Below are positions 1 to 53,863 of a stretch of DNA of 53,863 nt, one piece after another (the first letter of the stretch is position 1; every line of letters begins with the position of its first letter). The position numbers were made by a program, and so were the translations under genes. The notes under the pieces are model-generated. The model was given only the letters and a program-made list of their open reading frames with translations, did no database searches and had not been told where the DNA came from. The stretch is from Asterionella formosa (lineage: Eukaryota). The DNA lies in contig NKIB01013667.1 in the NCBI GenBank assembly GCA_002256025.1, positions 1 through 53,863 of the forward strand, in the 5' to 3' direction.

Positions 1-108
1 TCGTCGTCCCCTTCCGCGACCTCTGCTGCCGTTGGTCCGCTGCGATCCAGTGGTGCCGTTCGGTGGCGCTGTAATGGCATTCTGTGCTGCTTCGCTGGCG
101 CTGATCAT
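1..108 (-). CDS. Possible 5' end of a gene or gag-like ORF running off the window (MISASEAAQNAITAPPNGTTGSQRTNGSRGRGRGRR...)
   Basis: ATG at 108-106, 36 open codons to the window edge, GC-rich coding-like composition, RG-rich tract. Confidence 0.3.
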   Translation of the reverse strand, partial: MISASEAAQNAITAPPNGTTGSQRTNGSRGRGRGRR

Positions 109-548
109 TCTGCTCCTTTATTTGAGTCTTTTTTATCTCGAAACAATGTTGCAAAATCTATTTTCCCCGACATACCATAGGCCCTGAACCTATGATTGTT
201 TCAAGAATCGGTTATATTCGATTGAGTTGAAGGTAAGAAGAAAGTCGGATCAAACTTCGTTCTTACTAACTGGATTGTTTCGAGATAATGATCTTGAAAC
301 AAATCTTATCTACTTCTGTGTGGTTGGTGTACCTCTACGCACCACCTCAGACCAAGTAAGTGGTACTGTCGAATCTTCTCTCCTTGTAACTAGTGTGCCA
401 GTATCGGTACCCGGAGTTCCTGTCCCACAGTTATCAGGTCGCCATTTTTCAACAGACATAGCATATATACCGGCATGGAAAACGCATTCGACGTTTTGTG
501 GGAGCTGAACTCACTCTTATTCCAACTTTTTTCTGTGTCCTGTGCAGA

Positions 549-1334
549 ATGAGGCTGCGAATAGATGGGATGATGGTGGTTTGCTTCTCGACAACTAATG
601 CGCTCAGTGGGAGCGCAATACCCAGGCGCGGCTTTCTCATTTCTGCTGCAAGTCAGATAATGGCATCTCCGGTCCTGGCTTTCGAAACAATAGGAAAGGA
701 CCCGAACTGTAACGATCGCAGCTGTATGGGAGTATGGGATGGATTACTGGCTGACTGTCCTCACAATGTTGAAGCAAAATTGGGAGGAGCATTGTGCGCC
801 TCGTCTCAAGACGACACCCCAGGCATTTTTGCCGAGCCTTGGGACTTCGGAGATTTTGACAATCTTGACTACGACGACCAAATGAAACGATTGGTTGTTT
901 CAATTCAATTGGTGAGTGCTAAACGCGGTGACACCGTAGATATTTTACAACGAGAAGGCCGTTACTTGCGAGCTAGATTTCGTGATGCCAAAACGTCGGA
1001 AGTAAGTGTTGGTGAATTTTACTTTACACCCAACGATACAACGGTCCAGTTTCGCGTTGCGTCTGTAAATGGTTCTGCGCTTTTGTCGCTTCGTAATCTC
1101 GAAAGATGTGAAATGATTCGCAAGCAACTAGGGTTTCAAAAGCTTCCAGTGTTGCGAAACAGAAAACAAGCATTTTTCTTCGGGGAGTCGGATTTTGATA
1201 CATTTGGTCCTGGAAGTGCAACTCTTGGGCCACCGGCAGATATGAGGACGGGTGATCTGGATGGACGTCAAGAGGATGATCCAAAAATTAAGATCGATCT
1301 CCTTCAGCTCTTTCCCAAGATTCCAGCACTCTGA
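549..1334 (+). CDS. DUF1499-family protein, probably plastid/thylakoid-lumen targeted
   Basis: Motifs CASSQDDTP..AEPW, YLRARF, GEFYF...VQFR, N..R.E.IR..LGF; N-terminal hydrophobic segment and RR (IPRRGFL) twin-arginine-like motif; first ATG at 549. Confidence 0.7.
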   Translation: MRLRIDGMMVVCFSTTNALSGSAIPRRGFLISAASQIMASPVLAFETIGKDPNCNDRSCMGVWDGLLADCPHNVEAKLGGALCASSQDDTPGIFAEPWDFGDFDNLDYDDQMKRLVVSIQLVSAKRGDTVDILQREGRYLRARFRDAKTSEVSVGEFYFTPNDTTVQFRVASVNGSALLSLRNLERCEMIRKQLGFQKLPVLRNRKQAFFFGESDFDTFGPGSATLGPPADMRTGDLDGRQEDDPKIKIDLLQLFPKIPAL

Positions 1335-1993
1335 AGGTGATAGATTCTAAATTACTCACTCGGATGACGAGTGCAATCACCGTGAGAAAAGATGTTATCG
1401 TCCGGCAGCTTGATTCACTTTATGGCTTTTGGAATATTGGACAAAAAATGGAAATGGATACTTGAAATGAACATAATTCAAAGAAAAATATCATCTAGAA
1501 TTAGGATGGCCTCTATTTGAGATTACTGGTTCAGCAATGCAAATGCAAAACCAGCTGTCTATGCTGCATGAACGTCCCTTCAAACTTGATTCCTTGATTC
1601 CCTCTTTACACCATAATGGTAAGCGTTTGTGAGTTAGCGACAATCGCCTGTGTATCAGGTTCCAGAGATAAATTAATAATGCCTGAACTGCAGTGATTGC
1701 TGAGCAGACAAAGTTGGCAGCTCAAAGACTTTGATCATCGATTTTATGGAATTTCTCACCAAAATCCTCGAAATAATAATAACTAAGATTCCTGCCAGTA
1801 AAAATAATCCGAACCAGTCTCTGGTTCCTTAAAAGGAATTTGCCAAGCAATTAGTAATAGAGAACGATTGGTCATTTGATCAATTCTACATAAGAATTCA
1901 ATGGTTGCATTCCAGATATCAGTGGTAATAGGTTGCAGCCAGTTCCACGCTCAAGTTTACTTAAAATTATTCAATGACGTTAAGATGTTGATT

Positions 1994-3484
1994 TTACGTT
2001 GATTGCTGGAAGTTGCTTTCAGTACATTCGAGCATTGTATATGCCATTTTCATTTGTGCCTTCATGCATTTCGCTGCCAGGGCATAGCCACCATCTGCTC
2101 CATCCACAAAATGTAGATGATCACTTTCATACGAGTTGATCATACAGGTTATCAAAGCAGAATCAGAACGATGAACTCCATAAAATAATAGACCAGCTTT
2201 TTTCTGGATTTCCAGCCATGAGGTCAAATGATCTGCTTCCTCCGTGGGCATGTCGACAACCATTCTAAGTGCTTCGTCAAATTTAAGATGATCAGTATTC
2301 TGCGACACATCTTGTAGATAAGTTCGTCCTGGAAAAAATCCTCCAATATTGAGTTTCCAGTAGCACAGGAACCTTCCTATCATGGAATCCAAACGCGCTC
2401 GGTGGAGTTTCTCAAAGTACTTCCATCCACCTTTGTTTTCCTTCGACAACAGTTTAGCTTCAGCTGAGAAATCTCCATTTATATCTTGGAACTGAAGATT
2501 CGAAACATTTAGAACACCAGAAGCATTACCAGAATTAACTTTCACTTTCGAGAACGCCGTTGAATACACACTTTCTCTTTCACTTACACAGTCCATGGGC
2601 TGTGCTTTGATAATAATTGAGCAGATGGTTCCATTTTGATTGTGGGCAGGTTTCCACCTGCATTCCAGACCCAGAAGATTCAACTCATCCAATCCCTTGG
2701 TATCTGGATTGTACTTTGCAGCTCCATTCTCGGACTTGATCCACTCTTCCGCTACAGCAATACCACTTCCTCGAAAACACGCGAATGGCGGACCACTGGA
2801 AGGTCTGTACTTTGCAGCGAAGACGGGATGTCCTGCCTTTTGCAGCTCTTGAACCGAGACACGACCAGTCCGCAATTTCAATTGAAAGTTATTTTCTGCC
2901 AACTTTTGCAATCCCCTCAGAGCGCAATCAACAGTTGCCAGCATATTAGTAGGAACTGCCAACGTCGCCCCATCTCCTCCAAAACAAAATGGCAATTCAA
3001 TCCCCGGAAGCGCATTCTTGATCCCGATGATGGAGGCCGCTCCCAAAGCATTGACGTCCTTGTAGCGGCCAGCTTCAATCGCTTTGGTGGACCCCACCAC
3101 ATCTGTTATGACAATCGTCCAATTGTCCGGTACAGGAACAAACGACCTTTCCAAAAGCACATCGGAAAACTTAGTGATATCTTTCATATTCTTGAAGAAA
3201 TCTTGATCAGTGGATATGGTTAGGTCAGTACACGTCTGATACTCTTTCGCTTGGGTAGCTTTCCTGGGGGTGGAAGATTCTTTCAAGCCAGGATCGTTGG
3301 TACTGTCGACCATAACAACATCCACAAAGTTGCCGGTTGCAGCATAAGCGTATTTACTGTTACTATTGGTGTGATCTCTGACAGTCGAATTCATAGTGTT
3401 CAAAACAGACTCACATATGTTTACCAAATGTAATTCGGGCCAGTTGGCGTTATGCTTCCTCTTCTGTTCAAGCTCGGTCGTCAT
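1994..3484 (-). CDS. DUF3095-family protein (nucleotide-cyclase-like N-terminal motif), bacterial type, intronless
   Basis: VP.NW.IVITDVVGSTKAIEAGRYKDVN..GAASI, PFCFGGDGAT, GLECRW, KFDEALRMVVD, YGVH....ALITC, HLHFVDGADGGYALAA. Confidence 0.8.
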   Translation of the reverse strand: MTTELEQKRKHNANWPELHLVNICESVLNTMNSTVRDHTNSNSKYAYAATGNFVDVVMVDSTNDPGLKESSTPRKATQAKEYQTCTDLTISTDQDFFKNMKDITKFSDVLLERSFVPVPDNWTIVITDVVGSTKAIEAGRYKDVNALGAASIIGIKNALPGIELPFCFGGDGATLAVPTNMLATVDCALRGLQKLAENNFQLKLRTGRVSVQELQKAGHPVFAAKYRPSSGPPFACFRGSGIAVAEEWIKSENGAAKYNPDTKGLDELNLLGLECRWKPAHNQNGTICSIIIKAQPMDCVSERESVYSTAFSKVKVNSGNASGVLNVSNLQFQDINGDFSAEAKLLSKENKGGWKYFEKLHRARLDSMIGRFLCYWKLNIGGFFPGRTYLQDVSQNTDHLKFDEALRMVVDMPTEEADHLTSWLEIQKKAGLLFYGVHRSDSALITCMINSYESDHLHFVDGADGGYALAAKCMKAQMKMAYTMLECTESNFQQST

Positions 3485-4689
3485 CAAGGCGACAATAAGG
3501 ACGCCCTGTTAATATTGCAAGTCAAGAAGACAGCGGGATTAGCTAATTAGAGATTTGCTATCAAGTCTCGCTCATGATCGAGGGATTACATGGTCTATGT
3601 ATTACTTTTGTATTATAAAATACCTAGAATATATAAATACTTTACACAGTACCTACCAGTTGTCTAGGGACTGTGTATGACGAGCTATATATACTAAACA
3701 GTATCTTTTGGCACCTGGTGCCAGGTGAGGTACAAGGTCCCATTGTTTACCCGGTACTCGGTGTACCCTTTACCAGCTATCGGTATAACAACAATTAAAT
3801 AAATAATGGGATACCGGTATGACATAAATGAATGATTCAGTACGATTTACATGTATATACCGGTACCGGTACTGCGTAGCCATTCATGAACAAATGTCGC
3901 TCCTTGATGGTTCTCTGTAGATCATAAACCAGTACTGGCACCAGGTACCGGTACTGTAGTGAACACACGGTTGAGTTTCTTAAAAATTAATTGAATACCG
4001 GTATGTAGATGATCACCTTCAAGAGCGACCTTTAGAAAGCAGCTGTTCTTAATATTTTAAAAGCAACAGTACATGTGTACATAATCTATACTGTACTTGG
4101 TGGACAATACAAATGATATATTTATTTATTTCACTAACGCGACAATACATACAGCACAGTATGATGCTTTCAGTTAGATCAATTTATATATTTACCGGTA
4201 TTTATATTTTTTTATTTTAAGATTTTTTATTACCTAAGTACTCGCTCATCGTAATACCTGGTACACACCGTTGGGTACCAGGGTAGTTCATCATGGGACT
4301 TCTCCCACACACAGTTTCGCACAAATGTTCGGACAGTCACGGGCCGGTTTTTCGGCAAAGTCTGACCTTCAGTTCATTCCCAGTTTCTCATGATTTAACA
4401 CAGTATAGCTAGTACTTCTAGGTTGAACTTGGAGTGAAGTTTGATCGTTTGAGGGTAGTAATACTTGTGGACAAATGGCCTTTTTTCTGCTAGTTGTTTC
4501 TCATGTCACTTTACACAGCCAGGTAAGGGTTGTCCAGATGGAATCTATATTTATGCACTTCGATGCAAACGATTACGTAAGTATCAGGTGTGTATGGGCA
4601 ATTTGAGCAACAAGGAACAGGAGGCAGTATCAAGCAAAAATGTATGCACTTCGATGCAAATAACATGAGTATCATGTGTATATGGGCAG

Positions 4690-5330
4690 TCCAGAGGGCA
4701 AAGGCTTTGATGGGGCAGAAGGTTGTGGAAGTGGAGCAACCATGCCCAATTTTTTCACCTTCGGTACCATTCTTTTGGGTAGTATCAACGGTGAGCAGGG
4801 ACATGAAGTCAGACTGTTGGAGAAGGGGTGAATCCAAACGGACTGGCTGGTCAAGGAGGTAGAATTCGACATTGGAGAGTTTGAAGGGCTTGTTGCCATG
4901 GGTAATGGTGTGCTTGCCGGCTGGGCCATCAGAGGAAGAAGAAACCAATAGTAATCATGTCTGCACTAAATTTGTCACAAACAGTGTTGCTGGTCCAGCA
5001 AAGGAGGAATTTGTATGAGGCCAGGGGGAGGCTAAAAACATGTATCTAGCTATACTATTTATTCTTACAATATTCCTCTCTAAGGGATAGGCCTGGAACT
5101 GCAGCTTGAGGGCAAAGATAACCTTTCCGTTGGGTTGCAACCGAGAATCGTGGTGACTGGGCACCAGCAGGGTGATTGTCTGGCCCACAGAGCGGAGGGA
5201 TGATTTAAAAGACTGTGCTCCCTTTCTTCTGGTATAGTTGCAACCAAACTTTATGGCTTGGCCAATCATGAAGCACAAGCCTCAATAATTCTCCGGGTAA
5301 CAGCTCCTCCTGTCAAAAATTTATTCTGAA
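4690..5330 (-). mobile_element. Degraded tyrosine-recombinase fragment of a DIRS/Ngaro-like retroelement
   Basis: Broken ORFs 4955-5278 (SLRSVGQTITLL...DSRLQPNGKVIFALKLQFQAY) and 4511-4948 (PFKLSNVEF...TTQKNGTEGEKIGHG...FCPIKA) resemble stramenopile YR-element recombinases; interrupted reading frame. Confidence 0.55.
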
Positions 5331-6098
5331 CCGAATGGTGCATATAATATATGTTCAAAGTAGTCTAGAGTTGCTTAGGTGAATCTGACCCCGACTTTTT
5401 GACGCATTTTCGTGGAATCGCGCCCCAATTGTAATGTTTGCTCTGGATCCCCCGTTTTTCATGACCGTTCGATAGTCAATAGACATAAGAAGCAGAATTT
5501 CACGCCATAAAAGCGACAAGAATGAAGCGCTGATCGCTCACTTTGCAACCTCAAAAGGGAGGCTGATGAGACCATCAACATGGATGGCTAGCTTGCCATA
5601 ATAGCTATATTATTCGACGTCTGTAGAACGAAATATTTTTTGTCCACAAACACATGCTTGTTAATTTATTTAGCTATATTTCTTTGGTAGTAATAGCCGG
5701 TTTTACATGCACATGGACAGGTCAGTGTGCTGGCCAACACAAATCCACATTTATCGCTATTTAGCGTTTTACTCTCCTAAACATACTAATCTAACTGGCA
5801 CACCTTTCGCCTGCATCGTCTTGTGTAGAAAATGCATCTTGTTTCTACAGAGGGCTTCTTTTAAGGACGTGGATTGAGCAGGCCAATTAAAAGAATTGTA
5901 GCAACTAAACCGGAATAGAGGGAGTACTACATATTTTGCTATGTAGTAGATTATTAAAATAAACTGTAACTGCGTATTTGCTATAATAAATGTGGCTATA
6001 GTACTAAATTTGAACCAGTAGATGAATGTAATACAATTGAATATAGAGAAAATGGTGTGTTTATACGTATACTATTCTATTCTATATAATACTACATT

Positions 6099-6475
6099 TG
6101 TTAAAAAGGATTGTACTCCTTCTGGTGGGCTGGGTCTCTTTACATAGATTATTACATGTCAGTAGCACTTCCTAGCACCACTTACTTTTTCTCTGCTCTG
6201 CTTCTAGCCTTCCTGATAGATAACTAATTGACCTTCCTGTCAATTCACACTCTGTTTCCTCAATTGATAATCTAAAATTGTAAGCTAAACTAAATGTTTC
6301 CTTTCCATGTATCTTTGCTTCCCACAAAGTCGTTCTAAGAATCTCCTCGAATTTCCACTTAACATTTCCATCATTGATCTTGTCAGACAGCTGATTGGCA
6401 TCGAAATGCAAGACTCGACTCAATTGATGACAATCGAGTCCACAATCTTCATGACTCCAGCTAATATTCTAGACA
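6099..6475. mobile_element. Solo LTR-like element, copy 1 (TGTT...GACA)
   Basis: ~377 bp with TG...CA ends; homologous in inverted orientation to 26139-26547; possible degenerate TSD acatt/gcatt (one-base offset). Confidence 0.65.
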
Positions 6476-6631
6476 CGCATTACTATATTATCGATCTCAA
6501 CTTCCCTGCATTCTTGTGCTTGTTCGTTCCTTTGTTCATGCATCATCTGAGGAACAGGCACATGGTTTCGCTGTTGAGCTTATCACTTCCCGTATTTGCC
6601 AGCAAGCAAAGGCTCGTATAACCTGAACAAG

Positions 6632-9600
6632 ATGAGAACGGTGTTCGACAATGCTGCCAAACTCGTGCGGGAGGCAGATTTAGTATTGACGACTGATATC
6701 AAGTTGACGTTGTATGGACTCTACAAGCACGTGACCTCAGGTCCTTGCCATGGTCAAGCACCCCCTATCTTCGCAGCTGAGAGGATGGCAAAGCACAAAG
6801 CATGGATTGCATGTCTTCACATGACAGAAGAGGAAGCGATGCGAGCCTACATTGATCTCGCTGCTTCCGTTGACAATTCTCCAGATCAGTGTCTGAAGCA
6901 GCTGCTTCAGGAATCCAATACAGACAACAAATGTCAACGAGAGGAGTCAGGGGAAGATGTAATGCCCTTGTCTCAAAATAAGACTCTTTTGGAAGCAGAA
7001 CCCTTTCGCTCGGATCCTACATGCGCTCCAAGCCAAGGCTTGCAGCAATCGATACTGCGGCCCCAGAAATTGGCGGAGTCGCTGCTCGCGTGCTTCGGTG
7101 TCAAACCAATATTCCCCCGGGGTCAGCTGGAGATAAGCTTTAGTGATCTGCGATTTGCTGCAGTTCAATGCCTATCCCTGGAGTCTTGCACAACACAATA
7201 TCTCGCAAATGAAGCGGAAATTACAAAGCGCTGGACAGCCAGCAGGGGCGATGCAAACGTCATTGTTGGCCTGTCCGTTCGAACACTCTTTGATCTATAT
7301 CTTCGATGCAAGGCGTATCCGGCGAAATCTGAAGTTATTGTAGTGCCGCCAATCAATATTCCTGGCATGATGGATATATTGAGATATCATGATCTCAAAG
7401 CTGTTGGCGTGGATATACCCAAATATGAAGGGAACAACCCGGTGATATGCATTGACATCAATGGAGTTAAAGCTGCAGTGACTGGAAATACTGTGGCCAT
7501 CATGGTTGTGCACCCATTTGGTATCATTAGCGCGTCGGAAAATGAAATGGAACAACTTTGTGAATTGGTAGAAGGACAAAAAATCGATGTGATTGAGGAT
7601 TGTGCGGAGTGCTTCACTGGTCTTGGACCTAGTTCTTACCTTGGAAGTAAGTATGCCGTCATTTCATTCTTTTCCTTTGGAACAATCAAGACGAGCACAG
7701 CTTTAGGTGGTGGTGTTGGGACTGTTCGTGATGAAAGTACCTTTCAGAAAATGAAACGAAAGCACATGCATATGTATAATCAGCAGAAGCAATCCACATA
7801 TTTCAGAAAAATTATGTTGGCGATGATTTTAAAAGCCATTGCGGGATCACCTGTAATGCATGGATTATTGTTCAAAATTATTAATTCCCTCCTTGGAATC
7901 GATACTGATGAGCTAGTGTCGTCGTTGACAGGGAGCTTTCAAATCAAACTCGACCACCAAGCTAAAGAGTGTGAAAACAAACCAGGAAGCACATTGATTA
8001 CTAAGATTCGGTTGCGACCATGCCCAGCGTTGTTGGCGTTGCTGAAACGTCGCTTGGACGAATGCAAGGTAAGTGCGCCGTCATGGAATGCCAAAAAGGA
8101 GAGATGCGAGTTATTGCGATCCTTGTGGACGAATTCTTCCTTCCAAATTGGCTTTCCAATTCCTTCCGCATCATCATTGCACACATATTGGTTGTATCCT
8201 GTGTTAGTGCATGATCCAGTTGTAGTATCTCGAGATCTTTTGCTTAAGGGATTCGATGTGCCGCGAGGTTTGTCTAAACTTGGATTGATCGACAGCGAGG
8301 CATCATGCCCCTTGGCAAAAGAAATGATGGCATCCATTGTCTATTTGCCAGTTTCACACCCACAGCTATCTGAAGCGTCAATGCGGGACCTTGTTGCTGC
8401 TATGGACGAGAGCATTTCAAAGCCTGAGCCTACACTACGAATTCTTTCTGAACGAACACAATCTTTGCATTTGAAACTCATAGTGACTGCATCGATGTTT
8501 TTTTCAATTCTAGCTCGATGCGCGTTCAAGCCAAAAGTATTGGGATATTCCGCAATTTGTATGGTTTCCGACGTGGCTGTATTTCTGTTGAGTAGTGCCA
8601 CTGTTGTTGGTATCATTGGGGCTTGCCTTCGATGGGTCGTTGCAGACTCGTACGTGAATACATCCAACTGCTTCGCCAAACACTGCTCGTTGCTTGACGA
8701 ATGTACAGCTGAAGAGTCCGTTACACAGCCACCACCTTGTGCCGCAAAATACCCGCTTAGCCCTAAATTCGGGTCTCTTACTAATCCCACGAGCGTTTTA
8801 ATTACTGGAGCAACAGGTTTTGTTGGCTCCTCTTTGCTTCACAACCTACTTAATCGGCGAAAAAGTCAATTATTTTCTGGTTACATAGTGATTCTCTGCA
8901 GACCAAAGTACGGGAAAAGTGTTTCAGAGAGAATTGAGAAGTTACTGGATCAACCGATGTTTTCCTTCATTTCGGTGGAAGAAAGAATTCGGTTTATCAA
9001 AGTTGTCATGGGTGATGTCTCAAAACCAAATGCTGGTCTTAACTCGAGTGATATGAAATGCTTGAGTGAAGAGTGGAATGTCGGGATCGTGTTTCATTGT
9101 GCAGCATCTGTCAGCTTCACGCAGAGTCTAGAGGAAGCAGCTTTGGCCAACATTACCCCTGCCCTAGCTCTTCAGTCATTTACGAAACGATTATTCCATC
9201 CGGAAGCAAAGTATATTCATATTAGCACTGCATTTGTGCACGGTAGTAAGTTTGGCACTCCAGAAGAACCTCTTGCTGAAAGGCTCTTTTCGCTTGGCCA
9301 GTACAATGCAGTGGAAGTTTACCGGTCAATGCAAGGGACCCAGTTCTATGCAGAGTCAGCCATGACGGACCTTGGCTTTCCCAACACCTACACTTTTAGC
9401 AAGTGTATTTGTGAACACCTTCTGCTTTCTAATGACGAAGGAGAGAGCATTATTATTCGCCCTTCAATTGTCGGTCCTGCTTTTCGCAATCCCTACGAAG
9501 GATGGGCTGGAGAAAGGCCATCAACTATTGTTGCTGCGGTGTGTCTCCAGATGAAATCTCAATGGAACATTTGGGACATGGGAAATGCAGATGTACCATA

Positions 9601-12600
9601 TATCCCGGTTGATATTACAGCGCAATTCATTGCTGTCAAAGCTTTTGATGATCACTCATCACAAGGTGAACAAGTTGATGTCGACAGTCTCCCTTCCTCG
9701 GACTTAAGCTTTGAGAGAATCAGCATTGACGAGACTTTGCTGTGCGTCCCCATTGAGGGAGAAAGCACATGTACATCCTCACTGTCATCATTAGAAGAAA
9801 AAGACCCCAGAATATTCCACGCAACATGGGATGTAAATTCAAGTCAAGGAGTGCATTTCTCATGGCGGGAGCTAGCTTTTGCTGTTAACCATGTTGGGTC
9901 ATTTATGGGGTATTTTACACGCTTTACTGCTTACGGGGTCCTCATCATGACTGCAAAAATAATACCAGCTCTAAAACTGAGCCGAAGAAACTTTGAATTG
10001 CTTCATTCATGGTTCATAAAGTTTCCAATTGCTGTTTTGCTCAAAATTTGTGGTGCCGTGAATTGGGAGCCACGGTTTGTGCTAGACCTAAAAAAATTGC
10101 TATCGTTCCTTGACTTGCCGGTTTTATTTACCCCATTCACAAAACAAACGTTTTGCTTTCGGTCCGAGATTCCAGTACCAAAAAGCTTATCTGGCGATCG
10201 ATATCTGTTCACTTGTTTGGCTGCTGCTCATCGTTTCCTTTCTCGTCAACAGTCCGAGGTGCCAACAAAAGTCATTATGACGTCTGTGTCTATTGCCGGG
10301 CAAGATTGCCCACAAAGGACATGGGATTTGTGGTGGGCACTCACACAACCTAAGGGAAGCATAATCATTAGAATTGCTGGATTCATTCTCATCAAATTGC
10401 TCCGGGCTATATGTACCGATGTGACAATTGACGTTAGTTCATTCTCGCACTTTCAAAAACTACGATCAGGCAACAGTCATGCTCACCTCATTCTTGCGCC
10501 AACTCATCGGTCAGTATTTGACTTTCTCATTATCAGTTTCATTGCATTCGCTCTTCCGGAGCTGAACATTAAGGTGCCATTCATCGTTGCTGCTGCCGAA
10601 TTTTCGAAACTACCAATCATAGGATGGCTTGCAAGTCGAGCAAACGCCTTCTTCGTTACACGCGGTGGAGGCCATGACCCCTCACTATTAAAAATGGTGC
10701 AACAGTTAAAGCGTGACCATGAAGCCATCGAGGTGTTTATTGAAGGGACTAGGAGTAGAGACAGAAGATTCGCAAAGCCAAGGACAGGGTTCCTTAGGTG
10801 CCTTGTCAACACTGGCGGGGATCACTTGATTGTTCCCATATGTATAAACTATGAAAAGCTACCAGAACAAGCTGCTTTTGCTGCTGAGGAAAATGGGTTC
10901 ACTCCTTCAAAACTTAACACTGACGGATTACTCGCTTGGCTTTGCGACGCATTCTCAGGTCGAATTTGTATTGGACGGATCCATGTCTCTTCCTCAGATC
11001 CAATTATGCTTAGCGAAAGGACCAAAACACCAATCAACTTCCAGAATCTCGCAACGCAAATTCAAAGTGGCCAAAAACAAGCTATTGCGATTTCCAATTA
11101 TCACATTTCAGCAGCAGCAGAGGCTCTGAATCTTGATGAGTCAATTGTGAATAGAGCTGTCGCCGCTTTAGGGTGCAGATATTGGCCAGAAAAAATAATA
11201 ACGAAGTGCGTTGTCCTCTCCAAATCTGAGCGAGACTCCCCGAGTCAACTGTGGAGCATCCTGCTTCATTTCGGTCACCTGTTGGCGCCTTCAATCAACG
11301 TATCTCACCCAAAGTGGGGTACTTGGCTTGACCCTAGTGTTGCAAATGGGTCTCCTTGCTATCGCGAAAGTGATTGTGATGTTGGATTGTTGACGAATGC
11401 CATGCTCCGCATTTTTGACAGAGCTGACGAATTGGCTGCGTGTACAGTTGATAGACTTCAGGAGAAGGGTTTCAGCACTCCAAAGTTCAATCATGTTCTT
11501 CAAAGTGCCATACATTCCTCTCAAGACAATCATGGCATCCCTATTCTTGTGCTACGTCGTGCTGTCGAAACCAAGATCGACTCAGCGTTTGAACCACACA
11601 CTATTGTTCCAAAAGACATTGGTCGAACTACATCATCGAAACCTAGAGATAAGAGAATATTCGATGACAATCAGGCCCTTGGAATGTGGGGGTATATGGA
11701 TAGTAGATTTGTCCTCCAAATCGAAGGCTCAGATGTACCAAGCGTGGTTATGAAAGGATCGAGATACCACCTGTGCGGGAAGTCTCTCAAAAGGCTTATT
11801 CCATTCATAGAAAACGAAACGAAATGTCGCTTCAACCCATTCATCGAATTGAAAGAAAGCAACATGGATATGGCAAGCATGGTATGCCCCCCTCCAGATT
11901 TTAACAATCGCCAACTTGAGGAATTGAGAGCATCTGTTCCGAAATGCTCTATCGAACCTATTGATCGCCTTCGTCATGGGACAGGGCAGACACAAGAAGA
12001 TATTTACATGCTTCGAACAGGGGTTACTTCGGCTTTAAGACTACCCGACATTGTCGTTTGGCCCTCATCCGAAGAGCATGTTGAGGCCCTAGTGTCAATG
12101 TCGAAAGAACATGGGTGGTGCCTACTACCTTTTGGTGGAGGGACAAATGTTTCCCATGCCACTCGTTGCCCATCAAAAGAACAAGAGCCTCGTCCAATTA
12201 TTTCTGTGGACATGAAAATGATGAGTCGAATCAGGTGGATCAATGAAGAAGATGGCTTAGCGCATGTCGAAGCTGGGATCACCGGGAAAGCCCTTGGGAA
12301 CGAAATGAGAAAAAGGGGATATTGTTTTGGTCATGAGCCAGACAGCCTTGAGTTCAGCACTCTTGGAGGTTGGATCGCCACAAAAGCAAGTGGAATGAAG
12401 CGAGGAAAATACGGAAATATCGAAGATATTGTCAAGGACGTGCACATGGTTGGGGCTGAAGGCCTCCTTGCAACAGAAAGTAAAACCACCGGTCGATCTG
12501 CTTTGGGACTGGATCTAGTATCCCTTCTCCTTGGCTCCGAAGGCTGTCTTGGAATCATTACAAGCGCCACCATTAGGATCTGGCCGTTGCCAGAAAGCAC

Positions 12601-13420
12601 CGATTTTGAAAGTGTCATTCTTCCGGACTTTGGTCAAGGCATTTTATTTGCCCGCGACATGGCAAAGCTTGGCCCATTCACACCTGCAAGTGTGCGCCTA
12701 CTCGACAATGATCATTTTCGACTTGGACAAGCCCTTCACGCAGATGGGTCACTTCTGGAAAGGGCGACTGTTCATATAGCCAAGACGCTGTCGCCAAGGT
12801 TGCAAATGGCGTCAAAACCGTCTGCGGTTTGTGCAACAATCATGTTCGAAGGCAAGCGGGATGAAGTTTGCGAGCAAAAGAAATGCCTGAGAAGAATTGT
12901 CGTCAAGCATGGGGGTGTGCTGGTTGGACCCCGCATCGGCCTTGCTGCATACGAACTTACGTTTTCCATTGCATACTTACGAGACTTTGCTCTGACTTAT
13001 CACTTTCTTGGTGATTCATTTGAGACTTTCGCTCCTTGGTCGAAACTTGAAGTTATCATCTCGGCCACAAAGAGGCGAATCCGAAAGGAGCATCTAGAAC
13101 GAAGTTTGCCTGGCTTTCCTTTTATTGCATGCCGAATAACGCAATTGTACCATGAAGGTGTGTGTGTGTATTTTTACGTTTGTATGAACATTGAACAAGT
13201 CACAAACCCAAGTGATGTTTTCACTGAAATTGCACATGCTGCAAGAGAGGAGATTCTAATGCATGGAGGATCCTTGAGCCATCATCATGGTATTGGAAAG
13301 ATTCGGGCTCCCTTCCTGGATGTGCTTTATTGTGATAATTATCGGGCCACTCTCGCTTCAGTGAAGAAAAGCATCGATCCAGAGAATGTATTTGGTGCTC
13401 GGAATGGTATCTTCAGTTAG
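6632..13420 (+). CDS. Multidomain ether-lipid synthase: ACBP + DegT/DnrJ PLP aminotransferase + TM + fatty acyl-CoA reductase + DHAP acyltransferase (GNPAT-like) + alkyl-DHAP synthase (AGPS)
   Basis: Single uninterrupted 2262-aa ORF from ATG 6632 carrying the diagnostic motifs of each domain (see domain entries). Confidence 0.9.
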   Translation: MRTVFDNAAKLVREADLVLTTDIKLTLYGLYKHVTSGPCHGQAPPIFAAERMAKHKAWIACLHMTEEEAMRAYIDLAASVDNSPDQCLKQLLQESNTDNKCQREESGEDVMPLSQNKTLLEAEPFRSDPTCAPSQGLQQSILRPQKLAESLLACFGVKPIFPRGQLEISFSDLRFAAVQCLSLESCTTQYLANEAEITKRWTASRGDANVIVGLSVRTLFDLYLRCKAYPAKSEVIVVPPINIPGMMDILRYHDLKAVGVDIPKYEGNNPVICIDINGVKAAVTGNTVAIMVVHPFGIISASENEMEQLCELVEGQKIDVIEDCAECFTGLGPSSYLGSKYAVISFFSFGTIKTSTALGGGVGTVRDESTFQKMKRKHMHMYNQQKQSTYFRKIMLAMILKAIAGSPVMHGLLFKIINSLLGIDTDELVSSLTGSFQIKLDHQAKECENKPGSTLITKIRLRPCPALLALLKRRLDECKVSAPSWNAKKERCELLRSLWTNSSFQIGFPIPSASSLHTYWLYPVLVHDPVVVSRDLLLKGFDVPRGLSKLGLIDSEASCPLAKEMMASIVYLPVSHPQLSEASMRDLVAAMDESISKPEPTLRILSERTQSLHLKLIVTASMFFSILARCAFKPKVLGYSAICMVSDVAVFLLSSATVVGIIGACLRWVVADSYVNTSNCFAKHCSLLDECTAEESVTQPPPCAAKYPLSPKFGSLTNPTSVLITGATGFVGSSLLHNLLNRRKSQLFSGYIVILCRPKYGKSVSERIEKLLDQPMFSFISVEERIRFIKVVMGDVSKPNAGLNSSDMKCLSEEWNVGIVFHCAASVSFTQSLEEAALANITPALALQSFTKRLFHPEAKYIHISTAFVHGSKFGTPEEPLAERLFSLGQYNAVEVYRSMQGTQFYAESAMTDLGFPNTYTFSKCICEHLLLSNDEGESIIIRPSIVGPAFRNPYEGWAGERPSTIVAAVCLQMKSQWNIWDMGNADVPYIPVDITAQFIAVKAFDDHSSQGEQVDVDSLPSSDLSFERISIDETLLCVPIEGESTCTSSLSSLEEKDPRIFHATWDVNSSQGVHFSWRELAFAVNHVGSFMGYFTRFTAYGVLIMTAKIIPALKLSRRNFELLHSWFIKFPIAVLLKICGAVNWEPRFVLDLKKLLSFLDLPVLFTPFTKQTFCFRSEIPVPKSLSGDRYLFTCLAAAHRFLSRQQSEVPTKVIMTSVSIAGQDCPQRTWDLWWALTQPKGSIIIRIAGFILIKLLRAICTDVTIDVSSFSHFQKLRSGNSHAHLILAPTHRSVFDFLIISFIAFALPELNIKVPFIVAAAEFSKLPIIGWLASRANAFFVTRGGGHDPSLLKMVQQLKRDHEAIEVFIEGTRSRDRRFAKPRTGFLRCLVNTGGDHLIVPICINYEKLPEQAAFAAEENGFTPSKLNTDGLLAWLCDAFSGRICIGRIHVSSSDPIMLSERTKTPINFQNLATQIQSGQKQAIAISNYHISAAAEALNLDESIVNRAVAALGCRYWPEKIITKCVVLSKSERDSPSQLWSILLHFGHLLAPSINVSHPKWGTWLDPSVANGSPCYRESDCDVGLLTNAMLRIFDRADELAACTVDRLQEKGFSTPKFNHVLQSAIHSSQDNHGIPILVLRRAVETKIDSAFEPHTIVPKDIGRTTSSKPRDKRIFDDNQALGMWGYMDSRFVLQIEGSDVPSVVMKGSRYHLCGKSLKRLIPFIENETKCRFNPFIELKESNMDMASMVCPPPDFNNRQLEELRASVPKCSIEPIDRLRHGTGQTQEDIYMLRTGVTSALRLPDIVVWPSSEEHVEALVSMSKEHGWCLLPFGGGTNVSHATRCPSKEQEPRPIISVDMKMMSRIRWINEEDGLAHVEAGITGKALGNEMRKRGYCFGHEPDSLEFSTLGGWIATKASGMKRGKYGNIEDIVKDVHMVGAEGLLATESKTTGRSALGLDLVSLLLGSEGCLGIITSATIRIWPLPESTDFESVILPDFGQGILFARDMAKLGPFTPASVRLLDNDHFRLGQALHADGSLLERATVHIAKTLSPRLQMASKPSAVCATIMFEGKRDEVCEQKKCLRRIVVKHGGVLVGPRIGLAAYELTFSIAYLRDFALTYHFLGDSFETFAPWSKLEVIISATKRRIRKEHLERSLPGFPFIACRITQLYHEGVCVYFYVCMNIEQVTNPSDVFTEIAHAAREEILMHGGSLSHHHGIGKIRAPFLDVLYCDNYRATLASVKKSIDPENVFGARNGIFS
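6638..6880 (+). other. Acyl-CoA-binding (ACBP) domain
   Basis: F..AA..V......KL.LYGLYKH.T.GPC....P......AK..AW.....M..EEAM..YI. Confidence 0.85.
7100..8420 (+). other. DegT/DnrJ/EryC1/StrS-family PLP-dependent aminotransferase domain
   Basis: T.AIMVVHPFG, VIEDCAE (PLP-binding Asp), FSFGTIKTSTALGGG (Schiff-base Lys at 7688-7690), H.YWLYPV, C-terminal .YLPV. Confidence 0.85.
8790..10240 (+). other. Fatty acyl-CoA reductase (alcohol-forming, male-sterility/SDR) domain
   Basis: VLITGATGFVG, HCAASVSF, HISTAFV, NTYTFSK (YxxxK), IIRPSIV, PYEGW, IPVD. Confidence 0.9.
10330..11160 (+). other. Glycerolipid acyltransferase (GNPAT/PlsB-like) domain
   Basis: PTHRSVFDF (HxxxxD), AFFVTR, FIEGTRSR, IVPICINYE. 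Confidence 0.9.
11670..13417 (+). other. Alkyl-dihydroxyacetone-phosphate synthase (FAD-linked) domain
   Basis: WGY.D, PD.VVWP, PFGGGTNVS, GHEPDSLEFSTLGGW.AT.ASGMK..KYGNIED, GSEG.LG, PASVRL.DN, SFET..PW, CRITQLY..G.CVYFY, GGSLSHHHGIGKIR. Confidence 0.92.
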
Positions 13421-13709
13421 TTAAAATGCTACTTGCACCAGTGTGCAAACATATTCTACTGCTTCTATATTGATACTAAAGCTAGACTTCTCACTTAAGC
13501 TTCAGATCTTGAAATATATCTTTCATGTTAAATATTAACCAATAATACACAAAGGAGTGCAGCCATCAGTGGCAAGTGGTACCGGGTTGCATATTTTATT
13601 ATTAGTTTTTGATACTTGATACTAATGTCATAGTTTATGAACAAACCTGGTACCAGGTAGTATGAGCCAAAATGATTCATTTACCTGACAAGAGCAAAAC
13701 AAGAATTAC

Positions 13710-14500
13710 TCACCATAAAAGGGGAACACGGTCAAGAGATTGTTATCAACAAGGTCAATATTGTTGGGTTGGTTAGCATAGCATGGAAAAATCATTTGAA
13801 AATGTGATGACCATAATAATGAGGATGGGGTCCCTGTGAACTACAATGAAACCTGAAAGCCATCAGCGGCTGAAGTTCTCACAATAACAATCACACACAC
13901 ACACTCCCAGATGAATTGAATGTTCAAACTGGCTATACTGGAACTCTTGTTGAACAAATCAATGACTTCTGCAACTGTGATGAAGCCTGAAATGGAATTG
14001 ATCATGAGCAGTGCATACTTCAAGGGGCACAAGGCAAGGATTACTGCTGGTTTGCTAGTATCAGCTAAATATGTTGAACTTGGCCCAATATTCTAGCTGC
14101 CACTCAGGAATGGAAGGAGAGGCAAGATGATGTGATACATGCAAAGAAGTAAATAGTCACAAGAATTGCAACCCTTGAAACAAAAGTGCTGCCTCTAAAG
14201 GAATACAACAGTACAAATGAGCAAAATGTCAGTAGTAAATTTATGGTGCAATGCATGGTATAGATGATGCCAAGAAAACTTACCATCGCCACAAACAAGA
14301 TCAGGGCTACTTACCAGATTTATCAAAACCAATCATTGCAGTGAACAGCATCCATCATTCCTGCTTCTTGCGCCTCCCCTTGTCCCTGTTGCTACGATGG
14401 CTACCCTCGCTCTTTCAGAACCACCAGATGTTGTGTGAACATGGTGTGCAAATGAGAAATCTGTTGAGAGGGAGGAGAACCTGGCAGCAGATGCTAAGTT
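13710..14500 (+). mobile_element. Possible decayed pogo/DDE_1-like transposase C-terminal remnant
   Basis: Frameshifted pieces reading IVGLVSIAW, RGWGP.NYN, LNVQTGYTG, RITAGLL; no intact ORF. Confidence 0.3.
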
Positions 14501-16161
14501 GAAATGATCAATGTACAATGCATGTCAGGTAAATATATGGAAGAAGATACTTGTATTCAGATATGCACAATCCAGGCATAATGTAATAAAAAATAGTTTT
14601 CATAGTAGTAACATAAAAGGAAAAAGACCACAATTTGGAAAAACTTCATATATAGATTAAAAAATATGTAATGATAGGCAATCATGTTATGATTCAAAAT
14701 GGGTGACATAAAATGGTTTAGATCCCGTCCATAAATGTGCGCTCTACTTTGAAACTCATTACATTGATATCAATCCCCTTTCTATCATCTATAGAAATAT
14801 TCGTGCTTGCTTATAATTGGTACCAGGTACCTCGGTTGTAAGTGCATATGCATCATAAAACTATTTGTAGTATATTTCATTAAGAAATCATTCTGACCTT
14901 ACATATTTGCACATAGTTCGACCATGTTAATTCTGACACTTGTTCTTTGACCATGTTTATTTTTGTTTTGTTCACCCCATGTAATGCGCTTGTAGGGCAT
15001 GCTTCTTGCCCAAATAGTCAGGCTTCTGAAAAACTTGAAAGCCAAGAACATTCTTGCAGAAACAGCCATAGCTTTACATGTGATCTTTTCGAAAGGATAA
15101 GGAAAGTTTTAGAATCTATGAAGAATGAGCTGTTGATGCTGCCTGCACATACAAGCCGCATTTTGAAGAAAATGGATCAAATAGGAATTTTGCAAAAATG
15201 AGGTAGCCAGATGGGTGGTTACAGGGTAAGTCATTTCTATGTATACTGGTACATACATAGTTCATAATTAAGCATTTTTTATCAAATACATATACACCAC
15301 CATAGCACCATCTTCAATGTTCTATCACTAGTCATGAGGACTGTGGACTCCACAAAGTCCAATGAGACAAAATGTTGGGTTGAACCATCAAGAAGCGTGT
15401 TAATGATACTACTCGTGTTCCCAATGAATTGGAAGAGGAAGATTTACATCAAATAAAGGGAACAGCAGAGAATGGTTCCCAAAATGAAGAATTTGGTGGA
15501 AACTAGAGTTTAGTTCAATTTTATTTTGGTCAAGAAAAAGTAAGAAAGAGAGAGGAAAGGTCATTGGCGAATACTGGCGAAAAAGCTAGCAGTAGAATAT
15601 TTACCAGTTCTCTTTGTGGTACAATAGTTGATATTCATTTTACTTCCTGAGGATGAGATACTGCCCGGCGTGGGAAGCAGTACATACGGTATATTTTATG
15701 TGAGGATCTTTTCGCAGGAGAGGCTCCTCGAAATTCAACTGCACGTTTGAGTACCGGTATGGATTTTTGCTTAGCGCGTACAGCACAGCCAAACAGGAGT
15801 TTGAATCATGTGATTGCTTGGTGGTGACTGCGATTGGCTCGTCTTGCGAACTTCCAAGTCAAGCAGATCTTGTGGCTGAGATTCGAGAGAGTACCGGTAA
15901 TACCGGTATGTAGTATAGATCGTCATTTACGTAGGTACCAGGTACCACGATCCATTTTCATACGCTCATTTATCTGCCAATATTTTTATATATCCATCAT
16001 TACCAAGACAAAGTGTTGTCACACAAATTACCAGGCTACAGGTATAAATTCCCCACATTCCCAACAGGCCATTGTTTCTGTTAGCAATCTGCCGCCAACA
16101 CGAGCGAACCGACCCATCACCAAACGACGACTATCAGTTTAGCGACGCCACCGCCGATACC

Positions 16162-17559
16162 ATGAAGTATGCTGCTGTCTTGTTCGTGGCTTTCAGCGCC
16201 ACACTCGCCTCTGGCTTTGCCCCTAGAGCTGCATTTTCCCCGTCTGTCAAGTTGCAGACTGATGCTACTGCAACCTTGCGCATGGCGGCAGTCTTCGATC
16301 AAGAGCAATTCATTGCCGAGTCTAAAGACATGCGCTTGAAGCATTTGGAAGAACAAGCTATGTTCGCCCTCAAGATTGCCGTTGAGAACTACGGAAATGC
16401 CGTCTTCCCCAACGCTCTCATTGCTGGAGACTGCGTCATTACGCATTTGCTTCACCGCATGGATTACCTCAAGAACGGAAAGTGCAAGATTATGGCTGTT
16501 GACACTTTCCATCTCTTTCCAGAGACGATGGAATTCTTGAGCGAGGTCGAAGACTTCTACGGGTTCAAGGCAGAAGTCTTTTGCGCAGAAGGAATCCCTG
16601 TAGGTGACAAGGCTGCCTTCGATGTCAAATACGGTGCCGATCTGTGGAAGGAGAATATTGATGAGTATGACCGCGTCTGCAAGGTCGAGCCCTTCCAACG
16701 CGGTCTCAAGACGCTCAAAACGGACTGTATGATCAATGGACGTACTCGCTGGCAAGGAGCCGAACGTGCATGGATCGATTTGTTTGAGAACGCTCCAATT
16801 GGTGGAGGGCTGGCTAAATGCAACCCCCTTGCCTACTGGACCTTTGAGGATACATTCGACTACATTGCCAAATACAAGGTTCCTGCGCACCCTCTTCACG
16901 CTAAGGGTTACCCATCGATTGGTGACGCCAAGGATACTATTCCGATCCCTGAAGACGGATCTGTCAGATTCGTTGATTTCAAATTTGAGGGAGACTCGAC
17001 TGAATGGCTCAATTACGGTATGGAGCGCAAGGGGCGTTTCGTGGGTCTCGCCAACAAGGACGGGTCCACAAAGACCGAGTGCGGAATCCACGTCAGCGGC
17101 GCGGAGAAAACCTGGGATCGTGACCTCTGGGAGAATGGTTCGGTCAAGAAAGTGGAATCAACGGAATCTGCACTTGAGATCAAGGCATCTGGAAAGCCGT
17201 CGGTAATGGTTGTATATGCTCCTGTAAGTAGTTGTGTGTTTGTAACGATATTCAATAAATGTGGTTTTTCAGTTCGATCCTCTCACATTTTATTTTGGTT
17301 TACATATTTTCCAAATTCGCAGTGGTGCCAATACTCACAGGCAATGGAAGAGGAACTCGAGAAATTCGCTTCTGTATCTGATGTAGATGTGTATAGTTTC
17401 CGTGGTGACGATGTTCGCGACTTTGTTACCGCTGAACTAAACACAAACTCTTTCCCCACTGTCAATGTTATCAAGCCTGATGGAACCGCAGTCAAGTACC
17501 AATCGGAGGTCCGTACCGTTGACGCCTTCAAGGCGTTTGTCGAATCTACTCTGGCATAA
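16162..17559 (+). CDS. APR: Plastid-targeted APS reductase (PAPS-reductase fold, FeS-less APR-B-like) fused to a thioredoxin-like domain; exons 16162-17223 and 17323-17559
   Basis: Signal peptide + ASG-FAP motif; VDTFHLFPET, KVEPFQR, G.RRxQ-like GRTRWQ, K.NPLA.WT, GYPSIG, ECGIH; GTAAGT...CAG intron restores YAP|WCQYS. Confidence 0.88.
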   Translation: MKYAAVLFVAFSATLASGFAPRAAFSPSVKLQTDATATLRMAAVFDQEQFIAESKDMRLKHLEEQAMFALKIAVENYGNAVFPNALIAGDCVITHLLHRMDYLKNGKCKIMAVDTFHLFPETMEFLSEVEDFYGFKAEVFCAEGIPVGDKAAFDVKYGADLWKENIDEYDRVCKVEPFQRGLKTLKTDCMINGRTRWQGAERAWIDLFENAPIGGGLAKCNPLAYWTFEDTFDYIAKYKVPAHPLHAKGYPSIGDAKDTIPIPEDGSVRFVDFKFEGDSTEWLNYGMERKGRFVGLANKDGSTKTECGIHVSGAEKTWDRDLWENGSVKKVESTESALEIKASGKPSVMVVYAPVSSCVFVTIFNKCGFSVRSSHILFWFTYFPNSQWCQYSQAMEEELEKFASVSDVDVYSFRGDDVRDFVTAELNTNSFPTVNVIKPDGTAVKYQSEVRTVDAFKAFVESTLA

Positions 17560-17670
17560 CTGAACGGCTGTAAAGGATGATGTAGCAGGGACAAGCAGTT
17601 ACACTGGCTAATGCAATGTCCAATGCTTGAATTTAGGGAATGCATTTAAACCTTTATAGATCAATGTTAA

Positions 17671-19326
17671 TCATGACGACCTTTTGCAATACATGTATGT
17701 ATTTAGTATCAAACAGCCTATTTTCGCTTCATTTTGTAGGCAATAGCCGGACGATGGATAGAGTCGATTTGCTGCAGTGAGGATCTGCGGAGTGGTCGCA
17801 ACAACCGCATACGGGGTTTCCGAGCCAATCTGCAACTCTATAGATTCGTGGCATGCCTGAAGCAGAGCCTTACCGATGCCTTTGCCCCGACTTGATGAGT
17901 CCACCAATAGCCGATTGACTTCAAAGCAAATCAAACCAACAGGATGGCTTGGTTGAGGAGAATGACAGGAAGTGTACCCAATACAACCAATCACCGTTCG
18001 GTCGATGGCATTAAGTGCCACAAGAAACGCGCCTCCCCTCATGGCATATCTTCTTGCAATGCATGGGTCTGTATCTGATGCCTGCATATCAGTCTTCAGT
18101 GCGGTCTTGACCATTTTCCGCACGGCTTTCCAGTCGGTGGCAAGGTCTTGGTAGGTACGAACAAAAAGGTCCTGAACTACCTGCTGATGACTTGTTTCAA
18201 TGCAGTTGACGATGATAGAGACACCGTCTTTGACTTGCATTGACTTCAAAGCCACATCTTGTTTCGGTACATTAGACCATGGGCACATGGCCCGTACAAA
18301 CTTCAATGGGACATTTTGAGAGAACGATATAGCTAGTACATATGCATGGAGGTGCAAGGCCAACGCAGCGTGTTCATCAAAGGGTTCTGGGGCTACCAGT
18401 GTCGTCAAACATGCAGCAGCATGACCTGCGAGACAAGCTTTTGCAAACGCAAACCCAATTCTTTCGAATCGCATTTCCACAGCCAAAGCGTTGCTTCCCA
18501 GAGGATGAAAAACGTCATCTGGATTCGATTTAGCAAGTCCACGTTCTAGCTTGTCAACAAACTTCTGATAGTATCGCGCTTTGTAGCCTTCTATGACCGA
18601 GTTTTGGGAGCTGCTTGCAGCAGGTCCAAGCGCCTCGAATGCGACAAACGCACTTGTCGGATTCGCGCACAGGTGTTCCGCAATGAATCTAGAGATTTCA
18701 TCAACGCCAACACGTCCCAGATAGGCCAACACTAGCTCAGATAAGACAAGAGTGGGAAGGCTGCAGTCCACTTGTGACAAGGCTTGTTGGAGCTGCCTCA
18801 TATCTCGAAGATCGCACGACCGCAGGTTGTAATTTTTGGATGTTGCGTTGCCTTTGTGAATTATGGAAGCGCTATACGCACCAGAATTGGTCATTGAGGA
18901 GTGCTCATTTCCAGTTAAGGGTTGAACCAAGCCTGCTGAAGTTAAGATCCTTCGCTTCTCCCGAAAAATGTCGTCAGTATCAATCTCGAACACTTCGATT
19001 TTATTCGGACAGAGAGAACTTGCCCATAAGCCCAAAATATCCAATCCACCCCCGATAATAACCAGCTGCAGATTTCTTGCGTTGTCTTGGTTAAACTTGA
19101 TGAAGGCATCAATCGTCGAAGTCACAACTGCTATCCTCGCCGCGTATCCAGCATTCACAAGCGGTGATTGTCGCTTGTGACTGGGAGTGTACGAAGCAAT
19201 GGCTTCCACCAAGTCGGCGTAGATGTTTGGATTTTCCTTGACAGGCTGGTATCCCACTTTGAGGGCAGATTGCTTCGCTAGAAGCGCATCATACGCGGTG
19301 CGAACAACGCTGCTGGATGCTGACAT
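17671..19326 (-). CDS. Leucine carboxyl methyltransferase (LCMT/PPM1-like) fused to a C-terminal GNAT acetyltransferase
   Basis: RQSPLVNAGYAAR, QLVIIGGGLD, FEID, DLRD, PTLVLSELVLAYL, EPFDE..A...H; GNAT motif A RLLVDSSSRGKGIGKALL and AANRLY...GY. Confidence 0.8.
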   Translation of the reverse strand: MSASSSVVRTAYDALLAKQSALKVGYQPVKENPNIYADLVEAIASYTPSHKRQSPLVNAGYAARIAVVTSTIDAFIKFNQDNARNLQLVIIGGGLDILGLWASSLCPNKIEVFEIDTDDIFREKRRILTSAGLVQPLTGNEHSSMTNSGAYSASIIHKGNATSKNYNLRSCDLRDMRQLQQALSQVDCSLPTLVLSELVLAYLGRVGVDEISRFIAEHLCANPTSAFVAFEALGPAASSSQNSVIEGYKARYYQKFVDKLERGLAKSNPDDVFHPLGSNALAVEMRFERIGFAFAKACLAGHAAACLTTLVAPEPFDEHAALALHLHAYVLAISFSQNVPLKFVRAMCPWSNVPKQDVALKSMQVKDGVSIIVNCIETSHQQVVQDLFVRTYQDLATDWKAVRKMVKTALKTDMQASDTDPCIARRYAMRGGAFLVALNAIDRTVIGCIGYTSCHSPQPSHPVGLICFEVNRLLVDSSSRGKGIGKALLQACHESIELQIGSETPYAVVATTPQILTAANRLYPSSGYCLQNEAKIGCLILNTYMYCKRSS

Positions 19327-19489
19327 GAGAGTGCGGATATGACGCTATTCTTGAGGCTCCTGTCATTCCTGCCGCAGTCAAGGATTGGTAATTGGAAAAC
19401 ACAATCACATAGGCTTCTTTCGATTGATGCTACATGCATATGACGACATGCCCTGACCATGACAAGAATACCATCATTATGGTTTTTGC

Positions 19490-20230
19490 AGCGATTGATG
19501 AGTTGCATTTGTTCAGCTTTACCGGACAGGTCGGCATTTATGTAGATGAGATATGAACAGGTACATACAATGAATTCTACACACGAGTGTACCACATGAC
19601 AGAATCCGGAATCCAGAATCTGTTTACAAGCCCAAGCCATAATTGATGTCAAAATGCGGCAACAAACTAAAGAATACACAATGCATACATGAAATCGTGC
19701 TATTTCGAGGTGGTGTTTGATATGATCTTAGCACATCATGACAATAAATAGCAATTCAGTTCAAAAATTTTTGGCCTGCTAAGATTTAACTGGCACCAAA
19801 AAGTACAAATTTGCTAGGTAATTACTAGGTCATCATGAAGAACAACTTTTATGAACAAGAAAAAAGCATGGAGAAGATCTATGGTCACAATGAAGAAGAA
19901 AAATTCATATTGTCTGGAAGTAAACAAGCGGAAAATAATTTGGGGTTACTAGCTAACAGAATATGTAAACAATCAATTCTACTTGAGTCGAGCTTTGATT
20001 GACAAAGTATCACCATGACAAAGGATAATAATTCACATGGAAAGAGAAATTCAATTTGGATCCAGTGAGCATTCAATTGAAAAAACAGTTCGTTCATGTT
20101 TCTGTCGACTTGTTCGAAAAGTTCATACATACTGTTTGTTTTACAGGATAATCTATCATTTTATGAGGAAGACTAGAGATGATTCATATGGAAAGAAAAA
20201 ATCGATTTGGGTCTACTGAGAGTTGAACCA
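19490..20230 (-). repeat. Dispersed repeat family A, copy 1 (homologous, inverted, to 38780-39810)
   Basis: Reverse-complement blocks match, e.g. gattctggattccg..tcatgt.gtacact, aatgctca.tggatccaaat, gacccaaatcgattttt, atgatagattatcctgta. Confidence 0.75.
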
Positions 20231-21562
20231 AATAAAATAATCAGGTCTGTGTTGACTAGGTTGAAAACAGCTTTGTTGTGTTGGATAATCAAGGGTCATA
20301 TCATGAAAGCTAATGATTCATATTGAAAGTGAGACTCAATTTGGGTCTGCTGAGAGTTCAACTCAATGAAAAAAATTCAATTTTCGTCAAATAATTTAAA
20401 CTGCGAATAAGTTGTTTTGAGCACAATGAAAGACTTGCCTACAAAAAGGGGAGTACAAATGGTCCATAGACCATACTATCCTTTTTGAATTGTAGGAAAA
20501 TTTCATCGTCATGAAGAAGGTTATTAATTCATGAATTTGAAACTAAGATATGGCGTCGGTCCACTGACAGCCAGTTCAACTCGAGAAATGTAATATAATT
20601 TGAGGTGCATCCACTTGTTAAAACGAAAACCAACATAGCTGATATTGAGTTGTGGATTTTGTAATCATAACAAAGGATATTATCATATATGGAAATTGAA
20701 GATTTATTCGGGTTTGCTGACAGATTTATTAAAATCAAATTCTAATTGAGTGGAGTTTTGTTCGAGGAAGGGAAGGTTTGAACGATAAGCTGTCAAACAT
20801 GCATTAAACATGGTTCTGCTGAGTATAGCCAAGTTTTGTGGGCATGATGGAAGGAAGGGAAAGATTTGTGACAAAAGGAAATAATATAGTAGTAGCAAAT
20901 CAAAAAATAAAGAATAAACATTTGTTTTAATATTATGAAATATGCTTTACTACTTAACTTGCTTAGCTTGTGCATTTCAATTGCATCAACTATTCAATGA
21001 CTTCCTGCAAGCAGGCCTACCAAGCGCAATAAGCCTTCGCCAAAAGAACGATTAATGTGGGCAGCCATCAAGTCTTGCAGCAATGAAATGATGGAACAAT
21101 AGCGCCATGGTGTGTAAGTGTGTTGATCATGATGCATGTCTCAAAATTCTTTGAAACACACTTGAACACCACACACTTGAACTCAAGAAAAACTGATCCG
21201 TGTACCCAACACGGGATTCCGTAAATTAATTTAGCCTTTGGTAGGATGCTACTACGATCTAGCACCAGGTAGGTACCGGACAATCGTCTGGGAGAACGCT
21301 GTGAAGGTGATCTTCACAATAACTTCAACCGAAATCACTAGCGTCACTGTGTTCATCTTGATGATCAACAATTTGATCATTTTCTCAAATGCAGTACCAC
21401 CAGACGATTGTCCAGTGAAGGTACACAGAATCCTGGTAGTTTGTCCGGTAAAACTGATGATATGTATCGATGTTTTTGCCTAGTTGGAATCATACCATTG
21501 ACCAGACCGGTGTCATAGTACCTCGTACAAGTTAAAAACTGCTACGACCCATTGAGTTAGGG

Positions 21563-21910
21563 TGTTTGTTTGTCTCCTCCGACTATTGGTAAATTCTACC
21601 GAATGGCGGACCGGTTTGCTTGATAGCGTCAGTGCAGCATCCATCAATCAAGCTGCTGTGTTAAAATTCACATGGAACGATTTCATCAGAAGATTCAATG
21701 ATTATAAAACAACTAAAAAGTGATTTCAATCGGTCATGGCAGTATGTACTTTTTTCTGGATAAATGTATATACATGTATATACATTTTCGAGGATGGATT
21801 AGGTCATGTGTTACAGCACTTGTCATGCATGTTATTAAGCACCTTCTGAAAACCTGGTATGTACTCCCTACCTGGTATACCGAAACCAGACCACATGACA
21901 CATATGCATG
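21563..21910 (+). repeat. Dispersed repeat family B, copy 1 (direct homologue of 38445-38775)
   Basis: Shared blocks gtttgtttg.ctcctccgact, catcaatcaag, aaagtgatttcaat, tacattttcgaggatggatt.ggtcatgtgtta. Confidence 0.8.
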
Positions 21911-22618
21911 ATGCCACATGCCACAGACCTAATAATTTTCCATCTCACTCCGAAGAAGACAATGCCAAGACAAGATTAAAATTGTTGCAAATGAGGTTAA
22001 GATTCAATTCAATTCAATTCAATAGCTATCGTAAATTTTATATTGATCACCATCTTATATAATATGACATGGAGACTTCTTAACTTACCCTAAGAATCCG
22101 TATTCTTCCTGGTATTTTGGTCGATTGACTATTTCAGGCAATCTATTGAGATGAACAACTTGATCCAAATCTCAAACTATTTACATAGCTGACTAGCGTA
22201 TATGCTTGGGAATGAGCCAGAACTCTCAGAATTTGCATTTACGTACATTTTGATAGCAAAACGTGTTATTCTGCGTTCAATAGGTCAGAGCAGTACAAAA
22301 ATATTCTCAATGGGTTATGGCAGTTTTTTACTGGTACCTGGTATCAACAGACTCGAAAACAGCAAGTAGCGATCCTTTGTTTCCTGAAACGAACAACATG
22401 GCGCTGGACAGGCGGTTATTCATTTTAGTATGCATGCATCAAGAAATGTCAGAAAATCCATGAAATTCTCCTGGTCTTTCCAAAATTTGCTTTTCTGGAC
22501 AAAGTGATCAAAACGACAAATAAGCATGGCTCAAAAGGCGTTACATAGGATTTGAAAATTTGAATGCAACCATCAGACCAAATAGCTTCCTACCTTAATA
22601 TCATATTATTTCTTCACT

Positions 22619-22704
22619 GGGGAATGGCTTAGTGGTGTGCACACCTTCTGAGGTGGCCAGTTTGATTCCTGAATCCTCCACCTGCTTTGTTTATTAAGTC
22701 CCTA
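22619..22704 (+). mobile_element. tRNA-derived SINE-like head (Pol III A and B boxes)
   Basis: TGGCTTAGTGG ... GTTTGATTCC; aligns with the reverse complement of 44543-44637. Confidence 0.55.
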
Positions 22705-22770
22705 CGACTAGAAACTGCAGACTCCAACTAAAAACTGCTGACTACGACTAGAAATTGCTGACTATGACTG
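22702..22770 (+). repeat. 20-bp tandem repeat, ~3.5 copies (CTACGACTAGAAAYTGCWGA)
   Basis: ctacgactagaaactgcaga / ctccaactaaaaactgctga / ctacgactagaaattgctga / ctatgactg. Confidence 0.85.
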
Positions 22771-23487
22771 GTGAATTCCATTAGCAAACCGTCATCCGGT
22801 TGATGGATATCATTGCTTGTATGAGTAGGTGAATACAATTTCGACTATCAGAAGACGACTTGGATTTAATGAATGATAATTTAAAATTGAAGAAAGTTAC
22901 CCAAGAGAGTTTGGAATGAAAATCCAATCGTGAGTGCTTCGAAAATGAAGGGTGTGCATTGAACGTGTGCTACTGGACCTTCCAGCAGTACATAGAAACT
23001 GAATAAAATCCTATCTTGGATGAGGAACATCGATGGAAGCAAATGCGAACTCTGAGTATATTTGTTCAAGCGCGAGAATTTGAACGAGTTAGTTGGTAGA
23101 TTTGTACGTTGCTCTGCTATGGCTACTCCCCACATTTGGGGATACGGTACCCTGCTAGTATCATTTGGGCCGTGGTTCTACATACAATTTCATATGTATG
23201 AAAACGCACTTTGCATGTGTCTCGACTGGGACCCTTCTATCGATGTAGCACAAGGTACCAGGTACCTGGGGTTAGTACCTACGGTAGATGCACTCTGGTA
23301 GTCCCTGTACCATGAACGGAAAATATTTAGAAAGGAGGCGAAGAGGGGGTCTTGTTTGCATATCCGCTTGTTTACAACCAGCTTCAATCAACAAATTCAA
23401 GTGTCATCAAGTAACATCAAACATCCCCGCTCCTTATCTCCGCGACTGCAGTAATCCAAGCAACGATCACATCCCATATCACACATC

Positions 23488-23862
23488 ATGATCAGCACCA
23501 TCCGTCCGTACATGAATATCGCAGCCACTCCACAGTATTTAGTAGACGATGATCGTTTTGATATGCCAGAGTTAATTCGTCCGAGGCGGCGAGGTGTCCG
23601 AGAATTTTCGCTGGAAGAACTATTGGGAGTCATTCCTGCGCCTCCTCTGGAAGAACCTGTACAACCTACAGCAATGGTTGAGATTCAGGGGCAAAAAGTG
23701 CCAGATAATGTCACACAAAATTCGCCGATCAAGGCCTTGGAGAACGAAACTGGCATTTCAGTTGAAACAAGAACAACGACCGAGGACGAGCAACACAGGG
23801 ATGTCCACGGCATGAAAACGGGTCCGTCCCGCCGTCACATGAGCTTACCCAAAGCGGCTTGA
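23488..23862 (+). CDS. Small hypothetical, probably disordered protein (124 aa)
   Basis: ATG-started ORF with coding-like composition in an otherwise AT-rich region; no family recognised. Confidence 0.55.
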   Translation: MISTIRPYMNIAATPQYLVDDDRFDMPELIRPRRRGVREFSLEELLGVIPAPPLEEPVQPTAMVEIQGQKVPDNVTQNSPIKALENETGISVETRTTTEDEQHRDVHGMKTGPSRRHMSLPKAA

Positions 23863-24612
23863 TGGAAAAGTTTAATCGATATGTTGTAAAACAACGTTTT
23901 ACTTGCGATACTAGGACACTGATTCATCTTGCACCATTTGCATGGTGTGGTCGACTAAATAACTCATTGATTGATAGGGTCCAAATGTTTCCATTCATAG
24001 ACAAGGAGTGCTTTATATAGCGAGCTTTCTTGCTAGGCTCAACACTTAAGCCGCACAGATAGCCGTCGTTAAACATTGAATTAGCGGCCATGCGAAATCA
24101 GGATGTTGCTATGTACTTGCATGCAAGTTCACGCCACATCGCGGAAAGTGCTAAACATTGCCTAGAACTTCATGCAAGTTGAATGAGTTACACTACTTCT
24201 AGTGTCTCCTCCAGATAGAGATTTCCCATATTGGAGAGGTCAGTGCCTTTGTTGCACCTAGCAAATGAAGACGGTTATTATTCTCCAACGAGCAATTCTT
24301 GGTGACAGCAGCGTGTACTAGCAGCCAGGTTCTGGTCGTATCCATGTGTGCCAAGTATTACGTAAGACGAACAAGAAGACCTACGTAATTATTAGCTTCC
24401 TATGAACCTCTAGCAAGCTACTAAAATACAAACCAGGTAGGAGAATTAAGTTGAGAGATTTATTCATTCATTGATATACCGGTCTTTCTTGGAATAGGTA
24501 AACGACGAAAATGACTTCTTCGCACTTGAAGAAAGCTCAAAGGCGTTGTATGATGAATGCATTCCATTAAACAAAATTTTGAAGCAAACATGCAATCATA
24601 TACATCTGCATT

Positions 24613-25794
24613 TCAATTGCTTCCGTCCTTAGTCTCATCCTTGGATTCCTCCTTTTTGTCACTTTCATTGAAGTTTCGAAGGGCACTCTGAATCTGTGGG
24701 TCGTTTGGATCGACACCAGGGAGCGATCCAAGTAACTGATTGACAAAATGAGGATCCTGAAATTGGTCTGTTTTCGCTTCTTCCTCTTCGTCTGGCTGCA
24801 TTGACATTTGAAGGGCCATTTGCATGGCAGCATCTTCATCCGCATCATCAGTTTCAATATCGGCAAGTTCTTGTTTTCCTTCCTCAAGCGCATCAGCTGG
24901 TGGATCATTTTCATTCATAGACATAGCCAACGCTTGCTGCAATAACGCATCTTCCTCACTTAATGCCAACTCCATTGCCGGAGCCGTAGCATCAGACATT
25001 TCGGCATCTTGGCCTCCCTCCGCACCAGCTGCGGCAATCACAGCACGCTCTTGGCGAGCACGTTCTTCTTCCATTGAAACACGGAGGGCCATGGCAAGTT
25101 CCGGGTCCATATTGGGGTCGACACCCCCAAAATCGGCAAAGCCAGCCATGTCGTCACCGCCAGCGGCAGCTCCTGCCTGCGTACCCCCGAAGCCTCCACC
25201 TCCTCCTCCACCAGCTCCATGGACAATAGGACTTGATGCCAAAACATCACTGGGCAAGACTCCAGCTGGAATCGTTATCAAATGACAGGTTCTCTGTCCA
25301 TCGTCTGATCGTCCATTGGCAGCTTCCACCAACTCTCTGAGTTTGCTTTCGTTCTGTTCTAGCTCCCCCATGGCCACGACATCAATCGCTACGTTGTTCT
25401 TCTTGAGAAGCTTTCCTGCTCTCGTAAGTGCTCGAGTCTCAACAGATCCGAGGGGAGATCCGACGAAGAGTACGATGCGCTGAGCTCCATTCTTGTTGCG
25501 TCGGTGCTTCAAAGCCAGCGATGCCACTTGAACTGACGCAGGCACATCTGAGGATTCTCCCTTTAATTGAAGGCCGTGCAAGGCATTCAGAATCTTCCCG
25601 ACGTCATCGGTTGGACTGACAAGTAGCTCAGTACCAGCAGAGACTCCGACTGTCGACTCTGGATGGGATTGCGTCTTGGCCCCGACCAGGAGGTTGGCCG
25701 CGTCTTGCTGAGCTTCCAATCGCGTCGGGACGTAATCTCCGTTTCGCATGTATTCCGAGTTATCCAACAGGATCATGCAGCTTTCGAGGGGCAT
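24613..25794 (-). CDS. RPN10: 26S proteasome regulatory subunit RPN10 (vWA + UIM motifs)
   Basis: MPLESCMILLDNSEYMRNGDYVPTRLEAQQDA, LALKHR.NK...RIVLFVGSP, GVDPNMDPELAMALRVSMEE, LPGVDPND. Confidence 0.96.
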   Translation of the reverse strand: MPLESCMILLDNSEYMRNGDYVPTRLEAQQDAANLLVGAKTQSHPESTVGVSAGTELLVSPTDDVGKILNALHGLQLKGESSDVPASVQVASLALKHRRNKNGAQRIVLFVGSPLGSVETRALTRAGKLLKKNNVAIDVVAMGELEQNESKLRELVEAANGRSDDGQRTCHLITIPAGVLPSDVLASSPIVHGAGGGGGGGFGGTQAGAAAGGDDMAGFADFGGVDPNMDPELAMALRVSMEEERARQERAVIAAAGAEGGQDAEMSDATAPAMELALSEEDALLQQALAMSMNENDPPADALEEGKQELADIETDDADEDAAMQMALQMSMQPDEEEEAKTDQFQDPHFVNQLLGSLPGVDPNDPQIQSALRNFNESDKKEESKDETKDGSN

Positions 25795-26138
25795 CGTGGC
25801 TAGTTCTTGCTTCAGTACAGAGTAACAACGCGACGGGGTTTGTAAAAAGTTCAGCAGCAGAGGAGGCGATGATTTTTATCAGTTTAGTTAGAGCCAACGA
25901 TAATTTTATCATCTCTGTCTGTACTACATTTTTTCGATCGTTCCCACTTGGCTGCTTGTCCTTATCATGACCATGATGGCGATCTTTCGGCATGCTTCTT
26001 GAATGCAATGACTCATTCGACTGAGCCATTTTAGCCTTGCTTGTAGGCAAGCAAGTAGGTACCTGGTACCAGGGAAGTACGTCCCGCTATTCAAATTTCT
26101 GCTTCATAGGCACGGAGGTGCCGTATATACCCGGTAGG

Positions 26139-26547
26139 TGTCAAGAATATTAGCCCGAGTCACAAGGATTGTGGACTCGATTGTAATCGAACGAGTCGAA
26201 TATTGCATTGCCACGTCAATCAGCTGTCTAACGAGATCAAAGATTGAAGATTTCTATGGAAATGTTAAGTGGAAACTCGAAGAGAGTCTTAGAATGACTT
26301 TGCAGGAAGCAAAGATGCATGGAAAGGAAACATTTAGTTTAGCTTATAATTTAATTTGAGTTTTAGATTATCAACCGAGGAAACAGTGTGTTAATTGACA
26401 GGAACAAGGTCAATTAGTCTATCTAGCAGGAAGGCTAGGAGCAGAGACAAGAGAGAAAGTAAGTGGTACTAGGTAGTACTACGATCACGTAAGAGTCTAC
26501 GTGAAGAGAGACCCAACCCGTGGGAAGGAGTACGGACCATTTCAACA
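26139..26547. mobile_element. Solo LTR-like element, copy 2 (TGTC...AACA)
   Basis: ~409 bp, TG...CA ends, inverted homologue of 6099-6475. Confidence 0.65.
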
Positions 26548-26744
26548 TATAGGCACCAGCCTGGAGGCACCTAGCAAAAGGAAGGTTCGGTAATTGAGAT
26601 ATTTAGCTTAAACTTTTCTTAAGTACAAAATGTGTTTCACCGGACCTTTGAAAAGGAGTGCCGGTGCCAGGTACAACAGGATGGGAATACTGTATGTAGG
26701 TTTAAATCCATTTTGCCCACCTGCCCCATCGATGTGGGGTGCTT

Positions 26745-26780
26745 GGGAGGGGGGGGGGGGGGGGAGGGGGGGGGGGGGGG
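26745..26780 (+). repeat. Poly-G tract (~35 nt with two A interruptions)
   Basis: Direct reading. Confidence 0.9.
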
Positions 26781-27978
26781 CGCGGCGCCCCAGTACACGT
26801 AATCAGGAATGGTTTTTAAATACCCCGTCATCCATTTATAACCTGTTTTCCGGTGAGGCACGCCACCCCTACACCTGGACAAGGTAGCTAGTGTGAGACT
26901 TTCACTCACTAAAAACCTGTGTGCAGCCCCAGTCTTGACCAGTATGCAGTCTGCCCTACCCATCGGGTCATTGGCCCATGGAGGAGCAGCAGAGATGCGT
27001 TATGTACCAGGTACCATGGTACCAGGTAGGCCTAAATATTTTATCATATGGCTGGATGCATCATGAATCTAAATTGGTTAGCCATGATTGTAGCTACAAG
27101 CACAAAATAATTCTAGCTAGTACCAGTACAACATAATTTTAGCTTAAGTAAAATGTTCTATATAAATAACAATCATATGAATAAAGTTTTTGTTTATATG
27201 CATCCGCGATCTCATTGTTGTCATCGTTGCATTCATTCATGATGAACATGAAATCGAAGTCCATTGCGCAGCAATGGGTGTGAAATCATTGTTGTGTCTT
27301 CATTGCAACTACTAGTCTACTATATGAGCTTATTTAAGACATTTCTGTACAGTTTCAACTCCAGCTTGTTGCCCACTTTCAAGCTCAAGAGTGTGAAACC
27401 ATTGGGCATGTAGGCATGGATCTCTGTGCTCAACACAAAATACTTCATTTATAGAGCAAATTGTGTCTTCCCGTGCCGCTTCCGGTGTTTAATAGTAGCG
27501 CTACTCATGGTGGAAAGAATGCTATTTGAAGCGGCGCGGGAGGATGTTCTATTGTTGAGTAAAGCAACAGAATAATAACAACATGGTGGATGTGATTATA
27601 GTAACATGCCAATCCAGGCGCAAAATATTATATACTACAGGTTTAGGGTTTATGCTAATACTAGGCCTACAGTGTCTACCCGGTGGCCCCAAAAAATGCA
27701 TCCAGCCATATACCGGTAGCAGTGGAGTTAGTGTACTGGTAAGTATTCATAGTTTTAGGAGAGTATGTCTGTTGGGTTACTGTAGCGCAAGGAGGTGCTT
27801 ACAGTACTGTGCAGAGGTGCTACCTTCCCTTTATCATTGTTTGCTTTTATTGACTTTCATTGCTTTTGAACAGACTGGTACTAGTCAACAAGAACAATGC
27901 CTAGTTATTTAAACATTTATCACTATGAACTGGGAACTTTCAGTTTTTGTAGTTTCTCATCAGATCCTATAAATCCTG

Positions 27979-28370
27979 AAATAGGTCAATTCTATACAAC
28001 ATCAGGATATAGGATAAGATGAGAAAACAGCAGAAAGGAACTGCGGGTTTTTTACTATGCCAAATAAGCCATTTGGTCCGGAATTTTCTAGTCTTTTTAG
28101 CAGCCACATTAGTTTAAAAACAAAGTTCCTTTCTGCATTTTCTCCTCATCAAATCCTATATCCTGATTCTGTATAGAGTTGACCTATTTTCCATATTTTG
28201 ACCCATGACTGTTTCAAAGCATATAGAAAGGGTGTCAAATGGTGAAAGCTCCGTTTAGAGAGATATCAGTACATACTTATTTTACTCCTCGTGAAAAGTG
28301 TTTGTTTGATTACTCTGAATCAATACTCTTTTCAAACCCTAGTTCAAGCTAGGGTGCAAAAGAGGTGACT
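27979..28370. repeat. Foldback/hairpin-containing repeat family C, copy 1 (homologous to ~40315-40600)
   Basis: ~65-bp inverted arms 27979-28042 / 28124-28189; distal hairpin accctagttcaagctagggt; shared blocks tcaaatg.tga.agct...tttagag and gtgaaaagtgttt. Confidence 0.7.
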
Positions 28371-28473
28371 TAGCCACAACAACGTCCACTGATGGTCTAC
28401 CAGGTACCTGGTACCTGGTACAGTACAGGTAGTTCTGATAAGAGATCCAAGCAGAAAACGTCATAGAGTTACC

Positions 28474-29325
28474 ATGAGCCTCGACGAGCTTAGCACAACA
28501 CAACCGGTTCCTTCGCTACACAGCAGAGGATCCCCATTGACACTGGCGGTTGCTGGCGGGAGCGGAGCTGGTAAGGTACGACTTCGTGCTTGACGATGAG
28601 TCAACAAAATGAATTGTTGCCACTCGTCCATTCCCCTCACGATTGAATCCGTACGTAAAGACTACATTATCAAGGGCCTTGTACATGGCATTAGGAGAAG
28701 AAAATGTTACTTATCTGGTCCACGATGACTACTATAAAGGTGAGAAGAATTCGTCATCTCTCTGTAATCATAAAGTGAATCCCTTACTCAAGTCAAAACA
28801 TCGCTCTAATCATTATTATTTTAAGACTTGAGCCACTTGCCTCTCAAGGATCGCGCAAAAACAAATTTTGATCATCCTGACTCATTGGATACTGAGTTGC
28901 TGGTGCAACACATTAAGGCTCTCAAGGAGGGAAAGAGCGTTGATGTGCCAACGTACGATTTTGCAACGCATTCTAGGACAACTACAACTATAAGAAAAGA
29001 ACCGAAAAAAATCATTATCTTGGAGGGCATTCTGCTCTTCACACATCCTGAACTTGTTACAGAAATGAGTATGAAGGTTTATGTAGATGCTGACTCTGAT
29101 GTTCGCTTGTCAAGGCGGATCTCGAGAGATATTGCGGAGCGAGGGCGAACTGAGAAAGAAGTGATTGACCAGTATCACTCGACAGTACAACCAATGCATG
29201 ATGAGCATGTGGAACCATCAAAGAGGCAAGCAGATTTAATTGTTCACTCTAGTCGGCATAGTATGGACGTCGCTGTTAGGGTTCTGACTAATCACTTCAG
29301 GGTCGAAGCGGGAATTGACGAGTAA
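28474..29325 (+). CDS. udk: Uridine kinase; exons 28474-28575, 28661-28739, 28826-29325
   Basis: P-loop AGGSGAGK|TT, HDDYYK|D, NFDHPDSLD, P.YDF.TH.R, ILEGIL, R..RDI.ERGR, EPSK..AD; two GT-AG introns (85 and 86 bp) restore the frame. Confidence 0.92.
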
Positions 29326-29457
29326 AGGGACCCTGGTGTGTGTCCGATAAATGCGCTGCGTGGGTTGGATTTCGACTCAGCCTTCCTTGTCGTCACTACA
29401 TTTGGCAATTAACAGGCGAAGCTGACAACCTAATAACGCGTTTCATCGATCTAGTAG

Positions 29458-29567
29458 AAGGTGTTGCCTGCTCATATATCTTCTCAAATATTCCCATAGC
29501 AGCTAGCCCAAAGAAGGTGTTGCCTGCTAGGTAATTTATCTTCTCAATATTTTCCCATAGTAGCTAG
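29458..29567 (+). repeat. ~55-bp imperfect tandem duplication
   Basis: gaaggtgttgcctgct...atcttctcaa...ttcccatag.agctag occurs twice. Confidence 0.75.
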
Positions 29568-30412
29568 TCTGAGTCTTAGCGAGCTTCCCAGCAGCTCAGG
29601 TTCATGGGTCTAAGATAATGGTAGAGAATACGATGCTACGGAGTACTCCGGAGTAACAAGCTAACGAGGTACCGTTACCGTGGTCTACGACTACCAGGTA
29701 CCTGGTACCGTTAGGTGCACAATATCGGTGGTACCGGTAGACGGGCGGAGCTTCCAGTACCTCCCGGTTCCGCATGTGGTCGACATACTATTTTTTTATG
29801 CTACCGGTATGTAGAATCGTGACGCGTGATTTGAAGCAAGCAAGAATGGGTGTGGTTGGAGAGCGAGTATACCAGGCAAGTTACGGTCATTTTGATTTAA
29901 GAAATTTTAATATCGGATAAAGATTGCTAAAGTTTTAGTTGTAGCATAATTACCACAACTTGCTATGGCTGATATGGTACCTGGTACTGCCTGTATGTGG
30001 ATTATGGATCATCAACGATGGCTGCTAGCAAGGACAAATCGTAATACATACAAAATGATATTGACGAACATCACAGAACCGCAACGTCTTCATTCCAGTT
30101 ACGGGTATGCATGTACACATCGTACCTGGTACCAGTACTGCTCCGTTACTAATACATACCAAGCCCGGTCTGTTTACCAATATTGCCAACAGATCATGTC
30201 TCTTCTCTTTGCAAATCGATTCTGACGAAATCATCTCTGTCAGTGAGCAGGAGAAGCAACAAACGGAGTTCAATCATCATTATTCGCATTGAGCAGCTTT
30301 ATTTCGTAGCACTCGCTCACAAATTGATTCGGAGTTCTTCTTTGACGAGTATTTCTCAGACTCCGAATACTTGAAAACACGTTGCCGTGATATCCCACCG
30401 CATAGTTGCAAA

Positions 30413-31126
30413 ATGGGTGTGATTGGTGACGGAGAATGTTGTCTAAGGGAGCGATGTAAATATGCTCTTTACTCTAGATTCAAGGAACCTCGATTGTACA
30501 AGTACGCTGTCAACGGAAATTGGGACCTTATTCCTCAACGTGCGAAATCTCATCCGAACGAAGCTCAGTTCGTCCATGCATTTGGGTCGCAAGACACTCC
30601 ATTGCATTGTATTCTCAAATCTCGTGCTTTAGATTTGGACTTCCAAGCGCAGCGAGCTTTGGATCGTCTCAAATTTCAAGCTGTGACTGCTCTGTTGTTG
30701 GTCTACCAAGGCGCAGCGTTGACCAAAAATGCTTTTGGACGGACTCCTCTTCACTTGGCTTGCATGGATGTATTGAATGTCGGAGAGGGAGTAGCACAAG
30801 CTATTTTGGATGCGAGTCCATGGGCGGCATCTGTTCAAGACATGGAAGGAAGATCTCCGTTGCACTACTTGGTGGCGCGAAATGACAGAATTCCTTTTTC
30901 GCTTCTTACCAATCTTATTTCTGTTTGCCCCGAGGCCCTGGAAATTAAGGATTCTACCAAGGAAACGCCAATCGATATTGTAATTCTACGAGGAGATGAA
31001 ATTGAGGATGCTGCTCAAATATTGGAATTCATACAGCAGAGATCCAATGTTCATGTTCCAAGTTTGCACGTTGATTCGCTGAATATAAAATCTTCGCAGA
31101 GCAGCAAACGCTCGATCTCTGTGTAA
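30413..31126 (+). CDS. Ankyrin-repeat protein
   Basis: DTPLHC, GRTPLHLAC, GRSPLHYL, ETPIDI repeats; first ATG at 30413. Confidence 0.85.
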   Translation: MGVIGDGECCLRERCKYALYSRFKEPRLYKYAVNGNWDLIPQRAKSHPNEAQFVHAFGSQDTPLHCILKSRALDLDFQAQRALDRLKFQAVTALLLVYQGAALTKNAFGRTPLHLACMDVLNVGEGVAQAILDASPWAASVQDMEGRSPLHYLVARNDRIPFSLLTNLISVCPEALEIKDSTKETPIDIVILRGDEIEDAAQILEFIQQRSNVHVPSLHVDSLNIKSSQSSKRSISV

Positions 31127-31646
31127 AGGAATTTGTGTGATAATTTTCCTCTGATAATATTTATTAAATTACAGGTAGTCGGTAGAGGGTGACTGACTAC
31201 TTTACCCGCTTTCTTTTAGGGATGCAATCTATGTTTTTTGCCAATTATGTACTCCGTATATTACATTTATGGCATGTCTTGTAAACGACTTTATTGAACT
31301 GCAATGTGAAGGGATGGATTTATTTGATTCACAACCCAACAGTCGTCTATCCACCCATGAGCAGAGTTCAAAATTGAGCTATTTGAAGGGAATACTTACT
31401 TACCACAAGTAGGTTAGTAGTATAAAACGTTCGCGTGTCTGTTTCAGTTGAATGATAACCCTTGTCATCGTTACGGTATGTAACTGATGACGGCGGACCA
31501 CGATGGTTCGAACGGCTAATTATCACGATGACGACTATTATTGTTTCCGCCGGGAAAATAAGACACATTCTTTCTCGTTGCCAGTAATCATGGAAGTTTT
31601 TTGACAGGTATTTGAATATATAAAAATATGATTCCAAGTAAACCAA

Positions 31647-31728
31647 GCATTCTTGCCCGAGCGGTCTAAGGGGTTCGACTCAAGTTCGAATGTATTCGTA
31701 CGCGTGGGTTCAAATCCCACAGAATGCA
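31647..31728 (+). tRNA. tRNA-Leu(CAA)
   Basis: Acceptor GCATTCT/AGAATGC, anticodon stem TTCGA/TCGAA with loop CT-CAA-GT, long variable arm, T-loop TTCAAAT, downstream oligo-T. Confidence 0.95.
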
Positions 31729-32069
31729 TATATTTTTATAACCAAAAGCTCTACCATTTTTTCTTTGGGCTGTTCTTTTTTATTTGGATTGGGTATCACA
31801 ATATTTGAAAAAGGATCATGCAATGGCTAGTCAATTTAAGCTGATCATTTTCGTTATCCACATCAAAAAAATTGCATCACCAAAAAGAATCACAAATTTT
31901 CAATGGTAAGCAACAGGCTGCCTGCAACATATGTTTTTCCCTTCAGACTATTTTGATAGTTTACTCAGTACTACTGAAAAAAAATTTAGGAAATCTTTGC
32001 ATATGAAGTTGATATGATGTATTGACTAAATGTACTGATAGTTTGGTTTGCACCTTAAGTTATAAATAT

Positions 32070-33110
32070 ACATCAATCAATCATGTCATCACTGCTTATT
32101 GATGAAGAGGACCATCATTATCTGAGTGAAGATGATGATTACATTTTCAATGATGACAATGATAACAAAAGCATTAAACACATCTTCCTCATTTGCCATG
32201 GAAAAAACGAAGGCCAAATGGGGAACTGACGGAATCTCATGGTACTATCATGTCGAGAAGCTCAATCATGAGGATGCTTTTGAGAAGACATGATATATAG
32301 ATGGAATTGGTTTCCTTATTAGAGAATGAGGTTAAAGGAAATCATTCCAAGTGTGGCTCAGCTGAGCCAATCCATCCAGAAATTTTGATGGTGATTGGCA
32401 TTCGATAGTTGGCTGGAGGCAGCTACATTGATATTCAACATGCCTATGGATGTAGCATTGGCTCAATATATAGATGCCGAGATCTATTCCTTGACGCTGT
32501 GCTTAACTGTGAGGATTTCAAGATTGTTTTCCCAAAAACAAGGAGTAATTTGACCGAATTGGCTACAGCCATGGAAGAGAAGAGTACAGAAGGGTCGATC
32601 AGAGGGCGTGTCAGTGCCATCGACGGTTTTCTAGCCATAAAAAGCCGCGCCGTGCTATGTTATGTGACTATGGAAACAATCCTGGGGCTTTTTATTCATG
32701 CCATTACATGACTTATGGGATCAATGTTCAGGCAGTCTGTGATGTTGAGAGTGGATTTATTTTCTTCATTTGAGAGAACTTACCTACCCAACCGAATTGC
32801 ATATTTTGAAACTGGATTCTAATCTTATTAGTGATGCTGCATAAACCTTGTCAAATGTCTTGTTAGTTCCATTTTTTGGTTCCCAGAGCGATGACTGCAC
32901 ATCCTTATCTTTCAGCTTTTTTTGCACAACATGGTATCATTTCCGGGTTTCGAGCAAAATTGATACAGGTTTCTATCTTGTAGGTGATGCTGCATACACA
33001 TTGCTGGATGTCATGTTAGTTTCATTTTTCGTTCCCAGCGTGATGACTGCGCGTTGTTATCATTCAGCATTTTTCGTGCAAAGTGGTATCATTTCCGGGT
33101 TTCGAGCCAA
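32070..33110 (+). pseudogene. Decayed Harbinger/PIF (DDE_Tnp_4) transposase
   Basis: LAGGSY.DI...YG, IVFP, AIDG, YGINVQAVCD, YLVGDAAYTL; stops, frameshifts and an internal ~150-bp duplication (~32810-32960 / ~32965-33110). Confidence 0.8.
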
Positions 33111-34227
33111 AAATAACTGTTGGTATCGATTTTGGGTATTAGCAACGGTTCCCTTAGTGGTATCGATGCAGAATCATTGATACCAAAATGATACCTTTTT
33201 TATCCCTCCAAAAAAGATATCAGTGATACTGGCAAATTCAGGCGACTAGCATTTCCATTGTCAATGATAAGCAAAAAGACCCGAAAATACACCTGCAGGG
33301 CACTGAGCTTTAGGACTTAAAAATAAAAATTTATAACGGTTTTTGAATCAAAACAACACCATAAAAATCATTCTGGCAGCAACAGACAGAAACTGATTGT
33401 ACCAGTTTCTGTCTTGATTCTTGACAAACTGCCACTGGCTTAATCATTGATGTCTATATACTTTATGGTGTAGACCAAAGAACTACAAGTATATATGATA
33501 GTCTATAGATTATATCAAGTACACATGCATAGATTTTTTTCTACGTGTTTTTAGTACTGTTTACCTATCAATATAATTATAAGGGGAAAACACATGTTTC
33601 TAGCCAGCCTGTTACCGCTGAAATTTTGTGATACTTTTTGATGAATTTTTATTTTTTTTATTTCATGTAGATAATGAATATTTTCAGTTTAAATCGAGTA
33701 GCCATTGCATGATACTTATTCAAATATTATGATACCTTATCAAAAATAATGAGAGCACATATTAAAGAAGCTGCATCAGATAAATATCACATGGTACCTA
33801 CCACCTAAAAACTGAGAGCTAGCTATGTTTTGAGATTTGACCTGCTGCGAGCCAACATTTGATCAAGTAACTCACATTTTGGATTCAATTTACTACTACT
33901 AGTGACAAACAATTTTAAAGAAGCAATGTTATAATATGTTTTACAATGACAGATAATGTTCATACTTTGATCTCATCATCTGCTTATGTTCCTTCCATAT
34001 TTAGGCAGCCACATGAATGGTTACAAGTGGTGAGAAATGCTGGGTAATAACTAAGTTGTAAATCAGTGATCTTGATTGGATTATAGAAAATGAACGGAAA
34101 CAAATTGTGATGCGAACTAGAAATGAAAATATCAATTTTCCGAAAAATGCTGCATGATAGTAAGAACCCCTAAGAATGAAGATAGAAAACTTCTACCCGG
34201 TACCCAAATACAACTGGCAAAAAGCGA

Positions 34228-34309
34228 TGCATTCTGTGGGATTTGAACCCACGCGTACGAATACATTCGAACTTGAGTCGAACCCCTTAGACCGCTCGGG
34301 CAAGAATGC
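34228..34309 (-). tRNA. tRNA-Leu(CAA), identical to 31647-31728
   Basis: Exact reverse complement; followed on the - strand by TTTTT. Confidence 0.95.
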
Positions 34310-34615
34310 GTTATTCCCTTAGAGAAACGGGTGCCATTTGTCGCAGATCATATTATTTATTAGCTACAAATTGTAAGAAATGGTCACTGAAGGGTCGTCG
34401 CACGATTGCCTCACAATCTTGATGCTGGTACCTGGTACCCTTAGTACTAGGACGCTGTAGCATTCTTACACGACACCCTGGTACCACTCCATCCTTCCTC
34501 TCATAATGCAATGAAACACATTTGCATACACGCACGCATAGAAAACGAATTTACCGGTGCTTCCTTGTTTGGTGTAACCACTTACCGTTATACATACTGA
34601 TGCAGTAGCCTACTT

Positions 34616-34705
34616 GCAAGTTGAAGTCAATTTGCTTAAATAAACAAAATGATATGGGACAAAGATAGCTAACCTTTTAGTGTCAGCACAATTACCGCAA
34701 CTTGT
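34616..34705. mobile_element. ~90-bp MITE-like element, copy 1
   Basis: GCAAGTTG...CAACTTG ends; homologous to 51235-51322. Confidence 0.6.
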
Positions 34706-35172
34706 TGGAGTACCTATTATACCAGATATTCTAAATTCTAAAGAATAAATAGACCCAGGTACTCCTAATTGAACAGGGATCGGTACTTCGCCAGTACCGG
34801 TACACCATAATGCAAATATGTGTACATACGCAGAGTCAATACTTCATTACCCAGTACTCGGTTGTTATTCATTTTTATTCCGGTATATACAAAAGGATAT
34901 TTTTTCTTGGTGTATAATTCAAGAAGTCATACCTGCTAGGTACCCTGGTACCTCGTACTCCTACCTGGTAGGGTAAAGCAAATGAGCGCGATGGGTTCGC
35001 CTGGTGACTGATGTGATGGCGTTGCTTCGCTCATTGATTTCTGGCGGTCAACAGTACCGGTTTAATATGTGCGCATGCAAAATAATTAAATGCTATTATT
35101 CCTCATTAGCTCGTGCTACAATAGCTCACAAAAACGATCTGTTCTCGTGTCAACCCATGAGACAAGTTTGAT

Positions 35173-36238
35173 ATGCTCGCACTACTTCTGATTCGTTTCA
35201 GTTTTCACTTGGCACTCATTGCTCCATGTGCTCTTGGGTTCGGAACTTTGAAGCCAGCCAATGGACAAAGGAGCGTTTGGCTAACGTCGCCTTCCTCCAG
35301 CAGCAGCAGCAGAATAGCAAATTATCCTCTAGTGCCTTGCACATTAACATCACTGCATGCTATCGGTGGGATTGATCAAGCCACTGTTGCGGATCTAGCT
35401 CAATCTTTGTTTCGATATTCCGGAAAGGTTCCATTCTTTGAAGCTCTCGGGATCAACGCTGTTTTGTTCGCTGCTCTCAAACCCAAACTTTTCAAGATGC
35501 TGACCCCTTCTGGATATGTCAATTCTTTCTTTCTCGGGACCATGCTTTGGAACACATTAGGATGGAGAGGCTGGACTCTTTGTGTGTGTTACCTATTTCT
35601 CGGACAAGCAGTCACCAAGGTCAGATTCACCGAAAAGGAAAATATGGGCATTGCGGAGGCTCGGGGAGGTCGACGAGGACCTGAAAATGTTTGGTAGGTT
35701 ACTGTTTCGTATATTCTTGAACGCGGTTTTGTACTCGCGCTCTCTAAATTTTTCGATCTTCAGGGGATCGGCTGCAACTGGTTTGGTGTGTGCTGTTTGT
35801 GCCGCTCAAGGCGAAACGTTCCTCGGCATTTCCAAAGAGTTATTCCTCCTCGCCTATGTTGCTTCTTTAGCTACCAAACTCGCGGACACATTTGCATCGG
35901 AAATCGGCAAGGCTTACGGTAGAACCACCTTTCTTATAACAACTTTCGAAAGGGTCAACCCTGGAACCGAAGGCGCAATCTCGGCTGAAGGAAGTGCGGC
36001 ATCCGTGGTGGGAGGTCTGCTGTTGGCAACTTATGGCTATTTTGTGGGGTTGATTGACTTGCCCAGTGTGGGGATAGCCACCGTTGCAGCATTCTTGGCA
36101 ACCAACGTCGAAAGCTTGATTGGTGCGACATTGCAAGAAAAGAAGGGATTCAAGTGGATGACTAATGAAGTTGTCAATTTTATCAATACACTCGTTGGCG
36201 CTGGATTTGCTATTTTTGGTGGAATGGCCTTGTTGTAA
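35173..36238 (+). CDS. DUF92/TMEM19 membrane protein, VTE6 (phytyl-phosphate kinase)-like, probably plastid targeted; exons 35173-35693 and 35764-36238
   Basis: LTPSG, K...GIAEARGGRRGPENV|WGSAA, KLADTFASEIGKAYGRTTFLITTF..V.PGTEGAIS.EG, ESLIGA.LQ, NEVVNF.NT; 70-bp GT-AG intron. Confidence 0.85.
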
Positions 36239-36552
36239 GAACTTCGTTTAATGATTATGCTACGGCTATTAAGATAAGGTCATCTGCATATATCGTTCTC
36301 CATCATGTGTGAGAAATATCACTCCTTTTCTTTGTCCCTCTGGTAGCCTTGTAGCCTGTATAGATCTGTTGGTTGGGAAAAAGCCAGAAATGTTGCATGA
36401 ATAGCTCATGTGCAAGTTGTTTGCTGACAAGTCCTTCGCCAGCCTACAATCCAGGTTGAGACTAGGCATCCTTTTTAAGTCCCCATGATACCAACTGTGA
36501 TCATTTCATTTCAAGAATAAATGTTAAACTTGTACACTACAATGTCATCAAA

Positions 36553-38094
36553 TCACATTAATTCAATTTGTTCAACTCCTTCTGCCAACTCATACTTTTC
36601 TCGATTGTCCGATGTTCTTGTTCTCTTGATAATTAACAGGGTGCACAGTACCACTGAAAAAGCTAGAATGATAGCAGCAAAAGTGAAATATCGATACGAT
36701 TCACCCCTAAGTTCCATAGGTAACTCGCTTTGCGGCGTAGCAACTCTTTGGTGATCTTGGATGTCCGTATAGCAATCCAATGATCCAGGATACTGGGTCA
36801 GGATGGAAAACATTCGATTTCTCATGCTTGATCGAACTGAATTCAACGATGAAACCACCGTGGTCTCGATCGAAGAGTTAATGTAGGAAGTAAGATTGTA
36901 TATCGGAAGGGTGAGGCTCATGGGTACTGATTCTAGTATGCCTGTCGTGTTGAGCTCCCACTTCGACTCGTGCCCAGTAAAATACACAGGATACAAGTAA
37001 GAGAGTTCCAGTGTATCAGACTGCTCATTGTACATGAAATGCATTCCTCCTCCTGGTGGAGTTGGTACGTATTCACCGATACTATCTTTACCAGATAGGT
37101 AAGGGGGTCTTAGCTTCCATCGTAGCCCGAGAGCTGATGCAACGGCGTCAATGGTCGAGTCATGTCCCACCAAGACAGTTGCACATAAATCATAGTCATC
37201 TGGACATGACAGTTCACCAAATTGTCCGCCTTCCATCGATTTCAGGATGAACTCGGCTATCACGGCTCCCTGAGTTGTAACCTCCACATTATCAATGCTC
37301 AGGACACTCCTCGACCAACTCACCCATTCTAATATTTGGTAAACATCCTCCAGTGTCGCTTTTTGTAGGAATGGATGATAAATTCCTGACGCTCGGGAAT
37401 AGAACATCATTTCCCCAAACAACTTCACGACATTCACGGCTCCTGCAAGCTTCAACTCTGTGCGATTCAGGCTATAATCCGAGCGAGGCTCAATGGAACC
37501 TAATTTTCCAGCTTTTCCCACTCCTCCGAGTGCCTCAATCAATTTTAACATTTCGATAAGTCCTGGTTCTGGTGGTAGCACGTCCTTAATTCGTTGCTCT
37601 ATATCATCTGCAGTTTGATTTGTTGAAAAGTACGTTGCACACCTCGTTGTGGTAGAAAGTTCGTCTGGTTCAAGCGGCTCAAAGAGCGCATGATCCAAAC
37701 GCAGGTCGGCCAACCCGTCCACCTGCAAGCCTTGAAATTTCCGAGCCGCATCCTGCATTCCAAGTGACATAGCTAATGCAGTATCAACATCCCGCTGCGA
37801 TGTGTCAGCGAGGAACTGAACTTTGATATTCTTTGCCGCTTCACCGTCTCGCAAAAGGATGTTCTCCAGCACAAACGCTCCTGTATTCCGCATAATTTCA
37901 ATGCCAGTCTCTGTGCACCATTCCTCCGGAGTGTTCCATTTCGGTATTTTTTTGGTGGTATAATCAGCAGCATGTTTTAACGCGTCTTGGTTTCCATTAT
38001 ATAATTTGACTTTCGACTTTGTGGATCTCACACAGTGCCGGAATAGAAATGTGTGGCGCTTCCGTTCACGGCTGACACTCCCATCAGCGCTCAT
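36553..38094 (-). CDS. Histidine acid phosphatase/phytase-like protein with C-terminal TM anchor (start codon uncertain)
   Basis: FRHCVRS (RHGxR-like), AD.SQR..DTA, VGHDS (HD motif), PTPPG; TM FTFAAIILAFSVVLCTLLII. Confidence 0.7.
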   Translation of the reverse strand: MSADGSVSRERKRHTFLFRHCVRSTKSKVKLYNGNQDALKHAADYTTKKIPKWNTPEEWCTETGIEIMRNTGAFVLENILLRDGEAAKNIKVQFLADTSQRDVDTALAMSLGMQDAARKFQGLQVDGLADLRLDHALFEPLEPDELSTTTRCATYFSTNQTADDIEQRIKDVLPPEPGLIEMLKLIEALGGVGKAGKLGSIEPRSDYSLNRTELKLAGAVNVVKLFGEMMFYSRASGIYHPFLQKATLEDVYQILEWVSWSRSVLSIDNVEVTTQGAVIAEFILKSMEGGQFGELSCPDDYDLCATVLVGHDSTIDAVASALGLRWKLRPPYLSGKDSIGEYVPTPPGGGMHFMYNEQSDTLELSYLYPVYFTGHESKWELNTTGILESVPMSLTLPIYNLTSYINSSIETTVVSSLNSVRSSMRNRMFSILTQYPGSLDCYTDIQDHQRVATPQSELPMELRGESYRYFTFAAIILAFSVVLCTLLIIKRTRTSDNREKYELAEGVEQIELM

Positions 38095-38444
38095 AGCTTG
38101 AGTATCTGTGGCTTCTTCAAGAGAGCGCAATGCTCATGGCACCCAGATTTAATGGTGACCCACTGCAGTAGCAAACGAGGGGAGAGAAGACTGGCGAAAG
38201 AAGGGACCGTCAGAAGCACGACACAACAAAACAAGCACAGTGATGACTTCGGCTTTTGTTTCTATCTACCAAACAGGGAGCGGACTGATAAACCGGTACT
38301 GTACCAGGTACTGTATACCTGTGTTTTGTATCATATGATAAATGATGTATACGGGTAGAATTATCAAATAGATGGCATGATGATGTTGTTCGTCTTAAAA
38401 GCAGTTCAACCGGACAAAGTAACCTGGTACCAGGCAGTCTGGTC

Positions 38445-38775
38445 GTTTGTTTGACTCCTCCGACTCTAGATAAATTTGATCCAATTTCAAATCCATTTGT
38501 TCAAGTGTGTCAGAGAAACATCAATCAAGTTAGCTGTCATGTTAAAATTCTGATCAAACGATTCTGTCAGAAAATATGATAAGAATAATAAAGCTATAAA
38601 GTGATTTCAATGAGTCACAGCCATTTATACTTTTTTTGGATAAATGTACTAGTATATACATTTATTTACATTTTCGAGGATGGATTTGGTCATGTGTTAA
38701 AGTACTTGTGATGCATGATGTTATTACACAACTTTGACTACGCACCAGTAACCTCGTATGATGCATATGCATGAT
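38445..38775 (+). repeat. Dispersed repeat family B, copy 2
   Basis: Direct homology to 21563-21910. Confidence 0.8.
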
Positions 38776-38779
38776 TCAA

Positions 38780-39810
38780 TGACTCTTAGCAGACCCAAAT
38801 CGATTTTTGCTTTCCATATGGTGAATCATAAGTCTTCATGATATGATGATAGATTATCCTGTACAACAAACAGTAGTATGTATGCTCTTTAGGGGAATGG
38901 TTAAGTTGGTTGGCTGGGCATATTGCCTTTCATTTAAGGTTTTGTGGCTCGATTCCCGCAATTTTTTGAGAAGCAATAGTTGGGTTCAACTCCAACACTC
39001 CTCACTGCTGTCCTGCGCAATCTTGCCTGGGGGTGTGCAAAAAAGTGGGTCGCCCCTGCCTACAAGCAGTGTGTAGCCTTCCTAAGTTGTCAGAGTTTCC
39101 CTAACACTACGGCTAAGACGATCACCTATGATAACAAAAATAGGGAAGCACACAGACTTGTTGGCAGGCCATTCTATGAAATTCCACATGTAACTCCATG
39201 GTCCTAAATAGCAAAGTGAGTTTCAATTTTCTTAATATGCATGCACTTTTTAAACTAGTTGACAAACCTGGCCAAATTTTTCGTTTTCGATTAAATGCTC
39301 AGTGGATCCAAATGAAGGTTCCCTTTCCATGTGAATTCTTTTTTTGTCATGACAATACTTTGTTGAGCAAAACTCGACCCACTTTGAAATGATTTTTAAC
39401 ATAAGAATCTGTCCACAAACCCCAAATCAATTATCGCTTTACTTCCATTCATGTGAATCCTTTGTCATTGTTATGGTATATTTTATCGAACAACTCAAAA
39501 AATAATGCAGGTCCTTGTTCATACAAGTCAATGCAAATCATAAAATTTTTCGAGTTGGTGCATCGAGAACAATGTATACCACCAGGTCAACCATACAAAT
39601 TCATGTACAATTTCATACATGCATTAGACATGTTGTAATGTGCTGACCAATTTCGACATCAAGTATGGCATACAAACGGATTCTGGATTCCGTCATGTTG
39701 TACACTAATGTGTAGAATGCATTACTATATGTGACATGTTCATATCTTAGTACCTACTACATAAATTTCAAAGTTTCCGGTAAAACTGATATGCAACTCG
39801 TCAACTGCTA
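38780..39810 (+). repeat. Dispersed repeat family A, copy 2 (interrupted by a SINE-like insertion)
   Basis: Inverted homology to 19490-20230 on both sides of 38891-39235. Confidence 0.75.
38891..39235 (+). mobile_element. tRNA-derived SINE-like element with ~14-bp target-site duplication
   Basis: Head GGGGAATGGTTAAGTTGG...GGCTCGATTCCC; flanks tatgtatgctcttt (38877-38890) / tatgcatgcacttt (39236-39249); absent from the other host-repeat copy. Confidence 0.65.
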
Positions 39811-40080
39811 TCACTTAGCTACGATAGACTCATGTAATGTGCAAATGATAAGAAGACCTCCAAGCTAATATGCACTCACCGGTATATCCAAATAAACCCC
39901 AGAGGACAAAGAAAGTTTAAAAATTTGCCTATCAGCAGGGTTATTCCTGGAAATTCCTTGGAAATCGGCATTTGTAGGAGCTAATTTTGAAAAAACAATG
40001 ATTTCATTTGAATTATTTAAATCTGATTGTGGAAATTGGTGCATTTACGAAAATATTGAGTAAAAATTCCTTCACAAGAC

Positions 40081-40200
40081 TTCTACCAGTATTCAAATGA
40101 AAGTGTTTTGGTATGTAGTGATTGTGATTACAATTCACAAGAATCCCACTGGTATTCTTATGAAGGCGTTTTGGTATGTAGTGATTCTGATTCCAATATT
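40081..40200 (+). repeat. ~63-bp tandem duplication
   Basis: atgaa.g.gttttggtatgtagtgatt.tgatt.caat occurs twice. Confidence 0.8.
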
Positions 40201-40314
40201 TTGGAAACTGTTGGAAAAGCCAATGATGAGTGATTGCTCAACATTGGCAGGATTTAAAGGCAAAAAATACATAGTTTACCTTTGTGTAAGAATAAAATGT
40301 AACTTCTGGGGAGG

Positions 40315-40600
40315 AAGTGCAGAAGGAACTTTGGTGTTTTAGTATGCCAAAATGGTAAGCCCCTGTTTTCAGGTCTTTTTAGCATTGTAAAAAGCCACAT
40401 TTCCTTTCTGCACCCTTACCAGATAGTATAAACAGACATGATAGCAAGTGGACATAAACCTATATGAAAAGGTTTTTCAAATGATGAGAGCTCTGTTTAG
40501 AGTTAAACACATTTACTTTACTTGTGAAAAGTGTTTCTTGATTACTGGGTACTCTGAATTAAAAGATTAACCCTAGTTTGATGTAGGGTTTCAAATGCAG
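40315..40600. repeat. Repeat family C, copy 2
   Basis: gtgcagaaggaa / ttcctttctgcac inverted pair; aaccctagtttgatgtagggtt hairpin; homology to 28030-28370. Confidence 0.65.
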
Positions 40601-40853
40601 GAGCCTTAATGGTGAACTTGGTATATCTTATTGTTTCATGTATCCAGTAGGTTTGAACCCTCGTAATCATCCTTTTGAATCATAGAGATTATTTCCAAAG
40701 CTAAACTGGTATAGCTTCACTGCTTGGCATTCATATTATGATGGACTACATGATGAAAAAATCCATTAGAATAGCAAACAATGCATCAAGGACTGGTGAG
40801 CTGTGAAAAAACAGTACATGAGCGTTCTGGAATGTACTCCGTCATCCAGCTTG

Positions 40854-41597
40854 TTATTTATCCAGTAACTTTCGCTTCTTTCGAGATTGCAAGGGCGAGG
40901 GGTTACTTGTCTTTGACCGCTTCTGCTTGCCTGAACTAATGCCAGTGGTAGACTTGTCGACTTTAGCCTTGAGTGTCAAATCATCTCCCCCCGATGCATG
41001 AATCCGTGCTGCTGTCCACAAGGCACGACCAACTTTTCTAGGTGTCCAGTCTAACGCATTTCCAATGGCAGCACATTTCTCGTTCATATTTAAATAGATC
41101 TTGGTAGTGTACCCACGTTTACCTTCATGTAAGCATTCAATAACTTCATCGTCCATGAACGCAAAGGTTTCGGGTCTGTACAAACTTAGAAATGCCGAAG
41201 CTGTTGCTGGACCAACACCCTTAAGTGTGGAAAAAGCATCAATCGCTCCCTTCACATTATTGTCCTGGGCTAGTCTGGCTGCTTCATTCCAGACTTGTTT
41301 GACATCTTCCTCCGAATTCTGATTGAGGAATTTCTTGAGCGCATGTCGAGGCTTCCCCTTTGTAAACTTCCAGTCGATCACTTGCAAGAAATCGGCCTTG
41401 GACAAAGTATATGATCCTTCTCGGATCTTATCACCTAGACTCTGGCAAAATGTGTCCAGATTGGTGAGCTTAGAGCCTCCCTTGTCGTGAATCATTGCGC
41501 TGTATTGGCCTTCAATGCATTCCCAAAGCTCCTTTTCTCCCGTTTGTTTCGCAAGACGAACCGCTGCTTCGACACCAGGTCGCGAGTGCTTGGACAT
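40854..41597 (-). CDS. Uncharacterised helix-hairpin-helix protein (DNA-glycosylase-like fold) with basic C-terminal NLS
   Basis: WKF..GK.R..L, LKGVGPATASA.L, FMDDE, R..G.ALW; C-terminal RKKRK. Confidence 0.7.
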   Translation of the reverse strand: MSKHSRPGVEAAVRLAKQTGEKELWECIEGQYSAMIHDKGGSKLTNLDTFCQSLGDKIREGSYTLSKADFLQVIDWKFTKGKPRHALKKFLNQNSEEDVKQVWNEAARLAQDNNVKGAIDAFSTLKGVGPATASAFLSLYRPETFAFMDDEVIECLHEGKRGYTTKIYLNMNEKCAAIGNALDWTPRKVGRALWTAARIHASGGDDLTLKAKVDKSTTGISSGKQKRSKTSNPSPLQSRKKRKLLDK

Positions 41598-41875
41598 GCT
41601 TATTGTATTTCAGATGGAACGAAAAAATGTAGCAAGCGTGATTGTGGTCGACATAAGATAAAACCTAGGCTTCGTTTCTGTTTTCGATATCATTCAATGT
41701 GACTTTCACTTCTTGTACTATATTGGTACTGATATTGTATCGGATGAACAGACATACCGGTAGTCTAGTTTTACGTAGTACCAGCACACATAGTATTCTA
41801 TGACCACCTCTGGCACTACAAACGATCTTGTCGAATGATCATAATAACAAAAAGTTATTTCATTCGAGAACCAGC

Positions 41876-42871
41876 ATGGAGATACCGCATTCTCAGCAAT
41901 TCTTTGCCGCTTACACAGCGAAAGATTTGATACTGTATGCTCTCTCAATCGGCTACGGAGACGAAGACCTGAAGTTTGTTTTTGAGCATGATCCAGACTT
42001 CCAAGCCGTGCCGACGTTTCCATTCGTTCTCGCCTTTTGGGCGCATCAACAACAAATGGACCATGGACGAAGCTCTAATGACAGAATGCAGCCCTTTCCC
42101 CCAAACATGATGCAGGAAGTCGGCCTAATACCAGATATTTGTAGGAAGACAAGCTGCCTATTCGAAGGACCGGTCCTCCACACGTGGCAGTCGATCCGAT
42201 GGCATCAGGAGGTACCTGTCCCGCAAATAAGTGAACTGCATCGGACCGAGTACGACGCACCAGCAACCACCACAATAACATCTCGACCGCTGTCTGTAAC
42301 TCCAAAGCCAATTGGTACCTTTGTTACTTCAGAAACACGGATCGCCATGGCAGCAACGGGACAGCCGCTCTGCACCTTGATTGCAACGTCCTTGATGCTC
42401 GGCATGCCGGAGGACGATATCATAGCACTGTCCGGGAGCAGTCCGAAAAGAATCACTCCTTTTATTTCATCTTCCGCTCCGACCTTTGTGTGGAGATATA
42501 CAACACACTCAGCACAAGCGTTGCTGTATAGACTCGGCAGCGGCGATTCGAATAAGATTCATGTGGACTCGTCAGCTGCACTTTTATTGGATATTAATAC
42601 AAGCAAACCTATCTTGCATGGTCTATGTACACTAGGCATTGCAACAAGAGCCATACTGCAGTGTCTCGGTCAGAATACAAAGCTGATTTATCTAGAGGGT
42701 CAGTTTACTTTTCCAGTTTTTGTCGGTGATGCACTGGTTGTGAGCTTATGGGACAATCCAGAGAAACAGTCTATGCACTTTAAAGTTACCACGGAAGGAT
42801 CGGAAAAGGTGATTCTAGATAATGGCTATCTCGAATATGATCATGCTCATCGTTTAACTTCTCGATTATAA
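41876..42871 (+). CDS. Peroxisomal (R)-specific enoyl-CoA hydratase 2 (MaoC double hot-dog), PTS1 -SRL
   Basis: DLILYALSIG, PTF, ALLYRLGSGDSNKIHVD, PILHGLCTLG, F..PVF.GD; ends TSRL. Confidence 0.85.
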   Translation: MEIPHSQQFFAAYTAKDLILYALSIGYGDEDLKFVFEHDPDFQAVPTFPFVLAFWAHQQQMDHGRSSNDRMQPFPPNMMQEVGLIPDICRKTSCLFEGPVLHTWQSIRWHQEVPVPQISELHRTEYDAPATTTITSRPLSVTPKPIGTFVTSETRIAMAATGQPLCTLIATSLMLGMPEDDIIALSGSSPKRITPFISSSAPTFVWRYTTHSAQALLYRLGSGDSNKIHVDSSAALLLDINTSKPILHGLCTLGIATRAILQCLGQNTKLIYLEGQFTFPVFVGDALVVSLWDNPEKQSMHFKVTTEGSEKVILDNGYLEYDHAHRLTSRL

Positions 42872-43002
42872 ACAAATAATTTGTCGCTCCTATCTGGCAT
42901 TTACTTACAAACTACGGTTCTGCATGAAAGAGCAACTTTTATAAATGACTACCGTTAGGGATTCTTCTAGTTTCTGATGATCTTCATCACCATTACAGCC
43001 CT

Positions 43003-43897
43003 TTACATATCCTTGTTCAAACTTGTTGAATCTTCATCCCAATTGTTCTCCAGATCGCACATTGTTTTTCTCAGCGCTTCTGCAATGCGATATCTCTGAC
43101 TGACGGTACTATGCTCTTTTTTATGCTTCTGTTTCGATGCATCATGTCGTTTTAATAGCTCGACGTAAAGGTCATAGGACTCCATCATTTCTGCGTCGCA
43201 GTTGGACAAGATCTATTCTTGACCCATTGCGCCAGTGTTGATAATGATACGTCCCAAATGCTGAATATGTGGGTGTGAGATGGATAATCAGCAACCAAAA
43301 TGCAACAGTGATCGTCACTGCAGCTGAAATTGGCACGAGTAAAAAGAGGAACAGGTCCATTGTAACGAGGAAGAGAAATATCACCATACTGACAAGTCGA
43401 ACAGGCAACTGAGCGGCGTATAAACCAATCGATGATCGAAGCAGAACGTGAGAATTTTCGTCGCTAATCACCGAAAAAATAGACCAGGCAGTGAAGCTGG
43501 TGTACAAAGCCGAAATACTGGCGAAAACAGTTAAACAGAGAAAAATACCAGTCCAGAAATCTTGCGATTGAATGTCGGCATTTTTCAGATGAGTTCTCAC
43601 TGCGTCCATCGGTTTAGACGGACTGAAGAGAATTCCAATTACAGATGATGTAAGCAAAGTTAGAAACACAATATTGGTGCTGAGGCGCTGGATAACAAGT
43701 GCTCGAAGCTCCACGCCGCCCCTCTTACTCCAGGCCAAATGCTCGCGCCAGAGACCAAACTGATCAACAGAGAGTAGGTGCTCTTGAGGAAAGGTGGGTA
43801 GGCCTTTCCAAAACATCTGCCATCCACGGTTGGATGTGAATCCTAGCACAGAAGTTTCGCCACTACTGCTTTCAGTCCTCGAGGGCGGTTCCCCCAT
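43003..43897 (-). pseudogene. Four-TM membrane protein with apparent frameshift and premature stop (or truncated gene)
   Basis: ORF 43897-43172 has four hydrophobic helices; removing one G at 43253-43255 gives SAFGRIIINTGAMGQE*ILSNCD..., which continues into ORF 43209-43003. Confidence 0.55.
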
Positions 43898-44542
43898 GGC
43901 TGACTGATTGACTGTTGCATATGGTTGAGGGCAAGTGGCGATCGAAACACCGAATTGATAAAACCGTACGAGGAAGGATAGTTTAGCACCGCGGCTATTT
44001 CACGTTAAGCTCTTAAAATCTTGAGTTCTCTCCCGTCGAGCGATGTCAACAAAAGCTTAGTATGTAGCTATGTGAAAATGGGCGCGCTCTGAAAATAAAA
44101 AATTATTATATCATGTGTACCGGTATTATGACACAATTCGTTGTACCCATAACCCCAAAATTTGGTCAACACAAACAAATTTTTTACAGCTATAAATAAC
44201 AGTGCATTATATAAAAAGATGTTTAGGCATGCATCTGTGAGCATTCTTGATTAACAAACATGAAATAATTTCAAATCGACATTATTAATATCTCTCTTCC
44301 CTACATACAGATGTGAGAGTGAGGATCGATACCCTGTCACCTAGAATCAATCAAGAACCAAACTAGTAGAAGTAGCTAAGTTCAAGTTTGTGTTTTTAAA
44401 AAGAAGTTATGTGCAGAAGTTACGACTTTGTCTCAGCTCACATGCATGTATCAAAGAGCTTGTGATCATAAATTATGTTCCCACTTGAATGGAAACAATT
44501 ATAACACAACCTGTCTCTTCATCAGCCTCACCCCCGGAACCC

Positions 44543-44637
44543 TAGGGACTACATAAAAGAAAGACAGGTGTAGAATGCAGGGATCGAACCCGCCACCTTG
44601 TCAAGAGGTGTGTTAACCAATTAAGCCACTGTTTCGC
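44543..44637 (-). mobile_element. tRNA-derived SINE-like head / tRNA pseudogene
   Basis: TGGCTTAATTGG A box, CACCT-7nt-AGGTG stem, GCGGGTTCGATCCCTGC T arm, no variable loop, poor acceptor stem; homologous to 22619-22704. Confidence 0.6.
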
Positions 44638-45852
44638 TAAGTATAAAGGCGAGCGTAATAAAGACAATCATAGTACAATTATCAAGCAGCAAGGAATCCT
44701 CTGGTAGAAAACTTACGAAAGCTTCCGGGTTCCCTTTTGGGAAACGTCTTCAAAAAGCAGCTATTACCATGGCGAAAGCTCAATCGAACGCCGCTGGCCA
44801 TGAGGCCCCAGGCAAACAACATGCGACATACATTACATGCAAATGCAGATCCATGGCATGATGAGATTGGGTGCTTACCAGTGCTAGTAGGATCGCTGTA
44901 GTCTGCACCACTAGTTTTGTTTCTTTTGTTTAAATTTGGGTGCTTTGACAAAATTTTGTTATATGAATATCCTGGTACCTTGTAATTCAAGCTTGCAAAT
45001 GACCTGTGTGTACACATGGCGTACCTACTATCAAGCACTGCATTGAGCTGTACTTGACATGGCTCCTTGTTGCCCTGCCTTACATCAAAAAACATTTGCT
45101 TTGTTTGTTACTCAGCAAGCACATATTTCTTTATTAGCTAGTATGCTGGGCATTGTGTCAAGCAGGTCAGATAGGCTCCCAATTGAAAGCAGTGCAGCAT
45201 TGAACATACAGCTACAAGTATTCATTCTTCAACAATAATAGTTTTTGTAAGCATCCTGCTGGTGGTGAAAAAGGAAACATTTGACAACGCAATTCACAAA
45301 AAATAGCGAATTTCGCTCATTCCAGACCTCCCAGGATTCATTTGACAAGGTGTGGTCATTTCGATGACATCACGATATAGACATAACGAGAGAGCCCTGC
45401 CTATTGGTCCAGTCCTTGGACCAACATGATTGCCCAACTTGTAAAACAATTTCCTTTCATTCACGGTAGACAGTCTTTAGCTCGAAAGCAGGTCCCTTTG
45501 CCATGATCAACAGAACAAATAAATTCAATCCCTATTCAGAATATGACTATCCTACATCCAGAATATGTGCATTTGATAAAGCAAAACTGAGTTTTTGAAC
45601 ATAAGCACCTGCCCAGTCCCTTGCTGACAGCTTAAACAAAATACCCACAACATGCTATGTACCACCCTCCCACATACCATAAGTGTAGACACAATATTGA
45701 AAATCCCAAAGATGATGGATGCTGAGTGGTGTGCTACAAGAGTCCGTACTGAATGAATAATTCATCACAAGATATATTCTTTTTATGAAAGCAGTATTAT
45801 ACTCAACAAAATGTCTGATGCGCTAGAGTAGGGCCATTCCACATGGTAGTTC

Positions 45853-47151
45853 CTATTTCAATCTCTTTTGAAGAGCTTTTGAAATTATATACGAGAGTGT
45901 CATGCCCAGTAGACCACCTCCGAGTTGAAATGCTCCTTGTTGGACTCGTTTCCGAAGAACTTGTCGCTGCAGTTGAAATTTCTTCTGTCGTAACTCTTGT
46001 TGCGAATGTTCAAGTTGACTGATGTCTCCCATGTAATTCTTGGAAATAAATTCAAAATGTTGTTGGACACAAAACTCCACAATGGCTTCCTCCAAAGCAT
46101 CCACATCGCCACCACCCGTGGCTTTAGCTATTTCGTGCATGTCCCAATCCTGCACACTTGCACCTTCCTTGTCAGAATGTAAAATCCACACCTTCTCATG
46201 CCGAGACTGTAACAAATTCCCAATAACCATGTTCACACCATATTTGTAAACAGCCTTTTCCGCCTTCTTTCGTAGGATTGTATGGTCTGTTTCAAGCTTG
46301 AACGACACTGTCATGGCATCAGGGCACCATATTTCTTTTAGTGATCCTAAACATTTTGGAACAGGGTGAAGTTCCAGCGTGAGTACGTGACCGTCTGATT
46401 GAATCTTGTGGTGAGATTTTTTTGCAACGTAAAAATCCGATACAGCAGCAGCGAGATAACACATGGCCATAGATTGAGAATCCTTCAACGAGGTAGCGCA
46501 AAGTTCTAACTTGGCCAAATATTCTTCAACGGTACGGAAAGAGACAGTCAGGAGCCGTCCTTCGGATGCCTTTCGCTCTCGGACAGCCTTTTGCAATTGG
46601 CTGTGGTGGATAAGTCTCCGATGAAGTCCCAAGGAACCGTCCGATTTAGCCAGTCCAAGTCTGCCAATAGTTGCTTCCCCTGCTGGTGTACTTTCTGTCA
46701 GCCAAGGATCAACCTGCAAGACTTTGTTGACCAAACAATCGTCATCATCATCGTTATCAGCTCCGCATAGCAACTTCCCAAAAGCTTCGTTTGTAATTCC
46801 ATGATTGGCTTGCGCAATTCCCAGGGCCTGCGATAGAATCCTACCGTATGGCGACGCACTACCCAGCCTCCATAAATGTACAACGGCATATCCTTTGCTT
46901 AAAAATTGCTCCACGGAAATGGCACCCCGAAGACCAGTGGAAAAGTTGTCAAGTGATCGTACCGCATTGACTTCTAGATCCGCAGCCGTACCACCGGAAG
47001 TCACCAACACAATGGGACGATGATGAGACGCATGACGTACAACAAAGGCATGAAGTTGATTGGACAGCCCTTGTTGTTGGGTAGGTGTGAGCTGAGAAAG
47101 AAAGGATGGACTAGTGCTGCTTTTGCTAGCGGTCGTTGCGATGGTGGCCAT
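45853..47151 (-). CDS. PPCS: Phosphopantothenate--cysteine ligase (CoA biosynthesis) with C-terminal coiled coil and hydrophobic tail
   Basis: VLVTSGGT...LE.N.VR.LDNFSTG.RGA.S.E.FL..GY.V, F.TV.EYL, YLAAAVSDFY, HKIQS, VPK.L, VSFKLETD, VIGNLL..R. Confidence 0.92.
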   Translation of the reverse strand: MATIATTASKSSTSPSFLSQLTPTQQQGLSNQLHAFVVRHASHHRPIVLVTSGGTAADLEVNAVRSLDNFSTGLRGAISVEQFLSKGYAVVHLWRLGSASPYGRILSQALGIAQANHGITNEAFGKLLCGADNDDDDDCLVNKVLQVDPWLTESTPAGEATIGRLGLAKSDGSLGLHRRLIHHSQLQKAVRERKASEGRLLTVSFRTVEEYLAKLELCATSLKDSQSMAMCYLAAAVSDFYVAKKSHHKIQSDGHVLTLELHPVPKCLGSLKEIWCPDAMTVSFKLETDHTILRKKAEKAVYKYGVNMVIGNLLQSRHEKVWILHSDKEGASVQDWDMHEIAKATGGGDVDALEEAIVEFCVQQHFEFISKNYMGDISQLEHSQQELRQKKFQLQRQVLRKRVQQGAFQLGGGLLGMTLSYIISKALQKRLK

Positions 47152-47419
47152 GATTAGAATGTGGGCTACCAGTAATTCATGAAACAAGCAATTCACAACC
47201 AAGGAGCTGTGAGTGTCAGTGATGCACTGGCTTGGGCTTCTCGTTCAATAACCGAAAATTATCAGAATATAAGAACACTCAATAACAGAAATACCGGTGT
47301 AGGGGCTCGTCCTGGCTCATCATTTTTAGGAATCATAACTGGACCCTGGTAATCCATATCTATATTTCCTGGTATATAACCTGTTCTCTTTACATTCATT
47401 GTACATACATAACGATTTT

Positions 47420-49731
47420 GGGCGCGCTCTGATAGTAAAAAATATGATCATGTTTATCATATGTGTATCCCTTACAAGACATTTATTTTTGCGATTTGAT
47501 ACATTTTATATTGTTGGTGCACTCTGATAATCGAGATATTTTAGATTACTTATCTGACATCAAATACATATATTTAACTTCAATTTATAACATTTAAATT
47601 TTCATAGCAATGCATCCTCTTATGTGTTATGCCACCTCTTGTTCATTATATGAATGAGTTCCATAATTTCACCATCATCAGTCACTGACCATATCAGCTT
47701 TCCTCATATCTCCTGATGATGATGACATTGTGATCACATTGCTACTGTTAGCAGGATGCTATCCATCAGGAAACAAGACACCTACTTGTAGTAAACAGTT
47801 TTTTTCTGATGAAGTCAAAAGAAGAAATGGCAAAATCTGGTGACATGCACAACAGCATTCATTGTCAAGTCCATTCTGGACTTTGTTCAACAGCAAGCAT
47901 AATGATGCTCTCATCACTTTGTGTCGGTTTGACCATGCTTCCTTTGAGCTCCTACACCAGCTATGCAAGCCTTGGTTCGATTCCTTTACTCCCTGTGGGA
48001 AAATTATGGATTTCATTGTCAGAAATTCAACAACCAAAAAAGATTGGTGAAGATACCTCTGTTCCATCAGTTGTCTGTCGCTTGGGTTAGCATGGACCAG
48101 GACTTGTGGTTCCTATATGATTCTTCAAATAATTATCGGCCTAACTCATGGTTCCTTTAGTGTTTGGTTGAGGTTTTCAGGGCAAATGATTGTAAAAGTG
48201 CTTCTGACAACTGAAGATGCCATTGTGAGACTGCATACTGTAGACGAAACCACCTTATTTGCAATAATGATCAATCATAAATATCCACTTATAACAAATT
48301 TTTGGTGAGCAATGGATGGCCTAAAATCGACCCTGCAACGAGCTGGAAATGAAACACAGCAGGAATAACTTCTACGATGGGTGGACTCGTTAACACTAGT
48401 ATGTGAAAAACTTGCTTCTTTTTTCGCCTGCTGGCAAAATTCGCTGCTCTTACTAATTTAATGCACCTAGTGTTCTCCATGACTCCACGATGGCGATTTG
48501 GTCATCGATATATGATCAAATTGAAACAGTTTACAGGGATACAGGTAAAAAAGTAGTTGTGGTTTCAGCATTGTTTGCATCTACGAAATCAAATTCAATG
48601 TTGAAATTGCATCAAAATAACATTGACGCAAATGTTATTCCTTGACAAATATTTGGAGTGAATCAATCTCCAATCCACCTTATTCTGAAAAATGGAGTAA
48701 CGGGGAATGCGATGTCTTCAGGGATCATTTCCAAGAATCAATAACAAATTTCCGTAAGAAGAAAAAGGTGAGAGAAAATCTATGCTACAAATGGTTGTAT
48801 TACTCTACAAGTTTTGTGCAATCAAAAATTGGTCAGAACCAAATCGCTTCAGTGTAAATGCCCCATTTGCATAGAAATGCTAATAGATAGGCAAAGCAAT
48901 TGATATTATTTTTTTATTTTTTTTATTATCACAAATTTCATTTTTTTCTGAGAATGAGTATATTTAAGGTTATCCACCATCGCTACTAAAATCTCTTTTA
49001 TTATAGGGTGTTTGACTTTGAATTGACGCAGAAAAAGGTGGGGCCCCAGTTGGTTTCTTAACTTTGCAAAGTTGTGTAAACTTTCGGCGAAGTGAAGGTT
49101 CTGTTCGTTCTTTGTGTGGAAAATTCTCGTTGTGCTGTGAAACAACAACTTCCCATTCATGGGACCCAATTCGTAAGTGAGTAGAAATAGAGTCCAGCAA
49201 TGAGAGGATCTCATTCATCCTGAGCTGTTGACCCCAAATCAGCATGGTTTGGAGAGCCCTTGAAAAAAATTTGGTCGCCTGACAGTTGCCCTTCTTGCAA
49301 CTGCAGCTATGGCTTCATTACCACCCCCGCCACTTGGGCGCGAAATTTCGTTATAATTCCTTGATGGGACTGCTGAGTAACGACACCAGAAGCAGAAATG
49401 TGAGAAACACAAGGGACACCGATCATGCTGTCATCGCCGCTGGCATACTTGTTTGCACCAATGTCATATTCGTCTTCATCCTCATCATCATCGTCCTTTG
49501 ACTGAATCTGTGTTTCTTGTTGGTGACAGCGATGTTCAAGCAGCCTTGGAGAGAAAAGGAAGTCCTCCCTGGCTGGTCTCCATTGACCGGAAGAGGACGA
49601 TGACATCTTCACAATGTAAAGCAGATGACGATCAATATAAATAGGTATAGTATATATATCATATCTATATACCCTGGAGACTGATTGATGTGTGTATTGA
49701 TATTTATGCCTATTTTGGTGAGAGCAAGCCC
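47420..49731. mobile_element. Decayed Harbinger/PIF element: transposase (+, ~47730-48890) and convergent Myb/SANT-like ORF (-, ~48950-49610)
   Basis: Transposase pieces DALITLCRFDHASF, LAWTRT.GS...LQ.I.G, AMDGLK, NAP...HDS; companion LLD.I...L.IG..EWE.V...H...R...SLRRKF..L...KPTG.P; degenerate TIRs GGGCGCGCTCT / AGAGCAAGCCC, both flanked by TTT. Confidence 0.75.
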
Positions 49732-51234
49732 TTTCGAGTACAAGCAAGCAAGTCTTGAAATATTCTGGGAAATTCTATGTAGTCATTCATACCTGTACAT
49801 ATTCTTATATAATGCACTGATATTTATAACTGTAGAACATGTGTGTTTTTGTTGATCATATTTGGTAAATCCAGAACAAGGAGGAGGAGAAGCTGAAGGA
49901 GGTGCCGTAGGAAGATTCAACAATGCAGTGTGTGATATTTCAGATGGAGCCACAGAGTCTGGATGTTGATTCTTTACCAACAATTGTAGATTATTATTTG
50001 GTTGTTGCTTGCCTTTGCTTCGGTCTGCAAGGTTACTTCATTTACAAAATCTGCTGGTTGATTGGAATCTGATGAGTAGTAAATGTAGGTAGTGATGGGA
50101 TGATTAGGTTCACCTGTCAATGCATCAAGGTTTCGTGCATGACATGGTTGTCGCCTCCCACCATCATTCTGAGGTGATCTGCTCGTTTTTTTTCAGCATT
50201 TGTAGCCAAATAGTCTCTTACTAGGTAGTCACACTAACTGAAAGAGTAGATACCATGGTGAGGATAAAAGCCTTTAGGTGTAGTTGAGCAGTATACCTTT
50301 GCAAGTAGTAGGCTAATACATCTCTAAATTTGTATCCGTTTTCTTCAGATATGGTGATTTATTTGATTTTACGATTTTGCATTGCTGATTATTTAGAGCT
50401 GTTTAAGATATATTTGTAGATGATCACATTTTCAATAGTTTACATAGAAATTAACTATATCCCATATTTCGATTCATGATGTATGTGATTCAATATGATT
50501 GCTTGTTTTGATGGCAAATTTAAGTTTAACAAAAATATTGAATTTCTGGTAAGCATTTTCAGGGATGCATCCTGTGGCTACAGGGAAGGTGCTCAAGAAA
50601 TGGTTGCCAGAAATTCTATTCTTTGATTTTTGACATAGTTACATAATCAAGATACTTAAGCAAGCAATACCCCCTACTTTCTTGTACTCTCAAAATTTGG
50701 AGAGAATTTATGGGATTAGTATACAAATTTAAAGTCTGAAGGCCGAAAGTTGATGTAATTGCCCCAGCATCTGAATCCTCTCTGCACACAACAAGTGCTA
50801 CTTGTGAAATTATATTATTTCAATTAAAAAAAATCGTATGAATATTGGTAGAAGGTAGCTGCTGACCATATACTATATATACTCAGGAGCTAACTTTTGG
50901 TCCAACGTTTTTTCAGAAAGGTATGTCAGCTTTTGTTACTATTATGATGAGCAAAAATATGGACCAAGCCTAGCTATAGCTATACCCACCATCATCCATG
51001 CTGTTTTTAGCATAGTACAAGAGCAAAAATGCAGTCAACAATTGAATTTCAATCACAAAATGTCAGAGATAAACACTCTGCAGAGTCTCCAGAAATTGGG
51101 TCTCAATGATCAATATAGATAATGATGAAACAGAAACTAGTGATGATGAATATTTTTTGATTTTTTTTGAAGTGGGACTTAATAGTAATTACCGGTACTT
51201 TATCAATCATGTTATACATATCCTGGAGACAACT

Positions 51235-51322
51235 GCAAGTTGCGGTCATTTTGCTTAAATTAACAATTTAATATGGGATAAAGATATCTAAACTTTTCTT
51301 CAGCAGAATTCCCGCAACTTGC
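51235..51322. mobile_element. ~88-bp MITE-like element, copy 2
   Basis: Perfect 11-bp TIR GCAAGTTGCGG/CCGCAACTTGC, extendable imperfectly to ~21 bp. Confidence 0.65.
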
Positions 51323-51503
51323 TAACAAGATCTTACTTGCACAAAGAAACCGAGTGAATACACAGCACGAACGAACGAAAGATTGTTTTTGTTCTTCGAG
51401 TCGTACAGAAAAATTGCTGTCAATTGTTCTGTTCTGTTCACATCTTTACAGTAGACTAGCGGAGCCAGCACAGATAGCGGTAGCAGATCCTTTTGTATTC
51501 AAA

Positions 51504-52910
51504 ATGGCAGAAGTGAAGGAATCAAAACTCGCCGACAAGCCAAAGCCCAGCAACTTGATGTTGAACCCGATGAAGGGCTTTGCCGACGGCATGAAGAAAG
51601 TGACTGATTCCGTTGCTGCCACAATGAAGGTACCCATGAGTTCCAAGCCCAAGCATGACGTAGATTTCATCCCAAAATCCATCCCTTCCCTGCAAGTGAC
51701 TGATAGGGCTGCTCAACTCAATGAGGGCGCCTCTGGATTATCAGAAGACGAACTATCAAACCAAATGACTGCTTTTACAGCTGCGATGAAGGAAGCATTT
51801 TTATGTGTCCCACGCGAAACCAAAAGAGTTTTTAATGGCATTGGCATAGGAGAAGGAAAAGTTTACAGAAAGGTTCAGGGACGTTTCATTGCAAGTAACG
51901 ATACAGAACTGCCCGTCGACAATAATGCCGACGAAGCATGCCATCTGCCAGTCGTGGCTCCAGATGCCAAGCTACAAGAAATGAACGTTATTATCAAGAA
52001 GAAAATCAAGGGCGTTGCCATTCCTGAATTCTACGACATGACATGGGCTGAAAAGACTCCATTCTATGCCAATTGGTTGGAAGCATCCGGGAAAATGGAC
52101 ATCAAGGTGGGTGCTTGGCAAGAGGGCGAGGTCAAGGGGACGTGGTGCGGAGAAACATACCAACGCCAACGCATCACGACATTTCAATTCCAAAGAACGA
52201 CTCATCTTTATACTGGACCACCGATCGCCAATGTCACACATACTCAATATTGTCGTGTCGAAGCTTCCGACAAGTGTGTATTGAGCATGACGATGGAGAT
52301 GGAAGGGATTCCCTTTGCTGATTGTTTTAAGGTCGAAGTGAGATGGGTGGCCACGAGAGTGGGTAGCAAAGATATCAACATTCAAGTCGGTCTTTTTGTA
52401 AATTTTGTCACGTCGACCCTGTAAGTCTTGTTGGCCATTGATGGTTGATAATTTTGACCTCGCCTTTTGTTTAGCTCAACATAAAAGTTGTCGTCAATTT
52501 ACAGGCTTGCAAACCAAATTCGAGCTGGGACGACAGAAGAAACCACAAAATCTCAACTCTCGTTGTTCAATGCAGTTCTCCATGCTTGTTGCGACGTCGT
52601 GGACAGCGTCGCTGTCATCGAAAATGAAGAGACCAAGGAAAAGGAAATTGAGAAAGAATCAGATAAATGCTTTCCATTTCCAAAGTTCCTAATGTCCTTG
52701 GTGGGAGCTTCCAGGAAGGATGATATTGCGCTCAGTGTCAAATCAGCAATGAGCAAGTTGAAAGAAATTCAAACCAGATTGGAAACTTCCAAAGAAACAC
52801 TGGACGAAAGGGATGTCATGCGAAGTGAGTTGGCACAAGCGCATTCAGCAATTGATAAACTGTTGCATCAAGTCACTGAAGGCAAGGCAAATAGTAACAT
52901 GACCTTTTAG
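51504..52910 (+). CDS. VASt (StART-like sterol/lipid transfer) domain protein with C-terminal coiled coil; exons 51504-52420 and 52505-52910
   Basis: FY..WL...G..DI.VG.W, R...F, V..TQ, GIPFADCFKVEVRW, V.FV.ST; 84-bp GTAAGT...CAG intron restores STL|LANQIRAG. Confidence 0.8.
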
Positions 52911-53642
52911 TGAGTGAAACCATTCAAAAATGTAAATTTGTGTCATCGTTTTTGTGTTTCATGTTAACGTGTGTTGCTGACAAGTTGATCTACTGGGATC
53001 TATTTTCCGATTTGGTGTCAACATCAGTATTTCTCCATGGATCTTTTTTTTCGCGGCAATGTTGACATTTCTGCTTGGACAATGGACTGGAAGCCAGGGC
53101 ACAGTTCACACTTGTTGTGCTGTGATGGCTGAAATTGTACCCTCAATCACTTTTCAGGGGTAGCAATTGCTTTGTTATAACAATTCTGAATGAAAAAAAT
53201 GAAGGATTTGTTGGAAGCTATGCTTTGCTTGCACCAACCTAATAGATTTTTGTATTTTGTTCCATCATAAATTGATGTCTCTTCCATTTCTACAGCAATT
53301 CCCACTCCAGCTATTGTCTTGCCATTTGGGTATTTCTAAGTAATTTTTAAGCTCTAAGGAATTTTTATTAAGGGGCAATATGGGGCACATCGAGTTTTTT
53401 GGCATTAAATTGCCAATTGTAGCATGACAGCCAGAATAACAGTAATATACATAAAACACACAAGAATGATTTTAACATGCAACATCAATGAAAATTGAAC
53501 AAGATGTTTGGAGCAATCAAAGTATGAAAGGCAATGTAATAAGTAACATCAAATAAGAAATAGAAAAAATTGTTTTGGTTTAGAAATGAAGTAAAAAATA
53601 GGAGTTTCAATGGAGAAATACATCTAAGACGCGAAATATGCC

Positions 53643-53863
53643 ACTTTTCGAAATTTCGTCTACGTATGAGTGTTAATTATGTGGTACTTCACATGCATTA
53701 ATGCCACTCTTCACGTAAAAAAGATTACTTTTAACGGTTTCATGTGAAGTTTTAACTGTTTCATGTGAAGTTTTCACAATGAATTTTGAACGCGAGACTG
53801 AATTAGTTGATGTTTCAAATAATTCATTTGACTTTTCGAAATTTCGTTTACGTACGAGTGTTA
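53643..53863. repeat. 33-bp direct repeat at 188-bp spacing plus an internal 17-bp tandem; runs off the window
   Basis: acttttcgaaatttcgt.tacgta.gagtgtta at 53643 and 53831; gtttcatgtgaagtttt at 53738 and 53758. Confidence 0.75.

Follow-up and report, generated by a model that had tools for sequence, protein, structure and literature searches.

A single diatom polypeptide joining acyl-CoA-binding, DegT-type, fatty acyl-CoA reductase, acyltransferase and alkyl-DHAP synthase domains, with a predicted role in ether-lipid synthesis

The window analysed was the whole 53,863-nucleotide contig NKIB01013667.1 of Asterionella formosa (assembly GCA_002256025.1), read on the forward strand. Only one open reading frame of at least 150 aa, that of the gene described here, overlaps positions 5000–15000 of the window (Table 1). 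From the base composition of the window, 2262 codons in a row would be free of stops with a probability of about 10^-60.6. The start codon is the first in-frame ATG because the frame opens only at the TTG at 6596, and the public protein collection contains a protein (P0002) that is 100% identical to the 2262-aa product.

Table 1. Features of the fusion gene and its product; positions refer to the window and residue numbers to the predicted protein.
Feature	Residues (aa)	Position	Strand	Basis or remarks
Minimum transcribed extent (5' leader, CDS, 3' UTR)		6549..13541	+	RNA contig X1 record 1
Upstream ORF, 19 codons, out of frame with main CDS		6562..6621	+	Read from sequence, within X1 contig
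Coding sequence	1-2262	6632..13420	+	2262 aa, 250.9 kDa; single uninterrupted ORF
ACBP domain	4-76	6641..6859	+	Pfam PF00887, E 1e-16; PDB ACBP matches
DegT/DnrJ/EryC1-type PLP aminotransferase-fold domain	~160-595	7109..8416	+	Pfam PF01041 (DegT_DnrJ_EryC1 233-394, E 2.4e-15)
Hydrophobic segment between DegT and FAR, probable membrane anchor/hairpin	614-671	8471..8644	+	Kyte-Doolittle
FAR domain (NAD_binding_4)	724-1000	8801..9631	+	Pfam PF07993, E 8.6e-43
PlsB/GPAT/DHAPAT-type acyltransferase domain	1244-1483	10361..11080	+	Pfam PF01553 (1284-1405, E 9.4e-20)
AGPS module incl. N-terminal AGPS-specific region	1684-2258	11681..13405	+	Similarity to solved AGPS

The RNA evidence for the locus was taken from Logan contigs; DNA can occur in RNA libraries and such contigs alone cannot prove transcription. 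Record 1 of contig X1, a 6993-nt sequence from a poly(A) library, was colinear with positions 6549–13541, with one mismatch, no gaps and no joints. The contigs of other runs started at 6510 (X5) or 6598 (X3) and ended as far downstream as 13769 (X3), while the bins at 5894–6481 and 13832–14400 had zero RNA cover in all four runs, drawn from three studies. The first-pass annotation had called the ORF intronless, which the ungapped contig bears out, and had named separate transcripts or a misassembly as possible objections; a single colinear contig spanning the ORF between silent flanks answers both. The gene is a real nuclear gene of an araphid pennate diatom, probably of fresh water, and is transcribed as one intronless mRNA.

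The domain organisation of the product was examined by Pfam searches and by comparison with solved structures, and residue conservation was scored over 64 full-length homologues, with gapped rows left out where denominators are smaller. Six Pfam domains were found on the one polypeptide in the order that had been proposed, and by its sequence the protein is an ACBP, a DegT-type PLP domain, a hydrophobic anchor, a FAR, a PlsB/DHAPAT-type acyltransferase and an AGPS, from N- to C-terminus. The acyl-CoA contacts of the ACBP domain (Y..YK) are retained, with Y28 present in 57/57 and K32 in 56/57 of the non-gap homologues. The FAR domain matches the fatty acyl-CoA reductase 7eoz (E 6.9e-10), and the residues of its Rossmann TGxxGxxG and YxxxK motifs (G726, G729, G732, Y920 and K924) are kept in all 64 homologues; no C-terminal FAR_C/'Sterile' domain (PF03015) was matched in Pfam at E 0.01 or better. 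The acyltransferase domain matches the NCBIfam PlsB model (E 1e-18) and the GPAT1 structure 8e4y (E 1.1e-13), with the HxxxxD and xEGxRSR blocks (H1292, D1297, E1371, G1372, R1374, S1375 and R1376) again kept in 64/64, and gave no match to GPAT_C (PF19277) in the Pfam search.

The AGPS module contains FAD_binding_4 (1805–1945, E 1.3e-32) and FAD-oxidase_C (1987–2255, E 1.5e-25) and aligns with residues 94–656 of the 658 of guinea-pig AGPS (4bby, E 5e-131) and with the Dictyostelium enzyme 2uuu (E 1.9e-68). Residues R2022, Y2180 and H2217–2219 align with guinea-pig Arg419, Tyr578 and the His615–617 loop, which we take to be catalytic, and the position aligned with Y2180 is the very one at which the wild-type chain and the Y578F variant 4bca differ. 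Among non-gap homologues R2022 is kept in 64/64, Y2180 in 60/60 and the HHH triplet in 59/59. All of the motifs named in the first-pass annotation were located (TGATGFVG at 725, YTFSK at 920, HRSVFD at 1292, FIEGTRSR at 1369 and HHH at 2217–2219), and its description of FAR, DHAP-acyltransferase-type and AGPS domains with intact, conserved catalytic residues is upheld.

The hydrophobic segment between the DegT and FAR domains gave a 19-residue Kyte-Doolittle peak of 2.36, and 62 of 63 homologues reach at least 1.5 at the aligned place. A peroxisomal PTS1 signal was sought at the C-terminus; the window protein ends in ...ARNGIFS and none of the 64 full-length homologues ends in [SAC][KRH][LMI]. 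The protein is probably membrane-anchored and its site of action is probably not the peroxisomal matrix. The earlier peroxisomal-type framing is accordingly doubtful, given the missing PTS1-like end, the conserved anchor and a FAR-AT module that falls outside the FARAT/GNPAT clade (below).

Relatives of the protein were collected from public databases, giving 121 sequences of 1244–3959 aa from pennate and centric genera. Dozens are full-length, including proteins of Nitzschia, Fistulifera, Seminavis, Thalassiosira, Cyclotella, Skeletonema and Chaetoceros, and those of Thalassionema and one further relative are full-length MMETSP transcripts. Databases automatically name the diatom fusion 'alkyldihydroxyacetonephosphate synthase'. 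The window protein nests within the pennate diatoms in the tree, adjoining Thalassionema. The gene is a diatom-wide orthologue, not one peculiar to the Asterionella window.

Many database entries are shorter, either of about 1400–1700 aa and lacking AGPS or of about 800 aa and containing AGPS only, as might be expected if the long ORF were an artefact of misassembly or of read-through across adjacent genes. In these short entries the sequence breaks off after '...WLWV' and continues with unrelated residues, and the break coincides exactly with the position of a 74-nt GTAAGT...AG intron in the independent metagenome contig L151, whose five modules all share one strand with no interruption other than that intron. 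The two halves are co-located on scaffolds (Cylindrotheca gene models AAC.27/AAC.28, and contigs of matching length for the pairs P0092/P0347 and P0088/P0376), and because they share scaffolds the short entries are taken as split gene calls. Together with the one RNA contig that spans the ORF and the full-length transcripts of other diatoms, this leaves an artefact with a negligible probability. ACBP-DegT-FAR-AT 'short forms' without AGPS were also considered as true paralogues and were rejected as intron-split gene calls. Since the intron splits many gene calls, the fusion has probably been overlooked, hidden by truncated gene models.

The DegT-type domain matches stand-alone proteins of about 400 aa end to end. 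An AF2 model of the domain had a pLDDT of 90.1, and the top Foldseek matches were ArnB, PseC and the perosamine synthase PerA (TMt 0.73–0.77), although sequence identity to solved sugar aminotransferases is only 14–19%. In alignments with 7n63 and 2c7t, residues D323 and K353 take the places of the PLP Asp and Schiff-base Lys; both are kept in 64/64 homologues, and the motif SFGxIKTxTALGGG around K353 is equally invariant at an overall identity of only about 40%. The alignment and the model indicate that the domain is a complete fold-type I PLP fold with both cofactor residues in place. A search of the protein-cluster atlas with this segment returned DegT-family clusters at all top positions, mostly bacterial, and two proteins, P0281 and P0302, join the same subfamily to ACBP. 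Protein P0287 (DegT plus FAD_binding_4) was considered as a DegT-AGPS fusion and rejected, its FAD part being 24% identical to the AGPS module over 206 aa. Plasmids were searched by tblastn for genes resembling RtxA, presumably itself a member of the DegT family, or MosB, and gave 50 weak generic DegT matches (best E 3e-6, at most 44% query coverage). The aminotransferase in the first-pass domain list stands, but its role had been ignored; the domain is complete, keeps its Lys throughout and in some bacteria is associated with AGPS genes.

Fusions outside the diatoms bear on what this domain does. Dinoflagellates carry the same DegT-FAR-AT-AGPS fusion; the non-diatom fusions of Pycnococcus and Triparma carry FAR-AT-AGPS with no DegT Pfam match, and a second Seminavis paralogue lacks both ACBP and DegT. 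Such proteins would suit a catalytically silent domain, acting in dimerisation, scaffolding or regulation, within what would be an ACBP-tethered FARAT plus AGPS, as would the fact that fold-type I PLP enzymes are obligate dimers. The invariance of the Lys, the Asp and the surrounding motif in so divergent a family is however hard to explain without cofactor chemistry, and a silent domain is judged rather improbable. The context of the DegT domain would argue for a substrate from a lipid pathway.

The FAR-AT module was placed using a quick IQ-TREE analysis of 37 rows, in which a branch with 100% SH-aLRT support sets the algal fusions apart from animal GNPAT and the FARATs of Paramecium. The nearest non-algal relatives are FAR-AT proteins of 860–900 aa, which form the sister group to the algal fusions. 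A FAR-AT protein from a Myxococcota MAG (P0147) is 35% identical to the module (E 4e-51), and no relatives of P0147 were found in the genome contig collection searched. The module lies outside the ciliate FARAT and animal GNPAT groups, and its specificity for DHAP is therefore extrapolated; that it would prefer DHAP to glycerol-3-phosphate is read solely from its joining to AGPS.

FAR, DHAP acyltransferase and AGPS are the committed enzymes of ether-lipid synthesis. The protein is probably a 251-kDa membrane-anchored alkyl-DHAP synthase fusion with a further, PLP-dependent step. In such an enzyme the ACBP domain would capture long-chain acyl-CoA, the FAR domain would convert one acyl-CoA with NADPH to a fatty alcohol, and the acyltransferase would esterify a second acyl-CoA to DHAP. 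That acyl group would then be swapped for the alcohol by the AGPS module, with 1-O-alkyl-DHAP formed at the membrane surface, and the PLP domain would carry out one more reaction on an intermediate of this pathway. As in the first-pass annotation, we infer channelling of substrates and an alkyl-DHAP end product.

One candidate for the further step is transamination of the C2 ketone of alkyl-DHAP (or acyl-DHAP) by the DegT-type domain, in place of acyl/alkyl-DHAP reductase. The product would be 1-O-alkyl-2-amino-2-deoxyglycerol-3-phosphate (alkyl-serinol phosphate), a backbone for an amino-ether lipid. The proposal is tentative and, on balance, unlikely. It is consistent with the conserved cofactor residues of a complete and confidently modelled fold, with the amination of secondary ketones such as keto-sugars and inososes by DegT-family enzymes (as given in PDB titles), and with the fusion of the subfamily to ACBP noted above. 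It is also purely inferential; no alkyl-serinol-type amino-ether lipid was found in the literature searched, and we know of no alkyl-serinol-phosphate ether lipid of the proposed type. The alkyl-DHAP reductase of eukaryotes, moreover, usually has a gene of its own, which leaves its absence from the fusion uninformative.

Bacterial loci offer evidence for and against a DegT step in the ether-lipid pathway, and on both sides of the amination proposal. DegT loci were found using a degenerate DNA pattern for FGxIKTATALGG, which favours members with the exact motif, and any link to AGPS was thus observed at loci located through the DegT gene. Among the matches listed, three of the 110 DegT loci, all from Verrucomicrobiota, have the subfamily gene directly beside AGPS. 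The first (L014) clusters FAR, acyltransferase, HAD, AGPS and DegT; the second (L037) contains acyltransferase, AGPS and DegT with a convergent FAR; and the third (L039), which is short, has only AGPS and a ketosynthase gene besides DegT. None of the 17 ORFs scanned in L014 and L037 matched a separate short-chain reductase family, which favours amination in place of reduction. Against this, the other 107 of the 110 listed loci have no ether-lipid neighbours, and clustering of the neighbours of 68 DegT loci revealed no conserved partner, the best being shared in 9/68. A neighbour cluster present in 53 DegT loci was set aside, as it most likely consists of ORFs antisense to the DegT gene.

The association was also approached from the AGPS side. 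Of 401 Verrucomicrobiota genomes surveyed, 50 gave a match to the L037 AGPS with an E value of 1e-40 or lower. Close matches, of about 50% identity or more, came only from the genome of the query itself (G001) and from G048, and the remaining matches (32–45% identity) may be other FAD oxidases. The AGPS orthologue of G048, found independently of DegT, had no DegT-subfamily match within its 1.5-kb flanks; elsewhere that genome has only six partial DegT matches, all away from the contig that carries AGPS, which cover about residues 41–193 of the 403 in the query with E values no better than 1.4e-22. It is conceivable, at a low probability, that diatoms, dinoflagellates and a few Verrucomicrobiota share an ether-lipid branch in which a DegT-subfamily enzyme transaminates the C2 ketone of 1-O-alkyl-DHAP instead of its being reduced.

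No paper describing the ACBP-DegT-FAR-AT-AGPS architecture was found in the parts of the literature searched. The first-pass annotation likewise knew of no characterised protein with the full architecture. The gene itself already stands auto-annotated across diatoms in public databases. In the portions covered, a 2026 survey of ether-lipid enzymes lists diatoms only as plain AGPS, includes the Phaeodactylum AGPS part in its Dataset S5 and states that, outside ciliates, the Diaphoretickes are a group in which AGPS, GNPAT and FAR 'rarely coexisted' (PMC13012113). Against that statement, AGPS, GNPAT-type and FAR domains coexist here in one conserved, expressed diatom polypeptide. The literature searched likewise contained no report of 1-O-alkyl lipids in diatoms, through lack of looking or real absence, so that the description of an algal group not regarded as an ether-lipid producer holds for diatoms within that literature.

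The fusion suggests that diatoms make an ether-type lipid that nobody has looked for. Diatoms are major primary producers whose lipids are heavily studied for ecology, biofuels and sediment biomarkers, and if the enzyme is active they would produce 1-O-alkyl or related lipids, which escape lipidomics of the standard, ester-focused kind. By our own reasoning this would, if true, bear on the assignment of alkylglycerol biomarkers to bacteria. The fusion would also be a natural one-protein cassette for fatty alcohol and ether-bond formation. The invariance of the PLP domain marks a step absent from the textbook pathway, one open to direct testing, since Phaeodactylum, a model that can be transformed, has the AGPS part; were amination true, it would give a new, ceramide-like class of amino-ether lipid in some of the main primary producers of oceans and lakes.

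A close comparison is with FARAT, given in the covered portions of the survey as the bifunctional FAR-GNPAT that Tetrahymena thermophila and other protists possess (PMC13012113). As in FARAT, one polypeptide has a FAR on the N-terminal side of a DHAP-acyltransferase-type domain and would supply both AGPS substrates. Unlike FARAT, the diatom protein adds a C-terminal AGPS, and its FAR is preceded by an ACBP, a DegT-type domain and a hydrophobic anchor. It also lacks Pfam matches to GPAT_C and Sterile, and a PTS1, whereas ciliate-type FARATs carry PF03015. In Myxococcus xanthus the AGPS gene, which we take to be MXAN_1676, adjoins MXAN_1675. The latter is given as a FAR-GNPAT in the part of the literature covered, and the diatom order of FAR-AT followed by AGPS mirrors this gene pair, although the bacterial FAR-AT and AGPS are separate genes. 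The survey, in the same portions, describes GNPAT, AGPS and FAR1 of animals as three separate proteins (PMC13012113). These peroxisomal enzymes represent the same three chemistries, and the Tyr, HHH and Arg of animal AGPS are also found in the diatom protein, which differs in joining everything in a single chain, in having two additional domains and in ending without a PTS1. Its AGPS module is much closer to animal AGPS, at the E value given above, than to verrucomicrobial AGPS (28–30% identity). RtxA's N-terminal domain from Bradyrhizobium elkanii, a DHAP aminotransferase according to the part of the source covered (PMC3222319), offers a precedent in which the keto group of DHAP undergoes PLP-dependent amination, and its likeness to the DegT domain is drawn from chemistry. 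The verrucomicrobial loci L014 and L037 contain the same four catalytic families as the diatom fusion, with a DegT protein that carries SFGxIKTATALGG; unlike the fusion, they consist of separate genes in a different order and have no ACBP.

The megasynthase was encoded by an uninterrupted open reading frame of 2262 codons, corresponding to a protein of 250.9 kDa (Table). The chance of a stop-free run of this length, computed from the base composition of the window, was approximately 10^-60.6, and no second ORF of 150 aa or more overlapped positions 5000–15000, which bears out the single ORF claimed in the first-pass annotation. The frame opens only at TTG 6596, so that ATG 6632 is the first in-frame start codon; this start site was common to the megasynthase and its closest homologues. 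Six Pfam domains followed the claimed order of ACBP, aminotransferase, fatty acyl-CoA reductase (FAR), acyltransferase (AT) and alkyl-DHAP synthase (AGPS), and NCBIfam was concordant, giving PlsB-type acyltransferase, thioester reductase and DegT-family matches. The observation of the megasynthase was thus confirmed. The other genes of the window were ordinary eukaryotic nuclear genes, including an Rpn10-like VWA+UIM protein and PAPS reductase, and none had a visible functional link to the megasynthase; one ORF showed an unusual pairing of domains.

Features of the megasynthase and of other window genes; conservation refers to 64 full-length homologues
Feature	Window position	Strand	Residues	Basis or conservation
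Megasynthase ORF, ATG to stop	6632–13420	+		
Upstream ORF (ATG...TAA), 19 codons	6562–6621			
ACBP			4–76	Pfam
DegT_DnrJ_EryC1			233–394	Pfam
NAD_binding_4			724–1000	Pfam
Acyltransferase			1284–1405	Pfam
FAD_binding_4			1805–1945	Pfam
FAD-oxidase_C			1987–2255	Pfam
ACBP residue			Y28	57/57 non-gap
ACBP residue			K32	56/57 non-gap
FAR residues			G726, G729, G732, Y920, K924	64/64
Acyltransferase residues			H1292, D1297, E1371, G1372, R1374, S1375, R1376	64/64
AGPS residue			R2022	64/64
AGPS residue			Y2180	60/60 non-gap
AGPS residues			H2217–2219	59/59 non-gap
DUF3095 protein, 496 aa	1994–3484	-		E 7e-106
Leucine carboxyl methyltransferase domain + C-terminal GNAT acetyltransferase domain	17671–19326	-		
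MaoC/MFE-2-type hydratase ORF	41876–42871	+		

Expression of the gene was examined in public sequencing data. The megasynthase stretch was contained wholly or partly in 15 public runs, 14 of which were recorded as RNA, mostly under lake water or freshwater metagenome labels, and contigs of four runs from three studies (X1, X3, X5 and X7) were compared with window positions 5600–14400. The poly(A) library X1 gave a single contig of 6993 nt corresponding to 6549–13541, with one mismatch and no gaps or joints, and contigs of the other three runs tiled the same interval. Bins 5894–6481 and 13832–14400 had zero cover in all four runs. Because the contig ends match the gene, the flanks are silent and the library was poly(A)-selected, one intronless transcript, in keeping with the intronless ORF of the first-pass annotation, is by far the simplest reading, with the caveat that contigs from RNA libraries may include DNA. 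The lake metatranscriptome contigs (X3, X5, X7) differed from the window over 7342–13450 by approximately 36 substitutions and no indels, a pattern resembling population variation and consistent with natural populations of the window's own species or one very close to it. The 5' leader contained a short upstream ORF, out of frame with ATG 6632 and within the RNA contig beginning at 6549.

A length-matched search gave 121 relatives, dozens of them 2200–2500 aa long with the identical Pfam set. Named sources included the pennates Nitzschia inconspicua, Nitzschia sp. Nitz4, Fistulifera solaris and Seminavis robusta, as well as Thalassiosira oceanica, Thalassiosira profunda, Cyclotella, Discostella, Cyclostephanos and Skeletonema marinoi; full-length MMETSP transcripts, with taxids checked, came from Chaetoceros sp., Thalassionema nitzschioides and one more. 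The megasynthase is thus a diatom-wide orthologue and not peculiar to the window. In a FastTree phylogeny of 40 rows, the megasynthase and two 62%-identical sequences grouped among the pennates as sister to Thalassionema, which makes an araphid pennate diatom the most likely source of the window; centric diatoms, Triparma, Pycnococcus and a dinoflagellate group (Prorocentrum and relatives) branched successively further out. A dinoflagellate-type clade (P0103–P0106, P0110 and P0112, including Prorocentrum cordatum) had DegT-FAR-AT-AGPS fusions in which ACBP was undetected, which shows that the PLP module also occurs outside diatoms. FAR-AT-AGPS fusions lacking both ACBP and DegT were seen as well (P0108 from Seminavis robusta, and P0139); they represent a second and highly divergent paralogue, which at least one raphid pennate carries together with the full-length form P0040.

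Many database entries comprised only ACBP-DegT-FAR-AT (~1400–1700 aa) or only AGPS (~790–820 aa). These were considered as separate proteins and rejected as such, since the ends of the entries, the adjacency of the halves and an intron show them to be halves of one gene. The short ACBP-DegT-FAR-AT entries terminate in '...WLWV' followed by unrelated residues, at window residues ~1437–1440. The two Cylindrotheca gene models AAC.28 and AAC.27 are neighbours on the same scaffold, and the half pairs P0092/P0347 and P0088/P0376 come from source contigs of equal size. The diatom-like metagenome contig L151 contains the entire five-module gene on a single strand; its tblastn alignment is interrupted by a 74-nt GTAAGT...AG intron (L151:11336–11409), which falls at query residue 1437, between 'WLK' and 'DAF'. 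Gene callers that disregard introns therefore break the gene in two at this point, at which the window copy has no intron.

The 64 full-length homologues, chosen as high-coverage rows with truncated entries excluded, were aligned using MAFFT and had an overall identity to the megasynthase of ~40%. The FAR, acyltransferase and AGPS motifs that had been described as intact were invariant at their key residues across all non-gap rows. The AGPS module aligned with residues 94–656 of the 658 of guinea-pig AGPS (E 5e-131), placing R2022, Y2180 and the HHH motif over R419, Y578 and H615–617, the catalytic residues of that enzyme; in the same alignment the deposited Y578F variant departs from the wild-type chain exactly at the Y2180 column.

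Residues 614–671 are strongly hydrophobic and probably form a membrane anchor, with a Kyte-Doolittle maximum of 2.36 over 19 aa and values of at least 1.5 in the aligned segment of 62 of 63 homologues. The N-terminus opens directly with ACBP, and no PTS1-like C-terminus was present in any of the 64 homologues. For these reasons a soluble location in the peroxisomal matrix via PTS1 appears unlikely.

The first-pass annotation had listed the aminotransferase domain but assigned it no role. D323 and K353 were kept in 64/64 diatom homologues, inside an invariant SFGxIK(T)xT motif. By alignment these occupy the PLP-binding Asp and Schiff-base Lys columns of solved DegT enzymes. Residues ~160–595 matched stand-alone proteins of ~400 aa end to end at 33–37% identity (E 1e-33 to 1e-40), and a search with the DegT segment gave 1888 hits at E ≤1e-3 and 178 at ≤1e-30. 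An AlphaFold2 model from a 76-row alignment had a mean pLDDT of 90.1 and a pTM of 0.91, with approximately 110 additional, mainly helical residues at segment positions 248–361; Foldseek ranked ArnB, PseC, perosamine synthase and WecE highest (TMt 0.73–0.77, identity 14–19%). The end-to-end matches, conserved D323 and K353, confident model and Foldseek ranks together indicate that the domain is a complete PLP enzyme and belongs to a DegT subfamily of its own. The subfamily, marked by the motif SFGxIKTATALGG, is large and widespread (Planctomycetota, Pseudomonadota, Myxococcota, Chloroflexota and Streptomyces), and in loci L001–L111 Pfam covers only profile positions ~45–220 of 360. Fusions to ACBP occurred in either order (P0281, P0302), and P0287 was fused to a FAD_binding_4 domain; the latter was rejected as a DegT-AGPS fusion, the FAD part (24% identity over 206 aa) not being clearly AGPS.

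Searching GTDB genomes with a degenerate pattern based on this motif gave at least 111 loci; in 110 of the 111 listed, the DegT gene was recovered by tblastn using the diatom modules as queries. An AGPS-like gene adjoined it in three of these 110, from Opitutaceae (L014), Verrucomicrobiae (L037) and Verrucomicrobiota (L039), all reached via the DegT gene. In L014 (4333–10714) genes for FAR, acyltransferase, HAD, AGPS and DegT are co-oriented and abutting, in L037 (211–5204) those for acyltransferase, AGPS and DegT overlap with FAR convergent, and L039 combines AGPS and DegT with a gene for a large ketosynthase protein. No ether-lipid neighbour, or any conserved neighbour, was present in the remaining 107 listed loci. 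Among 401 Verrucomicrobiota genomes just one further close AGPS orthologue was found (G048), with no DegT-subfamily neighbour in its 1.5-kb flanks. The bacterial DegT-AGPS association is real but rare. The L014 and L037 clusters may encode an uncharacterised form of the AGPS ether-lipid pathway in bacteria.

In the proposed mechanism, acyl-CoA bound by ACBP would supply two modules, FAR producing a fatty alcohol and the acyltransferase producing acyl-DHAP, after which AGPS would make 1-O-alkyl-DHAP; proximity of the modules could plausibly ease the hand-over of hydrophobic intermediates. The PLP domain implies one additional step. Our preferred specific hypothesis, tentative and rather unlikely as it stands, is that this domain transaminates the C2 ketone of alkyl-DHAP, replacing the usual reductase. 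Ketone amination is the chemistry of the DegT family, and the FAR/AT/AGPS/DegT clusters apparently lack a reductase, as none of the 17 ORFs examined in L014 and L037 matched a separate short-chain reductase. A precedent is provided by RtxA, presumably a DegT-family member. This enzyme transaminates DHAP to serinol phosphate (PMC3222319). The main alternative for the domain, a non-catalytic scaffolding role, is considered distinctly unlikely. The ether-lipid interpretation of the first-pass annotation is supported in part, and the ORF and domain architecture on which it was built stand.

The gene is already present in databases, mis-simplified as 'AGPS': where named, its relatives carry the automatic label 'alkyldihydroxyacetonephosphate synthase'. 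A full-text literature search, with subscription journals outside its scope, found no description of the fusion or of diatom-made ether lipids, in line with the first-pass annotation, which was aware of no characterised protein with the full architecture. The words 'diatom', 'ACBP' and 'aminotransferase' do not occur in the main text of PMC13012113, which states that AGPS, GNPAT and FAR 'rarely coexisted' in Diaphoretickes outside ciliates. Of its Datasets S2–S5, S5 classes proteins of Phaeodactylum, Pseudo-nitzschia and Fragilariopsis simply as AGPS, PF01565 and PF02913 being their only domains, and S2–S4 contain none of six diatom names searched. PMC9244630 discusses a cryptophyte in which FAR and AGPS are separate, and not the ACBP-DegT-FAR-AT-AGPS fusion. 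In the literature searched, there seems to be no account of the architecture, of the PLP module or of the implied diatom ether-type lipid.

Earlier statements that the ether-lipid enzymes are separate in animals and that FAR-acyltransferase fusions are known are confirmed by PMC13012113, in which FAR-GNPAT 'FARAT' fusions are the rule among non-metazoan plasmalogen producers and MXAN_1675 of M. xanthus is a FAR-GNPAT fusion. Outside the algae, the closest relatives retrieved with the acyltransferase region were FAR-AT proteins of 860–900 aa, among them P0147 from a Myxococcota MAG (E 4e-51); matches to Paramecium FARAT (~E 1e-12) and metazoan DHAPAT (E 2e-6) were far weaker. In a quick IQ-TREE phylogeny of 37 rows, a branch with 100% SH-aLRT set the algal fusions and the bacterial-type FAR-AT group apart from ciliate FARAT, animal GNPAT and GPAT_C-bearing proteins, and Pfam detected neither GPAT_C nor Sterile domains in the megasynthase. 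The megasynthase is thus predicted to work like FARAT plus AGPS, whereas this branch and the undetected domains place its FAR-AT module outside the canonical FARAT/GNPAT clade.

What the first reader, a model, noticed from the sequence alone, without database searches (positions are those of the whole stretch)
7100..8420. Embedded DegT-type aminotransferase implies an amino-ether (alkyl-serinol) lipid product
Seen: a PLP aminotransferase domain with its Asp (EDCAE) and Lys (SFGTIKT) intact, and no second SDR domain that could serve as alkyl-DHAP reductase. Established: the canonical next step reduces the sn-2 ketone of alkyl-DHAP; DegT/DnrJ/StrS enzymes transaminate keto groups of sugars and cyclitols; transamination of DHAP gives serinol phosphate. 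Inference: the domain aminates the C2 ketone to give 1-O-alkyl-2-amino-2-deoxyglycerol-3-phosphate, a sphingoid-like ether backbone that could be N-acylated. This would be a candidate route to serinol-ether lipids of the kind reported from marine sources. Alternative: amination of the fatty aldehyde intermediate to a fatty amine.
Basis: inference. Interest (0 to 1): 0.9.

Follow-up and report, generated by a model that had tools for sequence, protein, structure and literature searches.

The report
Aminotransferase inside algal ether-lipid megaenzyme
A diatom gene joins the three enzymes that start ether-lipid synthesis to an intact vitamin-B6 aminotransferase of an unstudied subfamily, which probably puts an amino group where these lipids normally get a hydroxyl and so may make a ceramide-like ether lipid that has not been described.

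Summary
Residues 167-610 of a 2,274-codon intronless ORF (ACBP, aminotransferase, membrane hairpin, FAR, GNPAT, AGPS) fold like ArnB (Z 33.5). Asp335 and Lys365 are kept in 103 of 103 aligned rows. One poly(A) contig spans the whole ORF.

The domain is not an ordinary sugar transaminase. It scores far below every named equivalog and belongs to a separate subfamily with changed pocket residues and a roughly 60-residue basic, hydrophobic insertion. The fusion recurs in diatoms, Parmales and dinoflagellates (86 of 112 long AGPS proteins). Stand-alone eukaryotic members (echinoderms, a mollusc, an annelid, an amoeba, oomycetes) end in a peroxisomal signal in 25 of 33 cases; none of 162 bacterial members do. 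A minority of bacterial members lie beside AGPS, FAR and a ceramide-synthase-like acyltransferase, or beside PlsC-like, GlpD-like and Ger-like genes.

Best reading (about 0.55): amination of the sn-2 ketone of alkyl-DHAP, then N-acylation. Against: no assay and no lipid; only 5 of 50 bacterial carriers have an AGPS-level hit; most bacterial loci show no lipid neighbour; fusions without the aminotransferase also lack a reductase, so the 'missing SDR' argument fails.

The parts
6632..13420 (+). Whole gene, intronless: ACBP, aminotransferase, two-helix membrane hairpin, FAR, GNPAT, AGPS (about 2,262 aa from Met13; the frame is open from 6596)
   Evidence: one poly(A) RNA contig 6549-13541 with no gap or joint, flanks uncovered in that run
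6641..6859 (+). Acyl-CoA-binding domain (aa 16-88)
   Evidence: PF00887 E 1.1e-16
7094..8425 (+). PLP aminotransferase domain, DegT/DnrJ/EryC1/StrS fold, uncharacterised subfamily (aa 167-610)
   Evidence: PF01041; model; fold match; conservation
7274..7282 (+). Ser-Val-Arg229 motif, aligned to the Asn-Gly-Thr of perosamine synthase; subfamily signature
   Evidence: Arg229 in 102 of 103 rows and 119 of 123 (4 gaps); alignment
7598..7600 (+). Asp335, the PLP pyridine-binding aspartate by alignment
   Evidence: 103 of 103; 123 of 123
7688..7690 (+). Lys365, the Schiff-base lysine by alignment
   Evidence: 103 of 103; 123 of 123; 84 of 86 fusions, the other two truncated before it; lysine motif in 162 of 162 bacterial loci
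7784..8008 (+). Subfamily insertion (aa 397-471; median 59 aa in relatives), helical, basic and hydrophobic; candidate membrane or alkyl-chain contact (inference)
   Evidence: helices in the model; unaligned; length; net charge +3.4 and +1.5 on its first two helices, hydrophobic moment not above control helices
8477..8629 (+). Two hydrophobic segments (aa 628-644, 662-678): a membrane hairpin that would keep the aminotransferase and FAR/GNPAT/AGPS on one side
   Evidence: two segments in 66 of 86 fusions, one in 13, three in 5, none in 2 (hydropathy only)
8801..9631 (+). Fatty acyl-CoA reductase domain (aa 736-1012)
   Evidence: PF07993 E 8.6e-43; Rossmann glycines, Tyr932 and Lys936 in 45 of 45 full fusions
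10481..10846 (+). DHAP/glycerol-phosphate acyltransferase core (aa 1296-1417)
   Evidence: PF01553; His1304 and Asp1309 in 45 of 45; nearest NCBIfam PlsB, below cut-off
11666..13417 (+). Alkyl-DHAP synthase (AGPS) domain (aa about 1691-2274)
   Evidence: PF01565 and PF02913; GGGTN 45 of 45, HHH 44 of 45; relatives named alkyl-DHAP synthase by their sources

Best explanation
The protein is a membrane-anchored assembly line. ACBP holds acyl-CoA, FAR makes fatty alcohol, GNPAT makes acyl-DHAP and AGPS exchanges acyl for alkyl to give alkyl-DHAP (domain identities shown; chemistry from established knowledge of these families). The PLP domain then transaminates the sn-2 ketone, probably with Glu, Gln or Ala as donor, to 1-O-alkyl-2-amino-2-deoxyglycerol-3-phosphate, in place of or in competition with the usual reduction (inferred). 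Separate enzymes would dephosphorylate and N-acylate it to an ether analogue of dihydroceramide and add a head group (inferred; a HAD phosphatase and a YghO/bCerS-like acyltransferase lie in the bacterial version of the cluster). The subfamily as a whole is best read as a lipid-ketone aminotransferase that takes acyl- or alkyl-DHAP, supplied by AGPS in some lineages and by a GlpD-like oxidase in others.
For: Fold and PLP residues intact and invariant; lysine rather than the histidine of ColD/E1-type dehydratases (their histidine is recalled, and seen in PDB titles). Fusion in 86 of 112 long AGPS proteins, including diatoms, Triparma, Symbiodinium, Cladocopium and Prorocentrum. Canonical PTS1 on 25 of 33 stand-alone members of the two eukaryote-containing clades, against 0 of 105 other stand-alone hits and 0 of 162 bacterial loci; peroxisomes host GNPAT and AGPS (established knowledge). 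Two Gemmatimonadota lineages (L033/L136 and L049, enzymes 61% identical) have the gene tail to tail with AGPS and a FAR/AMP-binding gene, directly behind a YghO-like GNAT. That GNAT is 30% identical over its length to E. coli YghO (E 3e-61), which lies in the spt cluster of BL21; both genomes hold a second YghO-like gene beside an Spt-like gene, so this copy is a separate paralogue. Other loci: PlsC-like + GlpD-like + aminotransferase + Ger/PlsA-like genes (L068, L084, L085; partial L083, L086), PlsC-like and/or GlpD-like neighbours (L062, L156, L131) (Ger architecture from PMC13159169 passages). In 11 loci from an even sample of Planctomycetota genomes, a PlsC-like gene (L182) and a CDP-diacylglycerol synthase gene (L185) lie directly upstream. 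Pocket positions differ from sugar transaminases: Gly-Thr to Val-Arg, the aromatic residue to Ile/Val, the GEGG glutamate to Gly (alignment). DHAP transamination has precedent in RtxA (PMC3222319 passages).
Against: No assay, no lipid. Only 5 of 50 carrier genomes have an AGPS-level hit (E below 1e-55; the other 30 hits are at E 1e-33 or weaker; 50 of 80 loci were submitted; genomes may be incomplete), and 21 of 50 have a YghO-like gene. Only 13 of 162 loci (one a duplicate; 131 clusters at 90%) have a lipid-type neighbour, 4 of the first 80; the second 80 were drawn with a query built from those very proteins. 16 of 162 loci, and 3 of the 11 evenly sampled, lie divergent from a flippase/glycosyltransferase block. 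At least six FAR-GNPAT-AGPS fusions lack the domain, so it is an add-on. A review table lists only d18 bases for ochrophyte glycosphingolipids, not the d17:0/d19:0 masses this product would mimic (PMC6315552 passage). The domain is less conserved than FAR and AGPS (37% against 51-52% median identity), and 6 of 9 RNA variants inside it change the amino acid, none at an invariant site. The fused protein has no PTS1 and no PTS2-like motif in its first 120 residues.
Confidence: 0.55

Rival explanations
1. The real substrate is acyl-DHAP or free DHAP, not the ether. Transamination gives O-acyl-serinol phosphate, which could rearrange O-to-N, or serinol phosphate, feeding N-acyl-serinol or serinophospholipid-type lipids. 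AGPS in the same chain serves an ordinary ether branch.
For: 45 of 50 carrier genomes lack an AGPS-level hit. PlsC-like and GlpD-like neighbours without AGPS. N-acyl serinols are natural (PMC3222319; 10.1101/2025.04.11.648385 passages).
Against: Fusion or adjacency with AGPS in algae and Gemmatimonadota; Ger/PlsA-like ether genes beside it in L068, L084, L085. ACBP fusion, also at the C-terminus of a stand-alone member (P0200), argues against free DHAP.
Confidence: 0.17
2. The domain is a PLP enzyme of lipid breakdown or elimination: it deaminates a dietary or recycled 2-amino lipid to the ketone, or forms the ketimine of alkyl-DHAP and expels phosphate or the alcohol, giving a deoxy or cleaved product that need not keep nitrogen.
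For: Transaminases are reversible and peroxisomes are catabolic too (established knowledge). ColD and E1, which eliminate, share the fold. FAD oxidase partners (11 of 162 loci; fusion P0180; a 93-member fusion cluster) and one weak ceramidase-like neighbour (L179, below cut-off) fit either direction.
Against: Fusion to three biosynthetic domains; an N-acyltransferase-like gene directly upstream in five loci; lysine rather than histidine at the catalytic position.
Confidence: 0.12
3. The domain aminates the fatty aldehyde intermediate of the adjacent FAR domain to a primary fatty amine.
For: It lies next to FAR in every fusion and near a FAR gene in L033, L049 and L136.
Against: Loci with PlsC-like, GlpD-like or CdsA neighbours have no FAR hit in the locus. 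Invariant arginines near the site (Arg229, Arg472) suit a phosphorylated substrate (inference). AGPS in the same chain needs the alcohol.
Confidence: 0.08
4. It is a nucleotide-sugar or cyclitol aminotransferase making an amino-sugar head group, fused for co-localisation or by chance.
For: All solved relatives are sugar or cyclitol enzymes. One Planctomycetota clade lies divergent from flippase and glycosyltransferase genes (16 of 162), and one locus has a canonical DegT gene upstream (L175).
Against: Best NCBIfam score 39 bits against a cut-off of 423.5 (PseC). 12-20% structural identity with about 100 residues unaligned. Pocket substitutions. PTS1 on stand-alone members. No nucleotide-sugar dehydratase or nucleotidyltransferase among the neighbours scanned, whereas two canonical viral DegT genes did have epimerase neighbours.
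Confidence: 0.08

Closest known systems
DegT/DnrJ/EryC1/StrS sugar aminotransferases (ArnB, GDP-perosamine synthase, WecE, PseC, BtrR; PF01041)
   Same: Fold (Z 33.5 to ArnB), PLP aspartate, the serine of the S-F-x-x-x-K motif and the lysine.
   Different: 12-20% identity; SVR instead of (S/N)GT; aliphatic instead of aromatic residue by the cofactor; no GEGG glutamate; about 60-residue helical insertion; fused to lipid enzymes or carrying PTS1.
FARAT (FAR-GNPAT fusion of Tetrahymena, Discoba, Amoebozoa and Myxococcus MXAN_1675) and the M. xanthus MXAN_1676-1675-1674 and elbA-E operons (PMC13012113, sections 3, 8, 11 read)
   Same: FAR, acyltransferase and AGPS activities brought together; the Gemmatimonadota cluster has an ElbD-like FAR/AMP-binding gene and a HAD gene.
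   Different: Here AGPS, ACBP and an aminotransferase are in the same chain. The paper's main text has no hit for diatom, aminotransferase, DegT or ACBP, reports PEDS1 undetected in Diaphoretickes and calls AGPS/GNPAT/FAR patchy in SAR.
RtxA N-terminal DHAP aminotransferase of Bradyrhizobium elkanii (PMC3222319, PMC12666128 passages)
   Same: Proposed chemistry: PLP transamination of the C2 ketone of a glycerone phosphate to a serinol phosphate.
   Different: Acts on free DHAP for rhizobitoxine; sequence relation to this subfamily not tested.
Bacterial ceramide pathway Spt-bCerS-CerR (PMC11087976 passages)
   Same: A YghO-like GNAT lies beside the aminotransferase in five loci; the predicted product is an N-acylated long-chain amino alcohol. 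That YghO is the E. coli bCerS is recalled and fits its place in the spt cluster.
   Different: The amine would come from transamination of an ether ketone, not from serine condensation; no reduction step is needed.
Serinol lipids: didemniserinolipids (PMC7344992 passages), inconspicamide (PMC3222319), gut N-acyl serinols, serinophospholipids of Limisphaera (recalled and named in an earlier AI note; paper not held), synthetic NH2-PAF and acetamido-PAF (PMC10494250 passages)
   Same: 2-amino-1,3-propanediol backbone.
   Different: None is linked to this enzyme or reported from diatoms in what I read. The ether link in didemniserinolipids is recalled, not seen in the passages.

Membership tests
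DegT/DnrJ/EryC1/StrS family (PF01041) | Pfam score above gathering cut-off | tested here: met
   57.1 bits against 19.8
DegT/DnrJ/EryC1/StrS family (PF01041) | Fold type I two-domain structure most like the sugar aminotransferases | tested here: met
   ArnB Z 33.5, rmsd 2.6 A, 335 aligned; all 50 listed entries are of this family
DegT/DnrJ/EryC1/StrS family (PF01041) | PLP aspartate and Schiff-base lysine | tested here: met
   Asp335, Lys365
DegT/DnrJ/EryC1/StrS family (PF01041) | Binds PLP and transaminates | not testable with these tools
   needs protein
Named NDP-sugar aminotransferase equivalogs (ArnB, PseC, WecE, DesI, LegC) | NCBIfam cut-off | tested here: not met
   best 39.3 bits against 423.5; relatives 70-76 bits against 631
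Named NDP-sugar aminotransferase equivalogs (ArnB, PseC, WecE, DesI, LegC) | (S/N)GT, aromatic stacking residue, GEGG glutamate | tested here: not met
   replaced by SVR, Ile/Val and Gly in the profile alignment to perosamine synthase and counts; the roles of these residues are recalled
ColD/E1-type PLP dehydratases | Histidine in place of the catalytic lysine | tested here: not met
   Lys in 123 of 123
RtxA-type DHAP aminotransferase | Sequence relation to the RtxA N-terminal domain | not tested
   no RtxA sequence was returned by any search
Acyl-DHAP ether-lipid pathway (FAR, GNPAT, AGPS) | All three domains with catalytic motifs | tested here: met
Acyl-DHAP ether-lipid pathway (FAR, GNPAT, AGPS) | An alkyl-DHAP reductase elsewhere in the genome | not testable with these tools
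   no genome held for this window
Peroxisomal matrix enzymes (PTS1) | C-terminal [SAC][KRH][LM] | tested here: not met
   the fused protein ends in IFS; met for 25 of 33 stand-alone relatives

The most novel reading that the evidence does not exclude
Diatoms, Parmales and dinoflagellates make, with one polypeptide, the backbone of an unrecognised membrane lipid class: 1-O-alkyl-serinol lipids, ether analogues of ceramides built without serine palmitoyltransferase. Echinoderms, molluscs, annelids, amoebae and oomycetes make the same backbone in peroxisomes with a stand-alone enzyme, and some bacteria with AGPS or with Ger plus a GlpD-like oxidase. The lipids were missed because C14, C16 and C18 alkyl-serinols have the same formulas as d17:0, d19:0 and d21:0 sphinganine.
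Probability: 0.42. Interest if true: 0.92.

Novelty: new variant of a known kind. Interest (0 to 1): 0.76.

Why it matters
The step after AGPS is taken to be reduction of the ketone. An aminotransferase at that point would open a nitrogen-containing branch of ether-lipid synthesis and a second route to ceramide-like lipids, in major phytoplankton groups and coral symbionts and in peroxisomes of many invertebrates. It gives a candidate function to an unannotated PLP subfamily found in bacteria and eukaryotes, predicts a specific mis-annotation in lipidomics (odd-chain 'ceramides'), and can be tested with one point mutant and one enzyme assay. Even if the substrate guess is wrong, the five-domain fusion shows that these algae encode an intact, transcribed ether-lipid pathway.

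Tried and rejected
(1) 'About half of the homologues lack AGPS': 59 of 102 long hits have no AGPS domain, but 23 of the 59 end within 20 residues of the acyltransferase EGxRS motif (22 at the same six-residue motif) and 19 more within 80. I read these as gene calls cut at an intron; I could not fetch the contigs to confirm. (2) 'Diatom domain is sister to the animal peroxisomal clade' (FastTree 0.99; SH-aLRT 83.6) and 'the fusion arose several times': both dropped. The tree with all 21 fused domains held together had a higher likelihood than the free quick tree (p-AU 0.59), so deep branching is unresolved. (3) AGPS as obligate partner: rejected. (4) Amphipathic character of the insertion: hydrophobic moment not above control helices. 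(5) Complex prediction of the aminotransferase with the AGPS domain: no answer, score 0.00, alignments not used; not evidence either way. (6) Viral contigs: 2 hits, both low-scoring canonical DegT genes; plasmids: no match at 1e-12. (7) No solved structure matched the YghO-like GNAT. (8) Frequency: 2 of 251 Gemmatimonadota and 12 of 201 Planctomycetota genomes searched (each count includes the centre genome, and few candidates were scored per genome), too sparse for a co-occurrence test. (9) Ten literature searches listed no paper whose title or abstract start describes this fusion, the subfamily or a diatom amino-ether lipid. The library lacks most subscription journals. In the supplements of PMC13012113, 12 of 15 files were searched with no hit for aminotransferase, DegT or PF01041; files 13-15 were not searched. 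A recalled natural acetamido-PAF from a hydroid was not confirmed (one search had no Solanderia hit). Two papers were not held. (10) No genome is held for the window, so a separate reductase, ceramide synthases or paralogues could not be sought.
Full report
OBSERVATION. The window is eukaryotic in make-up (Rpn10-like VWA/UIM, MFE-2 hydratase and VASt genes), and the named relatives of the gene are diatoms. The finding lies in a 2,274-codon ORF, 6596-13420(+), with ACBP, DegT, FAR, acyltransferase and AGPS domains. A single poly(A) RNA contig covers 6549-13541 with no gap, and no joint was listed in any of four runs, so the domains are in one intronless transcript; contigs cannot show level or strand. 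The RNA holders are labelled lake, freshwater or algae metagenome.

THE DOMAIN. The AlphaFold model of aa 167-610 (pLDDT 92.2) matches ArnB at Z 33.5 over 335 of 444 residues. Asp335, Ser360, Gly362 and Lys365 are invariant in 103 of 103 fused rows and 123 of 123 rows of a mixed alignment. The catalytic motifs of FAR, GNPAT and AGPS are kept in 44-45 of 45 full-length fusions. The domain is far below all named sugar-transaminase cut-offs (39 bits against 423.5). In the profile alignment to perosamine synthase, Asn-Gly-Thr becomes Ser-Val-Arg229, the aromatic residue before the cofactor becomes Ile/Val, the GEGG glutamate becomes Gly, and about 60 residues are inserted before Arg472. The roles of those residues in sugar enzymes are from my own knowledge. 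The insertion is helical, basic and hydrophobic, but not more amphipathic than control helices. Two hydrophobic segments follow the domain in 66 of 86 fusions, which would keep it on the same membrane face as AGPS.

DISTRIBUTION OF THE FUSION. Searching with the AGPS part gave 112 proteins of 1,250-3,980 aa; 86 carry the aminotransferase, always directly before FAR. Named ones include Nitzschia, Thalassiosira, Seminavis, Fistulifera, Skeletonema, Triparma, Symbiodinium, Cladocopium and Prorocentrum. Lys365 is present in all 84 that reach it. Of the 26 without it, four begin in the domain's tail and many others begin inside FAR or the acyltransferase; at least six seem truly to lack it (Pycnococcus, two Seminavis paralogues, Ectocarpus fasciculatus, Phaeothamnion, P0363).

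STAND-ALONE MEMBERS. The representative search found 935 proteins at E up to 1e-10. Stand-alone members come from Acanthaster, Lytechinus, Antedon, Aplysia, Dimorphilus, Rhizamoeba, Aphanomyces, Saprolegnia and Lagenidium and from bacteria. 25 of the 33 end in a canonical PTS1, against 0 of 105 other stand-alone hits and 0 of 162 bacterial loci. One (P0200) carries a C-terminal ACBP before its PTS1. A peroxisomal location fits the compartment of GNPAT and AGPS (established knowledge) and fits nucleotide-sugar chemistry poorly. Deep relationships are unresolved.

BACTERIAL CONTEXT, FOR. In L033/L136 and L049 (Gemmatimonadota by record title for L033 and L049) the order is fabF, an unnamed gene, YghO-like GNAT, aminotransferase, then convergent AGPS and a FAR/AMP-binding gene, with a HAD phosphatase beyond it in L033/L136. 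The GNAT is a full-length homologue of E. coli YghO (30%, E 3e-61), which lies in the spt cluster of BL21; bCerS is the N-acyltransferase of that pathway (PMC11087976 passages; the equation of YghO with bCerS is recalled). Both genomes have a second YghO-like gene next to an Spt-like gene, so the copy beside the aminotransferase is extra. The GNAT-aminotransferase pair recurs in L082 and L158; G161, the genome of L082, gave no AGPS hit (2 Mb). A second arrangement is PlsC-like, divergent GlpD-like, aminotransferase, then Ger/PlsA-like genes (two BcrAD_BadFG domains plus DUF2229) in L068, L084, L085 (architecture as in PMC13159169). A GlpD-like oxidase could make the C2 ketone from an acyl- or alkyl-glycerol phosphate, which is what an aminotransferase would need where AGPS is absent (inference). 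PlsC-like or GlpD-like neighbours also occur in L062, L156 and L131. The enzymes of these contexts are 42-61% identical between lineages. In 11 loci from an even sample of Planctomycetota, one has PlsC-like and one CdsA directly upstream.

BACTERIAL CONTEXT, AGAINST. These lipid contexts are 13 of 162 loci, 4 of the first 80, and the second 80 were drawn with a query seeded from them. Pfam was run on selected neighbours only (48, 100, 22, 91 and 34 ORFs); my own profiles and queries were run on all ORFs of 80 aa or more. Most loci show no recurring neighbour. Eleven have a lactone-oxidase/DprE1-like FAD gene upstream and 16 lie divergent from a flippase/glycosyltransferase block. Only 5 of 50 carrier genomes have an AGPS-level hit and 21 of 50 a YghO-like gene.

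MECHANISM. Shown: an intact PLP fold, one transcript, recurrent fusion, PTS1 on relatives, the neighbourhoods above. From established knowledge: FAR, GNPAT and AGPS yield alkyl-DHAP, and DegT-type enzymes aminate ketones. Inferred: the ketone is the sn-2 carbonyl of alkyl-DHAP, the product is 1-O-alkyl-serinol phosphate, and it is N-acylated. I put this at 0.55; acyl-DHAP/DHAP as true substrate 0.17; breakdown or elimination 0.12; fatty amine 0.08; sugar 0.08. C14, C16 and C18 alkyl-serinols have the formulas of d17:0, d19:0 and d21:0 sphinganine, so N-acyl forms could be filed as odd-chain ceramides; the one review table I read lists only d18 bases for ochrophytes and d18/d19:3/d19:4 for dinoflagellates (PMC6315552), which gives no support.

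LITERATURE. Ten searches (listings seen) showed no description of the fusion or subfamily. PMC13012113: outline, sections 3, 8, 11, a term search and 12 of 15 supplements. Passages only: 10.64898/2026.06.23.733905, PMC11334938, PMC11087976, PMC7827237, PMC3222319, PMC7344992, PMC10494250, PMC6315552, PMC13159169, PMC12666128, 10.1101/2025.04.11.648385 (132). Supplements of the preprints were not seen. Databases name the fused proteins simply alkyl-DHAP synthase. Earlier AI notes on other diatom windows reach the same idea; they came after my analysis and are not independent support.

VERDICT. A real, conserved, apparently undescribed addition to a known pathway, with a specific and testable mechanism at better than even odds. 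New variant of a known kind; a new lipid class if confirmed.

Noticed in passing
proteins P0360, P0362, P0363, P0365, P0397, P0399: FAR-GNPAT-AGPS triple fusions without the aminotransferase in Pycnococcus, brown algae, Phaeothamnion and Seminavis; ACBP sits at the N-terminus, the C-terminus or inside. Seminavis has both types.
   Followed up: partly
L068:5279-14226, L084:3785-12877, L085: Co-oriented run of PlsC-like, divergent GlpD-like, aminotransferase and a split Ger/PlsA-like gene set: a possible anaerobic route to the same amino-ether backbone. In L068 the GlpD-like gene is split over two frames; it is whole in L083-L085.
   Followed up: partly
L033:4624-14325, L049, L136, L082/L163, L158: A second YghO/bCerS-like paralogue paired with the aminotransferase, with fabF and LPG-synthase-like membrane genes nearby; the best compact cluster for heterologous expression.
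   Followed up: partly
L035:6468-7997 and 10 more loci; P0180; Atlas cluster of 93: Lactone-oxidase/DprE1-like FAD oxidase overlapping or fused to the aminotransferase: an alcohol-to-ketone-to-amine pair with unknown substrate.
   Followed up: partly
L008, L015, L030, L032, L042, L045, L063, L078, L080 and others: A Planctomycetota clade keeps the aminotransferase divergent from a flippase/glycosyltransferase/SDR block and upstream of pilin-like (N-methyl) genes.
   Followed up: partly
P0224; L062:6055-7203: Endonuclease/exonuclease/phosphatase domain fused to, or two genes upstream of, the aminotransferase; a possible lipid phosphatase.
   Followed up: no
L017, L051, L058, L094, L107, L126; L046, L053, L129: An asparagine-synthase-like gene (6 loci) or a methyltransferase (3 loci) directly downstream of the aminotransferase.
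   Followed up: no
structure row 7: A 56-member Atlas cluster, mostly giant viruses, at TM 0.78 to the crinoid protein; no subfamily member was found in viral contigs.
   Followed up: partly
window 1994-3487 (-): Intronless DUF3095 gene (E 7e-106), a family I recall as mainly bacterial, in a diatom-like genome.
   Followed up: no
window 17671-19326 (-): Leucine carboxyl methyltransferase domain fused to a GNAT domain.
   Followed up: no
window 6632-13420: RNA variants across the ORF: 20 change the amino acid, 13 are silent.
   Followed up: partly
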